The notes beneath the pieces are model-generated. The model ran no database searches and was not told where the DNA came from. It worked only from the letters and a program-made list of their open reading frames with translations. Source: an uncultured Nitrososphaeraceae archaeon (GTDB taxonomy: Archaea > Thermoproteota > Nitrososphaeria > Nitrososphaerales > Nitrososphaeraceae). Taken from it: 64,000 nucleotides of DNA. The translations under genes were made by a program, and so were the position numbers. Below, in pieces: positions 1 to 64,000 of the stretch. Position 1 is the stretch's first letter; the number at the start of each line of letters is the position of its first letter. The DNA lies in assembly GCA_963779615.1 (NCBI GenBank), contig CAVZZA010000003.1:640001-704000 (forward strand), written 5' to 3'.

Positions 1-668
1 CAATACAAATTATAAGGCAATTATGGGAACAAAAAGAAGAGAATAGGCAGCAGTCAGAGTATAATGCATATGGTTATGGTAATGAAAACAATAATGGAGG
101 CTTTGTGAACTTTGAGGGGGATTACTTCAAAACAAAAAACGCTAGACTCTATACTCCCCCCTCTACAGATATTCCTCTGTACATGGCAGCATCCGGTCCA
201 GCCGCAATACAAACTGCTGCAAAATATACCGATGGCCTGATTACAATTTCAAAGCCCGACAAGTCAAGGGACATGTTTGAGACATTTGATAAAGCAGCTC
301 TTGAAGAAGGCAAAGAACCCAGTCTCCTTCAAAAAATAGGCAAGCCCAAAATATCTTATTCGGAAGACTACGATAAGGCGTTTAAATCGTCAGAATTTTG
401 GAGGGCAGGCGAGATAGAAGACGTATTTAATACCGCTATTAATGACCCACGGGATTTGCAAAGAAAGGCAAAACAAGAGGTTTCGGACGACAAGGTAAAG
501 AAGTCAACATTAATAGCAACATCTATTGATGATCTATTCAAACCAATTGAAGAATACTTCAAAGCTGGATTTACCCAGGTCTATTTGCACAGTACAAGCC
601 CAAACGAATTGGAGTTTGTACAGAAATTTTGCAGCAAGGTATTGCCTTACTTTAGTGATAGCAAGTAG
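1..668 (+). CDS. LLM-class (luciferase-like) F420-dependent oxidoreductase, 5' end outside window
   Basis: Frame is open from position 3 (IQIIRQLW...VNFEGDYFKTKNARLYTPP...IPLYMAASGPAAIQTAAKYTDGLIT), typical of LLM/F420 G6PDH-like enzymes. Confidence 0.85.
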   Translation, partial: IQIIRQLWEQKEENRQQSEYNAYGYGNENNNGGFVNFEGDYFKTKNARLYTPPSTDIPLYMAASGPAAIQTAAKYTDGLITISKPDKSRDMFETFDKAALEEGKEPSLLQKIGKPKISYSEDYDKAFKSSEFWRAGEIEDVFNTAINDPRDLQRKAKQEVSDDKVKKSTLIATSIDDLFKPIEEYFKAGFTQVYLHSTSPNELEFVQKFCSKVLPYFSDSK

Positions 669-971
669 CAAAAGGATAAATATTTTTTTATAGGGCATCC
701 GTCATAAAATTAACCACAGTTGTGCCAAATAGCAACGCGAAACCAAATGCTTGCCAAAACATATTATTGATCCCTGTAAACAAACCCAAAGTATATCGGC
801 ATTGTCAAAAAAAATACTAAAATCAGTAATATTCAAGATGCTTGCATAAAACAAAAAGATTAGATGCCATACACGCTATAAAATAAATTCGTTTGATGCC
901 TTCTGGTCATCAAAAGTGGTTGAAGCGGTTTCCCAGCAGTAATCTCTTTTGGTTCACTCATTAATTCCATG

Positions 972-1337
972 TCAAAAGTATTTGTCCAAAATTTCGTTTA
1001 ATTTGGTCTTCTGATTTTCGTAGATAATTTTATACTCATCGCTATCGGTACTTTCTTTTCCCAGCCCTTCAAACTCCTCCATAGAATTTTCAAATTCAGA
1101 TAGCCCAACCATTGATTTTGCCAACCTATTTAGGAGAAAGAAAACGGTCGACATCATATAGTTCGCCTTGTCGCTTTCAAACTCGGTCATTTTAGAAGGC
1201 GGAAAAACCATATCAATGCATTCCCTTAATTCTTCCGCGCATCCTTCCATGCAGTGTGTGTCACCCTTGTTGCATTCTTGCACTTTCTTTGCATAACTGG
1301 CCAAACATTTGGAGATATTCAGTAGATGTTGAGTCAA
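972..1337 (-). CDS. hypothetical protein with Cys-rich helical N-terminus
   Basis: 121-aa ORF with protein-like composition and five Cys in the first 40 aa. Confidence 0.65.
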   Translation of the reverse strand: MTQHLLNISKCLASYAKKVQECNKGDTHCMEGCAEELRECIDMVFPPSKMTEFESDKANYMMSTVFFLLNRLAKSMVGLSEFENSMEEFEGLGKESTDSDEYKIIYENQKTKLNEILDKYF

Positions 1338-1903
1338 ATTAATAATCCACCAACAATGTTCTTTAATTTAATTTTAGTATAACTATTACCATATTGTTAT
1401 TATGTGAAGCAATATAGCAATACATCAAATTGAAATTATTTTTCTGGATTCTCTTGCTGTAGCTGCAACTCTACCTTCCCTTTTGGGATAAATGTTAAGC
1501 CGCATATGCGACATTCAAAATCAGTGTTGGATACATTTATTATTTCATTGCAATATTGCATTGATAAGAGTATAGATTACTGCTGCGGTTATCGCACAAC
1601 ACACTTTTTTATTGATAAAACAATAAACCCAGCACAATAATTTTTAAGTTTATCTTTATAGGATTAACTTTAATATTGAGATCCCATTCTCATTGCTCAA
1701 TGTTTCAAATATCGGTTGGTGACAGTAATGAGAACAATTTGTTTACAATACCAAGCAGATAGTTTAGTTTCAAACCACCATCTTTAAAATTAAATGATTT
1801 AAAAAACGAACCTATAGATGTTAAACTGATGTTTTAGTATTGCAACTGATGACCTTATTGTGCGTCATGCTAAAATGCATTTTTATTTTTTTTATAACGG
1901 GGA

Positions 1904-2122
1904 TTATTGAAGTATTTTCAGGGATTTCTTCCCAGTTTCTCTACACATTGGGCATTTCATATTTTTATTATCTAAATATATGCTCTCTGTTGGTTCGTAA
2001 AATGATATTTTCCACAAGCAAGATTCACACTTTAAAATGTATTTTAGTATTTGATTTTGTGCGTTTTTGTTTGAATCCACAGCATAAACTCGCTCATTTA
2101 TTTGCTCAAGTAGAAGACTCAT
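1904..2122 (-). CDS. small zinc-ribbon protein
   Basis: CESC...CPMC pair of CxxC motifs in a 72-aa ORF. Confidence 0.65.
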   Translation of the reverse strand: MSLLLEQINERVYAVDSNKNAQNQILKYILKCESCLWKISFYEPTESIYLDNKNMKCPMCRETGKKSLKILQ

Positions 2123-2210
2123 TTACATTTTATATAATGTGTTACGAGTATATAACAAATTTTGTATGAACATACTCTAACATAAATGTGACAATTTCTC
2201 ATATAAAATA

Positions 2211-2759
2211 ATGAGTTCTCCTAATGCCACCAACATTAACCCTAAAGATTGTGTTTATGGTTGCAATACCAGGATATACTGGAATACCTCAACCAGTGAG
2301 TATTGGGAAGAATTCACAAAGAAGAAACACAATTGTCCTAACAGGTCAAGAAATAATAGCAAAAAATCTGTAGCGTCTGCGGCAGCAACGGCACCAACTA
2401 TCAATAATGACAACTCTACACCAAAGCCAACAACACGGTACAATAACAATTACAAGAATAATTATAGCAGCAATTACAACCACAAGAAATCATGGGCCAT
2501 GTTTAACAACAACAAACAGCCGATGGACAATTCTTTGGAAATACTGGAAGCCCCATCACCTGAGGCAATAAGAAAACAATATGAGGTATTGACTGATTTG
2601 ATAAAAGAGTACAACGGCAAAATTCATGGCTCTCAGTCCCATATTCTCGCAAATGACTCTATACAGTTAATTGTCTATTATGAAGTTCCTGAAGGAACGA
2701 GAGATGAGGTAAAAGGAATGTTTGAGAGGTTTACCAAAGATGAGATAAAAATGCGTTGA
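2211..2759 (+). CDS. hypothetical protein with N-terminal C-x3-C...H-x-C putative Zn site and Asn-rich linker
   Basis: CVYGC...HNC motif, low-complexity linker, globular-looking C-terminus; divergent from the zinc-ribbon gene. Confidence 0.75.
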   Translation: MSSPNATNINPKDCVYGCNTRIYWNTSTSEYWEEFTKKKHNCPNRSRNNSKKSVASAAATAPTINNDNSTPKPTTRYNNNYKNNYSSNYNHKKSWAMFNNNKQPMDNSLEILEAPSPEAIRKQYEVLTDLIKEYNGKIHGSQSHILANDSIQLIVYYEVPEGTRDEVKGMFERFTKDEIKMR

Positions 2760-2817
2760 TCATCACCAACAATAGAGAAAGCCAATCAATTGGTAAGAAG
2801 AATATGTTAGTTAGAAC

Positions 2818-3484
2818 TCAATGGTTACGGCCTCCTCTATAAAACTCCACACATTGTGCATTTCTGCTCAAGCTAGCTTTGGTTATCATGTCCAGAATCT
2901 TTTGGATAGCACCTTCAGGCTTTTGCATCTCATTCCCCTTACAACACAAGTTGTAACCTAAATTGATGGCATCGCTTATCATCTGCGTGTCAATCTCACC
3001 TTGGCATATTGTCATAATCCTTACGCCATAATCATCAACCCCTGCGGCCACACCCTCACTTAGACCCATAACCCCAAACTTGCTCAATATGCAAACATCT
3101 TGGGGAAACCCATTTTGCCTCCACCAGAACTAACATTGATTATAACCCCAGAGTTGCTTTTCACCATGTGCGGAATAACTGCTTTACAGAATAGAAAATC
3201 GCCTCCAAGGTTTATGTTGATTGTATTTGCCCATCCTTCCTAAGACATATCCACCAAATTTTTGTATTGCAGAATGCCCAATTTGTTAATCAACATGCCT
3301 ATTTTTCCAAATCTTTCCATAGTCGCATCAACAACAGAATTAACATCCAAGTGTTGCATGCATTGCATTTCAACCCTATTACCTGAGTTGCGGGTTTAAT
3401 TGTTGAAGCGTTCTCTGGTCCTGCTGCTGATTTAATTCCTTCAACTGTTTTATCGATGTCACCTACCTGTTTCACACGTAACAA
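2818..3484 (-). pseudogene. SDR-family oxidoreductase pseudogene
   Basis: Fragments read MLINKLGILQ..DMS*EGWANTININLGG..AVIPHMVKSNSGVIINVSSGGGKMGFPKMFAY* then a frameshift to SKFGVMGLSE; broken YxxxK motif and internal stops. Confidence 0.8.
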
Positions 3485-3554
3485 AAAAAGAAGAATTAGA
3501 AATGAAATTGAAAGTTAAGATCTTTTAAAAGTGTGATGGAGCACATCACAATAA

Positions 3555-4820
3555 ATGACGATCACTCCTTTATTAGGCCCTAATGGCAAAACTCCTATTT
3601 TAGTTAGAGATGATGACATTAATTTTTTTACAAATAGCAACATGCTTGAGTCAATTTACTCCGATGCGTGGAAAAATCAGTTTAAAGTAAGCCTGTCCGT
3701 AATTCCTTATCAAAAGGCAATCAACGATGTTTGCATACCCCCTAGTGTTAGAAATTCTCAAGGATACTACTCGGTTGAAAACAATAAGGAACTATGCTCA
3801 TTTTTAAAAGACAAAATCAATCACAATCATGTTGAAATAATTCAGCATGGCGTGTCTCATGCCTTGATTGATGGCAGAGGAGAATTTAGTGTGAATATTG
3901 ACGGTAACAGTGATGTAAACGCAATCATCAGTGACACACATACCCAATATCATAATGCTTATGATAATAATGATGATAACGATAATTATATTGGAAGATA
4001 CAATAATGATAACAATAAGACAGACTTTAAATCCTATGTGAATATCGGAAGAAACATAATAAAAAAATCTTTTGGTGTTGCACCTGTTTTTTTCGCCCCA
4101 CCGTTTGACGACTTTTCCACAAAGAATTTAAATTTACTTTTAGATCTTGATATGATCCCCATCTATGGACAATCAAACTATCACAGGTTTTTCAGGTCAC
4201 CTTACATTCCCAATTATGTTAAAAGGTATTTGGCAAACAAAATAATAAAAAAATTTGCCAATGTAGGATTCATTGTTCCCTTCATCATACCTAATGTTAA
4301 TTGTCACAATAACCAAAATAATCATGGAGTAATGCTGCATATTCCCAAAAGGCCAAAAATTAATCCTATTTCAAGCAATAAAGAAGAAGGATCACAAACG
4401 TTTGTAAAATGGGTATCCAATGCCATCTCTTATTGTACAACTCAAAGATCACCATTATGCATTCTCAATCACTATCACCATTATTTTTATGATTGGAATT
4501 ATGACTCGGTTACCAGAAAAAACTTGTTTGGACAATGGCAGCAGATTCTGCAGATTCTCAATAAAATACCCTTTTCCTGGAAGGCATCTTTCCTGGATTT
4601 GTATCAAAGGATAAGAAGGATAAAAAAAGTCAACATCTCAAAAACAGGCCTGAAAATAACAATAGGGTCAAATGAATTGATTGAAGATATTTCTTTTAAG
4701 GTTGACAATGGGCGGAATTTAGAAAAAAAGGGAAATTTAGTGTTTGATGAGGAAGATAAAGCAATAGTTACCATCCATCAATTACAGCCTGACTCCAAAA
4801 CTGTTTTCCATCTAAAATAA
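3555..4820 (+). CDS. polysaccharide deacetylase-like protein (DUF2334/NodB-like)
   Basis: VRDDD, QHGVSH and FAPPFD motifs of the CE4/NodB fold. Confidence 0.75.
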   Translation: MTITPLLGPNGKTPILVRDDDINFFTNSNMLESIYSDAWKNQFKVSLSVIPYQKAINDVCIPPSVRNSQGYYSVENNKELCSFLKDKINHNHVEIIQHGVSHALIDGRGEFSVNIDGNSDVNAIISDTHTQYHNAYDNNDDNDNYIGRYNNDNNKTDFKSYVNIGRNIIKKSFGVAPVFFAPPFDDFSTKNLNLLLDLDMIPIYGQSNYHRFFRSPYIPNYVKRYLANKIIKKFANVGFIVPFIIPNVNCHNNQNNHGVMLHIPKRPKINPISSNKEEGSQTFVKWVSNAISYCTTQRSPLCILNHYHHYFYDWNYDSVTRKNLFGQWQQILQILNKIPFSWKASFLDLYQRIRRIKKVNISKTGLKITIGSNELIEDISFKVDNGRNLEKKGNLVFDEEDKAIVTIHQLQPDSKTVFHLK

Positions 4821-5049
4821 ATAAACAAATTAATGAATAAACACGTTACTCAATTTATTCGTCTTTTTTTAGTATGAGGCTGATTTGAGTTCAATTCGCA
4901 CACATTTTTTTTCAGTGTGTTTCAACTATCATAAACTAAAACAGAATCTGTCTTTATGAATATTAAATACATCTTCTATGCTTTGATTGTTGGTTAGATC
5001 TTAATTAAAATAGGTATCCATCAGATATTAATATCATTGTCATATTGGC

Positions 5050-5347
5050 TTTATTAGCCATATACATACTCTATTGCATTTGAATCATCAGTCTTTTATC
5101 TCCAGTCTTTTACCAAGTTCTCAACTTCAATGTCTTTACCCAAAAAGCTCTTGTCCTTAATTGCAACAAATTGATTCTTATGATTTTTATCAAGCCAATC
5201 CAAGTTATCCTTTAACCTTACCAACCTTACCAACCTTACCAGCCTTTCCACACCTGTTTCATTAACCATCTGTAAAGGAATGGTAAGTCTACATCTCGTC
5301 ATCATTGCTAACATACTTTTCAACATTCTCTTTATAGTCATCAGCAT
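5050..5347 (-). pseudogene. DUF5678-like small protein remnant
   Basis: NLDWLDKNHKNQFVAIKDKSFLGKD..ENLVK followed by frameshifted AIEYVYG; N-terminal part contains a 9-bp tandem repeat. Confidence 0.45.
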
Positions 5348-5383
5348 ACCATGTTCTTTTCATTAATGGGTTTTCAACAATAC

Positions 5384-6004
5384 CTAGTTCTGATTCCATC
5401 TGCCTCCAGAGCTTTCTTGCCACCGGTGGTATAACTCCTTGTCGTTGCCAACCATAAACACCTCAAGCCTGCCATCGGCATTGACCACAACAACAGGATC
5501 ACTGGCCTCTGGCCACTTGCCCCCAAGCGATTCCCACTTTCCGTTCCATGACCCGCCGGGTCGCTCTTGCCACCTGTGGTATAGCTCCTTGTCGTTGCCA
5601 ACCATAAACACCTCAAGCCTGCCATCGGCATTCATTATAACTAGAAAGTCTTTGCCGTCGCCCCTGCGCCATTTGCCCCCAAGCGATTCCCACTTTCCGT
5701 TCCATGACCCGCCGGGTCGCTCTTGCCACCTGTGGTATAGCTCCTTGTCGTTGCCAACCATAAACACCTCAAGCCTGCCATCGGCATTGACCACAACAAC
5801 AGGATCACTGGCCTCTGGCCACTTGCCCCCAAGCGATTCCCACTTTCCGTTCCATGACCCGCCGGGTCGCTCTTGCCACCTGTGATAGAGAGTGTCGTCA
5901 TTGCCTACAATAAATATCTCTAGTCGCATATCATGGGTATGCATAACAACTAGATCTTTACCATCACCGTTTGGCCATTGGCCGCCAAAAGAATTCCAAC
6001 CCAA
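5384..6004 (-). CDS. PLL/tectonin-like beta-propeller lectin-repeat protein (4 blades)
   Basis: Four ~50-aa repeats WESLGG..VVVNADGRLEVFMVGNDKELYHRWQ..PGG.W resembling PLL-family fucose-binding lectin blades; TTG start, no signal peptide. Confidence 0.8.
   Translation of the reverse strand: MGWNSFGGQWPNGDGKDLVVMHTHDMRLEIFIVGNDDTLYHRWQERPGGSWNGKWESLGGKWPEASDPVVVVNADGRLEVFMVGNDKELYHRWQERPGGSWNGKWESLGGKWRRGDGKDFLVIMNADGRLEVFMVGNDKELYHRWQERPGGSWNGKWESLGGKWPEASDPVVVVNADGRLEVFMVGNDKELYHRWQESSGGRWNQN
5410..5890. repeat. near-identical intragenic tandem repeats (150/156-bp blades, 306-bp two-blade period)
   Basis: cctcaagcctgccatcggcattgaccacaacaacaggatc at 5461 recurs at 5767; cccaagcgattcccactttccgttccatgacccgccgggtcgctcttgccacc occurs three times. 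Confidence 0.95.
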
Positions 6005-6774
6005 GATTTACGTTATATCTTGTGAACAATATTTATTTTCATTGATTTAAATGGCAGTACATAATATTCTTTATTCTTTTTTTATCTGTCCTGCCAAATC
6101 ATTGATTTTTCTCTATGTAAATGGAAAAATATACTTTTACTTTTACTTTTATAAGAATGCACATCATAGTTTGCATCAAAACACATCATAAAACTATCAA
6201 AAAGATCAATAGTTAAATCGAATTTGCAGTCATTAGTCTGTGAACAACAACAAATCGTTGCAAAAATGGGCAGTGATGTCATTTTTTGATCCGGATTATA
6301 AAAATCTCAGCACTCAAAGCACAGCAGAATAATAATCGTTTTCAAGATCCCCCCTCAACAATGAGGAAGATTAATCGATACACCAATAGAATACCTGCTA
6401 TAAATAGCGAATCATAATCACGACTATTAATAGAATCTTGTAATCCTGATCTAGTTTTTTCCTCGTATTTTTTGGACAGCTGTTATTTAATCAATGATTG
6501 TTGTTCACGCCATGTCTGAGAAGAATAGGCTTTCGAGCCACCACATTATAGGAATCAAAGAAAGAACACACAGTTAAGAAATTAAAGGCAATAAAGAAGC
6601 TGTTTTTAGCGCAACTACACAAAAGCCCTAATGAAATTAAATTTGTTATCAAGGTTTAGGCCCATGGAAGGTCCTTTAATACCCGAGCAGTAGGCTGGAG
6701 ACACTTTTAAATGATTATTTTAACCCAGTCTTTCTGTGATTTCAATAGGAAAAAAACTTTTTGAAGAAGTTGAC

Positions 6775-7146
6775 ATGTCAAAAAAAAGCGAAATAGTTAA
6801 TGAAAACATGGAAAAGGGAATCATAGAAAGGGAAAGCAGTTGGACAGGGCAAATCAAAGGTCTTGATTTGTTTCCCAGTGGAAGAGTAGAAGGAAATGGA
6901 AATTCAATACTGTACAGTAACGGCGTTTCAATTTCAAACTGGCAAGGAACACTCACTACAGAAGAAGGAAAAGAAATATCATTTATCTGAAAGGACGCAA
7001 ATAAACACGGCAAATACTTTGTATTGAGAACATATTTTACAGATACGCAGCCACATCCATGGATAAATGGATTGGTTTGCCTTTTGGATGGTTCTTTTGA
7101 TCAGGAAAACAAAACCTTTCGGTGTACTGGATATGAATTAATGTGA
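6775..7146 (+). pseudogene. beta-rich hypothetical protein interrupted by one in-frame TGA (6988-6990)
   Basis: Frame continues after the stop for 51 codons (KDANKHGKYFVLRTYFTD...WINGLVCLLDGSFDQENKTFRCTGYELM*). Confidence 0.65.
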
Positions 7147-7473
7147 CACAATTTTACTCTCACAATACAAAGTACCAACATGCAGGTTTTCAAGTTTCAA
7201 TGATGTTTTATAATACCCAAAAACAACAACAGAAAAGGCAATGATGAAAATGAGTCCCTAAATGATAAACGAGTTTAGAGAGAAAAGACTGAGAATAAAC
7301 CTATGGAATTATAACAACACACATATATATGCAGCATCACTTTCTAGCCTAATTCCATTCTAGATTATACTATATCCACACCTTTCCTCCCTCAGACGCT
7401 TTTATACCACATACAATACATTATTGGCAATGACAAGTCCAAACTTAACAGAAAAGGAGAAATTCTTCTAGTC

Positions 7474-7848
7474 ATGCCAACCATACAACATTTTGAAATG
7501 CCAGCAGATGATGTAGATAGAGCCCAAAAGTTCTACAAAGACGTTTTTGGATGGGAAATGCAAAGGTGGAGCAATCCCGAAAATCCTGGAAAGGACTATT
7601 GGTACTTTGAAACCAAAGACGATAAAGGAAACACCGGTATTGGTGGGGGAATGATGAAACGCCAGTCACCGGAACACACAGTTACAAATTACATAACAGT
7701 GTCATCTATTGACAAGTATGCTTCCAAATTAGAACAAGCAGGTGGCAAAGTGATTATCCCTAAAACAAAAATTCCAGACATGGGATTTTATGCAGTGTTT
7801 TTGGATAGTGAAAATAACATGTTTGGGCGATACGAATCAAATAGATAG
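7474..7848 (+). CDS. VOC family (glyoxalase/bleomycin-resistance) protein
   Basis: HFEMPADDVDRAQKFY..VFGW, IGGGMMKR, YITVSSID, GFYAVFLDSENNMFG motifs. Confidence 0.92.
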   Translation: MPTIQHFEMPADDVDRAQKFYKDVFGWEMQRWSNPENPGKDYWYFETKDDKGNTGIGGGMMKRQSPEHTVTNYITVSSIDKYASKLEQAGGKVIIPKTKIPDMGFYAVFLDSENNMFGRYESNR

Positions 7849-8963
7849 GCAAGTACAACAGAATCACATTCTTTTGCCTTTTTTTGTGTTCTCTTTACCT
7901 ATTATTTTATAGCCATTATGCAAGGAATCTACGGCAGATAACAACCATGAAGATTACAAACACAACAAAATCCACATACCCAAAAGAGCAAAACTAATCA
8001 GACAGCAAAGAAATAGAGAAAGGTAACCTTTAAGTCCAAACTGCAAAAATCCGTTACTTGGAAAACATTCCTAACTTCGGTTAGGCTTTAACAGCAACAT
8101 AACAATATCAACTAGTTTTCACAATCACCTTTGCTTGCCTAACAAATACACCAATCTGCTATAATAAAATAAGTGAGGTTCTTTAATAAATGCCAAACAA
8201 ATTATAAGGAATTTATAAAAAGTATTAGAGAGCCCTTTGCCATAAAATCACATAAAACCCATAAAAAAAACTAGGCAAATAGATATCACAACCACAATAT
8301 AGCAAGATTACATGCAAGATATCATAACATGAATCGATAAAAATTACAGTATAATGCACTTTTCCTACATAATCACTCTGTGTCACACAGCATATATGGA
8401 TTAATCATAGCCACTAAATCACATAGTAAAATAGCCCAGATCATTCACTCATTGCTGAAATAAATACTCTTTACCAAAAAAAAGTAAATGAAGCCATTTA
8501 ACCAGGACAATCGATCTCTGAAACAATAATGGCCAACCGTTTTACTCAAGTCTCCAGTCATAATATATTATTGAATCTCAAAGGTGAGAGTACCCGAACA
8601 GAATCAGGTTTGGGGCCGACCAAAGTGCAGGCCTGTAGCATATCCCATAGTTATTCTCTTAAAAGATGGGAAGTTCAAGGCATTTGACAAGCAATGCTCC
8701 AAGTCAAGAAGTCATTGGGATACTCTTACGCAATTTTAATCCATCAGGTATTACACCTTTTGATTTCTTTATTTTCTTATTCCTTTGGGCGACTAATGAT
8801 TACTGTCCCGTTCTTTTTCAAACTTTATCCTTCCATCAGGATAAAGTTTGCATGATAAGAAGTTCCTCCACAGCCCTTTTGTCACCGTGATGTCCCGGCC
8901 TCTAAGATGCATCGCCAACATATAAGTTGTTTTATATTTTGTTTATATCCACCATATATCAGG

Positions 8964-9752
8964 ATGGAGAAGGACATACACAACACTATTGCATCCCACA
9001 ATGATTCTGTAATATCTCAATTTACAAAACAGGCAATTCCGTTTGCGCAAATGTCACAGCACTCAAACCAATATGGGTTGGAGCTGATGCTAAAATTATG
9101 CAGCCCAAAACAAAATGACACGGTTTTGGATGTTGCCTGTGGCTCGGGGATTGTATCGTGTGAGTTTGCAAAAACAGTGTCCCATGTCACAGGAATTGAC
9201 ATAACCCCTGCAATGATTGAACAAGCAAGACTACTTCAAAAAGAAAAACAAATAGAGAACATCGAGTGGAAAATTGGAGATGTTTCAGATATACCATTTG
9301 GTGACAGCGTGTTTTCAATAGTAGCAACAAGATATAGTTTTCACCATATGATTGATCCAAAAAAAGTGTTGGAAGAAATGAAACGTGTATGTGCCCCAGG
9401 TGGAAAAATAATAGTTATTGATGTTACGCCTGATGAGGACAAGGCAGACGCGTACAATCATGTAGAGAAATTGCGCGATTCTTCCCACACAAAAGCATTA
9501 ACATTTCCACAATTAGAAAACATGATGAAAGAAGTCGGCCTAGTCAATCTTGAATCCAAACATCATGATCTAGAAATGCAACTTGAAAAAATACTGCAAT
9601 CGTCCTTTCCTGATTCTGAAGGTGTAGACAAGATAAAACAACTTTTTCAACAAGATTTAACAAAGAACAATTTGGGAATGAAGAGCCATTTAAAAGATGA
9701 TGGGATATATTTTTATTTCCCCATATCCATGATTACCGGAAACAAGACATAA
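8964..9752 (+). CDS. class I SAM-dependent methyltransferase (UbiE-like)
   Basis: VLDVACGSG motif I, GIDITPAM, GDVSDIPF, SFHH, EMKRVCAPGG; likely start ATG 8964. Confidence 0.9.
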   Translation: MEKDIHNTIASHNDSVISQFTKQAIPFAQMSQHSNQYGLELMLKLCSPKQNDTVLDVACGSGIVSCEFAKTVSHVTGIDITPAMIEQARLLQKEKQIENIEWKIGDVSDIPFGDSVFSIVATRYSFHHMIDPKKVLEEMKRVCAPGGKIIVIDVTPDEDKADAYNHVEKLRDSSHTKALTFPQLENMMKEVGLVNLESKHHDLEMQLEKILQSSFPDSEGVDKIKQLFQQDLTKNNLGMKSHLKDDGIYFYFPISMITGNKT

Positions 9753-9999
9753 CCTGAATTATATTGATTGTGATCTATTCTGGGATACAAATCAATCAAT
9801 AGAAACGTTATATCGGGTTTACCATAACCTATAAGTATCAAATCCTGTTACCATCAGAAAATTAACTAATCCAACCAAATAGAACATTTTGCTATTTTTG
9901 CAATGTCTATAATGCTTTCAAACCCAAGTTCAAATTCCAATAGGTTAACAACAACATCGCACCTTAAAAAAATCACATAATGATTAAACAGTGTTTGGA

Positions 10000-10770
10000 G
10001 TAAATCCAGGTGGAAAAATTTCCCCCCCCCTTACTGACACCCACTTTAATCAAAACCAGCGGTTTGATCCGATCTGAACATAACCATAGGATATCCAAGT
10101 AATTTTTTCATCTTTGCCTACATGGCATTCATTAACACTATGCGGATTACTGTTTTTACAACCTTTTTTAATGCTCCACCCCGCCTAATCTGTGTAATCA
10201 CATACAGGTTTATCGCCCCACCGATTAGTGGCCTCTTCATTCAGCCAGATTTCCATTTTCCCATTATCATTTTTATCACTATAGAAAATCCCTTTCACAC
10301 CAATCCATCTTATCATCAAATTATTGGTCACATTGTTTCTCTTTACCATCATCAAAATATCCCTTTGTATAAATTGATTCTTTTTCAAATTTAACCCTGC
10401 CAACCAGGATATAGGTTGGCATGTAAAGTTGTTCCCTCATATGGATTCATCATCATGCTTGGGTCCAGGCCAGGACTACTATTCAAAATGCGGGCATCCA
10501 TTAAGACTACTAATTTCCTTCATCATTTAACCTTGCGTAAAAAGGCATTTCCGCATCTTTCCATTCTTTTTTTGTAACCATATATTTTCTGCTTCGAAGT
10601 TTTCTTTGACCTCTTTCAGTTAGAGCCCTGGTTTGGTATTGCGTGTATGCTAAACCTTGTTTGCGAAAAGTCATCATCATCAGGTGTTGTGACTTTTAAT
10701 TGTGAATATCCCTAATCGTTTGTTGATTGATTACCATTCCAGTTTGGAACACGACTTTTCCAGTCTTGCA
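10000..10770 (-). pseudogene. decayed paralog of the secreted protein at 47934..48863
   Basis: Fragments WKDAEM, WIGVKGIFY..KMEIWL..RW..DYTD, VMFRSD and VSVR-EIFPP align with WKNVEI, WVGWKVIMY..KMESYI..DW..ELTD, VTFRSD and SVREIQPP; many stops and frameshifts. Confidence 0.65.
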
Positions 10771-11015
10771 TTCCTAAAATTTTGGTTTTGCAAAATCAGG
10801 CCAAATATGGGTATCATAAATTTTTAATTCCAAAATCATCGGTTTCTTTTTCTAATTCTGGCATAGTGTTGACTATCACCATCATCATCATCCTTAACAC
10901 ACAAGTAAATAAAATATTGTCAATTAATAACAAAAACAATAATAATATCTTTTGCGTTAAAATGATATGCCCACAAACAACATCAAACCCTCCAAAACCA
11001 TAACGAATAGGAACA

Positions 11016-11795
11016 GTGTTTATAATGTTTAATGTGTCTGATAACTTAAAGAGGCTAATGAACAGAAAAACCGGCTCGGTGTTCATTGAGGAGCCATCAC
11101 GATCTAAAACTATCCCCGAGCAATCAAAAGAGTTTTTTTCAAAGATCTATGGGCTGAACTTGTTGAAAGAAAACATATACAGGGTACTCCTTGCAACGGA
11201 GCAGGTTAATGTATTGTTAATTGGACCTCCTGCCACTTCAAAGACTTTATTCATGGAGCAAATACAGGAAAAATGCAATGATGTCTGCTACTTTGACGCC
11301 TCAAATACTACCGGCGCCGGGTTTTTGGAATGCCTAAACCTACACCAAAGAGCAAAGGTATTGATAATCGATGAAGTTGACAAGCTTAGAAAAAATGATT
11401 TAAACTCATTGCTGGGACTGTTGAACAATGGCAGAATTAACAAAAACCTAAAAGAACTGACTTACAATTTTTCTATGCAATGTAAAATATTCGCAACATC
11501 AAACAGCAATACAAAGCTTACAAAACCCATGCGCTCACGCTTCCAGGAGTACCACTTGCCAGAGTATTCTGATGATGAGTACATAGAGGTAGTAAAGTTC
11601 TGCCTTGCCGAAAAGATAACGGATGTGACTGCAGAAATCATAGCAAAAATTCTGCTTGTGCATGAAAGAAAAGATGCAAGAGCAGCAATATCCATTAGCA
11701 ATCTGCTTCAAAGGGGCGACACGATGGATGATATAGCCCGTGTGGTAGAAACATGGTTAAACCACAAGAGCCAGGACACAATAGACTATAATTAA
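11016..11795 (+). CDS. AAA+ ATPase (RuvB/MCM-like compact type)
   Basis: Walker A GPPATSKT, Walker B IIDEVD, sensor ATSN, arginine finger RSRF; true start may be ATG 11058. Confidence 0.85.
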   Translation: MFIMFNVSDNLKRLMNRKTGSVFIEEPSRSKTIPEQSKEFFSKIYGLNLLKENIYRVLLATEQVNVLLIGPPATSKTLFMEQIQEKCNDVCYFDASNTTGAGFLECLNLHQRAKVLIIDEVDKLRKNDLNSLLGLLNNGRINKNLKELTYNFSMQCKIFATSNSNTKLTKPMRSRFQEYHLPEYSDDEYIEVVKFCLAEKITDVTAEIIAKILLVHERKDARAAISISNLLQRGDTMDDIARVVETWLNHKSQDTIDYN

Positions 11796-11818
11796 TTAAA
11801 AAAGGTAAAAGAGACTCA

Positions 11819-12754
11819 GAGCCTATACCAAAAATCGATAGAATTATAGCTTATTATCCTTTTCATCCACTTGTGACATCGGCCCATCATAAGAACAAGA
11901 ATAAACACACCATCAGAGATTCCAGATGAATCATGGGATGAAATAAGTACCATTTTACCCAAGGAAAAACATGATAACGCGATTGGTCGTCCAATTGTTC
12001 CCTACAGAAAAGTGATGGACGGCATTGTTTATGTTCTTGGAACCGGAGGCCAGTGGAAAATGCTACCCAAAGAATACGGTTCTGGCTCCACATGCCACAG
12101 AAGATTCCAGGAATGGATCCATCAGATATTTTCAAAAAGATGTGGATTAGGTTGTTGGAATCATATGACCGCAAAAAAGGAATCAAGTGGACATGACAAT
12201 CGATTCACAGCATATCGGCATGTCGCCCTTGGGGGGGGCAATGACCGGTAACAATCCCACTGACAGAGGCAAACTGGGCACAAAAAGGCACATTTTGACA
12301 GTCAAGAAATGTATCCCGCTCTCAGTTGTCATATAATCAGCCAACTCTCATGACATAAAGTTGGTAGATAATGTTATTGACAATACGGTTGTTAAGCGAC
12401 CTTCTTCTTTTTCATCACAAAGCTATGATGAAAAGAGAAACAAACACCATCATTTATGCCTTGATAAAGCGTACATCTTCAAATCCGCAAAACAAGAAAT
12501 TATCAAAAGAGGGCATATGCTTCAAATTATTTGCAAATGGAAAAGAGGAGAAAAAGCCAAGATGAAAACAGATGACACATGCCTCCGAAAACGATATCCT
12601 GCAAGAAGGTGTGTAGTAAAGAGAACCAATTCATGGCACAACAGGCTCAGGAAACTGTTCACAAGATATTTAAAGAATGCAGAGAACTACCTTGGCTTAG
12701 TGCATCTATCATGCAGTATCATAATCTACAGAAAGATAATTTTGGCACGGGCTC
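11819..12754 (+). mobile_element. IS5-family insertion sequence with degenerate transposase
   Basis: Imperfect TIR GAGCCTATACCAAAA / TTTTGGCACGGGCTC flanked by TCA/TAA; fragments DGIVYVLGTGGQWKMLPKEYGSGSTCHRRFQEW, LCLDKAY, RTNSWHNRLRKL. Confidence 0.88.
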
Positions 12755-12798
12755 TAAGTTCAAAAAATATATTTATTAAAAAAATAGACTATATTCGT

Positions 12799-12960
12799 CT
12801 AATCAGAATTGGTTTCATTTTTTGGATTTTGTTTCTTCTTTATACTTTCTGATACGGTTTGATCTTCTATTTCTTCTTCGTTATATTCTTCAGATTTTCC
12901 TACAAGATTGGATTCTTCGTCCGCAAATTCATTCTCTCCCCTATTGTCGATAGATGACAT
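12799..12960 (-). CDS. small acidic hypothetical protein (53 aa)
   Basis: ATG..TAG ORF MSSIDNRGENEFADEESNLVGKSEEYNEEEIEDQ...; below the track cutoff, AT-rich promoter-like region upstream. Confidence 0.45.
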   Translation of the reverse strand: MSSIDNRGENEFADEESNLVGKSEEYNEEEIEDQTVSESIKKKQNPKNETNSD

Positions 12961-13217
12961 AACAATTCTTGTTTTAAAAGGGTATTATACTTTTCATGGA
13001 TTAAATCGATATAAAAAAAACAGATTTATTTTACACCAATGTCAGAGGACACTAAAACCTTAACATAATTTTTCTTAACTTTCCATGTTATCTCAAGTAT
13101 ACATCTAACTAAAAAAACTTTGGTGATGATTGTCCGACATCACCCTATAAACGATGCAAAGTTATTTTATCATCATAGTTACTGATATAGATATTAATAT
13201 TAATTTGAAAAAATAAA

Positions 13218-13736
13218 TCATGATTTTAGTTGGACCTTTGATTTTAAAAGCATTCCACCTGCCACCAAGAAAGCCAAACCACCTAGAATTAAAAACGCCA
13301 AATCAAATGCAAATGGATCTGCAACATCTATAACATGATGCATTTCCAATATATGATGATTAACTACTCCTTCAACAGTGTTAAAACCACCAAGACCAAT
13401 AAAGATTAATCCCAGAAATAGCCATTTATTTGAAAGTATAGAATTTTTACCATTGGAACTGGAGGCATACCAAAGAATGACAATCCCAGAAATTGTTATT
13501 ATCAAAGAGAATGCAAGAAACACTCCATCATATGCAATATTCATTTGCAATGACTCCATTGTGTTGGGGATGATTTTATGAGACGCGGTGTGATGCCATT
13601 GCAGTATCTCGTGGAATATAATGATGTCTATCAATCCCGCAAGGCCTATTCCAATTAGAATGGCAGAGACAGCAGATTTTCTCTTGCTTGCAATTTCTCC
13701 ATATCTATAATTATTCTCTTTAGCATTATTGGCCAT
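13218..13736 (-). CDS. DUF2243-family membrane protein
   Basis: GLAGLIDIIIFHEILQWHH and EGVVNHHILEMHHV His-rich motifs, four TM segments. Confidence 0.85.
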   Translation of the reverse strand: MANNAKENNYRYGEIASKRKSAVSAILIGIGLAGLIDIIIFHEILQWHHTASHKIIPNTMESLQMNIAYDGVFLAFSLIITISGIVILWYASSSNGKNSILSNKWLFLGLIFIGLGGFNTVEGVVNHHILEMHHVIDVADPFAFDLAFLILGGLAFLVAGGMLLKSKVQLKS

Positions 13737-13898
13737 TGGTTAATGACACATAAGTAACATGCTATTTATAAGTAAAGTAAAAATGGCAAGTTTCAGCATC
13801 AATACACAAAATTGCAGTATGCATATACACGGAAGTTATCGAGTCAAATGACGACCTTACCAAATAATGATTAAATACATCTGAAACAAAATTTTAAT

Positions 13899-14657
13899 GT
13901 GAAATTTCTTCTTTTTGCTATTTTATTGATCGCATCTCCAATTCTTATTAATATGAACATTAATCTTCAGCATTCTGATTCAAGGTGTTCAAATGGCACA
14001 CACAAAAGCCCTAGCGGCGATTGTGAAAAAATAACACAAAGCAAAGAAAAACCCAAGTGTCCAAATGGTTATCACATAAGCCCTGACGGTGATTGCGAAG
14101 AGGCAAAGAGAGGTAATGATGGTCTTAAAGATACAACATATGACAAAACAAATAAAAAAAGCAATTACAATAACGGATACGATAAAAATTACAACCCCAT
14201 TATCAAAGAAGGAAGTGGTGCAGGATCAATCAATACAAATGCACCCCCTCTGATAAATACTAAATATGGTAATGTCTCAGACGATTGTCTAGGAAAGGCA
14301 GATTGTTTTACAGGAGTGGTTACAAAGGTAGTGGATGGGGATACTGTTGATGTCAATGACGTCAGGGTAAGGTTGGCATTAGTAAACACTGCTGAGAGAG
14401 GAGAACCCAAATACACAGAAGCAACAGAATTTGTTAAGAGTGTTTGCGGCATTGGGGCCAAAGCTTTGGTTGATGAAGATGACGGGCAACCAAACGGAAG
14501 TTATAACCGAATGGTTGGTCTTGTTTATTGCGGGCAGGACAAAACATCATTAAATCAGCAATTACTTCAAAATGGCTATGCAAAAATACTCGAACAATAT
14601 TGCAGCACTAGTGAATTTTCTAAACAAACATGGGCATTTACATATGGGTGTAGGTGA
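13899..14657 (+). CDS. secreted thermonuclease (SNase) family protein with Cys-rich N-terminal repeats
   Basis: Signal peptide; KVVDGDTV, RVRLALVNTAE, YNRMVGLVY, LNQQLLQNGYA; two C-x-NG-x-H-x-SP-x-GDCE repeats. Confidence 0.85.
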   Translation: MKFLLFAILLIASPILINMNINLQHSDSRCSNGTHKSPSGDCEKITQSKEKPKCPNGYHISPDGDCEEAKRGNDGLKDTTYDKTNKKSNYNNGYDKNYNPIIKEGSGAGSINTNAPPLINTKYGNVSDDCLGKADCFTGVVTKVVDGDTVDVNDVRVRLALVNTAERGEPKYTEATEFVKSVCGIGAKALVDEDDGQPNGSYNRMVGLVYCGQDKTSLNQQLLQNGYAKILEQYCSTSEFSKQTWAFTYGCR

Positions 14658-15019
14658 CTAAGGTAAATGCAGAAATCCGGGCAGCAGCATGATAAAATAA
14701 GCAAATAGTAAAAGAGATACTAACATCACACAATCGAAAAACATGATAACTCAATGCAAGCAATTTAATACCCCATTCATTTTGAGGTATCACGTTACTG
14801 AATTTTCCAAATTCAAGAATAGATGCTTTGGATTTTTAAAAAAAAATTAAATATAAAAGAATAACATTTTGTCATACAACTGTATTATATTTACGATAAT
14901 TCAAAATACGGGTATAGAAATAAAAAATAACACGTAATTGCGGAATTCTTATATATTTTGTCTGATATCTAAATCTATCGAACAATATACTTTTTGTATT
15001 TTGTTTAACCCCAACAATA

Positions 15020-15583
15020 ATGATTGCATCACCCATGTTATCAGTTTATGGAGCTAGCAGGGATTCCCCTGACATAGAAAAAGCCACAGTCTCAACAGAT
15101 CCCCATGAAATGGAAGCCATACTCAAAACACATGGTCATATATCAACAAACGGTGATGATGGTGCATTTGGATACGGTGTACTAACTAAAGAAGGATTAG
15201 ATGCAGCAAATGTTAGCACAACACACAAAGGTGTGAAAGACAGCGAGGAACAAAAGAATAAAGACGATCCTGTTTGGCATAATCATTTTGTCACATTATC
15301 AGATGATTCTAGCAAATGTGGCAAGGATCTTCAAGTCGAAAAAATAACCTTTGAATCACCAGGTGACGTCAATGTTAACGGAAAGACTGCAGAACTAACA
15401 AACACCCCATCCAAATTCACAGGAAAGGATGCATTGAGTAGTGACAAATTGACATTGAAGCCAGGAACCGATGCCAGGGATGTTGTCTCATTCAAATTAG
15501 ATCCGAAATTTAAAAATGACGGCGAATTAGAGGCAGTATGTGTTACCGATGTCCAACCAGCTGATAAAGTAGTAGTCCAATAA
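15020..15583 (+). CDS. exported hypothetical protein
   Basis: 187-aa ORF with protein-like composition, WHNH motif and two Cys; hydrophobic stretch at and before the start, so the start is uncertain. Confidence 0.7.
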   Translation: MIASPMLSVYGASRDSPDIEKATVSTDPHEMEAILKTHGHISTNGDDGAFGYGVLTKEGLDAANVSTTHKGVKDSEEQKNKDDPVWHNHFVTLSDDSSKCGKDLQVEKITFESPGDVNVNGKTAELTNTPSKFTGKDALSSDKLTLKPGTDARDVVSFKLDPKFKNDGELEAVCVTDVQPADKVVVQ

Positions 15584-16000
15584 AAACTTCATTTTCGCTC
15601 TCTTTATTTTATCCTTAATATTTTATTTCCAGTAAAAAAACTATGTGGTTTGGTTAATGAAACACAATATAGGGATCATTATGTGTATTTTACAATTATT
15701 ACATTATGATATCTTATAAAGAAACAAACAAGTTAAAATTTTTCACATTCGGCACATGTTTACCCAAAAATACCATCTTAGCGGCTGTTAAGGCAATACA
15801 ATAACATTGTTTTGATTTATTAGACTAATGCTGCTAACATTCAACAAATAAAGAGATGGGCAGAAACTTTTGATTTACAAAAAAGCAGAGCACGGGATCG
15901 TGTATTCTTAAAGCGTTACCATAACCTTGACGAAGGTTAAATCGTATTTGTGAGGATTTCATAAAATAATGGAACATGGGTTTAGTCTTGAATGTCCTTG

Positions 16001-16177
16001 TTATTCAAAATTTGAATGAATTATCCTAAAGTCTATACCTTGCTCATACAATCCTTTGCTAATGATTTTTACAATCCCTTCTTTCACATTATCGTACCGG
16101 CTTTTATCTTTGATTATATCCTCTGGTATGTCTACCTCTAATTCCAATGTTAATTTAACTTTACTGGCATTTACCAT
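16001..16177 (-). CDS. small hypothetical protein (58 aa)
   Basis: MVNASKVKLTLELEVDIPEDIIKDKSRYDNVKEGIVKIISKGLYEQGIDFRIIHSNFE, globular beta-alpha-beta-like pattern, with tttata TATA-like box upstream. Confidence 0.6.
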   Translation of the reverse strand: MVNASKVKLTLELEVDIPEDIIKDKSRYDNVKEGIVKIISKGLYEQGIDFRIIHSNFE

Positions 16178-16786
16178 AATGATTATCTATGAATATAAAG
16201 TATTTAAAACAACATCAAACTTCATTGTTGCAGAAAACAGTGAATGGGCATAGGCATATTTTTTATTTAATTTACATCAAGAATGAAACAGACATACAGG
16301 TACAGAAATTTTTATTTGTTAACAGTTTTATAAAATAATTATAAAAAAAATAAAATATTGAAATACCTCAATCATTTTCAACCATCATGTATTTTATTAT
16401 TAGTTGTTACGGGGCTTCTTTGCGCTACAGTAAAAGCGGTTCTTTCCAAATAGCCGGAAGGTTTTGCACCCATCCGTTGTGCACTATTGGAAATTTCAAA
16501 GGATTCAACTTGATTGATAAAAGCATTAGATATGGAGCATTGACCCCTCTTGCCTTAAAAGATATTTAAATGATCAATGCATCATATGTAAATGGAAAGA
16601 ATGTCCCCAGTTTATCATACTAATAATTAGAGAAGATTACCATAGAAATATCGCAAATATATAAAAAACAAAAAAAATGACTGTTTTCTTTACATTTAGG
16701 CGGATTGAAGACCAAAGTTATCCTCACCTTTTCGCATTATTTTTTACATGGTTTGCAAATATTGCCCCGATAAATTTATCCTGGTC

Positions 16787-17429
16787 CTATGGTCCGCCTG
16801 GTGTAAGCCCAGAGGTTATACCTATTGTGTTGATAATTGTGCATATTTGGGACTCTTCACTAGCTATTGTGCCTGTTGCGTTTTGGAAAGTATCCAGATC
16901 GGTAAATTTTGCAGTGACAATGTCCTTCAGCAGTTGTTGAAATTGTTCCAGTGGTTGCCTCACCAAGCTGATTTTCAAGGTTCGAGGTGTCGAAAGGAGT
17001 TTCAGATACCGAATAGGCCCCTGGATACAGTGTAACTTTAGTTCCATTGGTTGAGCCCTGGAAACTAATGGACGAGTTATCTCCGGCTACGGTTAATGTG
17101 AATTGACTTGGATATACACTACCCAAAACAAATTGGCAAACTGCATTGTTCGAGGGCAAACCTAAATCAGAATTACACCGAACAACTGTGTTTACTAAAA
17201 GTGTAGCCGAATCCCTTGGTGTTGTTGTTGGCGTAGTTGAAATTAATTCACCTGATTCATAAGTTGAATTTGATTCTTGTTTTTTTAAAAAGGTATTGTT
17301 TTCGTTTTGTGCATTGACAGAATTTATTTTAGCATCCTCAAAATTGGGAGGGCTAGAGGCCATCATTACCAATGTTGCCCCAATTGCAACAAAACACATC
17401 AATATTTTATACATTAATATACTAACCAT
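16787..17429 (-). pseudogene. secreted Ig/prealbumin-like domain protein with a single frameshift near 16915
   Basis: Signal peptide, FQGSTNGTKVTLYPGAYSVSET; after TTAEGHC the frame shifts to ..ATGTIASEESQICTIINTI. May be intact if the frameshift is an assembly error. Confidence 0.65.
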
Positions 17430-17882
17430 AAAAAATAATGTTTTTATACTTTTAATAGTGGTTATGGTTTTGTTTTATGTTTACTTCACCAATAACAAAT
17501 TGAAAGGATTGATAATAATGAAGATAACCCCACCATAAAGATAACCTCCATTCATTATGGAGATTTCATAAATTGATGGCAATAACTACTAAAATCTACA
17601 ATAATTAAACACACCAACATTAAAGTAAGCAGACAGACACAAAGGAAAGTTTCAAGAGAAAAGAGAAGAAATACAAACATTTGAATTCACATGCAGTGAG
17701 ATCCAATCAAGGCAGAAGACCACCTATATGTTTGTTTGAAAAATAAGGGATCCATTAAAGAAGGGTCATGTCATTCATAATTGCTCATTATTATCATCAT
17801 TTCAATTTGGTTTTGAATTTATTGTTAGAGTGGATACAAGGCATAAAAATTATTATATCAATTCACTAGGTTTTTAAAATAT

Positions 17883-18917
17883 ATGGATGTTACACCAAAC
17901 TCGCAAGGAATTATCAAGTTAGCATTCATAGTTTTAGTGTCTTTTTTTGTCATGAATATCCTAGCAGGCAATGTTATAGGACAGGCGGCAGCAGCAACAG
18001 CAACATCTCAAATGCAAGTACAACAACCGCCACAACAAACAACCATTCAAAACAAGGAAAACATTGCAAAACTATTGGCTGACATGACAAAGCAAAGGCT
18101 TGATGACGCGAAAACCATTCTTGAAATCACCAGTAAAGACCCTACAGTAAAAAATGTACCTTACGCAAATAACATAAGCAAAACATACATGGGTATTCCT
18201 GAAAACCTCGATACAGCAAAGAGAAATGTGGCTAAAGAGATTCTTCATGACAACAAGGATTTCGGAAGCATATATTTTACCATGCCAAATGGGGATGTTT
18301 ACGTTGGCGAGCCTTACTCGGACCAAAAGCAGCTTCCAAGGCTTAACTTTGCGGATAGGGAATGGTATAAGGGAGTAACATCTGCAAGCAATGACAATAA
18401 AGCATATACAAGTTCTGTATTTATTTCCGCCTCCATTAATTTGCCCGCAACAGCTATTGCGGTACCGGTGTATGCTACTGGCGACAAAGATGACAAAAAC
18501 CCCCCGAACACAAGCGACCGGTTATTAGGGTATTGGGTAGGGATAGTTGATTTAAACAGCGTGAGCGAAAGCATCAAGAATATTGATTTTGGCAACAATG
18601 AACAAATAATCATTGTTGATCACAATGGCAATGCGTTAGTTGATTCCAATTCCAGCAATTATGAAAAAAACAATACCAACATCAATTCTCCTTCTTCATC
18701 TTCATCTTCTTTGCTAGTCCCTAACTCAACGGGTAATGGCCATGATCAACAACAACAATTAGCATCATATTCCAATCTTGAAAGCGTTAAAAAAGCACTG
18801 AGTGGAAAAAATGGTACAAATGTCGAATCTATAAATGGCATAAAGTTACTTACAGCATACCAACCGATACAGGTAGGCAATCACAATTGGGGAGTCGTGC
18901 TAATCACCAAAATATAA
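17883..18917 (+). CDS. stand-alone extracellular Cache (dCache) sensor-domain protein
   Basis: N-terminal TM/signal; NFADREWYKGV, YTSSVFISAS..PATAIAVPV, IIIVDHNGNALV, AYQPI..NWGVVL; no kinase or MCP domain follows. Confidence 0.85.
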   Translation: MDVTPNSQGIIKLAFIVLVSFFVMNILAGNVIGQAAAATATSQMQVQQPPQQTTIQNKENIAKLLADMTKQRLDDAKTILEITSKDPTVKNVPYANNISKTYMGIPENLDTAKRNVAKEILHDNKDFGSIYFTMPNGDVYVGEPYSDQKQLPRLNFADREWYKGVTSASNDNKAYTSSVFISASINLPATAIAVPVYATGDKDDKNPPNTSDRLLGYWVGIVDLNSVSESIKNIDFGNNEQIIIVDHNGNALVDSNSSNYEKNNTNINSPSSSSSSLLVPNSTGNGHDQQQQLASYSNLESVKKALSGKNGTNVESINGIKLLTAYQPIQVGNHNWGVVLITKI

Positions 18918-19323
18918 TACGACTTTTTTTGACCAATTTTATCAAACCCCCCAAAATCTTTGGTTTTATGTACGCAAGCTGCCATAGCAATACAAAAGTC
19001 TTAATGGCCTACATCTTCACCGCCTCCATTTTTATGTTTTCGATTACCCCGGACTACGAGTAACCGCCAGTTGCATTGCATTATGTATCAATGGCATCAT
19101 GATACTTGTTGACGACATCATTTGAGAGACAGACAATATTGAAAGAACTATTTTGACATCGCAACGACTTTGTTAAAATATAACTCTTCAAATAAAGGCA
19201 AAAAGGCAGTCTGGAGCAAAATATTACAACAGCATATATCCAAATGAAAAATCATTGTAATGCTGCTGAACTCCATGCATATTTATTAATTCAATCTATA
19301 AAATGTTTATTAGGTAAATACAC

Positions 19324-19346
19324 TTTGCCTAGGCTAACATTTATAA
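19324..19346 (+). promoter_or_regulatory. putative DtxR/MntR operator palindrome directly upstream of the TATA box of the MCO-ZIP-DtxR operon
   Basis: Near-perfect palindrome TTTGCCTAGGCTAA (19324-19337), then TTTATAA (19340-19346) about 25 bp before the start. Confidence 0.65.
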
Positions 19347-19370
19347 TCTCGTTTAACTAAAATGATTTAG

Positions 19371-20573
19371 TTGTCAAAATCACGAATAATACTGATGTCC
19401 ATTTTTGCATTATCTATTCTAAGTACAGTAATGGTTGTTCTTTTTTCAATTAATCAATCTAAATTCATTGCAGGAAAAGACTCGGATGCGGAACAAGGGG
19501 AAAAGAATGTAAAAATTGTTACTGGCGGACATGGAAGTGGACACAACTCCATCAAAACATCTGGAGATATCTTGAATTCAGTAAATGGGGATAATATGTC
19601 CAATAAAGACATAAACCCAATGAAATATTTAAGGGACTTTAATTATGGGCATGTTTCTAAAACAGAAAATGGAACAACCTTAAGAGAATTTACCATAATT
19701 GCACAGGATAAAAAACTGGAGATATCTCCGGGCGCATTTATGGACGCATGGACTTTCAATGGAACAATTCCCGGCCCAACTATTAGAGCAACAGAAGGGG
19801 ACTTGATAAAAATCAATTTTATAAACAACGGTTCAAAACCCCACACAATGCATTTCCATGGAATACACAAGTCAGAAATGGATGGCGTTTTGGATAATGT
19901 GGCACCGGGCGGTAAGTTTGTATATGAATTTACTGCAGAGCCTTTTGGAGTATTTCTCTATCATTGCCACGTACAGCCTTTAGAAGAACACCTTAACCGA
20001 GGTCTTTATGGAGCATATATTGTTGATCCCAAGACACCTCGTCCACCTGCCGACGAAATGGTTATGGTTATGAATGGATATGACACAGATTTTGATACTG
20101 AAAATAATTTTTACACCGTAAATGGTCTTCCCTTTTATTACATGAACAATCCAATTGATATTGAAAAGAACAAACTAATACGAATATATCTCATTAACAT
20201 GCTCGAGTTTGACCAAATAAATAATTTTCATTTGCATGCAAATCTTTTTAACTTTTATAGCACAGGAACCAGCTTAACCCCTAATGAATATACGGATATT
20301 GTAACAATGTCACAGGGTGATAGGGGCATAATGGAATTTACATACAAATATCCAGGTCCGTACATGTTTCACGCTCACAAGACAGAGTTTTCAGAAAAAG
20401 GTTGGGTAGGGAACTTTTTAGTAAAAGATGACTTGAGAGAACCAGATTTAACTACATTCAGCAAGGGTGAAAAAGCTGGCCTCATGATGGAACAGGAAAA
20501 AAACAATCGCAGTTCTGAAAACATTACAAATAAACCAAACAATCAAACAAATGGGGTGAATCTGAACCTATGA
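19371..20573 (+). CDS. two-domain multicopper oxidase (type C architecture), membrane-anchored or exported
   Basis: HTMHFHG, YHCHVQPLEEHLNRGL (T1 site in domain 1), FHLHAN, MFHAH (no Cys in domain 2). Confidence 0.9.
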   Translation: MSKSRIILMSIFALSILSTVMVVLFSINQSKFIAGKDSDAEQGEKNVKIVTGGHGSGHNSIKTSGDILNSVNGDNMSNKDINPMKYLRDFNYGHVSKTENGTTLREFTIIAQDKKLEISPGAFMDAWTFNGTIPGPTIRATEGDLIKINFINNGSKPHTMHFHGIHKSEMDGVLDNVAPGGKFVYEFTAEPFGVFLYHCHVQPLEEHLNRGLYGAYIVDPKTPRPPADEMVMVMNGYDTDFDTENNFYTVNGLPFYYMNNPIDIEKNKLIRIYLINMLEFDQINNFHLHANLFNFYSTGTSLTPNEYTDIVTMSQGDRGIMEFTYKYPGPYMFHAHKTEFSEKGWVGNFLVKDDLREPDLTTFSKGEKAGLMMEQEKNNRSSENITNKPNNQTNGVNLNL

Positions 20574-21961
20574 GCACAAAAAAAAACCCAAACCAGGAAA
20601 AGACAGTAAAAAAATCATCACCCCCCAGCAGGAAAAAAACAATCGTTATTGCAATAATTCCATTGTTGGCACTGTCTGGAATGATTGCATTTCTCTTTGG
20701 CCCGGGGCAGACACTCCTTAACACAGGAACTTCGCTTCCCAGTGTCACTATTGAAAGGATAGAATTTCATGAAGGTGAAATTATATCATTAATTAGAAAC
20801 ACAGGTCCAGAAACAATTGAAATTGCGCAAGCCGACGTAAATGATCGGATAACAGCAGCAGCAATAGAACCAGGCAAATCCCTGGCAAGATTTGCAGAGG
20901 CCAAAATCACAATACCTTTTCCTTGGGAGCCCGGTGTTCCCTATGAGGTTGGAATTACAACATCAGATGGAACAAGGTTTAGCAAGGGCATAGATGCAGC
21001 GGCTTTGGCCCCTACACCTGACATACAACAAGCATCATTTTTTGCCGTTATAGGAACCTATGTAGGGGTTATTCCGGTGTTAATAGGTCTTTTATGGTAC
21101 CCATTTATAAAAAGGCTGAGCGCAAACAAGTACAATTTTTTCCTCAGTTTGACTGCGGGCTTGTTGGTGTTTTTGGGCATAGACGCCCTTGTAGAGGCAA
21201 ACGAGATTGCCGGTGAAAACGTCGCCAAAGCGTTCAACGGCCAGGTCCTGATTGCAATGATCACCATTGTATCGTTCCTTGCGCTGCTATACATATCTGA
21301 AAAGCTTGTTGAACGCGCTTCGATTAGAAAACACTTTCGCCCTGCCAATCAATCAACAACAATAACAACAACAGCACCAAGCCCAACGTCAACGCTGTTA
21401 CCCGCTGCCGTGCCTCAACCAGTGTCTGAAAAAGAAATGATGGCAAAACCTATGGCAATATCATTAATGATATCAATAGGCATAGGTTTGCATAACCTCG
21501 GGGAAGGTTTGGCGATAGGCGCTGCAGTCCTACTGGGGCAGGTTGCATTCAGCACTTTTCTAATAGTGGGATTTACCCTGCACAACACAACAGAAGGCTT
21601 GGCGATAGTAGCCCCAATGGCCAAGGCAGGCAAAGTCAAGATACGAAAACTATTGCTGATGGGGCTAATAGCGGGAGCCCCTGCGATAGCAGGAACGTGG
21701 ATAGGCGGGTTCATGTATTCCCCCTTTGCGGCAATTATATTTTTGGCAGTAGGTGCAGGTGCAATATTTCAGGTGGTATTTTCCATTGCCTCCATGATGG
21801 CAAAAAATAACAGCAATAAAGGCAATAAAGGCAACATTGAGAACGGTATTGAGAACAATGAGAACAGTAGAAAACCACCTTTCCTAAGCACTTCTGTTAT
21901 TGCCGGATTTATAATAGGAATGGTTATAATGTATGTTACATCATTGCTGATACCATCTTGA
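20570..21961 (+). CDS. ZIP-family divalent metal transporter with N-terminal extracellular domain
   Basis: GIGLHNLGEGLAIG and FTLHNTTEGLAI ZIP signatures; 4-bp overlap with the MCO gene. Confidence 0.92.
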   Translation: MSTKKNPNQEKTVKKSSPPSRKKTIVIAIIPLLALSGMIAFLFGPGQTLLNTGTSLPSVTIERIEFHEGEIISLIRNTGPETIEIAQADVNDRITAAAIEPGKSLARFAEAKITIPFPWEPGVPYEVGITTSDGTRFSKGIDAAALAPTPDIQQASFFAVIGTYVGVIPVLIGLLWYPFIKRLSANKYNFFLSLTAGLLVFLGIDALVEANEIAGENVAKAFNGQVLIAMITIVSFLALLYISEKLVERASIRKHFRPANQSTTITTTAPSPTSTLLPAAVPQPVSEKEMMAKPMAISLMISIGIGLHNLGEGLAIGAAVLLGQVAFSTFLIVGFTLHNTTEGLAIVAPMAKAGKVKIRKLLLMGLIAGAPAIAGTWIGGFMYSPFAAIIFLAVGAGAIFQVVFSIASMMAKNNSNKGNKGNIENGIENNENSRKPPFLSTSVIAGFIIGMVIMYVTSLLIPS

Positions 21962-22035
21962 TGGTGCGTGTGATGAATATATGCGTATGACAAATCAACT
22001 AGAGAGTATAAAAAATAAGTGGAGGGCGAATATCA

Positions 22036-22539
22036 TTGTTTAGGGAATTAGATGACAAATTAATAGTCAAAAGCAATAACAATCGTCTTGAATCCATTCG
22101 GGATGCCCATAATAATGAAAGAAGAGAAGGGAAAGAAGAGCACCGCATAGACACTACAGATGCAATGGAGGATTACCTTGAGGTAATCTATGAATTAATA
22201 CAAAAAAAAGGATATGCAACAACCGTGGACATAGCAAACTATCTTCATGTAAGTTCACCTAGTGTTACCAAAATGGTCAAAAGACTGGACAAAATGGGTT
22301 ACCTAGTTTATGAAAAATACCGAGGGCTTCAACTAACCTCAGATGGAATTTCCGTTGCCAAGAACATCCATAAAAGGCATGACCTTTTAGTAGAGTTTCT
22401 AAAAATGATTGGAATAGATGAAGACATTGCAAACAGGGATGCAGAAGGTATTGAGCACCATTTGCATTCTCAAACAATTGAGAAACTAGAGGAGTTTATA
22501 AGGAACGCAAAAAAAAGAAACGTCAGGAGCACTAGCTAA
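22036..22539 (+). CDS. DtxR/MntR-family metal-dependent transcriptional regulator
   Basis: MEDYLEVIYEL, DIANYLHVSSPSVTKMVKRL, RHDLLVEFL, DAEGIEHH. Confidence 0.93.
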   Translation: MFRELDDKLIVKSNNNRLESIRDAHNNERREGKEEHRIDTTDAMEDYLEVIYELIQKKGYATTVDIANYLHVSSPSVTKMVKRLDKMGYLVYEKYRGLQLTSDGISVAKNIHKRHDLLVEFLKMIGIDEDIANRDAEGIEHHLHSQTIEKLEEFIRNAKKRNVRSTS

Positions 22540-23046
22540 TGGTGCTTTATTTTCGCCACTCTTATTGATTATACGACAACAACACATCGCAGAACAGAAA
22601 CACATACTACCGTTACCATCCCCTCTTTTAACAAAATATCAATTTTTTAAAAACAGTGTAAGAAAATCCATCAAGCCTGCAATAAGATAAAATGCCATTT
22701 GACAGGACTTTGATGCACTAGTAAATTACCAAAGCATCAAGGTTTCCCTTTCTATGAATAATGGTTTACTCCTCAACCAACTATGGCAACCAATGCAATG
22801 CGCCTTAGGTAAAATACAGATAAGAAAATAAAACAATTAAACCCCCTCTGCCAGAATGTGTTACTCCCCCCCTCGGCCTCCGGCAATAGCGTCTTTTGAA
22901 AGACTGGCGATAATATGAGTCTCAGTTCCGTTCTGTTCAGCCAATGTCTTGACAAAAAACCATGTTTAAAAAGAACAAACATGGTAAAGTGCGGGGAATA
23001 TGGAGACCCGCCTTATAATTCAGAATACAATCTTTTAAAATCACAC

Positions 23047-23769
23047 TTATTGAACTTTTGCCTGGCTCTTCTTTTTTTGTACGTTATTCAATTCTTGACT
23101 ATAGGAACAGGTGACATCATCTACACAGGTATCTGAAAATGATAAAACAAAACTGTACTTTTTACCCCAATTTTTTTCATAGTGATAAGGGTTGTTGAAT
23201 GAAATTGGATAATCCAGAGTTGAATCCACATGTACCCATTTTCCACCGATTAGTGATTCATTCCAACAGTGATCAAGAAAATCATGGACAATTTTTGTTT
23301 CAATTGACAGTGAATTCAGTATTGCCCCAAATAACATAGACCATTCACTGCATCTGCCTATCCTATAATCTGCAATCTCCTCTATTACACCATATCTTGG
23401 AAATACCGTCATGGATTTGCAGGTAGGGCATGAATAATGTTCGATTGCCCTTAACATCCAAGAGGTTCCCTTGATGTATTTAAAACTCATGGGTTTTTTG
23501 CATGTTTCACAACTTATGCTTTTACCCATCCATTTCATATAATCATTTTTAAACCACTGCAAAAGTGGTTTTAGGTGAGGCATTTTACCCGTTTGGCTGT
23601 TGCTAGTCTGTAACTCTTTTATTATTTTTTCAGGGATACATTGCTTGACATAATTTAGAATTTCATCTTCTTTGTATTGCCTTGTCACCTGTTTATACAA
23701 AGTGAAAGCATCTTTTGTGAAAGGAAAAGAAAAAGAGGCGCTATTATCAAGTTTAGGCAAATAAAACAA
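23047..23769 (-). CDS. transglutaminase-like peptide:N-glycanase (Png1/NGLY1-like core)
   Basis: LLQWFK, CETC/CPTC zinc sites, FPRY, GRCSEW (Cys), DHCWNE (His), WVHVD (Asp), YEKNWGKKYSFV, DVT..Y. Confidence 0.85.
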   Translation of the reverse strand: MFYLPKLDNSASFSFPFTKDAFTLYKQVTRQYKEDEILNYVKQCIPEKIIKELQTSNSQTGKMPHLKPLLQWFKNDYMKWMGKSISCETCKKPMSFKYIKGTSWMLRAIEHYSCPTCKSMTVFPRYGVIEEIADYRIGRCSEWSMLFGAILNSLSIETKIVHDFLDHCWNESLIGGKWVHVDSTLDYPISFNNPYHYEKNWGKKYSFVLSFSDTCVDDVTCSYSQELNNVQKKKSQAKVQ

Positions 23770-23880
23770 CGATGTACATGGTTAATGAAGTAACAGAGAT
23801 AATAAATATCCAACAGAACAATCAAAATTATGAAATTCAGTAAAGAAATTCAGACAAATGCCAAAATGATGAAGGTGTAA

Positions 23881-24921
23881 TAGATCTCTTGCATAATCAG
23901 AGACAGTAATCTTTATTAGCATGGCAATGACCGATGTTGCCCATCTAAAAAGATGATGACAATGTCCTGTAGTTTGCCATCCCTGCTAACACATCAGACA
24001 CTTTGTCAAACTTTTTGAGACCGTTTCTGAAGACATTGCTCATTGTCCTGTACTTTTTCATCCTGCAAATGGTGTGCTCCATCACTATCCTTTTTCTGGA
24101 GTGGTTCTGGTTGTACCTTTTTCCTCTTGAGACAGGTCTTTTTGTTGTCTCTTTTTGTTTGGCAAGGACGATATTTGGTCAGGAAAGTCTTCCCAACCCC
24201 GATATCCAAGGTCAAACACGCTGACAACCTGCTTTGGAGTGGCGGGATGACTCTTTTTGCAGATGTCATAGTCATACCTTCTTCCTCTCTTATGGCTTGA
24301 TTTGTGAATGATGAGGCCCTGGTTGGTGACCATAAGTTGTCTTTACGGTTTGCCTTTTCTTCTTTCAGAATAGTACATTTTCTTCTTTTTTTGTTCTTAG
24401 GCCTTGGTATCTGCTGTTCTGTGCAGATTTGTGAAAGACAGAAAGCCGGGAAAGTAATTTTCAACCTCTTCTGGTGTGCGCAGCCTTGTTGACAATCTGT
24501 GCATCTTTTGCGGAATTGGCACACACTTTCTTACCAGCGGATCAATCTTCTGCTATTCCCTGCAAATGTTGCTGTGGTCCAAGTCAAACAAAAAGCCAGC
24601 CAACGTGCAGGTTATATAAAAACGGAATTAGACCAAAAGCATCAAAAACCTGTTCTTTACATCCAGTATGAAACGTCGCCCAGCATCTATGGATCGTTTC
24701 CTACTCTCCTTTCTATTGGGTAAACGGCCCAGATCTCATGCCTGCCGTGTCTTTTTGATACCCCCTTATCATGAATGTCATCAAACTCCTTTGCTGTCAG
24801 GCAGGTGAATGACGAAAAGCAATTTTTTTGGATAGCCTGTCATACGAGAGCAAAGAAAGGACACGAGATTGATAGAAAGATGACCATAAATCTGTTTAGT
24901 GGCATTTATGCACGAGATCTA
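23881..24921 (-). mobile_element. IS5-superfamily (ISL2-like, HTH_Tnp_4/DDE_Tnp_4) insertion sequence, degenerate
   Basis: 16-bp TIR TAGATCTCTTGCATAA / TTATGCACGAGATCTA; fragments MVTNQGLIIHK, VFDLGYRG; homologous to 44062..45122. Confidence 0.88.
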
Positions 24922-25008
24922 ATTTTCAAGAAATCCATCAATATAATCGTATGAGTTTAGAATAATACTATTGAAAAAAATAAAGAAACTAATAATTTTT
25001 TTCTAAAA

Positions 25009-26421
25009 TCAATCATGCGACATTATTTGACTTAATGTATCATTATAGCCTTGTTCCATTAGTGTATTTATCGTAACTGATGAAAAATCAGCAATTTTGC
25101 CCCATATGCTATCGGGATCATCGGATCGCTGTATCCTTGTAACTTTTGTAATCTTAAATCGGCCCTCAAGGAGGTCTTTGTACTGCCTTTGTCTTCCCGT
25201 CCTAGAATTACTTGATGCAGCCTCATTCAAGATTTCTTTAATTTCGTCTAAAGTAGCACCTTTTGCCTTGGCCAGTCCAATCAATTTTTGGGACAAATTC
25301 ACATAGTCTGTAACGATTTTTGCAACCTTCTCATCATAAGAGGTCTTGTTGCTGTATTGTATTGTATCCTGCAAATCCTTGATTCCGTTTCTATCGAAAG
25401 GCGGTGATTGGGATTTGTCAGATGGCCACAAGTCTACAATATAAATTTCAAGGTCCGGAACATGAGCTTTTTTCGCATCTTTCCAATAGTCCCGGTGGCT
25501 TTGTATCAATTCCCGCAGTGGTGTGTTACTCAATATTGCCCCATCCCAGAAATAATTTATATGGGTCTCTTTTCCCTCCCCGGGCTCATTGTTGCCATTG
25601 TTGATTGTTGTTTTGTTTTTTATACGACCATTTGATTTTTGTACTTGTATTGTTGTATAATCATAGAACTCGGGCACTGACGCACTTGCCATTACATAAT
25701 CAATCAGGACACCTGCATCGTATTCTATGATAAACTTCTGATCTCGTTTTTTTTCGTTGTAATTCTTATATTTTGATTCTCTCCTACCATCGGGTTTTTC
25801 ATAGCTATCAAATGTCACTGTTGCAGCATCTAACACATCAACACTGATAACAAGCAACCTTGGCTGTTTTTTATCTGAACTGGTGGCTATTGGAAAATCT
25901 GCGTATTTTCCAATGCTTTCCTTTAATGGATCGTATTTTGACCTATACCATTTGTTAAAGAAATTATCATAAAACCTGTCATCATCTATTGCAGTTGGCT
26001 TTGTAAATACATTGGTAGCACCGGTCATAAAAAAAGACTGTACTGAATAGTATCTTCTTGCAGCCTCTTCTGTGGCAGCAGTCGGATTATCCTTATTCAC
26101 ATACCAAGAAGACCATAAAGACTCATAATCAGGACTTGAGGAAAGTTGATCTGTCCAGAATTCCTCGAGTTTTTCTATTGATTTTTTCCAATCCCCGCCG
26201 TTTTTCAACACCTGACTGGTAAGGACTGCACCATTTATTGCACCTATAGAAGTGCCGGCTATAATATCAAATAATGGTTTACCATTGTAACCATGTTCAT
26301 TATCCTCTTCTGTCAGTTTTTCCCATAGCGCCTTGATGACTCCAACCTCGTATGCACCAAGTGCCCCTCCTCCCTGCAGGACAAGAGCTCTTTGTGTTTT
26401 TGGCACTTCTTTTGCAGCCAT
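25009..26421 (-). CDS. patatin-like phospholipase family protein
   Basis: LVLQGGGALGAY, AGTSIGA (GxSxG), WDGAILSNTP. Confidence 0.92.
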   Translation of the reverse strand: MAAKEVPKTQRALVLQGGGALGAYEVGVIKALWEKLTEEDNEHGYNGKPLFDIIAGTSIGAINGAVLTSQVLKNGGDWKKSIEKLEEFWTDQLSSSPDYESLWSSWYVNKDNPTAATEEAARRYYSVQSFFMTGATNVFTKPTAIDDDRFYDNFFNKWYRSKYDPLKESIGKYADFPIATSSDKKQPRLLVISVDVLDAATVTFDSYEKPDGRRESKYKNYNEKKRDQKFIIEYDAGVLIDYVMASASVPEFYDYTTIQVQKSNGRIKNKTTINNGNNEPGEGKETHINYFWDGAILSNTPLRELIQSHRDYWKDAKKAHVPDLEIYIVDLWPSDKSQSPPFDRNGIKDLQDTIQYSNKTSYDEKVAKIVTDYVNLSQKLIGLAKAKGATLDEIKEILNEAASSNSRTGRQRQYKDLLEGRFKITKVTRIQRSDDPDSIWGKIADFSSVTINTLMEQGYNDTLSQIMSHD

Positions 26422-26521
26422 GCTATTTTACTCTTAGGCCATTATTTTTTATTGTTTATTTTTATACGTTATTGATTGATATTCTAATTCAATTGGTCAT
26501 GCAAAGCCAAACCAATTGTCA

Positions 26522-26566
<45 letters not shown>

Positions 26567-27066
26567 GTAACAATATTATTTATTTTTAATAGTTTCACTT
26601 TATAAAATAATTGGGTTCTATATTTTTGAATCCAATCCCTATCCGACATATAGCCACTTTTGATGGTTGAATGCAAATGATTTTATTTGAAAGTTATCCC
26701 TGCTAAAGCATCACCCCCTCCACTGCTAAATTAAAGACGTAAAGTATGCGCCATATCTTAGGTTGGATCCGTTTCTTCCTGGAATACCACAAATAAGAAT
26801 CAATAAGGAAATCCACAGTTTTTTCCTTATCTTAGATCATCACATGCGACTTTAAAAAAAACTAAAATAAAATGAAATAAAAGAGCAATCAACCATACCC
26901 AAGCATTAAAATAGCAATATCATAACACATAAAAAAACCAAACCCACAATTATTCTTCCTGGCCTTGACTATCCCTATTGATTATCTAAAGTAAAGTTTA
27001 ATTGAAAAACTATTGGTTCGTTATTACCAAGCTGAAGTATATAAAAGGTATACACAGTCACAGCAG

Positions 27067-27528
27067 TCACCGCTCCAGTAAAACTGTGTCATTTGAAAAT
27101 TCTATTTTATAGTTTTTTAATACATCTATGCCTAAAACGCTGGGAATTTCCATCACTAACCTATATTCATCTTCATTCTCTATCAGGGGTTTGGCCACAT
27201 AAATTGCTTCAAAATATTCGGCAAAACAGCATCGACTATCAAAATAAAATGTAAGAATGACATCTTCCAATTTTAGTAAATCCATAGAGCCAATTGAGGT
27301 ATGGGTTTTTTCTATATCGAGATTATGGTTATTTATTAATCCAAAACTAGTTTCTTCTTTGATGGATAATAACTTTAGTTTTATCGCATCCCTTACACTC
27401 AATATAGTCAGTGTGGATCCCGTATCTACTACAAAATTGATTATCGTTTTATCTATATTCTTATTTTGGACAAGAGCTCCTATGTAATATAAACTGCTGT
27501 ATTTTTCTTTGGATCCCTTAAAACGCAA
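27067..27528 (-). CDS. retropepsin-like (clan AA) aspartic protease
   Basis: FVVDTGSTLTIL catalytic motif and SVLGIDVL C-terminal motif. Confidence 0.82.
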   Translation of the reverse strand: MRFKGSKEKYSSLYYIGALVQNKNIDKTIINFVVDTGSTLTILSVRDAIKLKLLSIKEETSFGLINNHNLDIEKTHTSIGSMDLLKLEDVILTFYFDSRCCFAEYFEAIYVAKPLIENEDEYRLVMEIPSVLGIDVLKNYKIEFSNDTVLLER

Positions 27529-27839
27529 TTTATAATGTACAATTAGTATAATTTTCCAGATATTAATTTTATTAAAACAAATGGCGTATCTTTATTATTT
27601 CAAAAGTTCATCAACTAGTTTGTCAACTACTCGCTTGAGTCAATTTTGTTACAGCAAACATAAAAGTTTTTTTATATTGGTGGATTTGTTTCAACACATT
27701 ATAAACAGTATCAAAGTCCATATTAACACATATGAAAAATTCATTTCGGAGATCGGAAAACGAAAATGAAACCCTATAATACCATAGTAGGCCAAAATAT
27801 TATTATAATTATTTTGTTACTGCTTATTTATGATAATGG

Positions 27840-29276
27840 ATGAAATTGTATGTCATTTATGGAGTAATAATGATAAATTATAACAAAAAGTCAGTAATAA
27901 TCTCATTCACTCTTATCATCTCCTATACTTTATGTTGTTGCGCATCCACTACTTTAAAGGAAACAACAGCATTACCCAATACTACAGCACTAGAGAAGAT
28001 AAAGGCAAATCCAACACAAAATAACGCCCATTATCAAAATTTATTGGCATTGTATAATGCAAGTCTTATAGATGGCAATAATGACAAGATAAGGCCAGAC
28101 ACAACAGTAATTATTAACGAAAGCAGGATTGTCGACATTATTGATGAAAACGACACAAACATTATTGCCAAATACCGTTTCCATAAAAACGATATAAACG
28201 CCACTTTAATAGATCTTTCAGGTAAATTCATAGTCCCAGGCTTATTTGACACTCATGCTCATGTAGCGGGAGTGCTTAAAAATTCCTTCAATCATACATC
28301 TTCTGAAGAAATGCTCAGGAAGCTTTTAGCCTACGGCGTTACAACAATTAGGAATCCTGGCGGGCCAACTGAGCAATCTGTGGATTTAAAAGAAAAAGCA
28401 TCATCTGGAAAAATCGTTGGACCACAAGTATTTACCGCTGGAAGACTGTTGAACTCTCCATTTGTCCCAATACCTTTTGTAGAAAAGAAAGTCAATTCAA
28501 TAAAAGATCTTGGAGAGGAGATAGACAATCAAGCAAAAGCAGGGGTCGACTTTGTCAAGATATATGTTGGCATTACACCGGACTTGGTAGAGGAGGCAAT
28601 AAATAAAGCCCATTCTCACGGAATTAAAGTAATTGGACACCTCTACTTGACAAGTTGGACTGATGCGGCCAATATGGGAATTGATTACTTAACTCATGGT
28701 GTTCCCGTCAATCCTCATCTACTGTCAAATAGTAACAGGGAAATTTTTGAGAGAAATGGGGGTGGGGGCCCTTTCGATCATTTTCTTTGGCTAAAACTAG
28801 TAGATATTGACAGCATAGAAATAGATGAAATGATAGATGCGCTTGTAAAAAACAATGTCTATGTAGATCCCACCTTAAGCATATACGAGGCCATGGTAAG
28901 GGATAATCCCAAAGATCAAAATGTTTGGCCAAAGATACTACAATTGACAAAAAAAATGCATGATGCTGGCGTAAAGATTACGTCCGGAACAGATATACCA
29001 AACTTTGGTCTTGCCGCTGGAAAAAGCCTTCACCGTGAACTTGAATTGCTTGAAGACTCGGGCATTTCAGCATCGGAGGTAATCCGAATTGCCACAAGAA
29101 ACGGTGCAGAGTCGCTTGGAATATTAAACAATACAGGCACAATTGAAAAAGGAAAGCAGGCAGACATGATAGTTCTACCATCAAACCCCCTAGAGGACAT
29201 CAGCAATACCAAAAACATTGAGATGGTGATTAGCAATGGTAAAATTGTTGACAGAAATAAGGCATTATCAAATTAA
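27840..29276 (+). CDS. amidohydrolase family protein with N-terminal signal/TM segment
   Basis: IDLSGKFIVPGLFDTHAH, GVTTIRNPG, DFVKIY, SGTDIP, ATRNGAESLG, GTIEKGKQADM. Confidence 0.9.
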   Translation: MKLYVIYGVIMINYNKKSVIISFTLIISYTLCCCASTTLKETTALPNTTALEKIKANPTQNNAHYQNLLALYNASLIDGNNDKIRPDTTVIINESRIVDIIDENDTNIIAKYRFHKNDINATLIDLSGKFIVPGLFDTHAHVAGVLKNSFNHTSSEEMLRKLLAYGVTTIRNPGGPTEQSVDLKEKASSGKIVGPQVFTAGRLLNSPFVPIPFVEKKVNSIKDLGEEIDNQAKAGVDFVKIYVGITPDLVEEAINKAHSHGIKVIGHLYLTSWTDAANMGIDYLTHGVPVNPHLLSNSNREIFERNGGGGPFDHFLWLKLVDIDSIEIDEMIDALVKNNVYVDPTLSIYEAMVRDNPKDQNVWPKILQLTKKMHDAGVKITSGTDIPNFGLAAGKSLHRELELLEDSGISASEVIRIATRNGAESLGILNNTGTIEKGKQADMIVLPSNPLEDISNTKNIEMVISNGKIVDRNKALSN

Positions 29277-29409
29277 CACATATTTTTATTATATTATCAC
29301 CTCATAAAGGAACAAAATAGAGAAAAACAATTGTGCATTATATGTCATAAGATCCTCTAAATAGTCACCTATAGTCACAAACAATACCTTAAGTTGAGAT
29401 CACCAGGTT

Positions 29410-29902
29410 TTAATAGTTATAGCTATTCGCTTTAAATGGAGTTTTAACAGTCAATTTATAAATTGATGTCCTGCAAAAGAATATACAATCTATAAGAAAC
29501 CTCTTTTGTTCCATTTTAATTAAGAGTTGAAAAAGTTTTTGCTCATCCACTACAAAATCTGAAAAATAAACAGGCCGTGGCGTTGGAAGGGATGACTGGC
29601 CAACAAAATAAGTTGTTTGCAATTATTTTTTGCAATCGCCATCTCCATTCCAGTCCCATAGGTAGGACTAACTGCTATAACAACTAAAACATCAGCCATG
29701 CTTACATGTTTTAAATCATGCTCTACAACATCTTTAGAAAGTTCCGGTTTATCCCTAAAGTCATTTATGTGGGAATTATCCATGTTTTTTTCCAAAAGGT
29801 GATTCATAGTGTCAAATCCGTTTCTCTTTTAGCACATGCATATAGTTTTTTTATTTTTTCAATTCCTCCATAGCCAATAGAACCGCAAATCATTATTTTC
29901 AA
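29410..29902 (-). pseudogene. nucleoside 2-deoxyribosyltransferase-like gene with frameshifts
   Basis: KIMICGSIGYGG / VEHDLKHVSMADVLVV..SPTYGTGMEMAIA / PTPRPVYFSD lie in different frames; 3' boundary approximate. Confidence 0.7.
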
Positions 29903-30391
29903 TAAGAAAACTCCTTTTTGTATTTTGCAATATTTAAGAAATGTTTTTCTGCATCCATAAATCTATAATGAAATGCAGTTGACAAACACATGGCAAAATA
30001 GACACATCTTGCCAATAGTTTTTCTATTTATAAAACAATACCAAAACCAAAACCAAAAATATAATTCTATATTCAATATAAAATTTTTATTGAATAATAT
30101 ATCTATAATTATTTACGTTCATTCACAGTGCGCTCATCAATTATAAAGAAAACGTAGGTATTAGATTATAGGTGTAAACATCTGCCAAGTCAATCAGCAC
30201 CAGCACCACCACAATTTATCTAAAGGGTTCGGCAAATGTTATGGTCAAACACTAATTTGTTATTAAATAAATCAATTTGATATGTTATTGGGTAACATCC
30301 AAGAAAAACTACTAATCCTCTGTAATGAAATCAAGAACTATGGTAAAGGCTTGCAAATTGAGACTTTTTTTATTTCTTTAACAAACAGATA

Positions 30392-30844
30392 TTAATGGAT
30401 GTCCTCCTCATCCTCTTCCCCTATTATTTCATTAACATATTTAGAACTGATATCACCATCATCGAACACTTGGCCTACTTTCAAATAATTTGAATCATTA
30501 CCATTTAATTGCTGCGTCAGCTGCTGCTGTAATCTGGCCATAATATCCATACGGATGGGTGAAATAGTCGGCAACAGTTGGGTTACGGATAATGGAATAT
30601 CATCGTTCTCAGAGTCCTCACTATAATATAGACTCAGGCTAAAGGATCTAGAGCCAATGTTTCCTAATTCAATTATTTTTGGTTCTGCTTTTACCTTATT
30701 ATTTTCCTCATCTTTTATAATAGATATTATAGCGTCATATTTTGATTCGATGTTTGCTGCTAATTTTTGCTTTTCAGCTTCTGAAAAATTTGCGTTTAAT
30801 TGTGATAGAGTATCAACAAATGATTGTTCTAATCTTATGAGCAT
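30392..30844 (-). CDS. hypothetical acidic protein
   Basis: 150-aa ATG ORF with tttata TATA-like box upstream. Confidence 0.7.
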   Translation of the reverse strand: MLIRLEQSFVDTLSQLNANFSEAEKQKLAANIESKYDAIISIIKDEENNKVKAEPKIIELGNIGSRSFSLSLYYSEDSENDDIPLSVTQLLPTISPIRMDIMARLQQQLTQQLNGNDSNYLKVGQVFDDGDISSKYVNEIIGEEDEEDIH

Positions 30845-31389
30845 AACTTTAGATATATGGTATTATGAAAAAATATAAATGCTTAAGAATAGGAATCTTA
30901 TTTTCTACTCACAATTACATAAAGAAAAATAAAAATGTTGATCAATCCCCATATTTATTTTTCTTAATCATTACAAATTATTGATCCCACAATACAATAT
31001 AATTTTAAAAAATAGCAAGTTCTAGCTAAAACAATTTTGCCGATAATAATTGGAGTTATAATCCAGGTACTAAAAGAATGTGTTTACATCTGTTCCCATT
31101 TACAATGATCTCCAAGATTTATTTCTTCTTTCTATTTATCAATTATCCACCTTTTTTCCTCTAGTCATTCTTTTAATTGTTTAAATGGTTCGATCGTTTT
31201 AAAATGCAGTTAATGAATTTCTTTAATCTGTAGGTTTATTTACTATTTTAATTCATCAATCTAATCATCATTTATCATGTCCCTATTTTTTATATTACAA
31301 TTAATTTTTTATGTTAACTAATATCTCCATAACTTTAAGTTGCAATACTGAGAACACCCATGCGACTTTTTTTCATTTACTTATTTCAT

Positions 31390-32145
31390 TCATTTTATGT
31401 TTATGAGGTATTTTACATGGGTCAATCGTTTGTCTACAGGTATTCCGTTGGAAAATTGAATAGCACTTTCCTTAAATACTATTTCATGTTCCACTCCTGC
31501 ACCTAAAGGCTGGATAAAGAGGTAACAACCGGCCACCATTCCAGGATAAGTCCCTGCTTTATAATGATAATAGCTATCCTCAACGTAGGTTAAAGTGGTT
31601 TTAAAAGGATTTACGAAACACTTTTCGCGGTCGGATGGGTTTTTATGGGTATTAATCACTTCAACGCCATCAACACTTGCAGAAAAGCTTGCTTGGGGGA
31701 GCACCCATACAGCACAATCTAAAAGTGCCTTTTCAGTTTTGTAACCTTCAATTTCACTACAGCCACTTCCAACAATTTGAACCATCAAAGACTTGCCCTG
31801 ATGGACAGTACACTTTCTAATTTCCGGTTCAGTTATATCGGCCCGATCTTTTCCATCTGGCAGAAACCAAACAGGACCGCCATCCTGGTTCCAAGAACAC
31901 TTTTCAGGAGAATAACTATCCCTGGGGTGGGATAAGCTAGGATTATTCTTAATATCTTTGATACCCAAATGATAGTCCCACCAATCATTAGCCCATTTGG
32001 CGAATGTTTTGTTGTAGGGATTATCGGAAGGTGTAAAAATCAATTTATTATTTTGTCCAAACGCGGTAATTGAACTGCTATCACTCAATGTGTAAGAGAC
32101 AAGAAAAAGTGTAACTACATTAAGAATAACAAAGTAATTCACCAT
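31390..32145 (-). CDS. secreted 4-Cys protein, paralog A (paralog of 56916..57614)
   Basis: Signal peptide; WANDWW, CSWNQDGGPVWFL, RKCTV..GCS, LLDCA, SASVDG motifs. Confidence 0.85.
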   Translation of the reverse strand: MVNYFVILNVVTLFLVSYTLSDSSSITAFGQNNKLIFTPSDNPYNKTFAKWANDWWDYHLGIKDIKNNPSLSHPRDSYSPEKCSWNQDGGPVWFLPDGKDRADITEPEIRKCTVHQGKSLMVQIVGSGCSEIEGYKTEKALLDCAVWVLPQASFSASVDGVEVINTHKNPSDREKCFVNPFKTTLTYVEDSYYHYKAGTYPGMVAGCYLFIQPLGAGVEHEIVFKESAIQFSNGIPVDKRLTHVKYLINIK

Positions 32146-32197
32146 ATCATTTAACCGAAACCTCCAGCTTTTATATTATTATAAACATAAAAATGTA

Positions 32198-33553
32198 TTG
32201 ATAGGAAAGGTTATTTCTAAACCATATTTTGTAGTTATAGCTGGAATTATAATTGTATCTTTGTCCTTTGTTGACAATATTGTCGGTATTTCCTTCTTAT
32301 CTTCTTACGACATACGTTCCTCATCGGCGGTTCTTGGATTTTTAACCCTTATTTTTCTCATCAATACCATAGGGCAAATTATTCTTGTTTCACACGTTAT
32401 TAGAGAAGGTTTTTTAATACCTGCGTTAAAACTTAGAAAGAAATTTCGGATACTTTCGAATGCTGCAATAATTGTTTCACTTGGTATCAACTTTTTAGTT
32501 TTTTCGTCTCTACTAATATCCTCATTCCAGAGTAATAGTTACAATCTATCACAATTTGTTTTTTTGGTATTTTATAACCTTATAGCATCCGTAATAATAA
32601 TGGGCATTCTTGCTTACAAGTTTCTAACCTGGCTGGTTGGAAATAAAAACTTGGTGGTGTTTTTGTACATGTTTGCTTGTTTGATTTTTTTATTGGTAAT
32701 CATATCTCTGGTAAATTGGTTATCAATACAATTGGAAGGGAAACCCGAAATTGTTTCCCCAGAACCCAACCCATGGGATAACAGTAGTTCAAGGATAAAC
32801 GTATATTTTGACATATATAGGATTAGCTCTCTAATAATGTTTGGTTTTTTCTGGATGGCAACAGCCATGTTGTTAAAAAGCTATATTTCAAACCATGCAA
32901 AGCAAATTAGCAGGAAAAAGTATTGGATTCTCACTGTTTCACCACTAATCTACTACATTATTTCCTCAGATTTTGTCCTTAATCAATTTAATTCGATTAT
33001 TTTTCAATATCCTTTCATGAGTAATTTCATAATATATGCATTTGGTGCCGCAAAACAGGTGGGGGGCATATTCTTCGCTGTTATTTTTCTGCTCATATCA
33101 AAAGGATTGCCTAATGGCAACCTAAAAAACGCTCTTATATTATCTTCAATTGGAATCATGATGCTATTCAGTAGCATTCAGATATCCATTCTAAGCATTA
33201 TACCATATCCCCTATTTGGATTAAACACACTCTTGATTATGCCGTTATCCTCATATCTTTTGTTGATTGGCCTATACTATTCAGCACAATCAGTTGCTTT
33301 TGACAAACAATTTTTAAAATTATTGAAACGAAACATTAAAGACAAATCATCCATGTTCCTTGAAAGCATAGGAAGTGCCCAATGGAAAAAGAACATGGAA
33401 AATGTTGTTGAAGGTGTAATGAAGTCCGACGAATTGACTGAAAATAAAAGTTATTCGGAACTTTCTGCTGAGGACATAAACAAGCAAATTCAAGAAATCA
33501 TGAAAGAAATGAAAGAGTCCAAGGAACGCCAACAAAACAAAGAAAAAAAATAG
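32198..33553 (+). CDS. polytopic membrane protein of unknown function, paralog 1
   Basis: Roughly 10-12 hydrophobic segments; PYPLFGL..LLLIGLYYSA..D and LESIGSAQ motifs; charged helical C-tail. Confidence 0.85.
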   Translation: MIGKVISKPYFVVIAGIIIVSLSFVDNIVGISFLSSYDIRSSSAVLGFLTLIFLINTIGQIILVSHVIREGFLIPALKLRKKFRILSNAAIIVSLGINFLVFSSLLISSFQSNSYNLSQFVFLVFYNLIASVIIMGILAYKFLTWLVGNKNLVVFLYMFACLIFLLVIISLVNWLSIQLEGKPEIVSPEPNPWDNSSSRINVYFDIYRISSLIMFGFFWMATAMLLKSYISNHAKQISRKKYWILTVSPLIYYIISSDFVLNQFNSIIFQYPFMSNFIIYAFGAAKQVGGIFFAVIFLLISKGLPNGNLKNALILSSIGIMMLFSSIQISILSIIPYPLFGLNTLLIMPLSSYLLLIGLYYSAQSVAFDKQFLKLLKRNIKDKSSMFLESIGSAQWKKNMENVVEGVMKSDELTENKSYSELSAEDINKQIQEIMKEMKESKERQQNKEKK

Positions 33554-33602
33554 AATCTGTTGGAAAGGGTAGTCACCCTTCTGATCCGATTTATTTTAGG
33601 GG

Positions 33603-35276
33603 TTACTTTATCATCATAAAGTAAGGGTCAACATCATAATAGTTTTTACCCGTAATCACATATGCGCCAATATCCCACCTATATCCTGGATCCCCTTCTA
33701 CATGAGCTTTTGTGGTAAAAAAGTCCCCGAAATTGTAATCATATGTATTCTCCTCATTTTTCACGGGTAACGGAAATGTACTATTAATTATCTGCATCAT
33801 GTCCCACTTATTGCTAGTGTTGTTAAATACCCCAAAGGCATGATTAAAGTATGTTTTATTAAAAAGATCGGGTTTATCCATGTCAATATAATAAGCACTC
33901 GCACCAAGATCTCCGTTGACAGCAGGGGAAGCAGCTCCAAATGTCCATGGCCTATTCTTCTCAGATATAAGATATTTCCTTTCGTATGGATCTTTTTTAC
34001 CAAGGTGAAAAGTCGCAGAGTCTACATACGGTATCCATGTTGTTCCATTATCAAAAGATCCCAATGCATTCCACATAAAGTTAATTGAGTTCCCTAGCAT
34101 CCACGCACTTCGTATACGGCTATCTGTGTTGGCTTTACACCACCAGGTTTCGAGATTTGGGTGACACATTTTAGGATCGTTAATGGCGGTCCACGGTGAA
34201 ATCGGTTTACTAATATTGATAGGAGCCGACAGATCGTTGTACCAAAAATACAATTTCATCGAACTTTCGTTTAATAATTGAGCGCCAAAACTCATAGGGT
34301 TTGAAGCACCATTTACTGGAGTTATCTGCTTAACACCCCTATCTAACACTACTTCATAATTAAAGACTCTGGTTGGATTGTCTATTGAATTTGCTAAATC
34401 ATCTAAAGAAAATCGTGTTATCAATCCATACTGTTTCCCTTCGTTTAAATCATAAACAGTAGTTGTCAAATAATAGAATTTATCGGTTACTGTAGTATCA
34501 GGATAGTCCAAATAAGATCTAGTAACATGGGCATTGTTTAACACAGAGGTAGAAATCAGGTCAAATACCACCCAGTTATGAGTATCTTTTGATACTGCCA
34601 ATCTTTCAATATTAGAAGGGGCACCAGCAAATAATACTGGGACACTTTGGCGAACCCACAAATAAATTTTATGGTGGGAATCATATTCAATGTGTTGGTC
34701 AGCCTTGAATAAAGGTACAATCTCTTCGCTACCCATAGTTGCATTCGATGGAATTGACTGTATCCCCTTAAAATCAAAATTAGGATCGACAGGTTGCCAA
34801 TCGTCTTTATCCATTATTCTACCAGTATAATGATTCCCGGCATAAAAGACAAGACTGCCGTTGCTTGCAAAGGTTGGCTCACCCACATTATCAAAGTCTT
34901 TATGAATATTCGAATCAGAATTAATCTTGTATTTCCATATTTTAGAATTATTTAATACTTTAAGGTTAACTGTTGAAGGTAAACTATTTTTTGTTAATAC
35001 ATTGTTTGGCAAACTAGAATTACTAGCCTCTAATTCCTCATTGCTAGAGTTACCCGTATTGGATGTGCTATTACTAGGATCAAAATCTAAAGGTTCAAAA
35101 CATGTTCTGAGTTGTGAACCATCCTCACTTTGGGAATAGGAAAAATTGCACATAGGCGCTGCAATTACCGTATAATGCTCAATTGCTTCAACCAGCGTAA
35201 CATTAATACTAACTAGAGTTAAAAAAACAAGCCCTATAAAAAAATAAATTGGCAATAGGATGAAGATATTTCTCAT
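33603..35276 (-). CDS. large secreted protein, probable beta-propeller-like
   Basis: Signal peptide, Ser/Asn linker, beta-rich Trp/Tyr-rich body (VGEPTFAS, DQHIEYD, LDYP, NFGDF). Confidence 0.8.
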   Translation of the reverse strand: MRNIFILLPIYFFIGLVFLTLVSINVTLVEAIEHYTVIAAPMCNFSYSQSEDGSQLRTCFEPLDFDPSNSTSNTGNSSNEELEASNSSLPNNVLTKNSLPSTVNLKVLNNSKIWKYKINSDSNIHKDFDNVGEPTFASNGSLVFYAGNHYTGRIMDKDDWQPVDPNFDFKGIQSIPSNATMGSEEIVPLFKADQHIEYDSHHKIYLWVRQSVPVLFAGAPSNIERLAVSKDTHNWVVFDLISTSVLNNAHVTRSYLDYPDTTVTDKFYYLTTTVYDLNEGKQYGLITRFSLDDLANSIDNPTRVFNYEVVLDRGVKQITPVNGASNPMSFGAQLLNESSMKLYFWYNDLSAPINISKPISPWTAINDPKMCHPNLETWWCKANTDSRIRSAWMLGNSINFMWNALGSFDNGTTWIPYVDSATFHLGKKDPYERKYLISEKNRPWTFGAASPAVNGDLGASAYYIDMDKPDLFNKTYFNHAFGVFNNTSNKWDMMQIINSTFPLPVKNEENTYDYNFGDFFTTKAHVEGDPGYRWDIGAYVITGKNYYDVDPYFMMIK

Positions 35277-35321
35277 ATTATTGGGACACTAGTCCGAAAA
35301 AATTCTATTGGAGTATATTAT

Positions 35322-35816
35322 TTAGTGGCCTTCCATCTCTCCAGTGGCTTCAGCATTTACACTATTCGTATAAACCATAATTTTGTTCTTTGTACCATCA
35401 TTATAATAGAAACCAAAAAGTCCTTCTATTCTTTGTGTATCAATTTCTCTAGAAACACCAGCAGGATCACAATTTACGAATGCATTATTTACAATTCGTC
35501 CAGTAAGCATTTTTATTTTATTAGTTACAGCCACTGTAGCGATAGTTATAGTTATCTCACTTCCGGTCGCATTTGAATAGAGCCACATATTATTTAATTG
35601 TCTATTGTCATAAAGACCAGCAGCAATTATTTGTGGCGCGTTATCAATAAGAGCATCACCAGCAGCAGGATCAATTGCAGTACCGTTTTTATCAAAACTA
35701 AGAAAATAAACACCTGGAGGTTTTGAACTATTTGGAACTTGGCGTCTCTCAAATGCAATAAAGGCTCTATCTTGAGCATCTCTTGCTGCAATTTTAAAAA
35801 TATTATTTACAACCAT
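35322..35816 (-). CDS. hypothetical protein (164 aa), co-oriented upstream of the secreted 557-aa gene
   Basis: ATG ORF with aaaaag-cttaaata BRE/TATA upstream; 45-bp gap to the next gene. Confidence 0.75.
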   Translation of the reverse strand: MVVNNIFKIAARDAQDRAFIAFERRQVPNSSKPPGVYFLSFDKNGTAIDPAAGDALIDNAPQIIAAGLYDNRQLNNMWLYSNATGSEITITIATVAVTNKIKMLTGRIVNNAFVNCDPAGVSREIDTQRIEGLFGFYYNDGTKNKIMVYTNSVNAEATGEMEGH

Positions 35817-36547
35817 GACATTTCATTTCTTTGGATTTTATTTAAGCTTTTTGTATTTTAAATAAAATTTTAATGAAGTAATACCAAAAATTGTTTTTTG
35901 TGTTTCATCTCCATATTTTTCCTATGCGTGATCCTGTAACCCACTTTAAATTTAAATTTCATTTTTTAATAACAGAAAACAATTTTTAATTATGAATTTG
36001 CTAATTAAAAATTATCAAAGAAAAAATGAAATAATATTTGGTTGGATAGATAAAATCTATTTGAAAACATCAAACCAATAATCATTTTTGATCCGTTGAC
36101 ATTAATATTCAGCCGACATTGATAAGACATCTCCAAAAACGAGTTATGCACATTTTCTTGATTCAACGGATTTTGAACAAAAGAAAAACTGAAATAGGGA
36201 AGCATGTGAAAAGTAAAGATATAGTGTTCATTATCAATCCAAGTCGGCCATTGGAACCTCATTTATCAACCATATCACACAAACAAACATAGAGAATAGC
36301 AAAATCGCTTGAGAGGGTCTAGCAAACCATCACACATAAAAAAATATGCAAAAAAATATAATCAATCTACAACAGCGATAGGAATGAAAGATCAGTCAAT
36401 CAATTGATTAGACAAATTATGCAATAAATCAAAAAATAATGCTTTTTGTCAAAACTTATTTGTATCCATTAAAACATTGGGCCTAATTGATAATGCGATA
36501 CGGTTCAAAAGCTATATCAATGGTAACTATAGCATTAAATTGGGTAA

Positions 36548-38003
36548 TTGGAAGAAAGAATAAGTAAAGACGCCTGGATTTCTTTGGTAATACTAAGCTC
36601 AATTGCGCTCATAACTATGTATGGGGAGACAATGCTCATACCCGCAATCCCCGATCTTGTAAAAGATTTTGAAATTCCATACAATACATCCTCATGGATA
36701 CTTACAGTGTATTTGATTACAGGTGCAGTGATGACGCCTATTGTGGGCAAATTATCCGACATCCATGGAAAGAAAAAAGTATTGTTGATAATTATGGTGA
36801 TCTATTCAATTGGCACTTTGCTAGGTGGAATATCCACAAATATCATGACTATGGTAGTTTCAAGGATAATCCAAGGAATTGGTATCGCAATGTTTCCTGT
36901 AGCTTTTGGAATTATCCGGGAGAAGTTTCCTGAAAAAAAGCTTGCAATAGGACAGGGAATATTCACCTCGGTATTTGCAGCAGGTTCAGTGGTAGGTCTT
37001 GGACTAGGAGCAGCCATTGTTGAACATTTTGGTTGGCGTATGACTTTTCTGTCAATCATACCATTTGCAGTTATTTTGCTGTTTATAATAAAAAAATTTG
37101 TTCACATCATATCAGAAAGACTAGCATTAAAAACGGAAAACGGGGACATTGATGTTAAAGGAACAATAACATTAATTGTGATGCTATCCTCATTTCTGGT
37201 TGCACTAACGTTATTACCTGGACTGATAACGGGTAACGAGAATAATAATAATTATAGTTTGCTGCATACCATTGCGTTATTCGCTTTATCATCTGCCTTA
37301 TTACCCACATTCATTTCAATCCAAAAAAAGTCCAAATCTCCTTTAATTAATTTACAATTGCTAAAAGATGCAGTTCTTCTTCCAACCAATATTTTGATAA
37401 TGACAATCGGCATTTCCATATTAATAATATATCAATCCTTACCGATACTGATACAAAGTCCCCATCCACTTGGCTTTGGAGGTGGTCCGGTTGAAGCTGC
37501 AAGCGTACAGCTTCCATTTATGATACTAACGTTGATAGTGTCTGTATCCTCGGGGTTTCTCATATCAAAGATTGGAAACATAAAACCAACAATAATGGGA
37601 TGTATAATAAGGTACTGTTGGATTTTTTTTGCTTTTCATCTACCATTCAAATGAATTTCTAATAGCTGTAGAATTGGCTGTTGTCGCCATTGGGCTATCC
37701 TTTGCCGAAATAGGTGCTTTTAACATTGTGCTGGTGTCAACACCACCGCATTTGAGTGGAACCTCACTGGGAATTACCATGCTATTGTTCCTTATAGGCA
37801 TGTCAGTTGGCCCCGCCATATCTGGAATTTATTTGGAGAGTTTTAAGTCGTCAATCAAAGGTATTGATGGGCATTATCCATCTAATTTCTCATATGACAT
37901 GATTTTTCTCACTGCTGTTATAATATCTATATTCTCAATAACTCTTACAATAATAGTAACAAAAAAAATGTCACCTGTGATTTCGCAGAAAAACCAATAT
38001 TAA
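36548..38003 (+). pseudogene. MFS transporter (DHA2-like) with a single frameshift near 37611
   Basis: ORFs 36548..37654 and 37629..38003 together align with the intact paralog 45363..47039 (GKLSDIHGKKK motif A); one extra base after GCII. May be an assembly error. Confidence 0.8.
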
Positions 38004-39264
38004 TTATGTAGGCATAAATTTTTTTTTCCAAATGATAAAATAAAGTAATTTATTTAATAAAATTAAAAATGTTTTGTCACTGTATTCTACATTAAGCCAT
38101 TTTTGGGAACAGAAAATTTCAAAAGAACAGAAGGAGCATCATCTTTGTATACCCCTTATTTCATCCTTTTTTTAGCAATATCTGCTGGGACGAATATTTA
38201 TATGAATTCTTTTATGGACCAAAATATTCTCGTTCTGATCATTCCTTCTCAATAGCATGATCTTTAAAATAAGATCTTTTTTCGGTAATTATTTATCTAG
38301 ATTTGGTACAGGCAGTCAAATATCACAATATTAAAAAATATTTTCAAAATTGAAGATTCATTAGCAAAAGGAAGTCTTTTAAAGGCAATGAATATCCCCG
38401 GTAATGCATTTTTGCTATTTATAGTCTTTGAATCTATTACTAATCTCTCCACATTTTTTATGTGACACAATTCACCTCAAATTTTCTGTATGCCATCACA
38501 TATGCAAGCCGGTGCTTCCAACTGTAATACCCATACAACATTCATGCTCCCCTGATGCTTTTTTTCAGGTGGTCTTTATGCAACTATTCTATCCATTTTA
38601 TGGTTTTGCAGTCAATATGCTGGGGAATTTACGTTTATAGATAAAATCCTCGATAATTATCTCATTGTGTTTTAACCTTTCATAACCTCCGTATTCTTAA
38701 TTTGAAATTTTACTTTCTTAAAATAATCATTTTTTACTTGAATTCATACTATCTTTACATTATCCTGTCGGATTCAGTGTCAAAATCCAAATTTATTTAT
38801 ATATATGTACAAATACAATACATATTTTCCACAATGAAAAATGCTAATAGAATATCCTAACATTTTTTATGTATTCCCTTTTATTGTATCAAATGTAGCA
38901 TAGCAATAGTCTTGATAACTATTATGTTTATTCTTCAATCAGTACTATTGGTGCCCAGTGGCATCTAGAACTATACTCAAATCTTTGTTATCAAAAAATG
39001 TAATCGTAAAACCCGGAGACAATTTATTTAAGAAAATGGCCATACCCGATTTTCTATTATATCTATTATTATTGAAATTACCGTAGAGACAATAAATAAA
39101 TCATATCTCTAACAAGACACAGTCATAACTGAATCCAGTTTAAATTTATGCTGTTAATAAAGTTTTAAGTTAATCCTACCAATTTGTTTTTTTCTTTAGG
39201 ATGTTTCTAACTAGACTAGGACTAGTAGCCCTCCAATTATTTCTATGCCATAATGGCACGTTCT

Positions 39265-40619
39265 TTATCTTTCTTTATTTATTTCCTTTAACACATCATC
39301 CGCATAATGTTTTGCCTCGTCTGCTGAGAGTGATGGTTTTATCCCAGTTTGTTCAGTTATAGCCTCTGTCAGACTTATGACCTTTCTCTCTAATTCCTGA
39401 TGCATCTGAGTGTACCTAGGCTGTCAAGCAACTTTGTCTCATCCAATATAGTTCTCTTTATTTCACGGCGTAACTCAGAATCCTGTGCCACTGTTACGGC
39501 GGAGTTCAACAGTCCAACCAAGAGTAGGAATGCAGATAGTGGCACGAAAGAGATGCTAATAAGCCCAAATGGAGGAATTCCTGCAGCGGCCACTGTAGAG
39601 TTAGCCGCAATAAAATAAAATACTATGCCATATGCAGCTGCAAACATATACTCTCTTATACTGCGAGAAGTTTTTACAAGCCGTCCTACAGATCGAAAGC
39701 CAATACCATTTAGGGTTCCAAGGAAGGTTGTAAATACGATAATAAGGAACATCTCTATTGCAGGTGTTTCTGTTTTACTAATAGTTGAGCTCATTTGATA
39801 CAACTCGTCATAAGCGGAAATATATATAACATAAAAAGTAATTATAGGCACGGTTATGAGAAACCAAAATAATGGTTTTCCTACCCTTTTAATATTGTAG
39901 CGTAGAAGAACTATACTTCCACACCACATCAAAATGATGTAGGCGAATTGGGAATATGTTTGGAAATTAATGATAAAACACTTGAATGGATTTTTATCAC
40001 ACTCAAAATTGAATTCAACAGCAGAATCCCCTGTAAACATCAGGGGCTTTTCTACTAATAACTGCTCAAACAAAATGGCAGAACCTATTGCATTAATGGT
40101 AAAGCATGTGGCAGCTAGTCCATAGATCAAGATTATGGGAGATTTCTTTATTTTAAACCACCTGAGCAATTTACATGCAAGAAAACCCATTAATACAGAA
40201 GTAAAACCATAAGCGATTATAACAACTGCCGATATCATATGAATATAATATTGTGAGTAAATATAGATCTGTAAAATGCTTACAACAACAAGGCCAGTTA
40301 AAAGATACAAAACCATCGTCATTGCTTTTTGTAATAGGATAATTTGTGAGTCTTTTACTTTATATTCAGATAATCGTGCTTTGGTTATGGATAAAATGAT
40401 ATACTGACCTAAAAAACATAATATAGCAATAACAGAAAATGATAATACTCCCAATGACGAGGAGGCGTGTAGTTTGAATGTATCGAGGGCACTGCTAATA
40501 TAGTAGTCGACTAGAAGCGCAGCCAAGATAATTAATGAAATTACAAAAAATCTTCTGCTGTCATAGTGTAAAGAACATATATTACCAAGATAGCGATTGT
40601 GAAAGATCAAATTCACCAT
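39265..40619 (-). pseudogene. polytopic membrane protein of unknown function, paralog 2, with a 1-bp frameshift near 39411
   Basis: IPPFGL..LLLVGLLNSA..DSELR, LLDSLGT; the shifted frame restores QMHQELERKV..EQTGIKPSLSADEAKHYADDVLKEINKER*, matching the tails of paralogs 1 and 3. Confidence 0.8.
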
Positions 40620-40690
40620 TACCTGAGTACGACTTGACTTATCATATGATTAAAAGATATTGGTTGAACACCGATTAATATATAATAACT

Positions 40691-41511
40691 GAGTCTATCC
40701 CAAAATTCTATGGAATTATAGCTTGTTTTGATCACTGCTAAAGTGTGCCTGTTTCCAAAAGGAGAGGGATAAAAAGGATGATTGCACTATACTCAATATT
40801 CCAGGAGAACTATAGGATGAAATATAAATCATTTTACCAAAGGAGAAACCGCCTAAACAATAGGCCGACCAATCATACCCTTCAGAAAAGTAATTGATGG
40901 TGTCCTATACATCCTAAGAACTGAATGTCAGTGGAAGTTGCTGCCTGCAGAGATGGCTCTGGTTTCACATGTCACAGAAGATTTCAGGAGTGGGTCGGGT
41001 TAGACTTTTCAAAAAGGTGTGGAGTAGAGAAGCAAACTGGGCACAAAAAGGCATATTTTAGCGGCTACAAAGGAATCCCACTCTCAGTTGTCATGTCTTC
41101 CGCAAGCACTCATGATATAAAAATGGTAACAGATGTAATGGATAATATAATTATCAAACGATCATCATCATTAACAAAACATAACTTATACAGAATAAGA
41201 AAACTACAACACCTATGACTTGATAAGGCGTACGATTCCAAGACAGCAAAACAGGAAATCATCAGCCAAGGATATGTGCCACATTTACCGTACAGGAGAA
41301 AAAGAGGGGAAGTCAAGACAGAAACACAAAAGATGTCAAATCGAAAAAAAACACCTTGCTAGAAGGTTGGTTGTGGAAAGAACCAACTCATGGCACAATC
41401 GATTTAGAAAACTGTACACAAGATATGAAAAGAAAGTAGGGAATTATCTTGGCTTGGTACAGTTCTCATGTTGTATCATCATCTACAGAAAGATGATTTT
41501 GGGATTAGGCT
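40691..41511 (+). mobile_element. IS5-family insertion sequence, degenerate (same type as 11819..12754)
   Basis: Ends GAGTCTATCCCAAAAT / ATTTTGGGATTAGGC; fragments TCHRRFQEW, GIPLSVVMSSASTHD, VVERTNSWHNRFRKL. Confidence 0.85.
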
Positions 41512-42300
41512 AAGTCATCATCCCAATCTTTATGATAGAATTCAATGATAGAATTCAATGAAGATTTACAAACGTGTCATTTTTATTTTATTATCTGATA
41601 TGCATTATTAGTTAGAGGCATTAAGCAGAAAGATGCTCTTTTAGGTTATACTTAATGAATGACATAATTCGTAATTACAGAAGTAATGTCTTTGTATTTG
41701 CATTTCTACTACCATAAGTAAAGTATATGGATCTTTAATTATTGGAATTAGTTAATATCGCCATAGAAGAAAATCATTACACACATTTAAAATATCAATA
41801 GAAATCCAACCTGTGTTTTATAAAATCCTATGAATAGCAAATAGATATCAGTCGTAAATAGAATTTGTATGTTCTCTCCTGAAGGTCCAAAATTAATTTT
41901 CCATCCTAAAAATCCGTGCATCAGTGGACAAGTAATTTATAACAGGATCTACACTAACAAATTGCATATCCTGCTTTCTTTCCCAATAAGCAAATCTGTA
42001 CTCATTGTTTTCCAAATCCAGATGATGTGTTTTTAAATCTACATACATATTCTCCCAATATTTTAAATATTAAATTTGAGATAAAGAAGGATTGATTGAA
42101 CCAACAATTGTGAGCTTGGCTAATAATGCCCTACTATACCATTTGCGAATTTGAACGATAATTCACCGTTTGGTAAAATCTAGTTCATTCATTCTACTTA
42201 TAACGGAAGCTTACCGAATCCTACTTCTTTTTGATCTAATCCTTTAACTACCATAAAGATTCCACAATTTTCCCAATTATTTTCGCAAACCAAATACCGC

Positions 42301-43425
42301 CTAATGAGAATTGGAATTCGATTCAGAAGACATTGTAGACTCTATTAAATCAACCAATGCTTTGGTTATTGGAAGGTTCGTTTGTCGTTCTATCCACACC
42401 CAGTCTCCCGTGGGGTTGACCTCCAAGAAATAGGGTTTTTCATTTACATCCAGTATAAAGTCAATGGCACCATATTTGAGACCGAGCAGTCTAATGAATC
42501 GGACACAGATTGAGTGAAATTCCTTTTGGAGATGGACAGGCCTCTTATGGAGCTGTGAAATGGGGTAACGATGTAAAACATCTCCACCTTTAGCCCCTGA
42601 TTCAAATTTTATCTCACTTGCAAATACTTTATCATCCACTACTGTTACTCTCAATTCAGAGGTTTTATGTATTCTTTCTTGTAGTATACAAGGAGCGTGA
42701 ACTAGATCATTAAATTTCAAGAGGTCGTTGTGATTTAGGACGTGTGTGTAAATGGAATACAACTCACCATTTGTTTCAATATCATGATGATGTAAGACTT
42801 TTACTACCATATTTTCATTACAAGTATGATAAAATCTGGATGCCTCATTTGGGTCATTTGTAATAAGCGTTGATGGAATGTTGAAACCCACGTTCTTTGC
42901 AGAAAGAAGTTGATTTACACGACTACTACTATGATACATGCTATCAAGGCTATTTATCCATGTACATTTCAGTAAACCATACAGGGTTTGCAATGCATCA
43001 TGCCATTGCTGAAAGGCAAATGTGGAATTTAGTTGGCGGCCATCATAACTTTTCAAAGCGAAATCAAAATTGCGTAGCCATACAACTGAAATATCTGACA
43101 CATTTATAACTGAGTCGCCTATTTTAATTTGAAATAGTGGTTCAGAAGCCTGCGATATGTTATAACAGATACTAAAAGAATGAGGTATATCTTCAATGTT
43201 TAAGCGCAGGTAATCAATACCTCGACGGAGAAGTTCGGTACCCACAATATCTGCTTCAAGGTCCATAATACTGCTTAAGATTAACACTTTCGAAGAAAAA
43301 AGACCACATTCAGGAAATATCTTTACCTTTGTGGTCAGGAAATCCCTAAAGTCAGTAGATAACGTTTCTTCGGGTTTTTTTTCAATTTTATCTACAAAGT
43401 GACAAAGAAATGGAATGCCTGGCAA
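42301..43425 (-). CDS. ATP-grasp peptide maturase, graspetide-synthetase (MvdC/MvdD-like) type
   Basis: VLILSS..D.EAD.V, NQLL.A..GFNIPSTLITND, PCILQERI.K..ELRVTVV, YGAIDFI..PYFLEVNPTGDWVWIE..LPITKAL. Confidence 0.85.
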   Translation of the reverse strand: MPGIPFLCHFVDKIEKKPEETLSTDFRDFLTTKVKIFPECGLFSSKVLILSSIMDLEADIVGTELLRRGIDYLRLNIEDIPHSFSICYNISQASEPLFQIKIGDSVINVSDISVVWLRNFDFALKSYDGRQLNSTFAFQQWHDALQTLYGLLKCTWINSLDSMYHSSSRVNQLLSAKNVGFNIPSTLITNDPNEASRFYHTCNENMVVKVLHHHDIETNGELYSIYTHVLNHNDLLKFNDLVHAPCILQERIHKTSELRVTVVDDKVFASEIKFESGAKGGDVLHRYPISQLHKRPVHLQKEFHSICVRFIRLLGLKYGAIDFILDVNEKPYFLEVNPTGDWVWIERQTNLPITKALVDLIESTMSSESNSNSH

Positions 43426-43439
43426 TAGTCAGTCATCAA

Positions 43440-43700
43440 TTAATGGGACTTTTTTCCGGGAGGAGGACAACTACGTCCAGGAGGACCACCATCTGCACCA
43501 ATACCATATTTTATGTTTAGATTCCCTGCTGCCGTTAGGATAGTTTCCTTTTCGTCTCTCAGAAATTGCTTTCCCGCGTCGTCAAGTCCCTGCGCATCAC
43601 TCAAGAACTGATCTATGTCAGTTGCATTCAAATAGTTGTTTCGGTATTGATCGTCAATAAACAATTTTCCTATGATGTTTATGGATTCAAGATTACCCAT
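43440..43700 (-). CDS. putative RiPP precursor peptide (NHLP/Os1348-like leader plus Gly/Pro-rich core)
   Basis: 86 aa, 14 bp upstream of the ATP-grasp gene; IIGKLFIDDQYRNNYL resembles the IGRA..D..FR..L leader motif; tail GADGGPPGRSCPPPGKKSH. Confidence 0.7.
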   Translation of the reverse strand: MGNLESINIIGKLFIDDQYRNNYLNATDIDQFLSDAQGLDDAGKQFLRDEKETILTAAGNLNIKYGIGADGGPPGRSCPPPGKKSH

Positions 43701-43721
43701 GAATATCCGACAAGCACTCCA

Positions 43722-43735
43722 TTATATAGCTTTTT
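43722..43735 (-). promoter_or_regulatory. BRE/TATA promoter of the precursor/ATP-grasp operon (leaderless-type spacing)
   Basis: Minus strand aaaaagc-TATATAA ending about 21 bp before the precursor ATG. Confidence 0.65.
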
Positions 43736-44061
43736 GGCTTAATGCCTCATTTTTTCCTATTGTCTACACTTACTTCGTTATTTTATAACCTTATTGTCTA
43801 ATTCTTCGTTAGTTCCGCTACACATATATCTTCAAATAACTTGCGCCTATACAGTAACTACCGAAAAAACGCCTTAAAGATCGCTCAATAGAGACAGGAA
43901 TAACAGTATTGGAAAGATCACAAAGTAAAAAATAATGATGTTTCAACAAAATAGGCGTTAGCGGACTAATGGACAAAACGCTGTCTAAAGCGAAGTATTT
44001 TGCGGAGTTAAAGAAAGACAGGTTAAGAATGACTAGAGAGCACATAGCTTTTAAATAATAA

Positions 44062-45122
44062 TAGATCTCTTGCTTAATTGCCACTAGACATCTTTATGAC
44101 CATTAATTCATTGATTCCCATTGATTCCCTGTACTTTCTTTGCTCTCGTATGACAGGTTATCCAAAAAACCGATACTTTTCAAATAATTCACCGGTCTGA
44201 CGGTAAAGGAGTTTGACGATATTTGTGATAAGGGGCTATTGAAAAGACACGGCAGGCATGAGATCAGGCGACCGTCCAATAGAAAAGACAGTAGGGAACG
44301 ATCCATAGGTGCAGGCAGGCATTTCAAACTGGATGTAAAGAACAGGTTTATGATGCTTTTGGTCTACTGCCGTCTTTACAATATCCACACATTGGCTGGT
44401 TTTTTTTTGTTTGACTTGGACCAGAGTAACATTTGCATGGACATACAGAAGATTGAGCCGCCGGTAAGAAAGTGCGTGCCAATTCCACAAAAGATGCGCA
44501 AAATAACCAAAAGGCTGCGCACACCAGAGGAAGTTGAAGGCATTTTCCACGGATTCTGTCATTCATAGATTGCACAGAACAACAAATTTCAAGGCCTTAA
44601 AATAAGAGACGAAAGAAGATGTACTATTAGGGCAAGAAGAAAAGGCATACCGTAAAGACAGCTTATGGTTAACAACCAGGGCCTCATCATTCACAAAGCA
44701 AGCCACAAGAAAGGATAAAGGCATGACTATGACATATACAAAAAGAATCACTCAATAACCCCAAAGCAGGTTGTCAGCGTGTTTGAGCTTGGTTATCTTG
44801 GGGTTGAGAAAGACATTCCTGACCAAATATCATCCTTGCCAAACAAAAAGAGAAACCAAAAAGACCTGTCTCAAGAAGAGAAAGATTACAACCAGAACCA
44901 CTCTAGAAAGAGAATGGCGATAGAGCACACCATTTGCAGAATGAAAAGGTACAGGATAATGAGCGATGTCTTCAGAAACAGGTTGAGAAATTATGCCAGG
45001 ATAACTGAAATAGCATCAGGGCTGGTAAACTATAGAATATTAGCATCTCCTTTTTAGATGGGCATCATCATTCATTGCCATGCTGAACAGAGAATACTGT
45101 TTCTAAATATGCAAGACATCTA
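44062..45122 (+). mobile_element. IS5-superfamily (ISL2-like, HTH_Tnp_4/DDE_Tnp_4) insertion sequence, degenerate
   Basis: TIR TAGATCTCTTGCTTAA / ATATGCAAGACATCTA; fragments GAGRHFKLDVKNRFMMLLVY, ELGYLG, RMAIEHTICRMKRYRIM. Confidence 0.88.
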
Positions 45123-45362
45123 ATATATGAACAGAGAGTATCAAAAGATGGTTGTTGATTGGCATTTCCTTATTTTTAATGCGTAGTTAATACCTTAATC
45201 TTTTTGCAATTGTTAAATGCATTATATTCAGTTTTATAACAGTAATAATTCAGGATGATGTCGCTTTTTTTAATCAAATAGCCAATAGAATAAAGGATTT
45301 TATATCCATGCAACAAACAATACAGAAAATATAGGTTGGATTACCTTTAAGTTACTGCATTT

Positions 45363-47039
45363 TTAAACATTTACCCGAAGTGCCTTTGTCTTTCTACTCA
45401 ATGCTATAGATATTGCTATTGACACAATTGAAAGTATTACAGCAGTAAGAAATATCAAATTAAAAGAATAGGTTGAGGGCAATGATTCGGACACTCCTTT
45501 AATATTAATCACGGTTTGATTAGTTTGCATATACATTGCAGCAAGAGCCGGACCGATAGAGGCTCCTATTATCCTTAACATGCTACTCATCCCTATAGTC
45601 ACCCCAGCAGACTCCCGTGGTGAAGATAGAATGATTATGTTCATTGCGCCAACGGCAGCTAGCGATAGCCCAGCGGACAATATGGCTAAACCGGTTGAGA
45701 TAAATAATTCCGAGGAATGAAATAAGAACAACACGGCAAAGCCAAATGTGGTTAAAATAGAACCAAAGATAATCGGTTTTAGGGATCCCAATTTGGATAT
45801 GATGAATCCAGACGTGGGTCCAAATATCAAAAGTACAATTGCAAACGGCAGTTGAACTCTACCGGTGTCTACAGAGTTTTCTCCAAATCCAATGGGTTGT
45901 GAAGTTTGTACTAGAATAGGTATGGTCTGAAAAACCATAAACATCGACATGCCCACAATCATTATAATCAGACTAGAAAACAATATTGTGGGCTGAAGGA
46001 AAATTTTAAAGTCAATCAATGGAAATTCGGCGCGTCTTTCAGTGTAAACAAACAGGATAAGCGAAACCGTCCCCATTGCTAAAAAGGGAAAAATAGTTTC
46101 AAAGGTATTGTAAAAGTTAGAAACACCATTGGATTTGATATTTAGGCTACCATCTGCTCCTGTTGCTGGTCCGGGCCCTGCTGCCGGGGGCTGCAATAAT
46201 GTTATCGAAAGAAGAAACGAAGTGATGGTAATTGCCAACAGTATCGATCCTTTAACATCCATTTGGCTTTTCCTTATTTTTACTTCCCTCTCTGGTTTTT
46301 TACCATTATTGTGGCCTTTTGCCGTTTTGGCCTTTTCCGCATTTAATTTACTGTTTTCTATTTCGTAGCTGTAATCATCGTCGATATGGATATACTTTCG
46401 AATTATGTATAGGAGTATTATTGAAATAGGTATTATTGTAAAAAAGGTCATTCTCCAACCAAAATGCTGGATAATAAGGCCGCCAATGGATAATCCAATA
46501 ACCGAGCCAGCTGCAAACATAGAGGTAATAGCACCCTGTGCAATCGATATTTTTTCGCGCGGGAATTGGTCTCTCACGATGCTAAAAGCAATTGGAAACA
46601 TTGACATACCAAATCCCTGAATTGCCCTTGAGATTATAAGGGTAAATATATCATTTGCAAACCCCCCAAGAGAGACACCCGCTGTATATATTACCATTAT
46701 TATCAACAATATCTTTTTCCTACCATAAGTATCAGATAACTTGCCGGCTATGGGAGTCATAACAGCTCCAGATATCAGGTATGAGGTCAAAATCCAAGAA
46801 GACAATCCATACGACACATCAAAATTGCTTATCAATGTTGGAATGGCCGGTATCAGCATTGTCTCTGCATACATTACCATAGTCGCAATACAACTCAGAA
46901 TAACAAGAATTTTCCATGCATAAGGTGGAATTTTTAAGTGTTTTTTTGGTTGAGAATTATAACGACCGTCATCATTATCGCCATCTTTTGAAAATGCCCC
47001 TTGTATTTCATTTGTTTTTTCTTTTTTTGAATTTTTCAT
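45363..47039 (-). CDS. MFS transporter (14-TM DHA2-like drug:H+ antiporter)
   Basis: GKLSDTYGRKK motif A, RAIQGFG, GWRMTF; directly downstream of MarR. Confidence 0.92.
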   Translation of the reverse strand: MKNSKKEKTNEIQGAFSKDGDNDDGRYNSQPKKHLKIPPYAWKILVILSCIATMVMYAETMLIPAIPTLISNFDVSYGLSSWILTSYLISGAVMTPIAGKLSDTYGRKKILLIIMVIYTAGVSLGGFANDIFTLIISRAIQGFGMSMFPIAFSIVRDQFPREKISIAQGAITSMFAAGSVIGLSIGGLIIQHFGWRMTFFTIIPISIILLYIIRKYIHIDDDYSYEIENSKLNAEKAKTAKGHNNGKKPEREVKIRKSQMDVKGSILLAITITSFLLSITLLQPPAAGPGPATGADGSLNIKSNGVSNFYNTFETIFPFLAMGTVSLILFVYTERRAEFPLIDFKIFLQPTILFSSLIIMIVGMSMFMVFQTIPILVQTSQPIGFGENSVDTGRVQLPFAIVLLIFGPTSGFIISKLGSLKPIIFGSILTTFGFAVLFLFHSSELFISTGLAILSAGLSLAAVGAMNIIILSSPRESAGVTIGMSSMLRIIGASIGPALAAMYMQTNQTVINIKGVSESLPSTYSFNLIFLTAVILSIVSIAISIALSRKTKALRVNV

Positions 47040-47082
47040 TAATTTTCCCTTATTTATTCATATTTTGTATTGAGTTTTTTAT

Positions 47083-47640
47083 TCAAAGACCTGGCGAGGT
47101 TTTATTAAAGGTGGAAGCAACTTTTTCTTTTTCTTGTAGTTCGGGCATAACAGCATTATTTCTTTTTTGTTTATACTGCTCTGCAAGGTTTAAATTGAAT
47201 TCGTTTTGGATGTTGTTCCACATTTTTTCCAATGTGTTTTTTGTTATTGAAATATTTTCTTCAGAAATGTCATTCAAAGATATTTTTTTTATCCTTAATC
47301 CACAGTCTATCATCAGATCCTGAACACCGCATAGTTTTTCTGTAAGAAAAATTCTATTGTTTCGCCTGTCAGTCGGATCTACTTTTCTGACAACAAACCC
47401 ATCTTTTTCTAATTTATCGATAATAGGGATAAGAGTCGGGCCCTCAAGGCCAAGCTTATCGGCTATCTCTTTCTGAGTTAAGCCATTATCATCATTATTC
47501 ACCAGTATTATAATGATCTTCCATTGACCGAAAGTAATTCCCACATTCTTCCGTAGTTCCTGGTCAAAGGCCTGAATCAACACCTTTGCGGTCCTGTTGA
47601 TTATAAATCCAATACTATTTTCAAAATCAAATTTTTGCAT
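47083..47640 (-). CDS. MarR-family transcriptional regulator
   Basis: LTQKEIADKLGLEGPTLIPIIDKLEKDGFVVRKVDPTDRR winged helix. Confidence 0.93.
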   Translation of the reverse strand: MQKFDFENSIGFIINRTAKVLIQAFDQELRKNVGITFGQWKIIIILVNNDDNGLTQKEIADKLGLEGPTLIPIIDKLEKDGFVVRKVDPTDRRNNRIFLTEKLCGVQDLMIDCGLRIKKISLNDISEENISITKNTLEKMWNNIQNEFNLNLAEQYKQKRNNAVMPELQEKEKVASTFNKTSPGL

Positions 47641-47655
47641 TTGCGAGGCACTAAT

Positions 47656-47671
47656 AATTAGTATACGAATT
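47656..47671. promoter_or_regulatory. putative MarR operator
   Basis: Near palindrome AATTAGTATACGAATT between the TATA-like ttaaata and the MarR start. Confidence 0.5.
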
Positions 47672-47933
47672 GATAGTATTTAAGTTAAATGTATTCACAT
47701 TCGATCTGAAATATCAAGAGCACATAAAATTAAAACTAATTGTTCATCAAAGAAGATATCTCAAATTTATCAATTCTACTTTTTGTATAACGATCAAATG
47801 TATTTCGATACACATTTTTGTTCTATTCTTGGGCCTCGAATAATTCCCACCATTAAAAAATTCTTAATAAATAGGTAATCTATTTAATGCCAATGAAAAG
47901 TTAAGAATAATATCAAGTTAGGTGCAATAGAGT

Positions 47934-48863
47934 TTGAATGTAACAAAATTACGGTTGTTGGCAATAGGTGGAAGCATTTTTGCAGTAATTATTTTAATGT
48001 ATTACTATTATGGGTTAACAACACCACAGCAAAATCATAATTTGAACAATGCCGGAATAGACAGATTTGAAATAAAAGACATTTACCCAACCAAAAATGG
48101 GGGAAGAGAATGGTTTATGGATATGGATAATCCAACAAATGACAAAACGTTCTCAATTACATCTCACATTCCAGTTACAAGGAATAATGATGACGGATCA
48201 TGGTTCATTGATAAACCTGAAGTAAGGATGAATGTCAATACACCCAAAGGTGAACCCCTATGGAAAAACGTGGAGATCACAGGATACGTCAAACCAACAT
48301 CAGTTATTAACAGTGGTGGTAATGGCGGTGGTGGTGAAGGTCAGGAAGACGAAGAAAGCACCGAAGGTGATGAAAAAAATATTTCGCCAGACATAAGTTG
48401 GCGTGCTAGGGGGGGATTGCACAGATCATCTGCTCCCTGCGAAGGCACTGCATTAAATGGCGTATTGAATATTAATGATGGGAAGGCATCATGGAAAAAG
48501 GAGATATGGCACATCGGTGGATACACAGATGCGAGAGGCACAACACAGGCAACAAATGATCCGCTTTTGGGAAAATGGGTAGGATGGAAAGTCATAATGT
48601 ACAACACAGATAATGACAAGGCAGTAAAAATGGAATCCTACATTGATGACAACAATAAGAACGATTGGAAAAAAGTAACCGAATTAACAGATGATGGTGG
48701 ATGGTTTGCAAATAGCTCCGATGATGTATTCCATAGTCCCCACTGCGGAAAACCAAAAGACTACATAATAACTAATGGAGGCTCAATAGTAACATTCAGG
48801 TCTGACAATATATCCTATTATTTTAAAAACCTCAGTGTTCGGGAGATCCAACCACCATCATAA
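47934..48863 (+). CDS. membrane-anchored extracellular protein, possibly carbohydrate-binding or lyase-like jelly-roll
   Basis: N-terminal TM; Trp-rich beta-strand motifs WKNVEITGY, KEIWH..GY, KWVGWK, FRSD; function inferred only loosely. Confidence 0.75.
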   Translation: MNVTKLRLLAIGGSIFAVIILMYYYYGLTTPQQNHNLNNAGIDRFEIKDIYPTKNGGREWFMDMDNPTNDKTFSITSHIPVTRNNDDGSWFIDKPEVRMNVNTPKGEPLWKNVEITGYVKPTSVINSGGNGGGGEGQEDEESTEGDEKNISPDISWRARGGLHRSSAPCEGTALNGVLNINDGKASWKKEIWHIGGYTDARGTTQATNDPLLGKWVGWKVIMYNTDNDKAVKMESYIDDNNKNDWKKVTELTDDGGWFANSSDDVFHSPHCGKPKDYIITNGGSIVTFRSDNISYYFKNLSVREIQPPS

Positions 48864-49094
48864 AACACTTGGTTGGGTTTTTTCACTTGCAGAATATTGC
48901 AAAAGCACATAAATAAATATGCTACTGTTACTAGGTGCATAATGCCACTTGTGTTTGTGTTTGTGTTGCAGAACTCCCATGACTTTCTATTAATTTAAAA
49001 ACACAGCCGCACAAATATTTTTACAGATAATGGAAACTTAGGGAATTATAATAGGATAAATACTTTGAATACCTATTGAAGATGTATATCTTCT

Positions 49095-51437
49095 ATGTCC
49101 AATGTTAATCTGAAAATAGAGGTAGAGACAACAACACCAAATTTAGTTACAAAAGTATATGAAAAACTGCAAGACAACATCTCAAGATTTAGGAAAATCA
49201 TAAATCGCCCTCTCACAATTTCGGAAAAAATTCTAATCGGACATCTTGATAAAAATACAGATTTTGGATCTGGTGGTGGTGGCGAGAACACCTTACTCCC
49301 AGCCAATGATTATGTTCTTTTAAATCCAGATAGGGTTGCACTACAAGATGTTACAGGCCAAATGACGATTCTTCAGTTTGTGCAAGCAGGTCTGAAGCGT
49401 ACAGCTGTTCCGACAACTGTTCACTGCGATCACCTTATTCAGGCACGAACAGGAAGTGAGTCGGATACAAAGGCTGCGCTCTATGAAAACAACGAAGTGT
49501 ATCAATTCTTAGAATCAGCATCAAGAAAATATGGAATAGGCTTCTGGAGGCCTGGCTCCGGTATTATACATCAGGTAGTTCTTGAAAACTATGCTTTTCC
49601 TGGAGGATTAATGATAGGTACAGATTCTCATACCCCAAATGCAGGAGGTCTTGGAATGCTCGCGATGGGAGTTGGGGGTCTTGATGCTGCAGAAGTAATG
49701 GCAGGATTGCCCTGGGAGCTATTGTACCCAAAACGTATTGGCGTATACTTGACAGGAAAGCTGAATGGCTGGGCCTCACCAAAAGACATTATACTCTATG
49801 TAACCTCAAAACTCACAGTTTCAGGAGGGACAAACTCAATAATAGAGTATTTTGGACCCGGCGCAAGAACCATCAGCTGCACCGGCAAGGCAACCATCAC
49901 AAACATGGGTGCAGAAGTTGGCGCCACCTGCTCGGTATTTCCGTATGACAAGACAATGGAAACATATCTTAGGGCAACAGGGCGAAAACCAATAGCTGAT
50001 CTTGCAAACAAACATGTGGATTTACTAACCCAGGATCCAGAGATAGAAAAAGAAGTTGGCGAGAATAAAGAGAATGGGTTAAAGTACTTTGATCAATTAA
50101 TTGAAATCAATCTTTCTGAACTAGAGCCCTATATTGTGGGTCCTCATACACCTGACCTCGGAAGGCCAATTTCGAAGATGGCTGAGGATCTTAGGAAAAA
50201 TAACTACATCGATACAATTTCGGTCAGCCTTATTGGAAGTTGCACAAATTCTTCCTATGAGGACATGTCACGCGCCGCAGATATTGCCAAACAAGCAAGA
50301 GAGAGAGGCATCAAAACTAAAACTCCGTTACAGGTTACACCGGGTTCTGAAATGATTCGTGCCACAATTGAAAGGGATGGACAAATGCAGCTGCTCAGAG
50401 ACATTGGCGCCAATGTGCTGGCAAATGCATGTGGTCCTTGCATAGGGCAGTGGAACAGACCAGAGTTAAAGAAAGGAGAGCCCAATATCATCATTACATC
50501 ATATAACAGAAATTTTCCCGGAAGAAATGACGGAAGAAGGGAAACGATGAATTTTATTGGAAGTCCAGAACTTGTTATAGCTCTGGCTCTGGCTGGTAGG
50601 CTTTCATTTAATCCACTCACAGACACGCTAGTTGCAAACGACGGTACAAAGTTCATGCTGAATCCCCCTGAAGCAGCACCTGAAATTCCTGAAAATGGAT
50701 TCAAAGATGTCATGGATACATATGTAGCACCAGATGATAATCCAGATCAAGTCCACATAATAATTAAGGAAGATAGTTCCAGATTGCAGTTACTCCAGCC
50801 CTTCCCAAAATGGGATGGCAGTGATTTTGACAAATTACCAATATTAGCAAAAGTAATGGGAAAGTGTACAACAAATCATATCTCGCCAGCTGGACCTTGG
50901 TTAATGTATAGGGGACATTTAGACAAATTAAGTGACAACTTACTCCTTGGTGCTGTTAACGCCTTTCACGAAGGCAAAGTAGGCATTGGCAAGAACATTC
51001 TCGACTCTAAAATCGAATCATTTGCCCACATAGCAAGGGAGTACAAAAAAAGAGGTCTTAAATGGATTATAATAGGAGATAAGAATTATGGAGAGGGCAG
51101 CAGTAGGGAACACGCGGCCATGACACCCCGATACCTGGGTTGCGCAGCAGTTGTTGCCAGAAGTTTCGCAAGGATCCACGAAACCAACCTTAAAAAACAA
51201 GGAATACTAGCATTAACATTTGTAGATCCGCTAGATTATGACAAAGTTATGGAAGATGACAGGATTAGCATAACTGGCCTTGATGATCTTAAACCCAATA
51301 AACATGTTAATTGCATCTTACACCATAATGATGGAATAGAAGAAATATCACTGCAGCACTCCTACAACGAAGCCCAGATAAAGTGGTTCCAAGCAGGCTC
51401 TGCCCTCAACATCTTGCGTTCTACTGAAGAGGGTTAA
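49095..51437 (+). CDS. acnA: aconitate hydratase (mitochondrial-type aconitase)
   Basis: VHCDHLI, GIIHQVVLE, GTDSHTPN, IGSCTNSS, CGPCIGQW, GSSREHAA, FARIHETNL. Confidence 0.95.
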   Translation: MSNVNLKIEVETTTPNLVTKVYEKLQDNISRFRKIINRPLTISEKILIGHLDKNTDFGSGGGGENTLLPANDYVLLNPDRVALQDVTGQMTILQFVQAGLKRTAVPTTVHCDHLIQARTGSESDTKAALYENNEVYQFLESASRKYGIGFWRPGSGIIHQVVLENYAFPGGLMIGTDSHTPNAGGLGMLAMGVGGLDAAEVMAGLPWELLYPKRIGVYLTGKLNGWASPKDIILYVTSKLTVSGGTNSIIEYFGPGARTISCTGKATITNMGAEVGATCSVFPYDKTMETYLRATGRKPIADLANKHVDLLTQDPEIEKEVGENKENGLKYFDQLIEINLSELEPYIVGPHTPDLGRPISKMAEDLRKNNYIDTISVSLIGSCTNSSYEDMSRAADIAKQARERGIKTKTPLQVTPGSEMIRATIERDGQMQLLRDIGANVLANACGPCIGQWNRPELKKGEPNIIITSYNRNFPGRNDGRRETMNFIGSPELVIALALAGRLSFNPLTDTLVANDGTKFMLNPPEAAPEIPENGFKDVMDTYVAPDDNPDQVHIIIKEDSSRLQLLQPFPKWDGSDFDKLPILAKVMGKCTTNHISPAGPWLMYRGHLDKLSDNLLLGAVNAFHEGKVGIGKNILDSKIESFAHIAREYKKRGLKWIIIGDKNYGEGSSREHAAMTPRYLGCAAVVARSFARIHETNLKKQGILALTFVDPLDYDKVMEDDRISITGLDDLKPNKHVNCILHHNDGIEEISLQHSYNEAQIKWFQAGSALNILRSTEEG

Positions 51438-51757
51438 GAACAAGAAAGCAATAAACTAACTAGATAAATAAAAAAACCGTTAAATCAGTTTCAAGATATA
51501 TCAAAAGACATCAGGTCCACAATTTGCAATTGTCTGACCCCCCATTTCTTTCCTATAATAACTTGGGGTGTATTGAATATATAAAAAAATCGATCGGGTT
51601 TGATTCAACAGAATAAGACAACCATCCAACTCCCCTTTCTCCAATGGAAAAATAATAAAATATGTATACCATTCATAATCCTTTTTGGTAACATATTATA
51701 AGAATATCCTACAAACCATATAGAATTTTGATAGGGGTATAACTTTTGGTTCATCAT

Positions 51758-52808
51758 CTAGATCTTTTGTGGTGTTGTTATGGTTTTTCCTATTTGTTCC
51801 CCATTGGCCATCATTACATGTCCTTTGACCATATCACCAAAAGGCAGTACCAAATTTATCAAAGGTTTAAGTTTTCCTTTTGAGGTCCAATATAATACCT
51901 CTTCAAGTTCAGCTTTTGTTCCCTGTGTTGAGCCCATAAGCGTTATTCCTTTAAAGAAAAGGTACCTCAAATCCAGCGAAGAATCGTATCCGGTTGTAGA
52001 GCCAGTAGAAACCAAGAATCCCCCCCATCTTCAATAATGATACCTCTTGCGGAAATACGTTTTTTCCAATATGCTCAAATACAACATCCACACCTTTTTT
52101 ATTTGTCATATCCCTCACTTTTTTGTACCAATCCTGCTCCCTATGGTTTACAACGTAATCTGCACCCAGCTCTTTGCATTTGTCCATTTTCTGCTGATTT
52201 CCAGCCGTCGCAATCACGTTGCAATTGTAAAGTTTTGCAATCTGTATCCCGATCATGCCAACTCCACTTGTCCCACCCATTACCAACACTGTTTGCCCGG
52301 GTTTGATATTGGCTCTGCCCACAAGCATGTGCCACGAGGTCATCCCGACCATAGATATTGCTGCAGCATCGTCAAAGGACACATTATTTGCTATTTTTGC
52401 TACATTTACCTCAGGCAAATGGGTATACTGACAATATCCACCCCATAGGGGACCAGTCTGGAATCCCCACACTTGCCTTTTTTCGCAATCGTATTCCCTG
52501 CCAGAAGTACACATTTTACACGCTCTGCAACTCAGGTTTGCGTGAGAGACAACCCTATCGCCTATCTTTAGCGAGGTTACGTTTTCCCCTACCTCCTCTA
52601 TAGTCCCAGCGATGTCTGTCCCAGATATATGCGGCATGGGAATTTTTATTGGCTCTCCCCAAATTGCCCACAGATCATCGTAATTGTAGGATGCTGATTC
52701 AATTTTTATCAATACTTCATTTGGGTTAATCTTTGGAACATCTATGTCCTCGATTTTTACAACCCTGTTTGGATCTCTATTGTGCGATCGGAATACTGCT
52801 GCTTTCAT
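51758..52808 (-). CDS. zinc-binding (MDR) alcohol dehydrogenase-like oxidoreductase; apparent +1 frameshift in a G7 run near 52020
   Basis: PHISGTD.AG, CRACKMC..C structural Zn site, GGTSGVG; removing one G joins KMGG to FLVSTGSTTGYD. Probably a sequencing error. Confidence 0.85.
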
Positions 52809-52953
52809 TGTCTTTCTCTCTTTTTTGATATATACCAAGTTAGCAAAATATTTTGCTCAAATGCCAGTAAAAATAAAAATAAGAATAAATATTATTGAGA
52901 CAGAAATGGTATATACACTTAAAGTTTTTTTGTGATAACCTTTTAGAAAAATA

Positions 52954-53190
52954 ATGGGTTATGCAAGATATGGAAAATATCCAATCATTGTAGGGATAAT
53001 CCTGGTGGCGGCAGGGATAATATTTACAATGCAAAGCAACTCAGTTGTGGGGCCATCCACCTCATTTATGTATGACAATCCAGAATGGACCAACAATGGT
53101 TTTGTCATAATTCTAATAGGTGTATTTCTTATTCTAATTGGTTTAACAGCACTCCAACTAAAAAAACAGAGAAGGTTAACCTCAAATTGA
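52954..53190 (+). CDS. small two-TM membrane protein
   Basis: Two hydrophobic helices separated by QSNSVVGPSTSFMYDNPEW loop. Confidence 0.75.
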   Translation: MGYARYGKYPIIVGIILVAAGIIFTMQSNSVVGPSTSFMYDNPEWTNNGFVIILIGVFLILIGLTALQLKKQRRLTSN

Positions 53191-53363
53191 TTTTTTATAC
53201 GAATTGAATCCTTTATTTCAATTCAGATATGAAGAGGTGACATTGTACCATTCTTCTTTAAGTTTTTTACTATGCAATTTCTAATCCCACAGATGTTAAA
53301 ACAACAAATTAGGGCTACAGGTTTTGTTTTTTATTTGGGTGACCATTTAGAATGACCTAGTAG

Positions 53364-53762
53364 TCAGCCCTCTAACTCTGTGTTTATTCCCTCCACTAAA
53401 TCTTCTATTTTTATTGGTTTTCTAAAAATAACAGGGTTTTCTTCCTTTAGTGTGGGTATTGCTGCGTTTAATTCATCCTTATTAATATCAAATGCCGTCA
53501 TAAAACAGACTTTAATTTTATTATCCAATCTCCTTATCTCTCTGTATAAATCAAAACCATTTATTTTTGGCATCTTAATATCAATAAGTGCCAAAGCGTA
53601 CAACCCCTGCTTGAAAGAGGATAAAGCCAGAGGAGAATCAGTAAAAGCATTAACTAAAAACCCATTGTCTTCCAACACTAAGCGAAAGGTCAAAGTGATA
53701 TCAGGTTCATCGTCGACCAACAAGATCCTATTATTATAATTATAATTATTATTATTCATCAT
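53364..53762 (-). CDS. response regulator (stand-alone receiver domain)
   Basis: ILLVDDEPD, LIDIKMP (phospho-Asp), FMTA, RKP. Confidence 0.93.
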   Translation of the reverse strand: MMNNNNYNYNNRILLVDDEPDITLTFRLVLEDNGFLVNAFTDSPLALSSFKQGLYALALIDIKMPKINGFDLYREIRRLDNKIKVCFMTAFDINKDELNAAIPTLKEENPVIFRKPIKIEDLVEGINTELEG

Positions 53763-55657
53763 TGATCTGTGCCATCTTGCTTGTTGGTTGAATAGACTAG
53801 TTGTTGTTGTTCTTGTTTGTTGATCGGTAGGCTAAATGAAAATGTTGCCCCTTTACCATCTCTATTGTTTTCTGCCCATATCCTTCCACCATGTGATTCA
53901 ATAATCCCTTTGCAAATATACAACCCCAATCCCGTGCCCGTTTCTGATTTGGTAAAGAATTTGGAAAATAATTTATCCTTTATAGCAGGGTCAATACCCG
54001 TCCCTCTATCCCTTATACTAATAATAACCTCACCAGTCTCAACGCTACCACTGCCTCTCTGATAGAGCGTATTGGAATTTAAGGTTGTAAAGACTGTTAT
54101 AGTATCCTCAATGAGATCATTATCACCACCCCTATTACTATTGCCGATGCTACTGCTATTATTCTGTATAATTTTAATTGCATTAGTCAACAGATTTGAA
54201 ATAACCTCGTAAATTCTAATTTTATCTGCTTCTACAACAATAGGATCCACTTTTGGATCAGCAAATGTTATCTCCGTGCCATGCCTTGTCTTTAAATCAT
54301 TTACAATATCCCTCATCTTTTCATTAATGTTAAACTTCTCCTTGTTTAGCTTTAAGGTTTGGCTGTCGATTCTTGAAACATCCAATATGTTGTTTGTAAG
54401 GCTTTGAAGTCTTACAGCATTTCTTTCTATAGCATCAATCATTTCGTCTCTCCTTTCAGGATGACGCCGTATTAGAGTGGAATATGCTAAAATTGATTGA
54501 GTAGGTGTCTTAAATTCATGGCTTGCAATATCAATAAACTCTTTTTGCATTTTTTCATGTTCTTTTAGTTTTTCGTATAATTCAATCTGGTTCCAAAAAT
54601 TCTCAAATATTGAAACATAAGACATTATCGTTGGTTCACTTGTAGAATAGGTTGACAATCCTATCGCTTCTGCAAAAGTTTCTTTGGAATCATCTACCTT
54701 TTCCAAAACTAATGACGCGTGTCTATCAACTACCAATATTGTTACTGTGGTTACATTATGCTCTGCTATTGATTCCAAAGGTCTTACTTGAAACAGAGAA
54801 CTATGGATTTTGCCAGAAGTAGAAGGAAAATCGATACTTTTTTCTGTTGATGGCTTTATATTTAATTCATCCATTATTTTATTGATTGTTTCATTCTGAG
54901 GAGTTAAAATTCTGATATGAACGCCTCCACGTCCACCTTCTTTTTGCAGATTATCTTTTGTTGATGATGTGGTTGATGATGCTTTTCTTCTCTGAGTGTC
55001 TGTAGATAATTCCCTTAGCAGGTGTATTGCACCAATTCTATATTTGCGCATAAAGGCATTGACCGTGGGAAGGATTAGCAATATCTCTGATTTGGCGGAT
55101 TTTATCAAATTGATAAATAACTCTTGGGAATACGATGTATGATCAATAATTTCTGTTATTCCAAAACTAACATCCCCTTCAATTTCTATTATTTTTCTTT
55201 CTGCAGAAGTAGAGGCATTCCAAAGGCTATCAAAGACATATTGCTGTTGCACTACAATTTCCTTAACAGTGCTATGAATAATCGTGTCTGCAGACCTTTC
55301 TTTTCTATGAAATGTGGCAGGGGCAGCATACTCTTGTTCGCTTAGGTAAAAATTTCCTTTGATACCGTTTAAGTGACGAAATTCATCAACTAACGGCATT
55401 ATTTGTTTGCAATAGCTAAGGTTACCTTTTGTTATTTCAGTAAGATACCTTATTTTAACACCTCTTGTTTTTGCATCAAGCAAAGCATCTTTTAGTTTTT
55501 TAATTTCTATAGTTAAATATGGTCGTGTGTAATCCACACACGAATCAATTTTATAAGTGGCATTGGATATGAACTGTAATAGGGTATTCGCTACATTATC
55601 AATTCCATGAATTATGTCTGTTTTTGCTGATTCTTTGAATTCTCCCGTGATATACAT
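53759..55657 (-). CDS. cytoplasmic sensor histidine kinase
   Basis: ASHEFKTP H-box, NLLTNA N-box, DRGTG, GTGLGL; N-terminal TrmB/PLD-like repeats; overlaps the RR gene. Confidence 0.93.
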   Translation of the reverse strand: MYITGEFKESAKTDIIHGIDNVANTLLQFISNATYKIDSCVDYTRPYLTIEIKKLKDALLDAKTRGVKIRYLTEITKGNLSYCKQIMPLVDEFRHLNGIKGNFYLSEQEYAAPATFHRKERSADTIIHSTVKEIVVQQQYVFDSLWNASTSAERKIIEIEGDVSFGITEIIDHTSYSQELFINLIKSAKSEILLILPTVNAFMRKYRIGAIHLLRELSTDTQRRKASSTTSSTKDNLQKEGGRGGVHIRILTPQNETINKIMDELNIKPSTEKSIDFPSTSGKIHSSLFQVRPLESIAEHNVTTVTILVVDRHASLVLEKVDDSKETFAEAIGLSTYSTSEPTIMSYVSIFENFWNQIELYEKLKEHEKMQKEFIDIASHEFKTPTQSILAYSTLIRRHPERRDEMIDAIERNAVRLQSLTNNILDVSRIDSQTLKLNKEKFNINEKMRDIVNDLKTRHGTEITFADPKVDPIVVEADKIRIYEVISNLLTNAIKIIQNNSSSIGNSNRGGDNDLIEDTITVFTTLNSNTLYQRGSGSVETGEVIISIRDRGTGIDPAIKDKLFSKFFTKSETGTGLGLYICKGIIESHGGRIWAENNRDGKGATFSFSLPINKQEQQQLVYSTNKQDGTDQ

Positions 55658-56304
55658 ATGTGATTAAAACATTTAATATTTTTGCTGTTTTATTTTTTTA
55701 TCAATGGTTTTTAATGAAAATATTTTGTGGAGTGCGGATATTCATTATGTTATCAGGTAAACTATCATATCCATTAACATATCAAATATTATAAAAACGT
55801 GATTGGCATTTGGGTCAATACTGGCAACAACACTATTGATTTATCCATTCATGTTTTTTTATGCAAGCAGGTCTTTACTATTTTTTTGCTTGTTATTTTA
55901 TTTTCGAAAATACCTTTTTCTTTTCAGGATAAATACTAAATTTTTTGCAATGAAAATTTTTCAATTCATCTCAAAATTTTTATCTTGAAAAAGAGAGTTA
56001 TAACAACAAAATACAATATTGATTTAAAGATATGCTAAATCGTTTAATACTAAAAAATTGTACAATACCTGCATTTGTGGCTGATTCGCATTAAGGGCTT
56101 GCTAAAAACAGTGGATCATTTTATAGAACAGCAAAAAAAGAACAAGTAATTTGCATTTCCAACAACTAGTTTTTCGCTAAAGGAATGACCAGCCTTATCC
56201 GATTATAAAACACCCTCATCCAGGCCTCAATTTATCCATTAAAATAATTATCAGTATTGTTTTAGGTGCATCAATATTGACTTTCATGATAAATCACAAT
56301 CCTT

Positions 56305-56451
56305 TTAATGAAATTTAGTTTTGGTGTGAAATTTGCAGTAGTCAGATTCAACCATGTCAAAGCTATTCGAATCAAACTCCATTTTACAGCCGCATGATAA
56401 AGTTAATAAATTACCATTCCATTTGTAGGTTCCTTCATCCATATTTTCCAT
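56305..56451 (-). CDS. small putative zinc-binding protein (48 aa)
   Basis: MENMDEGTYKWNGNLLTLSCGCKMEFDSNSFDMVESDYCKFHTKTKFH with CxC...CxxH ligand set; below the track cutoff. Confidence 0.55.
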   Translation of the reverse strand: MENMDEGTYKWNGNLLTLSCGCKMEFDSNSFDMVESDYCKFHTKTKFH

Positions 56452-56915
56452 TTTATGACACCGACCTCAATCAATTATTTAAGAAAACAATGCATTTTAA
56501 GCATTATTAAAAAATAGTTTATTCAGAGAATATAAACACATAAAATCTCATCCATGACAAATTTGCGTATAGTTGGCATATTCGGTAGTTATAAGAAAAT
56601 CTTTTGGTGTGTCTCTAAGTATAAACATCAGCCATCGCAAAAGCACCTTTATACTCTTAAATAACTGTTTTTATAGACAATGTATTTTTTCATAACTTTT
56701 GTATTGATCTATTCCATCTTAAGTTAAAGAACCAACTTTGTTTCATGCATACGAAGATAATAAAAAGAAAATGACAAGAAATATACAATACTGTAAATTA
56801 GCTTTAATTTAATATATAAATAAGTTTGAATAAAAAATGAGATAGCGTATAAAAGTATAATCTCAAAGATCTTTTTGATATCCCAAATTAAAAAGGATAA
56901 GCAGGCATTAAACAA

Positions 56916-57614
56916 TTATGGAGGAACAATAATATTGTAAACATTCTCTTGCCTAAAATCATTCAATGAAGTTGAAGTTGGCTCGGTGGAGCCCGAAAAT
57001 TTTAAAATGTGAGTGCCGGGTGACAATGAGGTCACATACGAAAAATGTCCATCGCTGGCCGAATGGCTCTTCATTGGTACACCGGTGCCGAAAATGTTAT
57101 TGCCGGGTAATGTAAAATTAAAGATATCTGTCGCTATTCTAATAACTGGCAAGGGATTACCATCTAATGAAGCTTTCAAGCCCTTTGCCATGTCCTGAAA
57201 AGTTTTTGCACATTTTTTTAACCCTTCATCAGATTTAATAGAAGGATATTCGATAGGCGAACATTCTGAATTTAAAATGGGGAAAAATAGTGGTTTATCT
57301 TTAGGTACTACGCATTCTCTATTCACCAAAGAACCATCAAATGAGCCAATAAGGAAAAAAACTGGACCATTTTGACCCTGTGAACAATTTACTCCTGTTT
57401 TATCTACACCGGGATTTTTATCCATGGGTAAATAGTATGCCCATTGCCACCACGACTTTGCCAATTCTTCAAGCGTATTTTGATCATTAAAGTCAATCCC
57501 AATATTCTTTGATGAAGTTTTTGTGGTAATGTTTTGGCCATAAACATAATCAAATTGAGAATACAACAAAGATAACCCAGAAAAGAGCATAAATACGACA
57601 ATGATGATTTTCAT
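56916..57614 (-). CDS. secreted 4-Cys protein, paralog B (paralog of 31390..32145)
   Basis: Signal peptide; SWWQW, CSQGQNGPVFFL, RECVV..ECS, LKKCA, KASLDG, PGTHILKF. Confidence 0.85.
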   Translation of the reverse strand: MKIIIVVFMLFSGLSLLYSQFDYVYGQNITTKTSSKNIGIDFNDQNTLEELAKSWWQWAYYLPMDKNPGVDKTGVNCSQGQNGPVFFLIGSFDGSLVNRECVVPKDKPLFFPILNSECSPIEYPSIKSDEGLKKCAKTFQDMAKGLKASLDGNPLPVIRIATDIFNFTLPGNNIFGTGVPMKSHSASDGHFSYVTSLSPGTHILKFSGSTEPTSTSLNDFRQENVYNIIVPP

Positions 57615-57784
57615 GATATGTTTTATTTTATTTCATCTAATTAAGTTTAATCTATCTTTAATTACAAGAAAATACAATTACAAACAAATGTTAATTTACA
57701 GTACAAACAATAGAATTTTTTTTTAAAAACGCATGTAGGTTTTTTAATTTGGTAGAAATATTGATTGTATAGGACAAGAATAAC

Positions 57785-59140
57785 TTGAAAATAGGCAAAA
57801 TCTTTTGGTTCGGTCTTTTCTCCAATTTCAAGTTTTTTTTAACGTCCATGTTAATTTTATTGACAACATTGATCATAGACGTTACATTTATTAAAAACGC
57901 GGATTTTTTTTTGAGAGCAATTGATGATTCTGCTAAAAACATCTTTTTTATAATTCTAAACACTATTTACATTATTTCTCAATCATTAGTTATTTTATGT
58001 TTAATTTGTAAAGTTACGTATAAACCCCATGTTAAATTTTACAGACTATTAAAAAAAACAACTTTAGCAAATCAAGCAGTGCTGATCGGCATAATTGGCG
58101 TGACTTTATTTCAAGTTTATGTATTTTCCCATTATAATACAGCAATACTAACGACATCCATTGCTTCAAGCTACACTCTCTCAATCATTACGATGATAGT
58201 CATTACAGAAAAATTTTGGAGATGGTTTAGGTTCAATAAAAAAAACAGATCGTTATTAATGTACGCTATAGCAACTTTATCAATTTCAATAAACCTGATT
58301 ATAACACTTTGTTTTGTCTTAAGCGTAGTCAATAGCTGGAACCCAATATCACCTTCTTTTAGGGGAACTACATCGATTTATATCATTAGCGGGTCCTTAA
58401 GCGATAATTTACACTATTATCAGTCTTTAACTTTAATAATCTCATTTAGTTTGACATGGTATGCCACATTAACCGTCTTTTTTAAACAAATAGTGAAGAG
58501 AAATAAATTATTCCTAATTGTTTTGCTTATACCATTATTATATTTTTTAAGTCAATATATCTCGGCCTTTTATAATTTATTTGCACCACTGATATTAGAA
58601 AGCCCATATGAAAATGGAAGCTTGCTTACCATTATCTTTACACTCAGTAAGCCAGCTGGCGGGATATTGTTTGGACTCGTATTTTGGATTATGTCAAAAA
58701 AAATACCAAAAAAATACCCAGCAAAAGAATATCTTATGCTTACCACATTTGGATTGATTATTTTATTTATTTCAAATCAAGCTGTCTTGTTGACATCGAC
58801 CCCTTTTCCCCCATTTGGTTTAGCATCTGTTTCAGCAGTAGGATTCTCAACTTTCCTGATTTTTATAGGACTATATTTATCAGCAATTTCAATATCTAAA
58901 GATAAAAAATTAAGAAATACGATCAAAAGAATTGCATTACAATATGACGTCAATCTTCTTGAGAATATCGGATCTGCTCAGAGTCACAATGAAATCGAGG
59001 AAAAGGTTGTCAACATTTTGAATGATCAAAAAAACGACGAAAACAGAAATGAAGAAACAGCAACAATAGATTCAAAAGAAGTAAAACAATACATAAATGA
59101 AATTTTAGAGGAAGCAAAAGAAAAAAAATCGCAAAAATAA
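57785..59140 (+). CDS. polytopic membrane protein of unknown function, paralog 3
   Basis: PFPPFGL..LIFIGLYLSA..DKKLR and LLENIGSAQ motifs, helical charged tail; 451 aa like paralog 1. Confidence 0.85.
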   Translation: MKIGKIFWFGLFSNFKFFLTSMLILLTTLIIDVTFIKNADFFLRAIDDSAKNIFFIILNTIYIISQSLVILCLICKVTYKPHVKFYRLLKKTTLANQAVLIGIIGVTLFQVYVFSHYNTAILTTSIASSYTLSIITMIVITEKFWRWFRFNKKNRSLLMYAIATLSISINLIITLCFVLSVVNSWNPISPSFRGTTSIYIISGSLSDNLHYYQSLTLIISFSLTWYATLTVFFKQIVKRNKLFLIVLLIPLLYFLSQYISAFYNLFAPLILESPYENGSLLTIIFTLSKPAGGILFGLVFWIMSKKIPKKYPAKEYLMLTTFGLIILFISNQAVLLTSTPFPPFGLASVSAVGFSTFLIFIGLYLSAISISKDKKLRNTIKRIALQYDVNLLENIGSAQSHNEIEEKVVNILNDQKNDENRNEETATIDSKEVKQYINEILEEAKEKKSQK

Positions 59141-59442
59141 CATACCCAAAATAATCGAATTTACAGAATCTGCAGGGATCATCCATGCGCCATGGCAAGG
59201 GCTTCGGGTTAGCCAATCAATATACCAAATCAGGAATACGGATATGTCAAATGTCCTGTATCCTGTTACAAATCCTTAACCGCTCTCAAATGCAACCATT
59301 ACCTCACAAAAAAGCAACAATATTTTAACAGTCTGGTACATCATCCGTCGCTGAATATTTCATTAAAAATTTTAATATTGCTGTGTTGAACAATGGATAT
59401 ACCAGGTATCCTCATAGACCAAAATATATTCAGTGCCGTTGG

Positions 59443-60267
59443 CTATTCTTGCAACCCTTCTTCAGGCTTATATTCGTTTACCACTTCTGACAACGGTATT
59501 CTTTTTCCACCCACTATCTTTAGGTCCACATCAATCCTGTTGTCTTCCCCAATGTCAATGATGTTGTAAGTGTCTTCAAATACCCCCCTATATCTCCATG
59601 AGCATGCTGTCCCAGCATATGCAATTTTCATTGTTCCTAAATTCCACAACCATGGTCTATGCTTGTGGCCACATATAACTAAATCTACATTGTTTTCAAG
59701 GCAGGTTCTTAGGACATCACCGGCATCGGATATGCCTACAACATTTGTGTATCCAGTATCGGGTATAGCTATTAAGTGGTGATGCATTGCCACAATTTTC
59801 CTAATTTGTCCGCGATCAATATTTTGTTGGTCAATGCTATCATATTTCTTTAGCACCTTATTCAACCACAAGTTCTGTCCATTTCCCACCTCACCCTCAT
59901 CCCTATCGGGTTGCGCAGTTCCAACAGTAGCTACCACCACAGTTTGACGTTTGCCATTGTTCTCATTAAACTCATAAACATTAGAACTGTCCCTATTGGC
60001 AATTGGAAAGAATTTTTTAAAGAGAAGGTAGCCAGTGTGGCGATAGTCATGATTGCCTGGAAATACAATAATATTGTTGCACTTGAGTTTCTGTATTTCA
60101 TTTTTTGCTTGTTCGAATTGAAAAATAAGGCCATCATCAGTCAGGTCTCCCGATATTATAATCACATCGGGTTTAAGATCATTATTTACCTCGTCAACCA
60201 GTTTGTCAAAAGCATCCTGCTTGAATAGGCCCCCTATATGCAAATCGGATATTTGAACAAGTCTCAT
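59443..60267 (-). CDS. calcineurin-like metallophosphoesterase
   Basis: ISDLH, SGDLTD, PGNHD, MHHH, CGHKH; likely start MRLVQISD at 60267. Confidence 0.92.
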   Translation of the reverse strand: MRLVQISDLHIGGLFKQDAFDKLVDEVNNDLKPDVIIISGDLTDDGLIFQFEQAKNEIQKLKCNNIIVFPGNHDYRHTGYLLFKKFFPIANRDSSNVYEFNENNGKRQTVVVATVGTAQPDRDEGEVGNGQNLWLNKVLKKYDSIDQQNIDRGQIRKIVAMHHHLIAIPDTGYTNVVGISDAGDVLRTCLENNVDLVICGHKHRPWLWNLGTMKIAYAGTACSWRYRGVFEDTYNIIDIGEDNRIDVDLKIVGGKRIPLSEVVNEYKPEEGLQE

Positions 60268-60706
60268 ATTGTTATTCTCTAATATAACAAGGAAAATATA
60301 CTTGTACGCATTGTTATAAGTCGATTCTACTTTACGCAATTTTCTATTTGTAGACTTTCAATTCACCATAACAAGATAGGAAGTTGTAGCCAGTTCTTAA
60401 AACCCCAGTTAGGCATTGCATAAATACCCCTATTGTAATTGAGTTGTTAATATGACCAACTTTTGAATTGTTTTTGGAATGCAAATCAGCAGAGGCGTGA
60501 AAATTGAACCTGTTTGCCAACAGAAGAGGCAATACAATTATCCAGATTGTTTGACGATTCCAGATATGAAAGAAATTGCCTAATCTTAAAAAATCATGAA
60601 TAATGGTTCATCCTTTCTAAAGCGGTCAATAATTGTGTTTCAATGTATGTTTTTCATTACAGCCCCTTCGGTCTCAAAAAACAGTCATAATATCCAATCA
60701 ATAACT

Positions 60707-61762
60707 CTACACCTCCGATCCAATTTTTACCAGCATCTTGCCAAAGTTCTCTCCTTTGAATAATCCAGTAAACGCTCGAGGCGCATTTTCCAATCCTTCA
60801 ACTATTGTTTCTTTCCATTTAATCCTCCCTTCTCCAATCCATCTAGCCATTGAGGAATGGAATTCATCTAGCACATTATAATGATCCCTTACAATAAACC
60901 CCTCCAGTCTAAGTCTATTTGTGACAGCAAAAAACATATTTGATGGGCCTATAGGTGGAGATGTAGCATTGTATTGCGATATCATGCCACAAAGAACAAT
61001 TCTCCCAAATGTCTTCATGTTTTCAATGGATGCCTCCAATTGTTTTCCACCAACATTATCAAAATAAAGATCAATTCCCTCCGGGCACCCCTTTTTTAGT
61101 TCTAGAGAAAGGTTGTTTTCGCCTGCATTTTTATAATTGAAGGCATAATCGGTCTTCACCTCATCAAGCAACCACTCCACTTTTTCCTCAGAACCAGCAC
61201 TCCCGACAACATGACATCCTTTTATCTTTGCTATTTGACACGCTACTGAACCTACTGCACCGGATGCAGCTGAGATAAACACCGTGTCCCTGCCTTCATT
61301 TAATCTACCTATCTTCACAAGCCCAACATACGCAGTGAGGCCTGGCATGCCGAGCACACCCAAGAAAGACTGTATTGGAGCAATTGTTGAATCAATTTTC
61401 ATAATGCCATTTCCTCCTAATCCTCCCCCTCCTTTAGAAATCCAATACTCTCGCCATCCAAAGTTCCCAAGAACATACTCCCCATTCTCAAATTGATCAC
61501 TTTTGGACTCTGTAATCTGGCCAACACAGGCACCATCAAGAGGCCCGTGTAATCGGAATGAATCTATATAACTTTTAGTTTCAGCCGGACTCCTCATTCG
61601 CCCCCGCATATACGGGTCTACAGACATCCAAATGTTTCGGACCAAGAATTCACCATCTTTAGGTTCCGGAATTTCCACTTTTACAATCTCAAATATGTCC
61701 TCAGTGGGCATGCCTGTAGGGTATTGCTTTAGGCGTATTTCCTGACCGGTTTTTTGCACCAT
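60707..61762 (-). CDS. NADP-dependent oxidoreductase (PTGR1/CurA-like MDR)
   Basis: SVDPYMRGRM, GMPGLTAY, SAASGAVGS, YFDNVGG, CGMISQY, GENFGKMLV. Confidence 0.93.
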   Translation of the reverse strand: MVQKTGQEIRLKQYPTGMPTEDIFEIVKVEIPEPKDGEFLVRNIWMSVDPYMRGRMRSPAETKSYIDSFRLHGPLDGACVGQITESKSDQFENGEYVLGNFGWREYWISKGGGGLGGNGIMKIDSTIAPIQSFLGVLGMPGLTAYVGLVKIGRLNEGRDTVFISAASGAVGSVACQIAKIKGCHVVGSAGSEEKVEWLLDEVKTDYAFNYKNAGENNLSLELKKGCPEGIDLYFDNVGGKQLEASIENMKTFGRIVLCGMISQYNATSPPIGPSNMFFAVTNRLRLEGFIVRDHYNVLDEFHSSMARWIGEGRIKWKETIVEGLENAPRAFTGLFKGENFGKMLVKIGSEV

Positions 61763-62229
61763 CTACACTAAATGAGTGGCAAATATTTTATTTAACGATT
61801 TTACAGAGGATTAAAATTTAATGGAGAATATCCGAATAGTTTAATGCTCGCTATTTTATATGAGAAAAGATTCTGCTGTCAATTATGGCGGTGTGCATCA
61901 TGCCAAGATATGTTAGTACAATGACAAGATTTTGCCATTTTTTTATACGGCAACCAACCTACTGAAAAAACCCCAATTTGCGGTAAATTAAGACGGGGTT
62001 GTGATGCTGTGAACGCACTGTTGAAATCAAATTATCCTCTGATACTATCTTAACAACCAAATTTTATCACAGGCATGACAATGCTGACCTGCTGAAAAAA
62101 ATTGTTTCAAGCACATCATAAATCAAAACCGGTATGCCTGACAACAGATCGTGTTCTTGGCATACAGCGGCCCTCTTACATAATTATAAAAAACCTATAG
62201 GCCAATCATGCTATAGCATCACTCCGCCC

Positions 62230-62286
62230 TTGACAAAATTTGACGGTTTTTTTGACCGAGTTGACTGAAAAGTTGACGGTTTTGAC
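62230..62286 (+). repeat. six phased TTGAC direct repeats (iteron/operator-like)
   Basis: TTGAC at 62230, 62240, 62252, 62261, 62273 and 62282; mean spacing 10.4 bp. Confidence 0.8.
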
Positions 62287-62337
62287 GGTTTTACAATATG
62301 TTAATAAGCAGAGGTCGTTGTAAGATCAATGTAGGTA

Positions 62338-64000
62338 TTGGACACGTCAAACATTTCGAGCAAATCTCAGGTAATACAGTGTTATTTAAATGGCAAAACA
62401 AGGGAACAAAATGCTCATGAAAACAACGTATCAACAGGCACTGTATCAAACATAATAGAAAACTGGGCCAGAGAAATGGGAATACCAGATATAAATGGGA
62501 TGAGGCAGTTTGCGGTTTTGGTCAAAAAATCTGGTGTTTCCATCAAACAATGTGCGCAAGGCTTTAGAATGGTCAAACTGATGAGCAACTATGGAATTCA
62601 GGTTGAGGACGACACTCAGGATGAATTTGGGTCCTTTGTAAATGGAGTTTATCAAAATTGCAAGGATTTGTCTATCTCACCATCTATTGTACCCTCATGG
62701 ATTAAAGATCTGGTTAACTGCGATTCTTCTGACCCTAACTATTTTTCTTTAGGGAAAAGTGATGCAGAGGGATCACCAAACCATCTAACAATATCAGCAT
62801 CCCCTCAAAAACGGACAAAAATAGACCCGGATTTAGGTTCGGACGCAAATGATGGGTGGAAATCAGACCCTGATGTGAAAATGGATTTATCAAACCCTAA
62901 ACCAAAACAATCTGCCATTCAAATTGAAAAAAAAGCATTATTTGTTTCACAGGTTTCCGGCTTTATCGATCAAAAAGAAAAAAGAATGCAGCCAACTAAA
63001 AAACTACAGGGAAAAACTAACAAGTGATATAAAAGGTCTAGAGTTACAAAAAAATAAAGTAATTGATAGCATAAACAAAGCAAATGAGAAAGAAAAGTTT
63101 GCCATGTCATATCTTGGCTGGTTTAATAGACTGAAAAAAGAGCTATATGACAGGCATTCTATCAAAATGGAAGAAGATATTGAAAGCTTTGCTCAAGTGA
63201 TAAACGATTTTAGAAACCATAGCTATGATGCCATCGAGATAATAAAAGAGTATTCAAGATTACTGTCAGCTAGGCTTGAAATTAAAACAATCCAAGCCGA
63301 CCTTGAGTCACTTCAAAGGCAACATGCAGCATTAAATAACACTTTTTTACATTTGGACTCACAAGTAAAATCCCACCAACAAACAATGAGTAAATATTCT
63401 GAACTTGAGGCCATGAAATTTGGGCTCAAAGAACAAAAGCAATTGTGGCTCACAATTCGAGAGATAGCAGGCGAGAATAAAATTGCATTGGATGAAGCAG
63501 TATCTAAATTTCTAAAGGACATTGAAGAGCAATATGACGATAAACTCGGATTTGAAAATAAAATAAATGAGAAAAAGAATGAGCTTGCTTTATTGAACAA
63601 AGAGATAACAAATAATCGGCAAACATTGCAAATTAACCCATTTGTAGGTTCAAGCTTGTCTCGTCTTTTTCAAAAGGGAGTGAGTGAGCAGGACATTATA
63701 GGCATTAATATACTGGTTGAAGAATGCACAAACAATAGCACTGTTAACACCAATGGTAACCTGGATGCTGGGGGCAACAAAGAAAACTACAGGAATAGCG
63801 ATAATACAAGCAACAGGTTAGAGCAATTGAAGTCATTAGCAGGTGACCTGAAAAAATCTGGAGGGATAAAAGCGGCATTAAAAGAACAGGCAGAGAATCT
63901 AGAGAAACTAGACCACGAAATTCAGGGTCTCAACAAGCAAAAACAGGATCTCATTGCTTATTGTAATGAAGCAATTTCCATCATAAATGATACCAATAAC
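62338..64000 (+). CDS. N-terminal HTH plus long coiled-coil protein, frameshift near 62975, 3' end outside window
   Basis: GKTREQNAHENNVSTGTVSNII HTH; after the A-rich caaaaagaaaaaag a second frame (ECSQLKNYREKLTSDIKGLELQK...) appears open to the window end. Confidence 0.75.

What the first reader, a model, noticed from the sequence alone, without database searches (positions are those of the whole stretch)
42301..43735. Archaeal RiPP-like locus: NHLP/Os1348-like precursor plus graspetide-type ATP-grasp ligase
Seen: a TATA/BRE promoter, an 86-aa gene and, 14 bp later, an ATP-grasp gene with the C-terminal signature YGAIDFI..FLEVNP.G.W.W.E..LPI..AL. Known: this signature marks microviridin/graspetide synthetases, which form omega-ester or omega-amide crosslinks between Thr/Ser/Lys and Asp/Glu. 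The IIGK...D..YR..YL motif resembles NHLP-clan leaders, which are usually paired with other modifying enzymes. Inference: this pairs an NHLP-like leader with an ATP-grasp maturase in an ammonia-oxidising archaeon. The tail (KYGIGADGGPPGRSCPPPGKKSH) has only one Asp, placed before the Ser/Lys residues. That differs from canonical TxKxxxD/E graspetide cores and suggests reversed-orientation rings, C-terminal carboxylate ligation or another new chemistry.
Basis: partly seen in the sequence, partly recalled or inferred. Interest (0 to 1): 0.85.

Follow-up and report, generated by a model that had tools for sequence, protein, structure and literature searches.

The report
Archaeal peptide ligase with built-in leader
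A soil ammonia-oxidising archaeon carries a small helical protein gene next to a peptide-crosslinking enzyme that seems to carry, fused to its own front end, the recognition motif normally found on the enzyme's substrate.

Summary
An 86-aa ORF (43440-43700, -) ends 14 nt before a 374-aa ATP-grasp gene (42301-43425, -) in a Ca. Nitrosocosmicus-type, amoA-positive genome. By HMM, PDB sequence search and fold the ligase is graspetide-type (MdnB/MdnC/CdnC/PsnB/PruB), not RimK/LysX, though below the curated cut-offs. The small ORF belongs to a family of about 25 members. Its relatives give weak, sub-cutoff hits to the Os1348/NHLP-clan model; the window copy gives none. It lies directly upstream of all 3 other ligases at 57% identity or more. 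A complex model supports binding (0.75, best control 0.01).

(1) The ligase has a 46-aa N-terminal extension with a PFLCxF motif, always 42 residues before the core. The motif looks like the PFFARFL/Phhx(1,2)h graspetide leader motif. The extension marks one clade (40 of 40 rows, 0 of 98 outside). I read it as a natural in-cis leader, like engineered leader-fused ligases; this is inferred. (2) The Pro-rich tail is a lineage-specific insertion: typical members are 70 aa and end KY.GE[DN]K... The chemistry is unknown. New variant of a known kind; interest about 0.7.

The parts
43701..43745 (-). Promoter-like region: TATA-like tatataa at 43728-43722 with a purine-rich BRE-like stretch at 43737-43729, 28 nt before the ATG. 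This spacing would give a leaderless or near-leaderless mRNA.
   Evidence: Read directly. L102 has a comparable box. It is a consensus match only, in AT-rich DNA.
43518..43700 (-). Small ORF, residues 1-61: five-helix leader-like domain, a divergent member of the Os1348/NHLP clan.
   Evidence: AF2 gives helices 3-15, 17-24, 29-35, 41-49 and 51-60, with block pLDDT 74-84 for residues 11-60. Relatives hit NF038399. Residues 3-15 and 50-67 form the predicted interface with the ligase.
43440..43517 (-). Small ORF, residues 62-86 plus the stop codon: disordered C-terminal tail and candidate core. It holds Y65, D70 and the nearly invariant K84. GIGADGGPPGRSCPPPG is a lineage-specific insertion.
   Evidence: pLDDT is below 50 for residues 66-86. 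The 25-member alignment gives the family tail. RNA-library contigs show in-frame 3/6/3-nt deletions at 43452-43458.
43426..43439 (-). 14-nt spacer between the small ORF's stop and the ligase's TTG start.
   Evidence: Contigs of 4 of 4 RNA libraries laid cross this junction.
43288..43425 (-). Ligase residues 1-46: the clade-specific N-terminal extension. The PFLCHFVD motif is residues 5-12 (43390-43413). The amphipathic helix is residues 26-34 (43324-43350).
   Evidence: All family HMMs and PDB matches start at about residue 42-47. P5 is Pro in 97 of 98 filled rows, C8 is Cys in 91, D12 is Asp in 91 of 100. The motif lies exactly 42 residues before the core in every extension-bearing locus. AF2 gives H6-10, E13-16 and H26-34, with pLDDT 88 for residues 1-10. 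Residues 20-38 touch the small protein in the complex model.
42301..43287 (-). Ligase residues 47-374 plus the stop codon: MvdD-type pre-ATP-grasp domain and ATP-grasp domain.
   Evidence: TIGR04187 2e-57, MvdC 3.2e-54, MvdD 5.5e-44. PF21068 7.2e-7. AF2 pLDDT 89.9. Foldseek top hits are CdnC, AMdnB, MdnC, PruB, MdnB and PsnB. K209, R259, D322, E335 and N337 are invariant in 107 sequences.
39265..40619 (-). Multi-TM membrane protein gene of a Nitrososphaerota-only family, split near its 3' end here (409-aa and 46-aa ORFs). It recurs next to ligases of this clade; its role is unknown.
   Evidence: Homologues lie in 21 loci, all with extension-clade ligases, and in none of the extension-less loci. 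Intact forms are 446-453 aa. No Pfam or NCBIfam hit. Atlas result. There are 8 matches in the own genome, this gene included.
40925..41513 (+). Degraded transposase gene (two 97-aa ORFs) between the ligase and the membrane protein gene.
   Evidence: DDE_Tnp_1_2 at 2.2e-4, below the Pfam cut-off.
44239..45057 (+). Degraded transposase gene upstream of the small ORF.
   Evidence: HTH_Tnp_4 at 1.6e-3 and DDE_Tnp_4 at 1.2e-11. No flanking repeats were found.

Best explanation
This is a two-gene RiPP-like cassette. The small protein is a five-helix, Os1348/NHLP-like domain followed by a short, flexible C-terminal tail. The ligase is a graspetide-type ATP-grasp enzyme with an added 46-residue N-terminal extension.

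Proposed mechanism, all steps inferred:
1. The PFLCxF helix of the extension acts as a built-in (cis) leader. It fills the canonical hydrophobic leader pocket, whose residues are kept, and holds the enzyme in its active state.
2. The second helix of the extension (residues 26-34), together with the first helix of the pre-ATP-grasp domain (56-67), forms a docking platform for the helical domain of the small protein.
3. The tethered tail reaches the active site. There an Asp/Glu carboxylate is phosphorylated and joined to the nearly invariant Lys84 (amide) or to Ser85 (ester).

Shown here: the gene pair, the ligase's family and fold, the clade-specific extension and its motif, co-occurrence of the two genes, and model support for binding. 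Not shown: any modification, and where the PFLCxF helix sits.
For: Ligase type:
- NCBIfam ranks the graspetide models far above the housekeeping ones: TIGR04187 2e-57, MvdC 3.2e-54, MvdD 5.5e-44, against RimK_fam 7.7e-15 and LysX 1.3e-5.
- A PDB profile search gives AMdnB 1.3e-62, MdnB 6.4e-55, CdnC 5.7e-49 and MdnC 3.5e-47, against RimK 3.3e-8.
- The AF2 model (pLDDT 89.9) matches CdnC, AMdnB, MdnC, PruB, MdnB and PsnB (2e-27 to 3e-21). ArgX and RimK appear only from rank 33.
- K209, R259, D322, E335 and N337 are invariant in 107 sequences. R259 aligns with MdnC R217. MdnC's leader-pocket residues L196/L199/F206 align with F238/L241/L248 (pocket residues taken from passages of 10.1101/2021.03.09.434688).

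Extension:
- It is absent from every HMM and PDB match.
- The P-h-h-x-x-h motif lies exactly 42 residues before the core in every extension-bearing locus.
- On a tree built from the core alone, the extension marks one clade (SH-aLRT 99). All 40 of its rows have it: 38 by regex, and L140 and L157 by eye. None of the 98 rows outside has it.
- AF2 folds residues 1-20 with confidence (pLDDT 88 and 82).
- The same motif type (PFFARF, PFLLRF, PFLFRF, PFILNF, PFLVQF) occurs in stand-alone small ORFs upstream of extension-less ligases in 13 of 90 loci examined.
- Passages of PMC8939145 describe PFFARFL and Phhx(1,2)h as the ligase-activating leader motif.
- Passages of PMC7823629, PMC13003496 and the PsnB preprint say that engineered N-terminal leader-ligase fusions process leaderless cores.

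Partner:
- The small ORF lies directly upstream of the ligase in L100 (83% ligase identity), L101 (76%) and L102 (57%). These are 3 of 3 such loci, and 3 of the 176 non-window loci searched.
- 11 of 25 small-ORF clusters share contig length and source with a listed ligase cluster at 43-79% identity; one of these pairs is L102 again.
- NF038399 (Os1348 NHLP clan) is the best hit for the L102 ORF (2.3e-6), P0125 (0.0042) and P0123 (0.017). For the ORF upstream of the L026 ligase it scores 6.6e-12, 45.3 bits, above the cut-off of 40.
- The small ORFs in front of extension ligases have no Pro motif.
- Complex model: score 0.75 (runs 0.76, 0.63, 0.75), best control 0.01. That mark was reached by 58 of 80 solved complexes and 2 of 110 mismatched pairs. 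The runs agree in at least 34% of contacts, and the partner's pLDDT is at least 68. The interface is ligase 20-38 and 54-69 with small protein 3-15 and 50-67. No solved complex of this kind is known to me, so a pass from memory is unlikely.
- The small protein's tail is disordered.
- RNA-library contigs from 4 studies bridge the junction of the two genes.
Against: - The ligase scores below every curated cut-off (194.8 against 350).
- The window's small ORF has no Pfam or NCBIfam hit even at E<=10.
- Its AF2 model matches the Os1348 crystal structure 6lk7 only at E 6.8, TM 0.37/0.44. PDB sequence searches found nothing.
- The conserved tail is only about 10 residues. Of 23 complete tails, 2 have no Asp or Glu. 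In most, Glu and Lys are two residues apart, which would give an unusually small ring.
- In microviridins, plesiocin and thuringinins the nucleophile precedes the acid (passage of PMC7823629). Here the order is reversed.
- No protease or dedicated exporter is conserved in the cassette.
- Other subclades with the same extension lack this partner. One has no adjacent small ORF: the Nitrosocosmicus ligases that sit between a histidine kinase and a response regulator. Another has a membrane protein gene directly upstream. So the extension is not tied to this partner alone.
- Where the PFLCxF helix docks was not determined.
- The similarity between the extension and real leaders covers only the 10-residue motif (hhalign E 0.0013, probability 18%).
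- Contigs from RNA libraries cannot prove transcription or a single transcript.
Confidence: 0.55

Rival explanations
1. The small protein is an accessory or regulatory subunit of the ligase, not its substrate. It would act as an adaptor bound to the N-terminal platform. The real substrate would be encoded elsewhere, for example the C-terminal tail of the recurrent membrane protein or an unlinked peptide.
For: The predicted interface involves only the helical domain; no confident contact involves the tail. The tail is very short, and 2 of 23 tails lack an acid. Ligases with the same extension exist without this small ORF. A membrane protein of one family lies within about 3 kb of the ligase in 21 loci and in at least five different arrangements.
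Against: The order 'small ORF directly upstream of the ligase' is the classical precursor-enzyme order. It recurs with unrelated small ORFs in other subclades, including L140 and L157, whose small ORFs end in Ser/Thr/Lys- and Asp/Glu-rich tails. K84 is nearly invariant, and the tail keeps its reading frame through indels. The Os1348 prototype is itself thought to be a modified precursor (abstract and sections 15 and 20 of PMC7726476).
Confidence: 0.2
2. The N-terminal extension is itself the substrate. It would be a whole precursor (leader plus core) fused to its ligase and modified in cis, possibly then cleaved off. The upstream small ORF would have another role.
For: The extension (46 aa) is about as long as a microviridin-type precursor: upstream ORFs of 42-61 aa carry PFFARF. 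The motif sits near the N-terminus, as in leaders (residue 5). Residues 23-35 hold Thr, Asp and Lys at fairly conserved positions (T24 in 43 rows, D25 in 75, K33 in 50, K35 in 60, of 107). Ligases without any adjacent small ORF still keep the extension.
Against: Residues 26-34 are predicted to form an amphipathic helix packed on the enzyme and to make up the partner interface. D25 and T24 are not kept in the Nitrosocosmicus histidine-kinase-linked subclade. The strictly constant spacing of 42 residues fits a structural tether better than a variable core.
Confidence: 0.1
3. The ligase is a housekeeping or carrier-protein type ATP-grasp, like RimK or LysX. It would add an amino acid to the C-terminal carboxylate of the small protein, which would act as a carrier like LysW or a target like ribosomal protein S6. 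No macrocycle would form.
For: The family C-terminus is conserved in position (K-x-x-COOH). Two tails have no side-chain acid. RimK, MptN and LysX models give weak hits (7.7e-15 to 1.3e-5).
Against: Graspetide models, PDB sequences and folds rank far above RimK, LysX and ArgX. The MvdD-type pre-ATP-grasp domain passes its Pfam cut-off. No lysine or arginine biosynthesis genes lie nearby. The tail is basic, not acidic.
Confidence: 0.08
4. The cassette is a decaying remnant in an IS-ridden region and no longer functions.
For: Degraded transposase genes lie on both sides. The nearby membrane protein and MFS genes are each split. The cassette was found in 1 of 16 same-genus genomes searched.
Against: Both ORFs are intact, and the catalytic residues are kept. 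Relatives at 95-99% identity in four RNA libraries differ in the ORF only by in-frame indels. Homologous pairs are conserved down to 57% ligase identity.
Confidence: 0.05

Closest known systems
Graspetide (microviridin-type) synthetases MdnC/MdnB, AMdnB, CdnC, PsnB and PruB with their precursors
   Same: Same fold and domain order: an MvdD-type pre-ATP-grasp domain followed by an ATP-grasp domain. These are the best HMM, PDB-sequence and fold matches. The Mg/ATP residues, the Arg aligned with MdnC R217 and the hydrophobic leader-pocket positions are conserved. A small ORF lies directly upstream.
   Different: Scores are below all curated family cut-offs. The enzyme has an extra 46-aa N-terminal extension. 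The leader-type Pro motif is on the enzyme, not on the small ORF. The partner has a 60-residue helical domain and a tail of about 10 residues with the acid before the Lys. The host is an archaeon. No product is known.
Engineered leader-fused ligases: leader peptide fused to the N-terminus of MdnB/MdnC, and LP_PsnB
   Same: A leader-type motif is attached covalently to the N-terminus of the ligase. In the engineered cases this gives an enzyme that modifies leaderless cores (passages of PMC7823629, PMC13003496 and 10.1101/2021.03.09.434688).
   Different: Here the fusion is natural, conserved across a clade and at a fixed spacing. It comes with a second helix that is predicted to recruit a separate helical protein. 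Activation in cis is inferred, not shown.
Os1348 of Pseudomonas sp. Os17 (NCBIfam NF038399, PDB 6lk7) and the NHLP clan of RiPP leaders
   Same: A small all-helical protein of about 85 aa with a short disordered C-terminus. It is thought to be a modified precursor linked to antibiotic activity (abstract and sections 15 and 20 of PMC7726476). Relatives of the window's ORF have this model as best hit.
   Different: In Os17 the partners are a GNAT, a HEXXH peptidase and a SagB-type dehydrogenase, with no ATP-grasp enzyme. The window's ORF does not reach the model at all, and the fold match to 6lk7 is not significant. A SagB-type gene follows the extension ligase only in L140 and L157.
RimK, and LysX/ArgX with the carrier protein LysW
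   Same: An ATP-grasp ligase acting on the tail of a small protein.
   Different: These rank far lower by sequence and fold. The pathway context is missing, and the tail is basic rather than acidic.

Membership tests
Graspetide synthetase (NCBIfam TIGR04187/TIGR04185/TIGR04184) | Score at or above the curated cut-off of a family model | tested here: not met
   These are the best hits, but all fall below cut-off: 194.8 against 350, 184.2 against 425, 150.6 against 475. The same holds for 6 other ligases of the clade.
Graspetide synthetase | MvdD-type pre-ATP-grasp domain (PF21068) followed by an ATP-grasp domain | tested here: met
   PF21068 scores 29.8 bits (cut-off 27) over residues 46-159. 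PF08443 scores 29.6 bits (cut-off 21) over residues 172-361.
Graspetide synthetase | Fold and sequence closer to solved graspetide ligases than to RimK, LysX or GshB | tested here: met
   Foldseek gives CdnC 2e-27 down to PsnB 3e-21, against ArgX 7e-17 and RimK 5e-16. hmmsearch gives AMdnB 1.3e-62 against RimK 3.3e-8.
Graspetide synthetase | Conserved nucleotide/Mg residues and the Arg that recognises the ring-forming acid | tested here: met
   K209, R259, D322, E335 and N337 are invariant in 107 sequences. R259 aligns with MdnC R217. Its equivalence to PsnB R213 rests on the paper's statement that this Arg is conserved; I did not align the two here.
Graspetide system | Adjacent precursor with an N-terminal leader carrying the Phhx(1,2)h motif and a core with Thr/Ser/Lys before Asp/Glu | tested here: not met
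   The small ORF family has no Pro motif in its N-terminal part. Its tail has the acid before the Lys. The motif is on the ligase instead.
Graspetide system | Side-chain omega-ester or omega-amide crosslinks in the product | not testable with these tools
   This needs co-expression and mass spectrometry.
Os1348 family, NHLP clan (NCBIfam NF038399) | Score at or above the model cut-off of 40 bits | tested here: not met
   The window ORF has no hit at E<=10. Relatives score 27.6 (L102 ORF), 17.1 (P0125) and 15.2 (P0123) bits. Only the ORF upstream of the L026 ligase passes, at 45.3 bits. Its link to the window's family is weak (hhalign E 0.0016, probability 16%).
Os1348 family, NHLP clan | All-helical domain of about 60-80 residues with a short disordered C-terminus | tested here: met
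   AF2 gives five helices in residues 3-60 and pLDDT below 50 from residue 66 on. The Os1348 crystal has six helices and its last six residues are disordered (section 20 of PMC7726476).
Os1348 family, NHLP clan | Structural similarity to the Os1348 crystal structure (6lk7) | tested here: inconclusive
   6lk7_C is rank 2 and has the best TM-score (0.37/0.44), but E is 6.8 and probability 0.11. The query model has pLDDT of only 67.
RimK / LysX / GshB housekeeping ATP-grasp ligases | Best match to, and cut-off reached for, one of these models; pathway genes nearby | tested here: not met
   RimK_fam scores 55 against 143.4, LysX 24.5 against 275.6, and the S6 ligase 24.1 against 331. The neighbours are transposase remnants, an MFS transporter, a MarR regulator and a membrane protein.

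The most novel reading that the evidence does not exclude
A whole clade of ATP-grasp peptide ligases carries its substrate's leader in cis. The clade is mostly from Nitrososphaeraceae, with a few bacterial members. An ancestral precursor gene fused to the ligase gene, so the PFLCxF helix now permanently fills the leader pocket. The rest of the former precursor became a second docking helix. This helix recruits leader-motif-free partners: Os1348/NHLP-like proteins here, other small ORFs elsewhere, and possibly none in the two-component-linked Nitrosocosmicus form. That would be the natural counterpart of the engineered leader-fused enzymes. It would also be the first graspetide-like chemistry in archaea, acting on a tail in which the acid precedes the amine.
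Probability: 0.4. Interest if true: 0.8.

Novelty: new variant of a known kind. Interest (0 to 1): 0.7.

Why it matters
Leader peptides are how RiPP enzymes find and are switched on by their substrates. Chemists fuse leaders to enzymes to obtain leader-independent catalysts. A natural, clade-wide fusion of this kind would show that evolution found the same solution, and it would offer ready-made enzymes for leaderless substrates.

It would also show how a ligase can swap recognition systems, from a Pro-motif leader to an NHLP-type helical domain.

Graspetide-type products have not been described from archaea in the literature I could search. No paper held both 'graspetide' and 'Thaumarchaeota', and none held both 'Nitrosocosmicus' and 'ATP-grasp'. 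Soil ammonia oxidisers are ecologically important and hard to study. A secreted or crosslinked peptide from them would therefore be of interest for interactions among soil microbes.

Tried and rejected
- Covariation (APC-corrected mutual information, 97 sequences, Neff 67) between extension and core, meant to locate the docking site. Gappy columns dominated the result. The motif itself is too conserved to covary. Only V34-L66 was suggestive. Not used.
- hhalign of the small-ORF family against the roughly 100-aa upstream ORFs of L105 and L110: E 0.029, probability 1.7%. Homology not shown.
- hhalign of the extension against real precursors (L011, L142): only the 10-residue motif aligns.
- PDB sequence searches with the small-ORF profiles A2 and A6: only chance-level rows. 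With the L026 ORF, nitrile hydratase alpha scored 0.041 and 6lk7 scored 0.72.
- Foldseek of the small-protein model: nothing significant.
- The exhaustive HMMER search with the single 86-aa protein gave 3 hits. One is a 1161-aa repetitive protein (P0124) matching residues 18-48 in 7 repeat units. I treat it as unrelated.
- The profile search of 401 class genomes found the small ORF only in the own genome, plus one marginal hit (G252, E 0.0086). That locus (L099) gave no ligase match at E<=1e-5.
- No direct or inverted repeats flank the cassette, and its composition is unremarkable. There is no evidence for a composite transposon.
- Earlier findings of this scan: nothing relevant.
- The paper with the MdnC structure (PMC5117808) is not held. 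I used passages of a review and of the PsnB preprint instead.
- Protein Atlas on the membrane protein: only Nitrososphaerota hypothetical clusters. A 7TM histidine-kinase lead at 0.83 is too weak to use.
- The parts of 42201-43800 not covered by RNA-library contigs are not evidence of anything.
- Only one complex job was available. It went on the ligase plus small protein, so the extension was not tested against the core on its own.
- Supplementary tables of PMC8939145, which list loci and precursor clusters, were closed. They may already list some of these archaeal loci.
Full report
OBSERVATION. The two genes are as described. The 86-aa ORF runs 43440-43700 (-) from an ATG. The 374-aa ORF runs 42301-43425 (-) from a TTG. 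The spacer is 14 nt. An in-frame TGA two codons upstream leaves the TTG as the only start that can give the conserved N-terminus. A TATA-like box lies 28 nt before the ATG, and the homologous locus L102 has one at about 30 nt. In DNA of 30-40% G+C this is only a consensus match. The genome encodes archaeal AmoA. Its same-genus relatives carry Ca. Nitrosocosmicus titles. Both genes are single-copy in the 3.17-Mb assembly, which is 92.5% complete.

THE LIGASE. NCBIfam ranks three graspetide models first: TIGR04187 2e-57, MvdC 3.2e-54 and MvdD 5.5e-44. RimK_fam follows at 7.7e-15 and LysX at 1.3e-5, and no model reaches its curated cut-off. Pfam finds the MvdD pre-ATP-grasp domain above its cut-off. 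A profile of 25 homologues hits AMdnB (1.3e-62), MdnB, CdnC, MdnC, PruB and PsnB in the PDB, with RimK at 3.3e-8. An AlphaFold2 model built on 107 sequences has mean pLDDT 89.9 and pTM 0.89. Its best fold matches are CdnC, AMdnB, MdnC, PruB, MdnB and PsnB, while ArgX and RimK appear only from rank 33. K209, R259, D322, E335 and N337 are invariant, and R259 aligns with MdnC R217.

THE N-TERMINAL EXTENSION. All HMM, PDB and fold matches begin at about residue 42-47. The 46 residues before that are nevertheless conserved. Among 107 homologues, P5 is Pro in 97 of 98 filled rows, C8 is Cys in 91 and D12 is Asp in 91 of 100, giving a consensus PFLC[QH]F[VI]D. A variable linker follows, then an amphipathic helix, [ST]DF[RK]xFL[TA]x[KR]LK.

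In every locus with the extension, the Pro motif sits exactly 42 residues before the first strand of the core. I built a maximum-likelihood tree from the core alone (138 rows, quick search, LG+G4). In it, the extension-bearing ligases form one clade with SH-aLRT 99. The clade has 40 rows. My regex flagged 38 of them. The other two, L140 and L157, also have a same-length extension with P[FL]IL at -41/-42. None of the 98 rows outside the clade has the extension. The two odd rows and L026 sit on long branches, so their exact position is unsure. AlphaFold2 folds residues 6-10 as a helix, 13-16 as a strand and 26-34 as a helix, with block pLDDT of 88, 82, 75 and 74.

WHY I READ THE EXTENSION AS A CIS LEADER. 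Passages of PMC8939145 say that microviridin-type leaders carry PFFARFL. They say graspetide leaders in general carry Phhx(1,2)h within the first 30 residues, and that this region binds and activates the ligase. PFLCHF fits that pattern.

My own loci show the same motif type in stand-alone small ORFs directly upstream of extension-less ligases. PFFARF, PFFAQF or PFFARY occur in nine loci, and PFLLRF, PFLFRF, PFILNF and PFLVQF in one each. That is 13 of the 90 loci that had at least 400 bp upstream. One of these (L011) comes from a genome of the same archaeal family.

In the pairwise alignment, MdnC's leader-pocket residues L196/L199/F206 correspond to F238/L241/L248 of this ligase (pocket residues from the PsnB preprint; alignment). 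L241 is invariant in the 25-sequence alignment. The small ORFs in front of extension-bearing ligases have no Pro motif. Passages of PMC7823629, PMC13003496 and the PsnB preprint report that leaders fused by engineering to the N-terminus of MdnB, MdnC or PsnB give enzymes that process leaderless cores.

The inference that the natural extension works the same way rests on these resemblances. I could not see where the helix docks, because no coordinates were available. The covariation analysis was uninformative. Similarity to real leaders covers only the 10-residue motif.

THE SMALL PROTEIN. On its own it has no Pfam or NCBIfam hit, even at E<=10. It belongs to a family of 25 clusters, typically 70 aa long. 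Three of four tested members have the Os1348 NHLP-clan model NF038399 as their best hit: the L102 ORF at 2.3e-6 (27.6 bits), P0125 at 0.0042 and P0123 at 0.017. All are below the 40-bit cut-off. The 78-aa ORF directly upstream of the deep-branching extension ligase in L026 passes the cut-off (45.3 bits), but its link to the window's family is weak (hhalign E 0.0016, probability 16%).

AlphaFold2 gives five helices in residues 3-60 and a disordered tail from residue 66 on, with mean pLDDT of only 67. The Os1348 crystal structure has six helices and a disordered C-terminus (section 20 of PMC7726476). It is the best TM-score match, but the match is not significant.

In Pseudomonas sp. Os17 the Os1348 partners are a GNAT, a HEXXH peptidase and a SagB-type dehydrogenase, not an ATP-grasp enzyme (section 15).

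CO-OCCURRENCE. tblastn with five family members against all 179 stored loci found the small ORF only in the window's own loci and in L100, L101 and L102. In each it lies immediately upstream of a ligase that is 83, 76 or 57% identical. In L100 and L101 the contig end cuts the ORF.

In addition, 11 of the 25 small-ORF clusters share contig length and source with a listed ligase cluster at 43-79% identity. One of these pairs is L102 again. This evidence is circumstantial, because the tool that could show the contigs was closed.

Other subclades have other upstream genes. L105 and L110 have helical ORFs of about 100 aa with an IGKALNDQ motif. L018, L118 and L121 have ORFs of 46-53 aa. L104, L106, L108, L031 and L148 have a multi-TM protein. 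In the Nitrosocosmicus subclade there is no small ORF at all. That subclade is present in 8 of the 15 other same-genus genomes searched. There the ligase sits between a divergent histidine kinase and a response regulator plus dodecin. The own genome lacks that module at the syntenic dodecin locus.

L140 and L157 do not look archaeal. They show a classical cluster: small ORF, extension ligase, SagB-family dehydrogenase (TIGR04511, 3.1e-54 and 1e-40) and an MFS transporter.

BINDING MODEL. The complex job used the full ligase with its 107-row alignment and the small protein with a 7-row alignment. It scored 0.75 (runs 0.76, 0.63, 0.75) against a best control of 0.01. That mark was reached by 58 of 80 solved complexes and 2 of 110 mismatched pairs. 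The runs agree in at least 34% of contacts, and the partner's pLDDT is at least 68. The counts hold only roughly, because my own alignments were used. The result supports binding but does not show it.

The interface is informative. Ligase residues 20-38 (the second helix of the extension) and 54-69 (the first helix of the pre-ATP-grasp domain) touch residues 3-15 and 50-67 of the small protein. This is not the canonical leader site, and the PFLCxF segment takes no part. That fits a division of labour: the motif acts in cis, and the second helix recruits the partner. The tail made no confident contacts.

THE TAIL. The typical end is ..L[DN]IKY.GE[DN]K[RS]x. K84 is nearly invariant. Of 23 complete tails, 21 have at least one Asp or Glu between Y65 and that Lys, and 2 have none.

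The acid precedes the amine. This is the reverse of the order reported for microviridins, plesiocin and thuringinins (passage of PMC7823629). In most members the spacing is i, i+2. In the window it is 14 residues (D70 to K84). An Asp/Glu-Lys lactam, an ester to Ser85, or use of the C-terminal carboxylate are all possible, and I cannot choose among them.

In contigs from four RNA libraries of four studies (95-99% identical relatives), the three indels inside the ORF are 3, 6 and 3 nt long and all fall in tail codons. The one 1-nt indel lies upstream of the ATG. One contig in each of the 4 runs bridges the junction between the small ORF and the ligase. This fits a translated, length-variable tail and co-transcription. 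However, contigs cannot prove either point, and RNA libraries can hold DNA.

SURROUNDINGS. Degraded transposase genes lie on both sides (40925-41513 and 44239-45057), with no flanking repeats. On the same strand upstream are a MarR gene and a 14-TM-type MFS gene (47083-47640 and 45363-47039). Downstream is a multi-TM protein gene, split near its 3' end (39265-40619). Its family is confined to Nitrososphaerota. It has 8 matches in this genome, this gene included. Members lie within the stored flanks of extension-clade ligases in 21 loci, in at least five arrangements, and in none of the loci with extension-less ligases. This suggests a functional link such as export, immunity or being the target, but I cannot say which.

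VERDICT. This is a graspetide-like cassette of a new variety. It has an archaeal host, an NHLP/Os1348-like helical partner instead of a Pro-motif leader peptide, and a ligase clade that carries the leader-type motif on its own N-terminus. The gene pair, the family assignments and the clade-specific extension are shown. Binding has model support. The cis-leader function and the crosslink chemistry are inferred.

I found no paper on graspetides in Thaumarchaeota or Nitrosocosmicus, or on natural leader-ligase fusions, in the library. Subscription journals and the supplementary tables of PMC8939145 could not be checked.

Noticed in passing
window 39265-40619 (-): A multi-TM protein gene is split into a 409-aa and a 46-aa ORF. 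Intact homologues of 446-453 aa carry the 46-aa piece as their C-terminal tail (L102:727-2067, L105:2603-3964). The family is confined to Nitrososphaerota, has no Pfam or NCBIfam hit, has 8 matches in this genome (this gene included) and recurs next to extension-clade ligases.
   Followed up: partly
window 36548-38003 (+): An MFS transporter gene is split into two overlapping ORFs of 368 and 124 aa. Its N-terminus resembles that of the intact MFS gene at 45363-47039.
   Followed up: no
window 40925-41513 (+) and 44239-45057 (+): Two degraded transposase genes (DDE_Tnp_1_2; HTH_Tnp_4 plus DDE_Tnp_4) bracket the cassette. No terminal or flanking repeats were found.
   Followed up: partly
L011:1287-1514 (genome G373, same family) and L142:2773-2997: A canonical graspetide-type cluster occurs in a relative. 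A 74-75-aa small ORF with a PFLFRF or PFLLRF leader motif and a conserved ..KKCDIEKG[ED]D.KD.. C-terminal region lies directly upstream of an extension-less ligase.
   Followed up: partly
L140:417-4460 and L157:1321-5068: These are long-branch members of the extension clade on contigs that do not look archaeal. The order is a small ORF (56 or 48 aa, with an acidic Ser/Thr/Lys-rich tail), the extension ligase, a SagB-family dehydrogenase (TIGR04511) and an MFS transporter.
   Followed up: partly
L003-L010, L019-L025 (same-genus genomes); own genome C3:747000-757000 (L182): In 8 of 15 other same-genus genomes an extension ligase sits between a divergently transcribed histidine kinase with a Cys-rich N-terminus and a response regulator plus dodecin, with no adjacent small ORF. 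The own genome keeps the dodecin, DUF-like and rhodanese neighbours but lacks this module.
   Followed up: partly
L018:283-426, L118:89-229, L121:2795-2956: A different conserved small ORF of 46-53 aa lies directly upstream of another extension-ligase subclade. It has a basic amphipathic N-terminus followed by a hydrophobic stretch. It has no family hit.
   Followed up: no
L031 and L148 (ligase at about 1105-2260): The extension ligase of a Nitrososphaerales genome is broken by a frameshift: a 222-aa ORF, then the remainder in another frame.
   Followed up: no
window 43452-43458: Close relatives in four RNA libraries differ here by in-frame deletions of 3, 6 and 3 nt in the Lys/Gly/Pro codons of the tail. 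This spot varies in length.
   Followed up: partly
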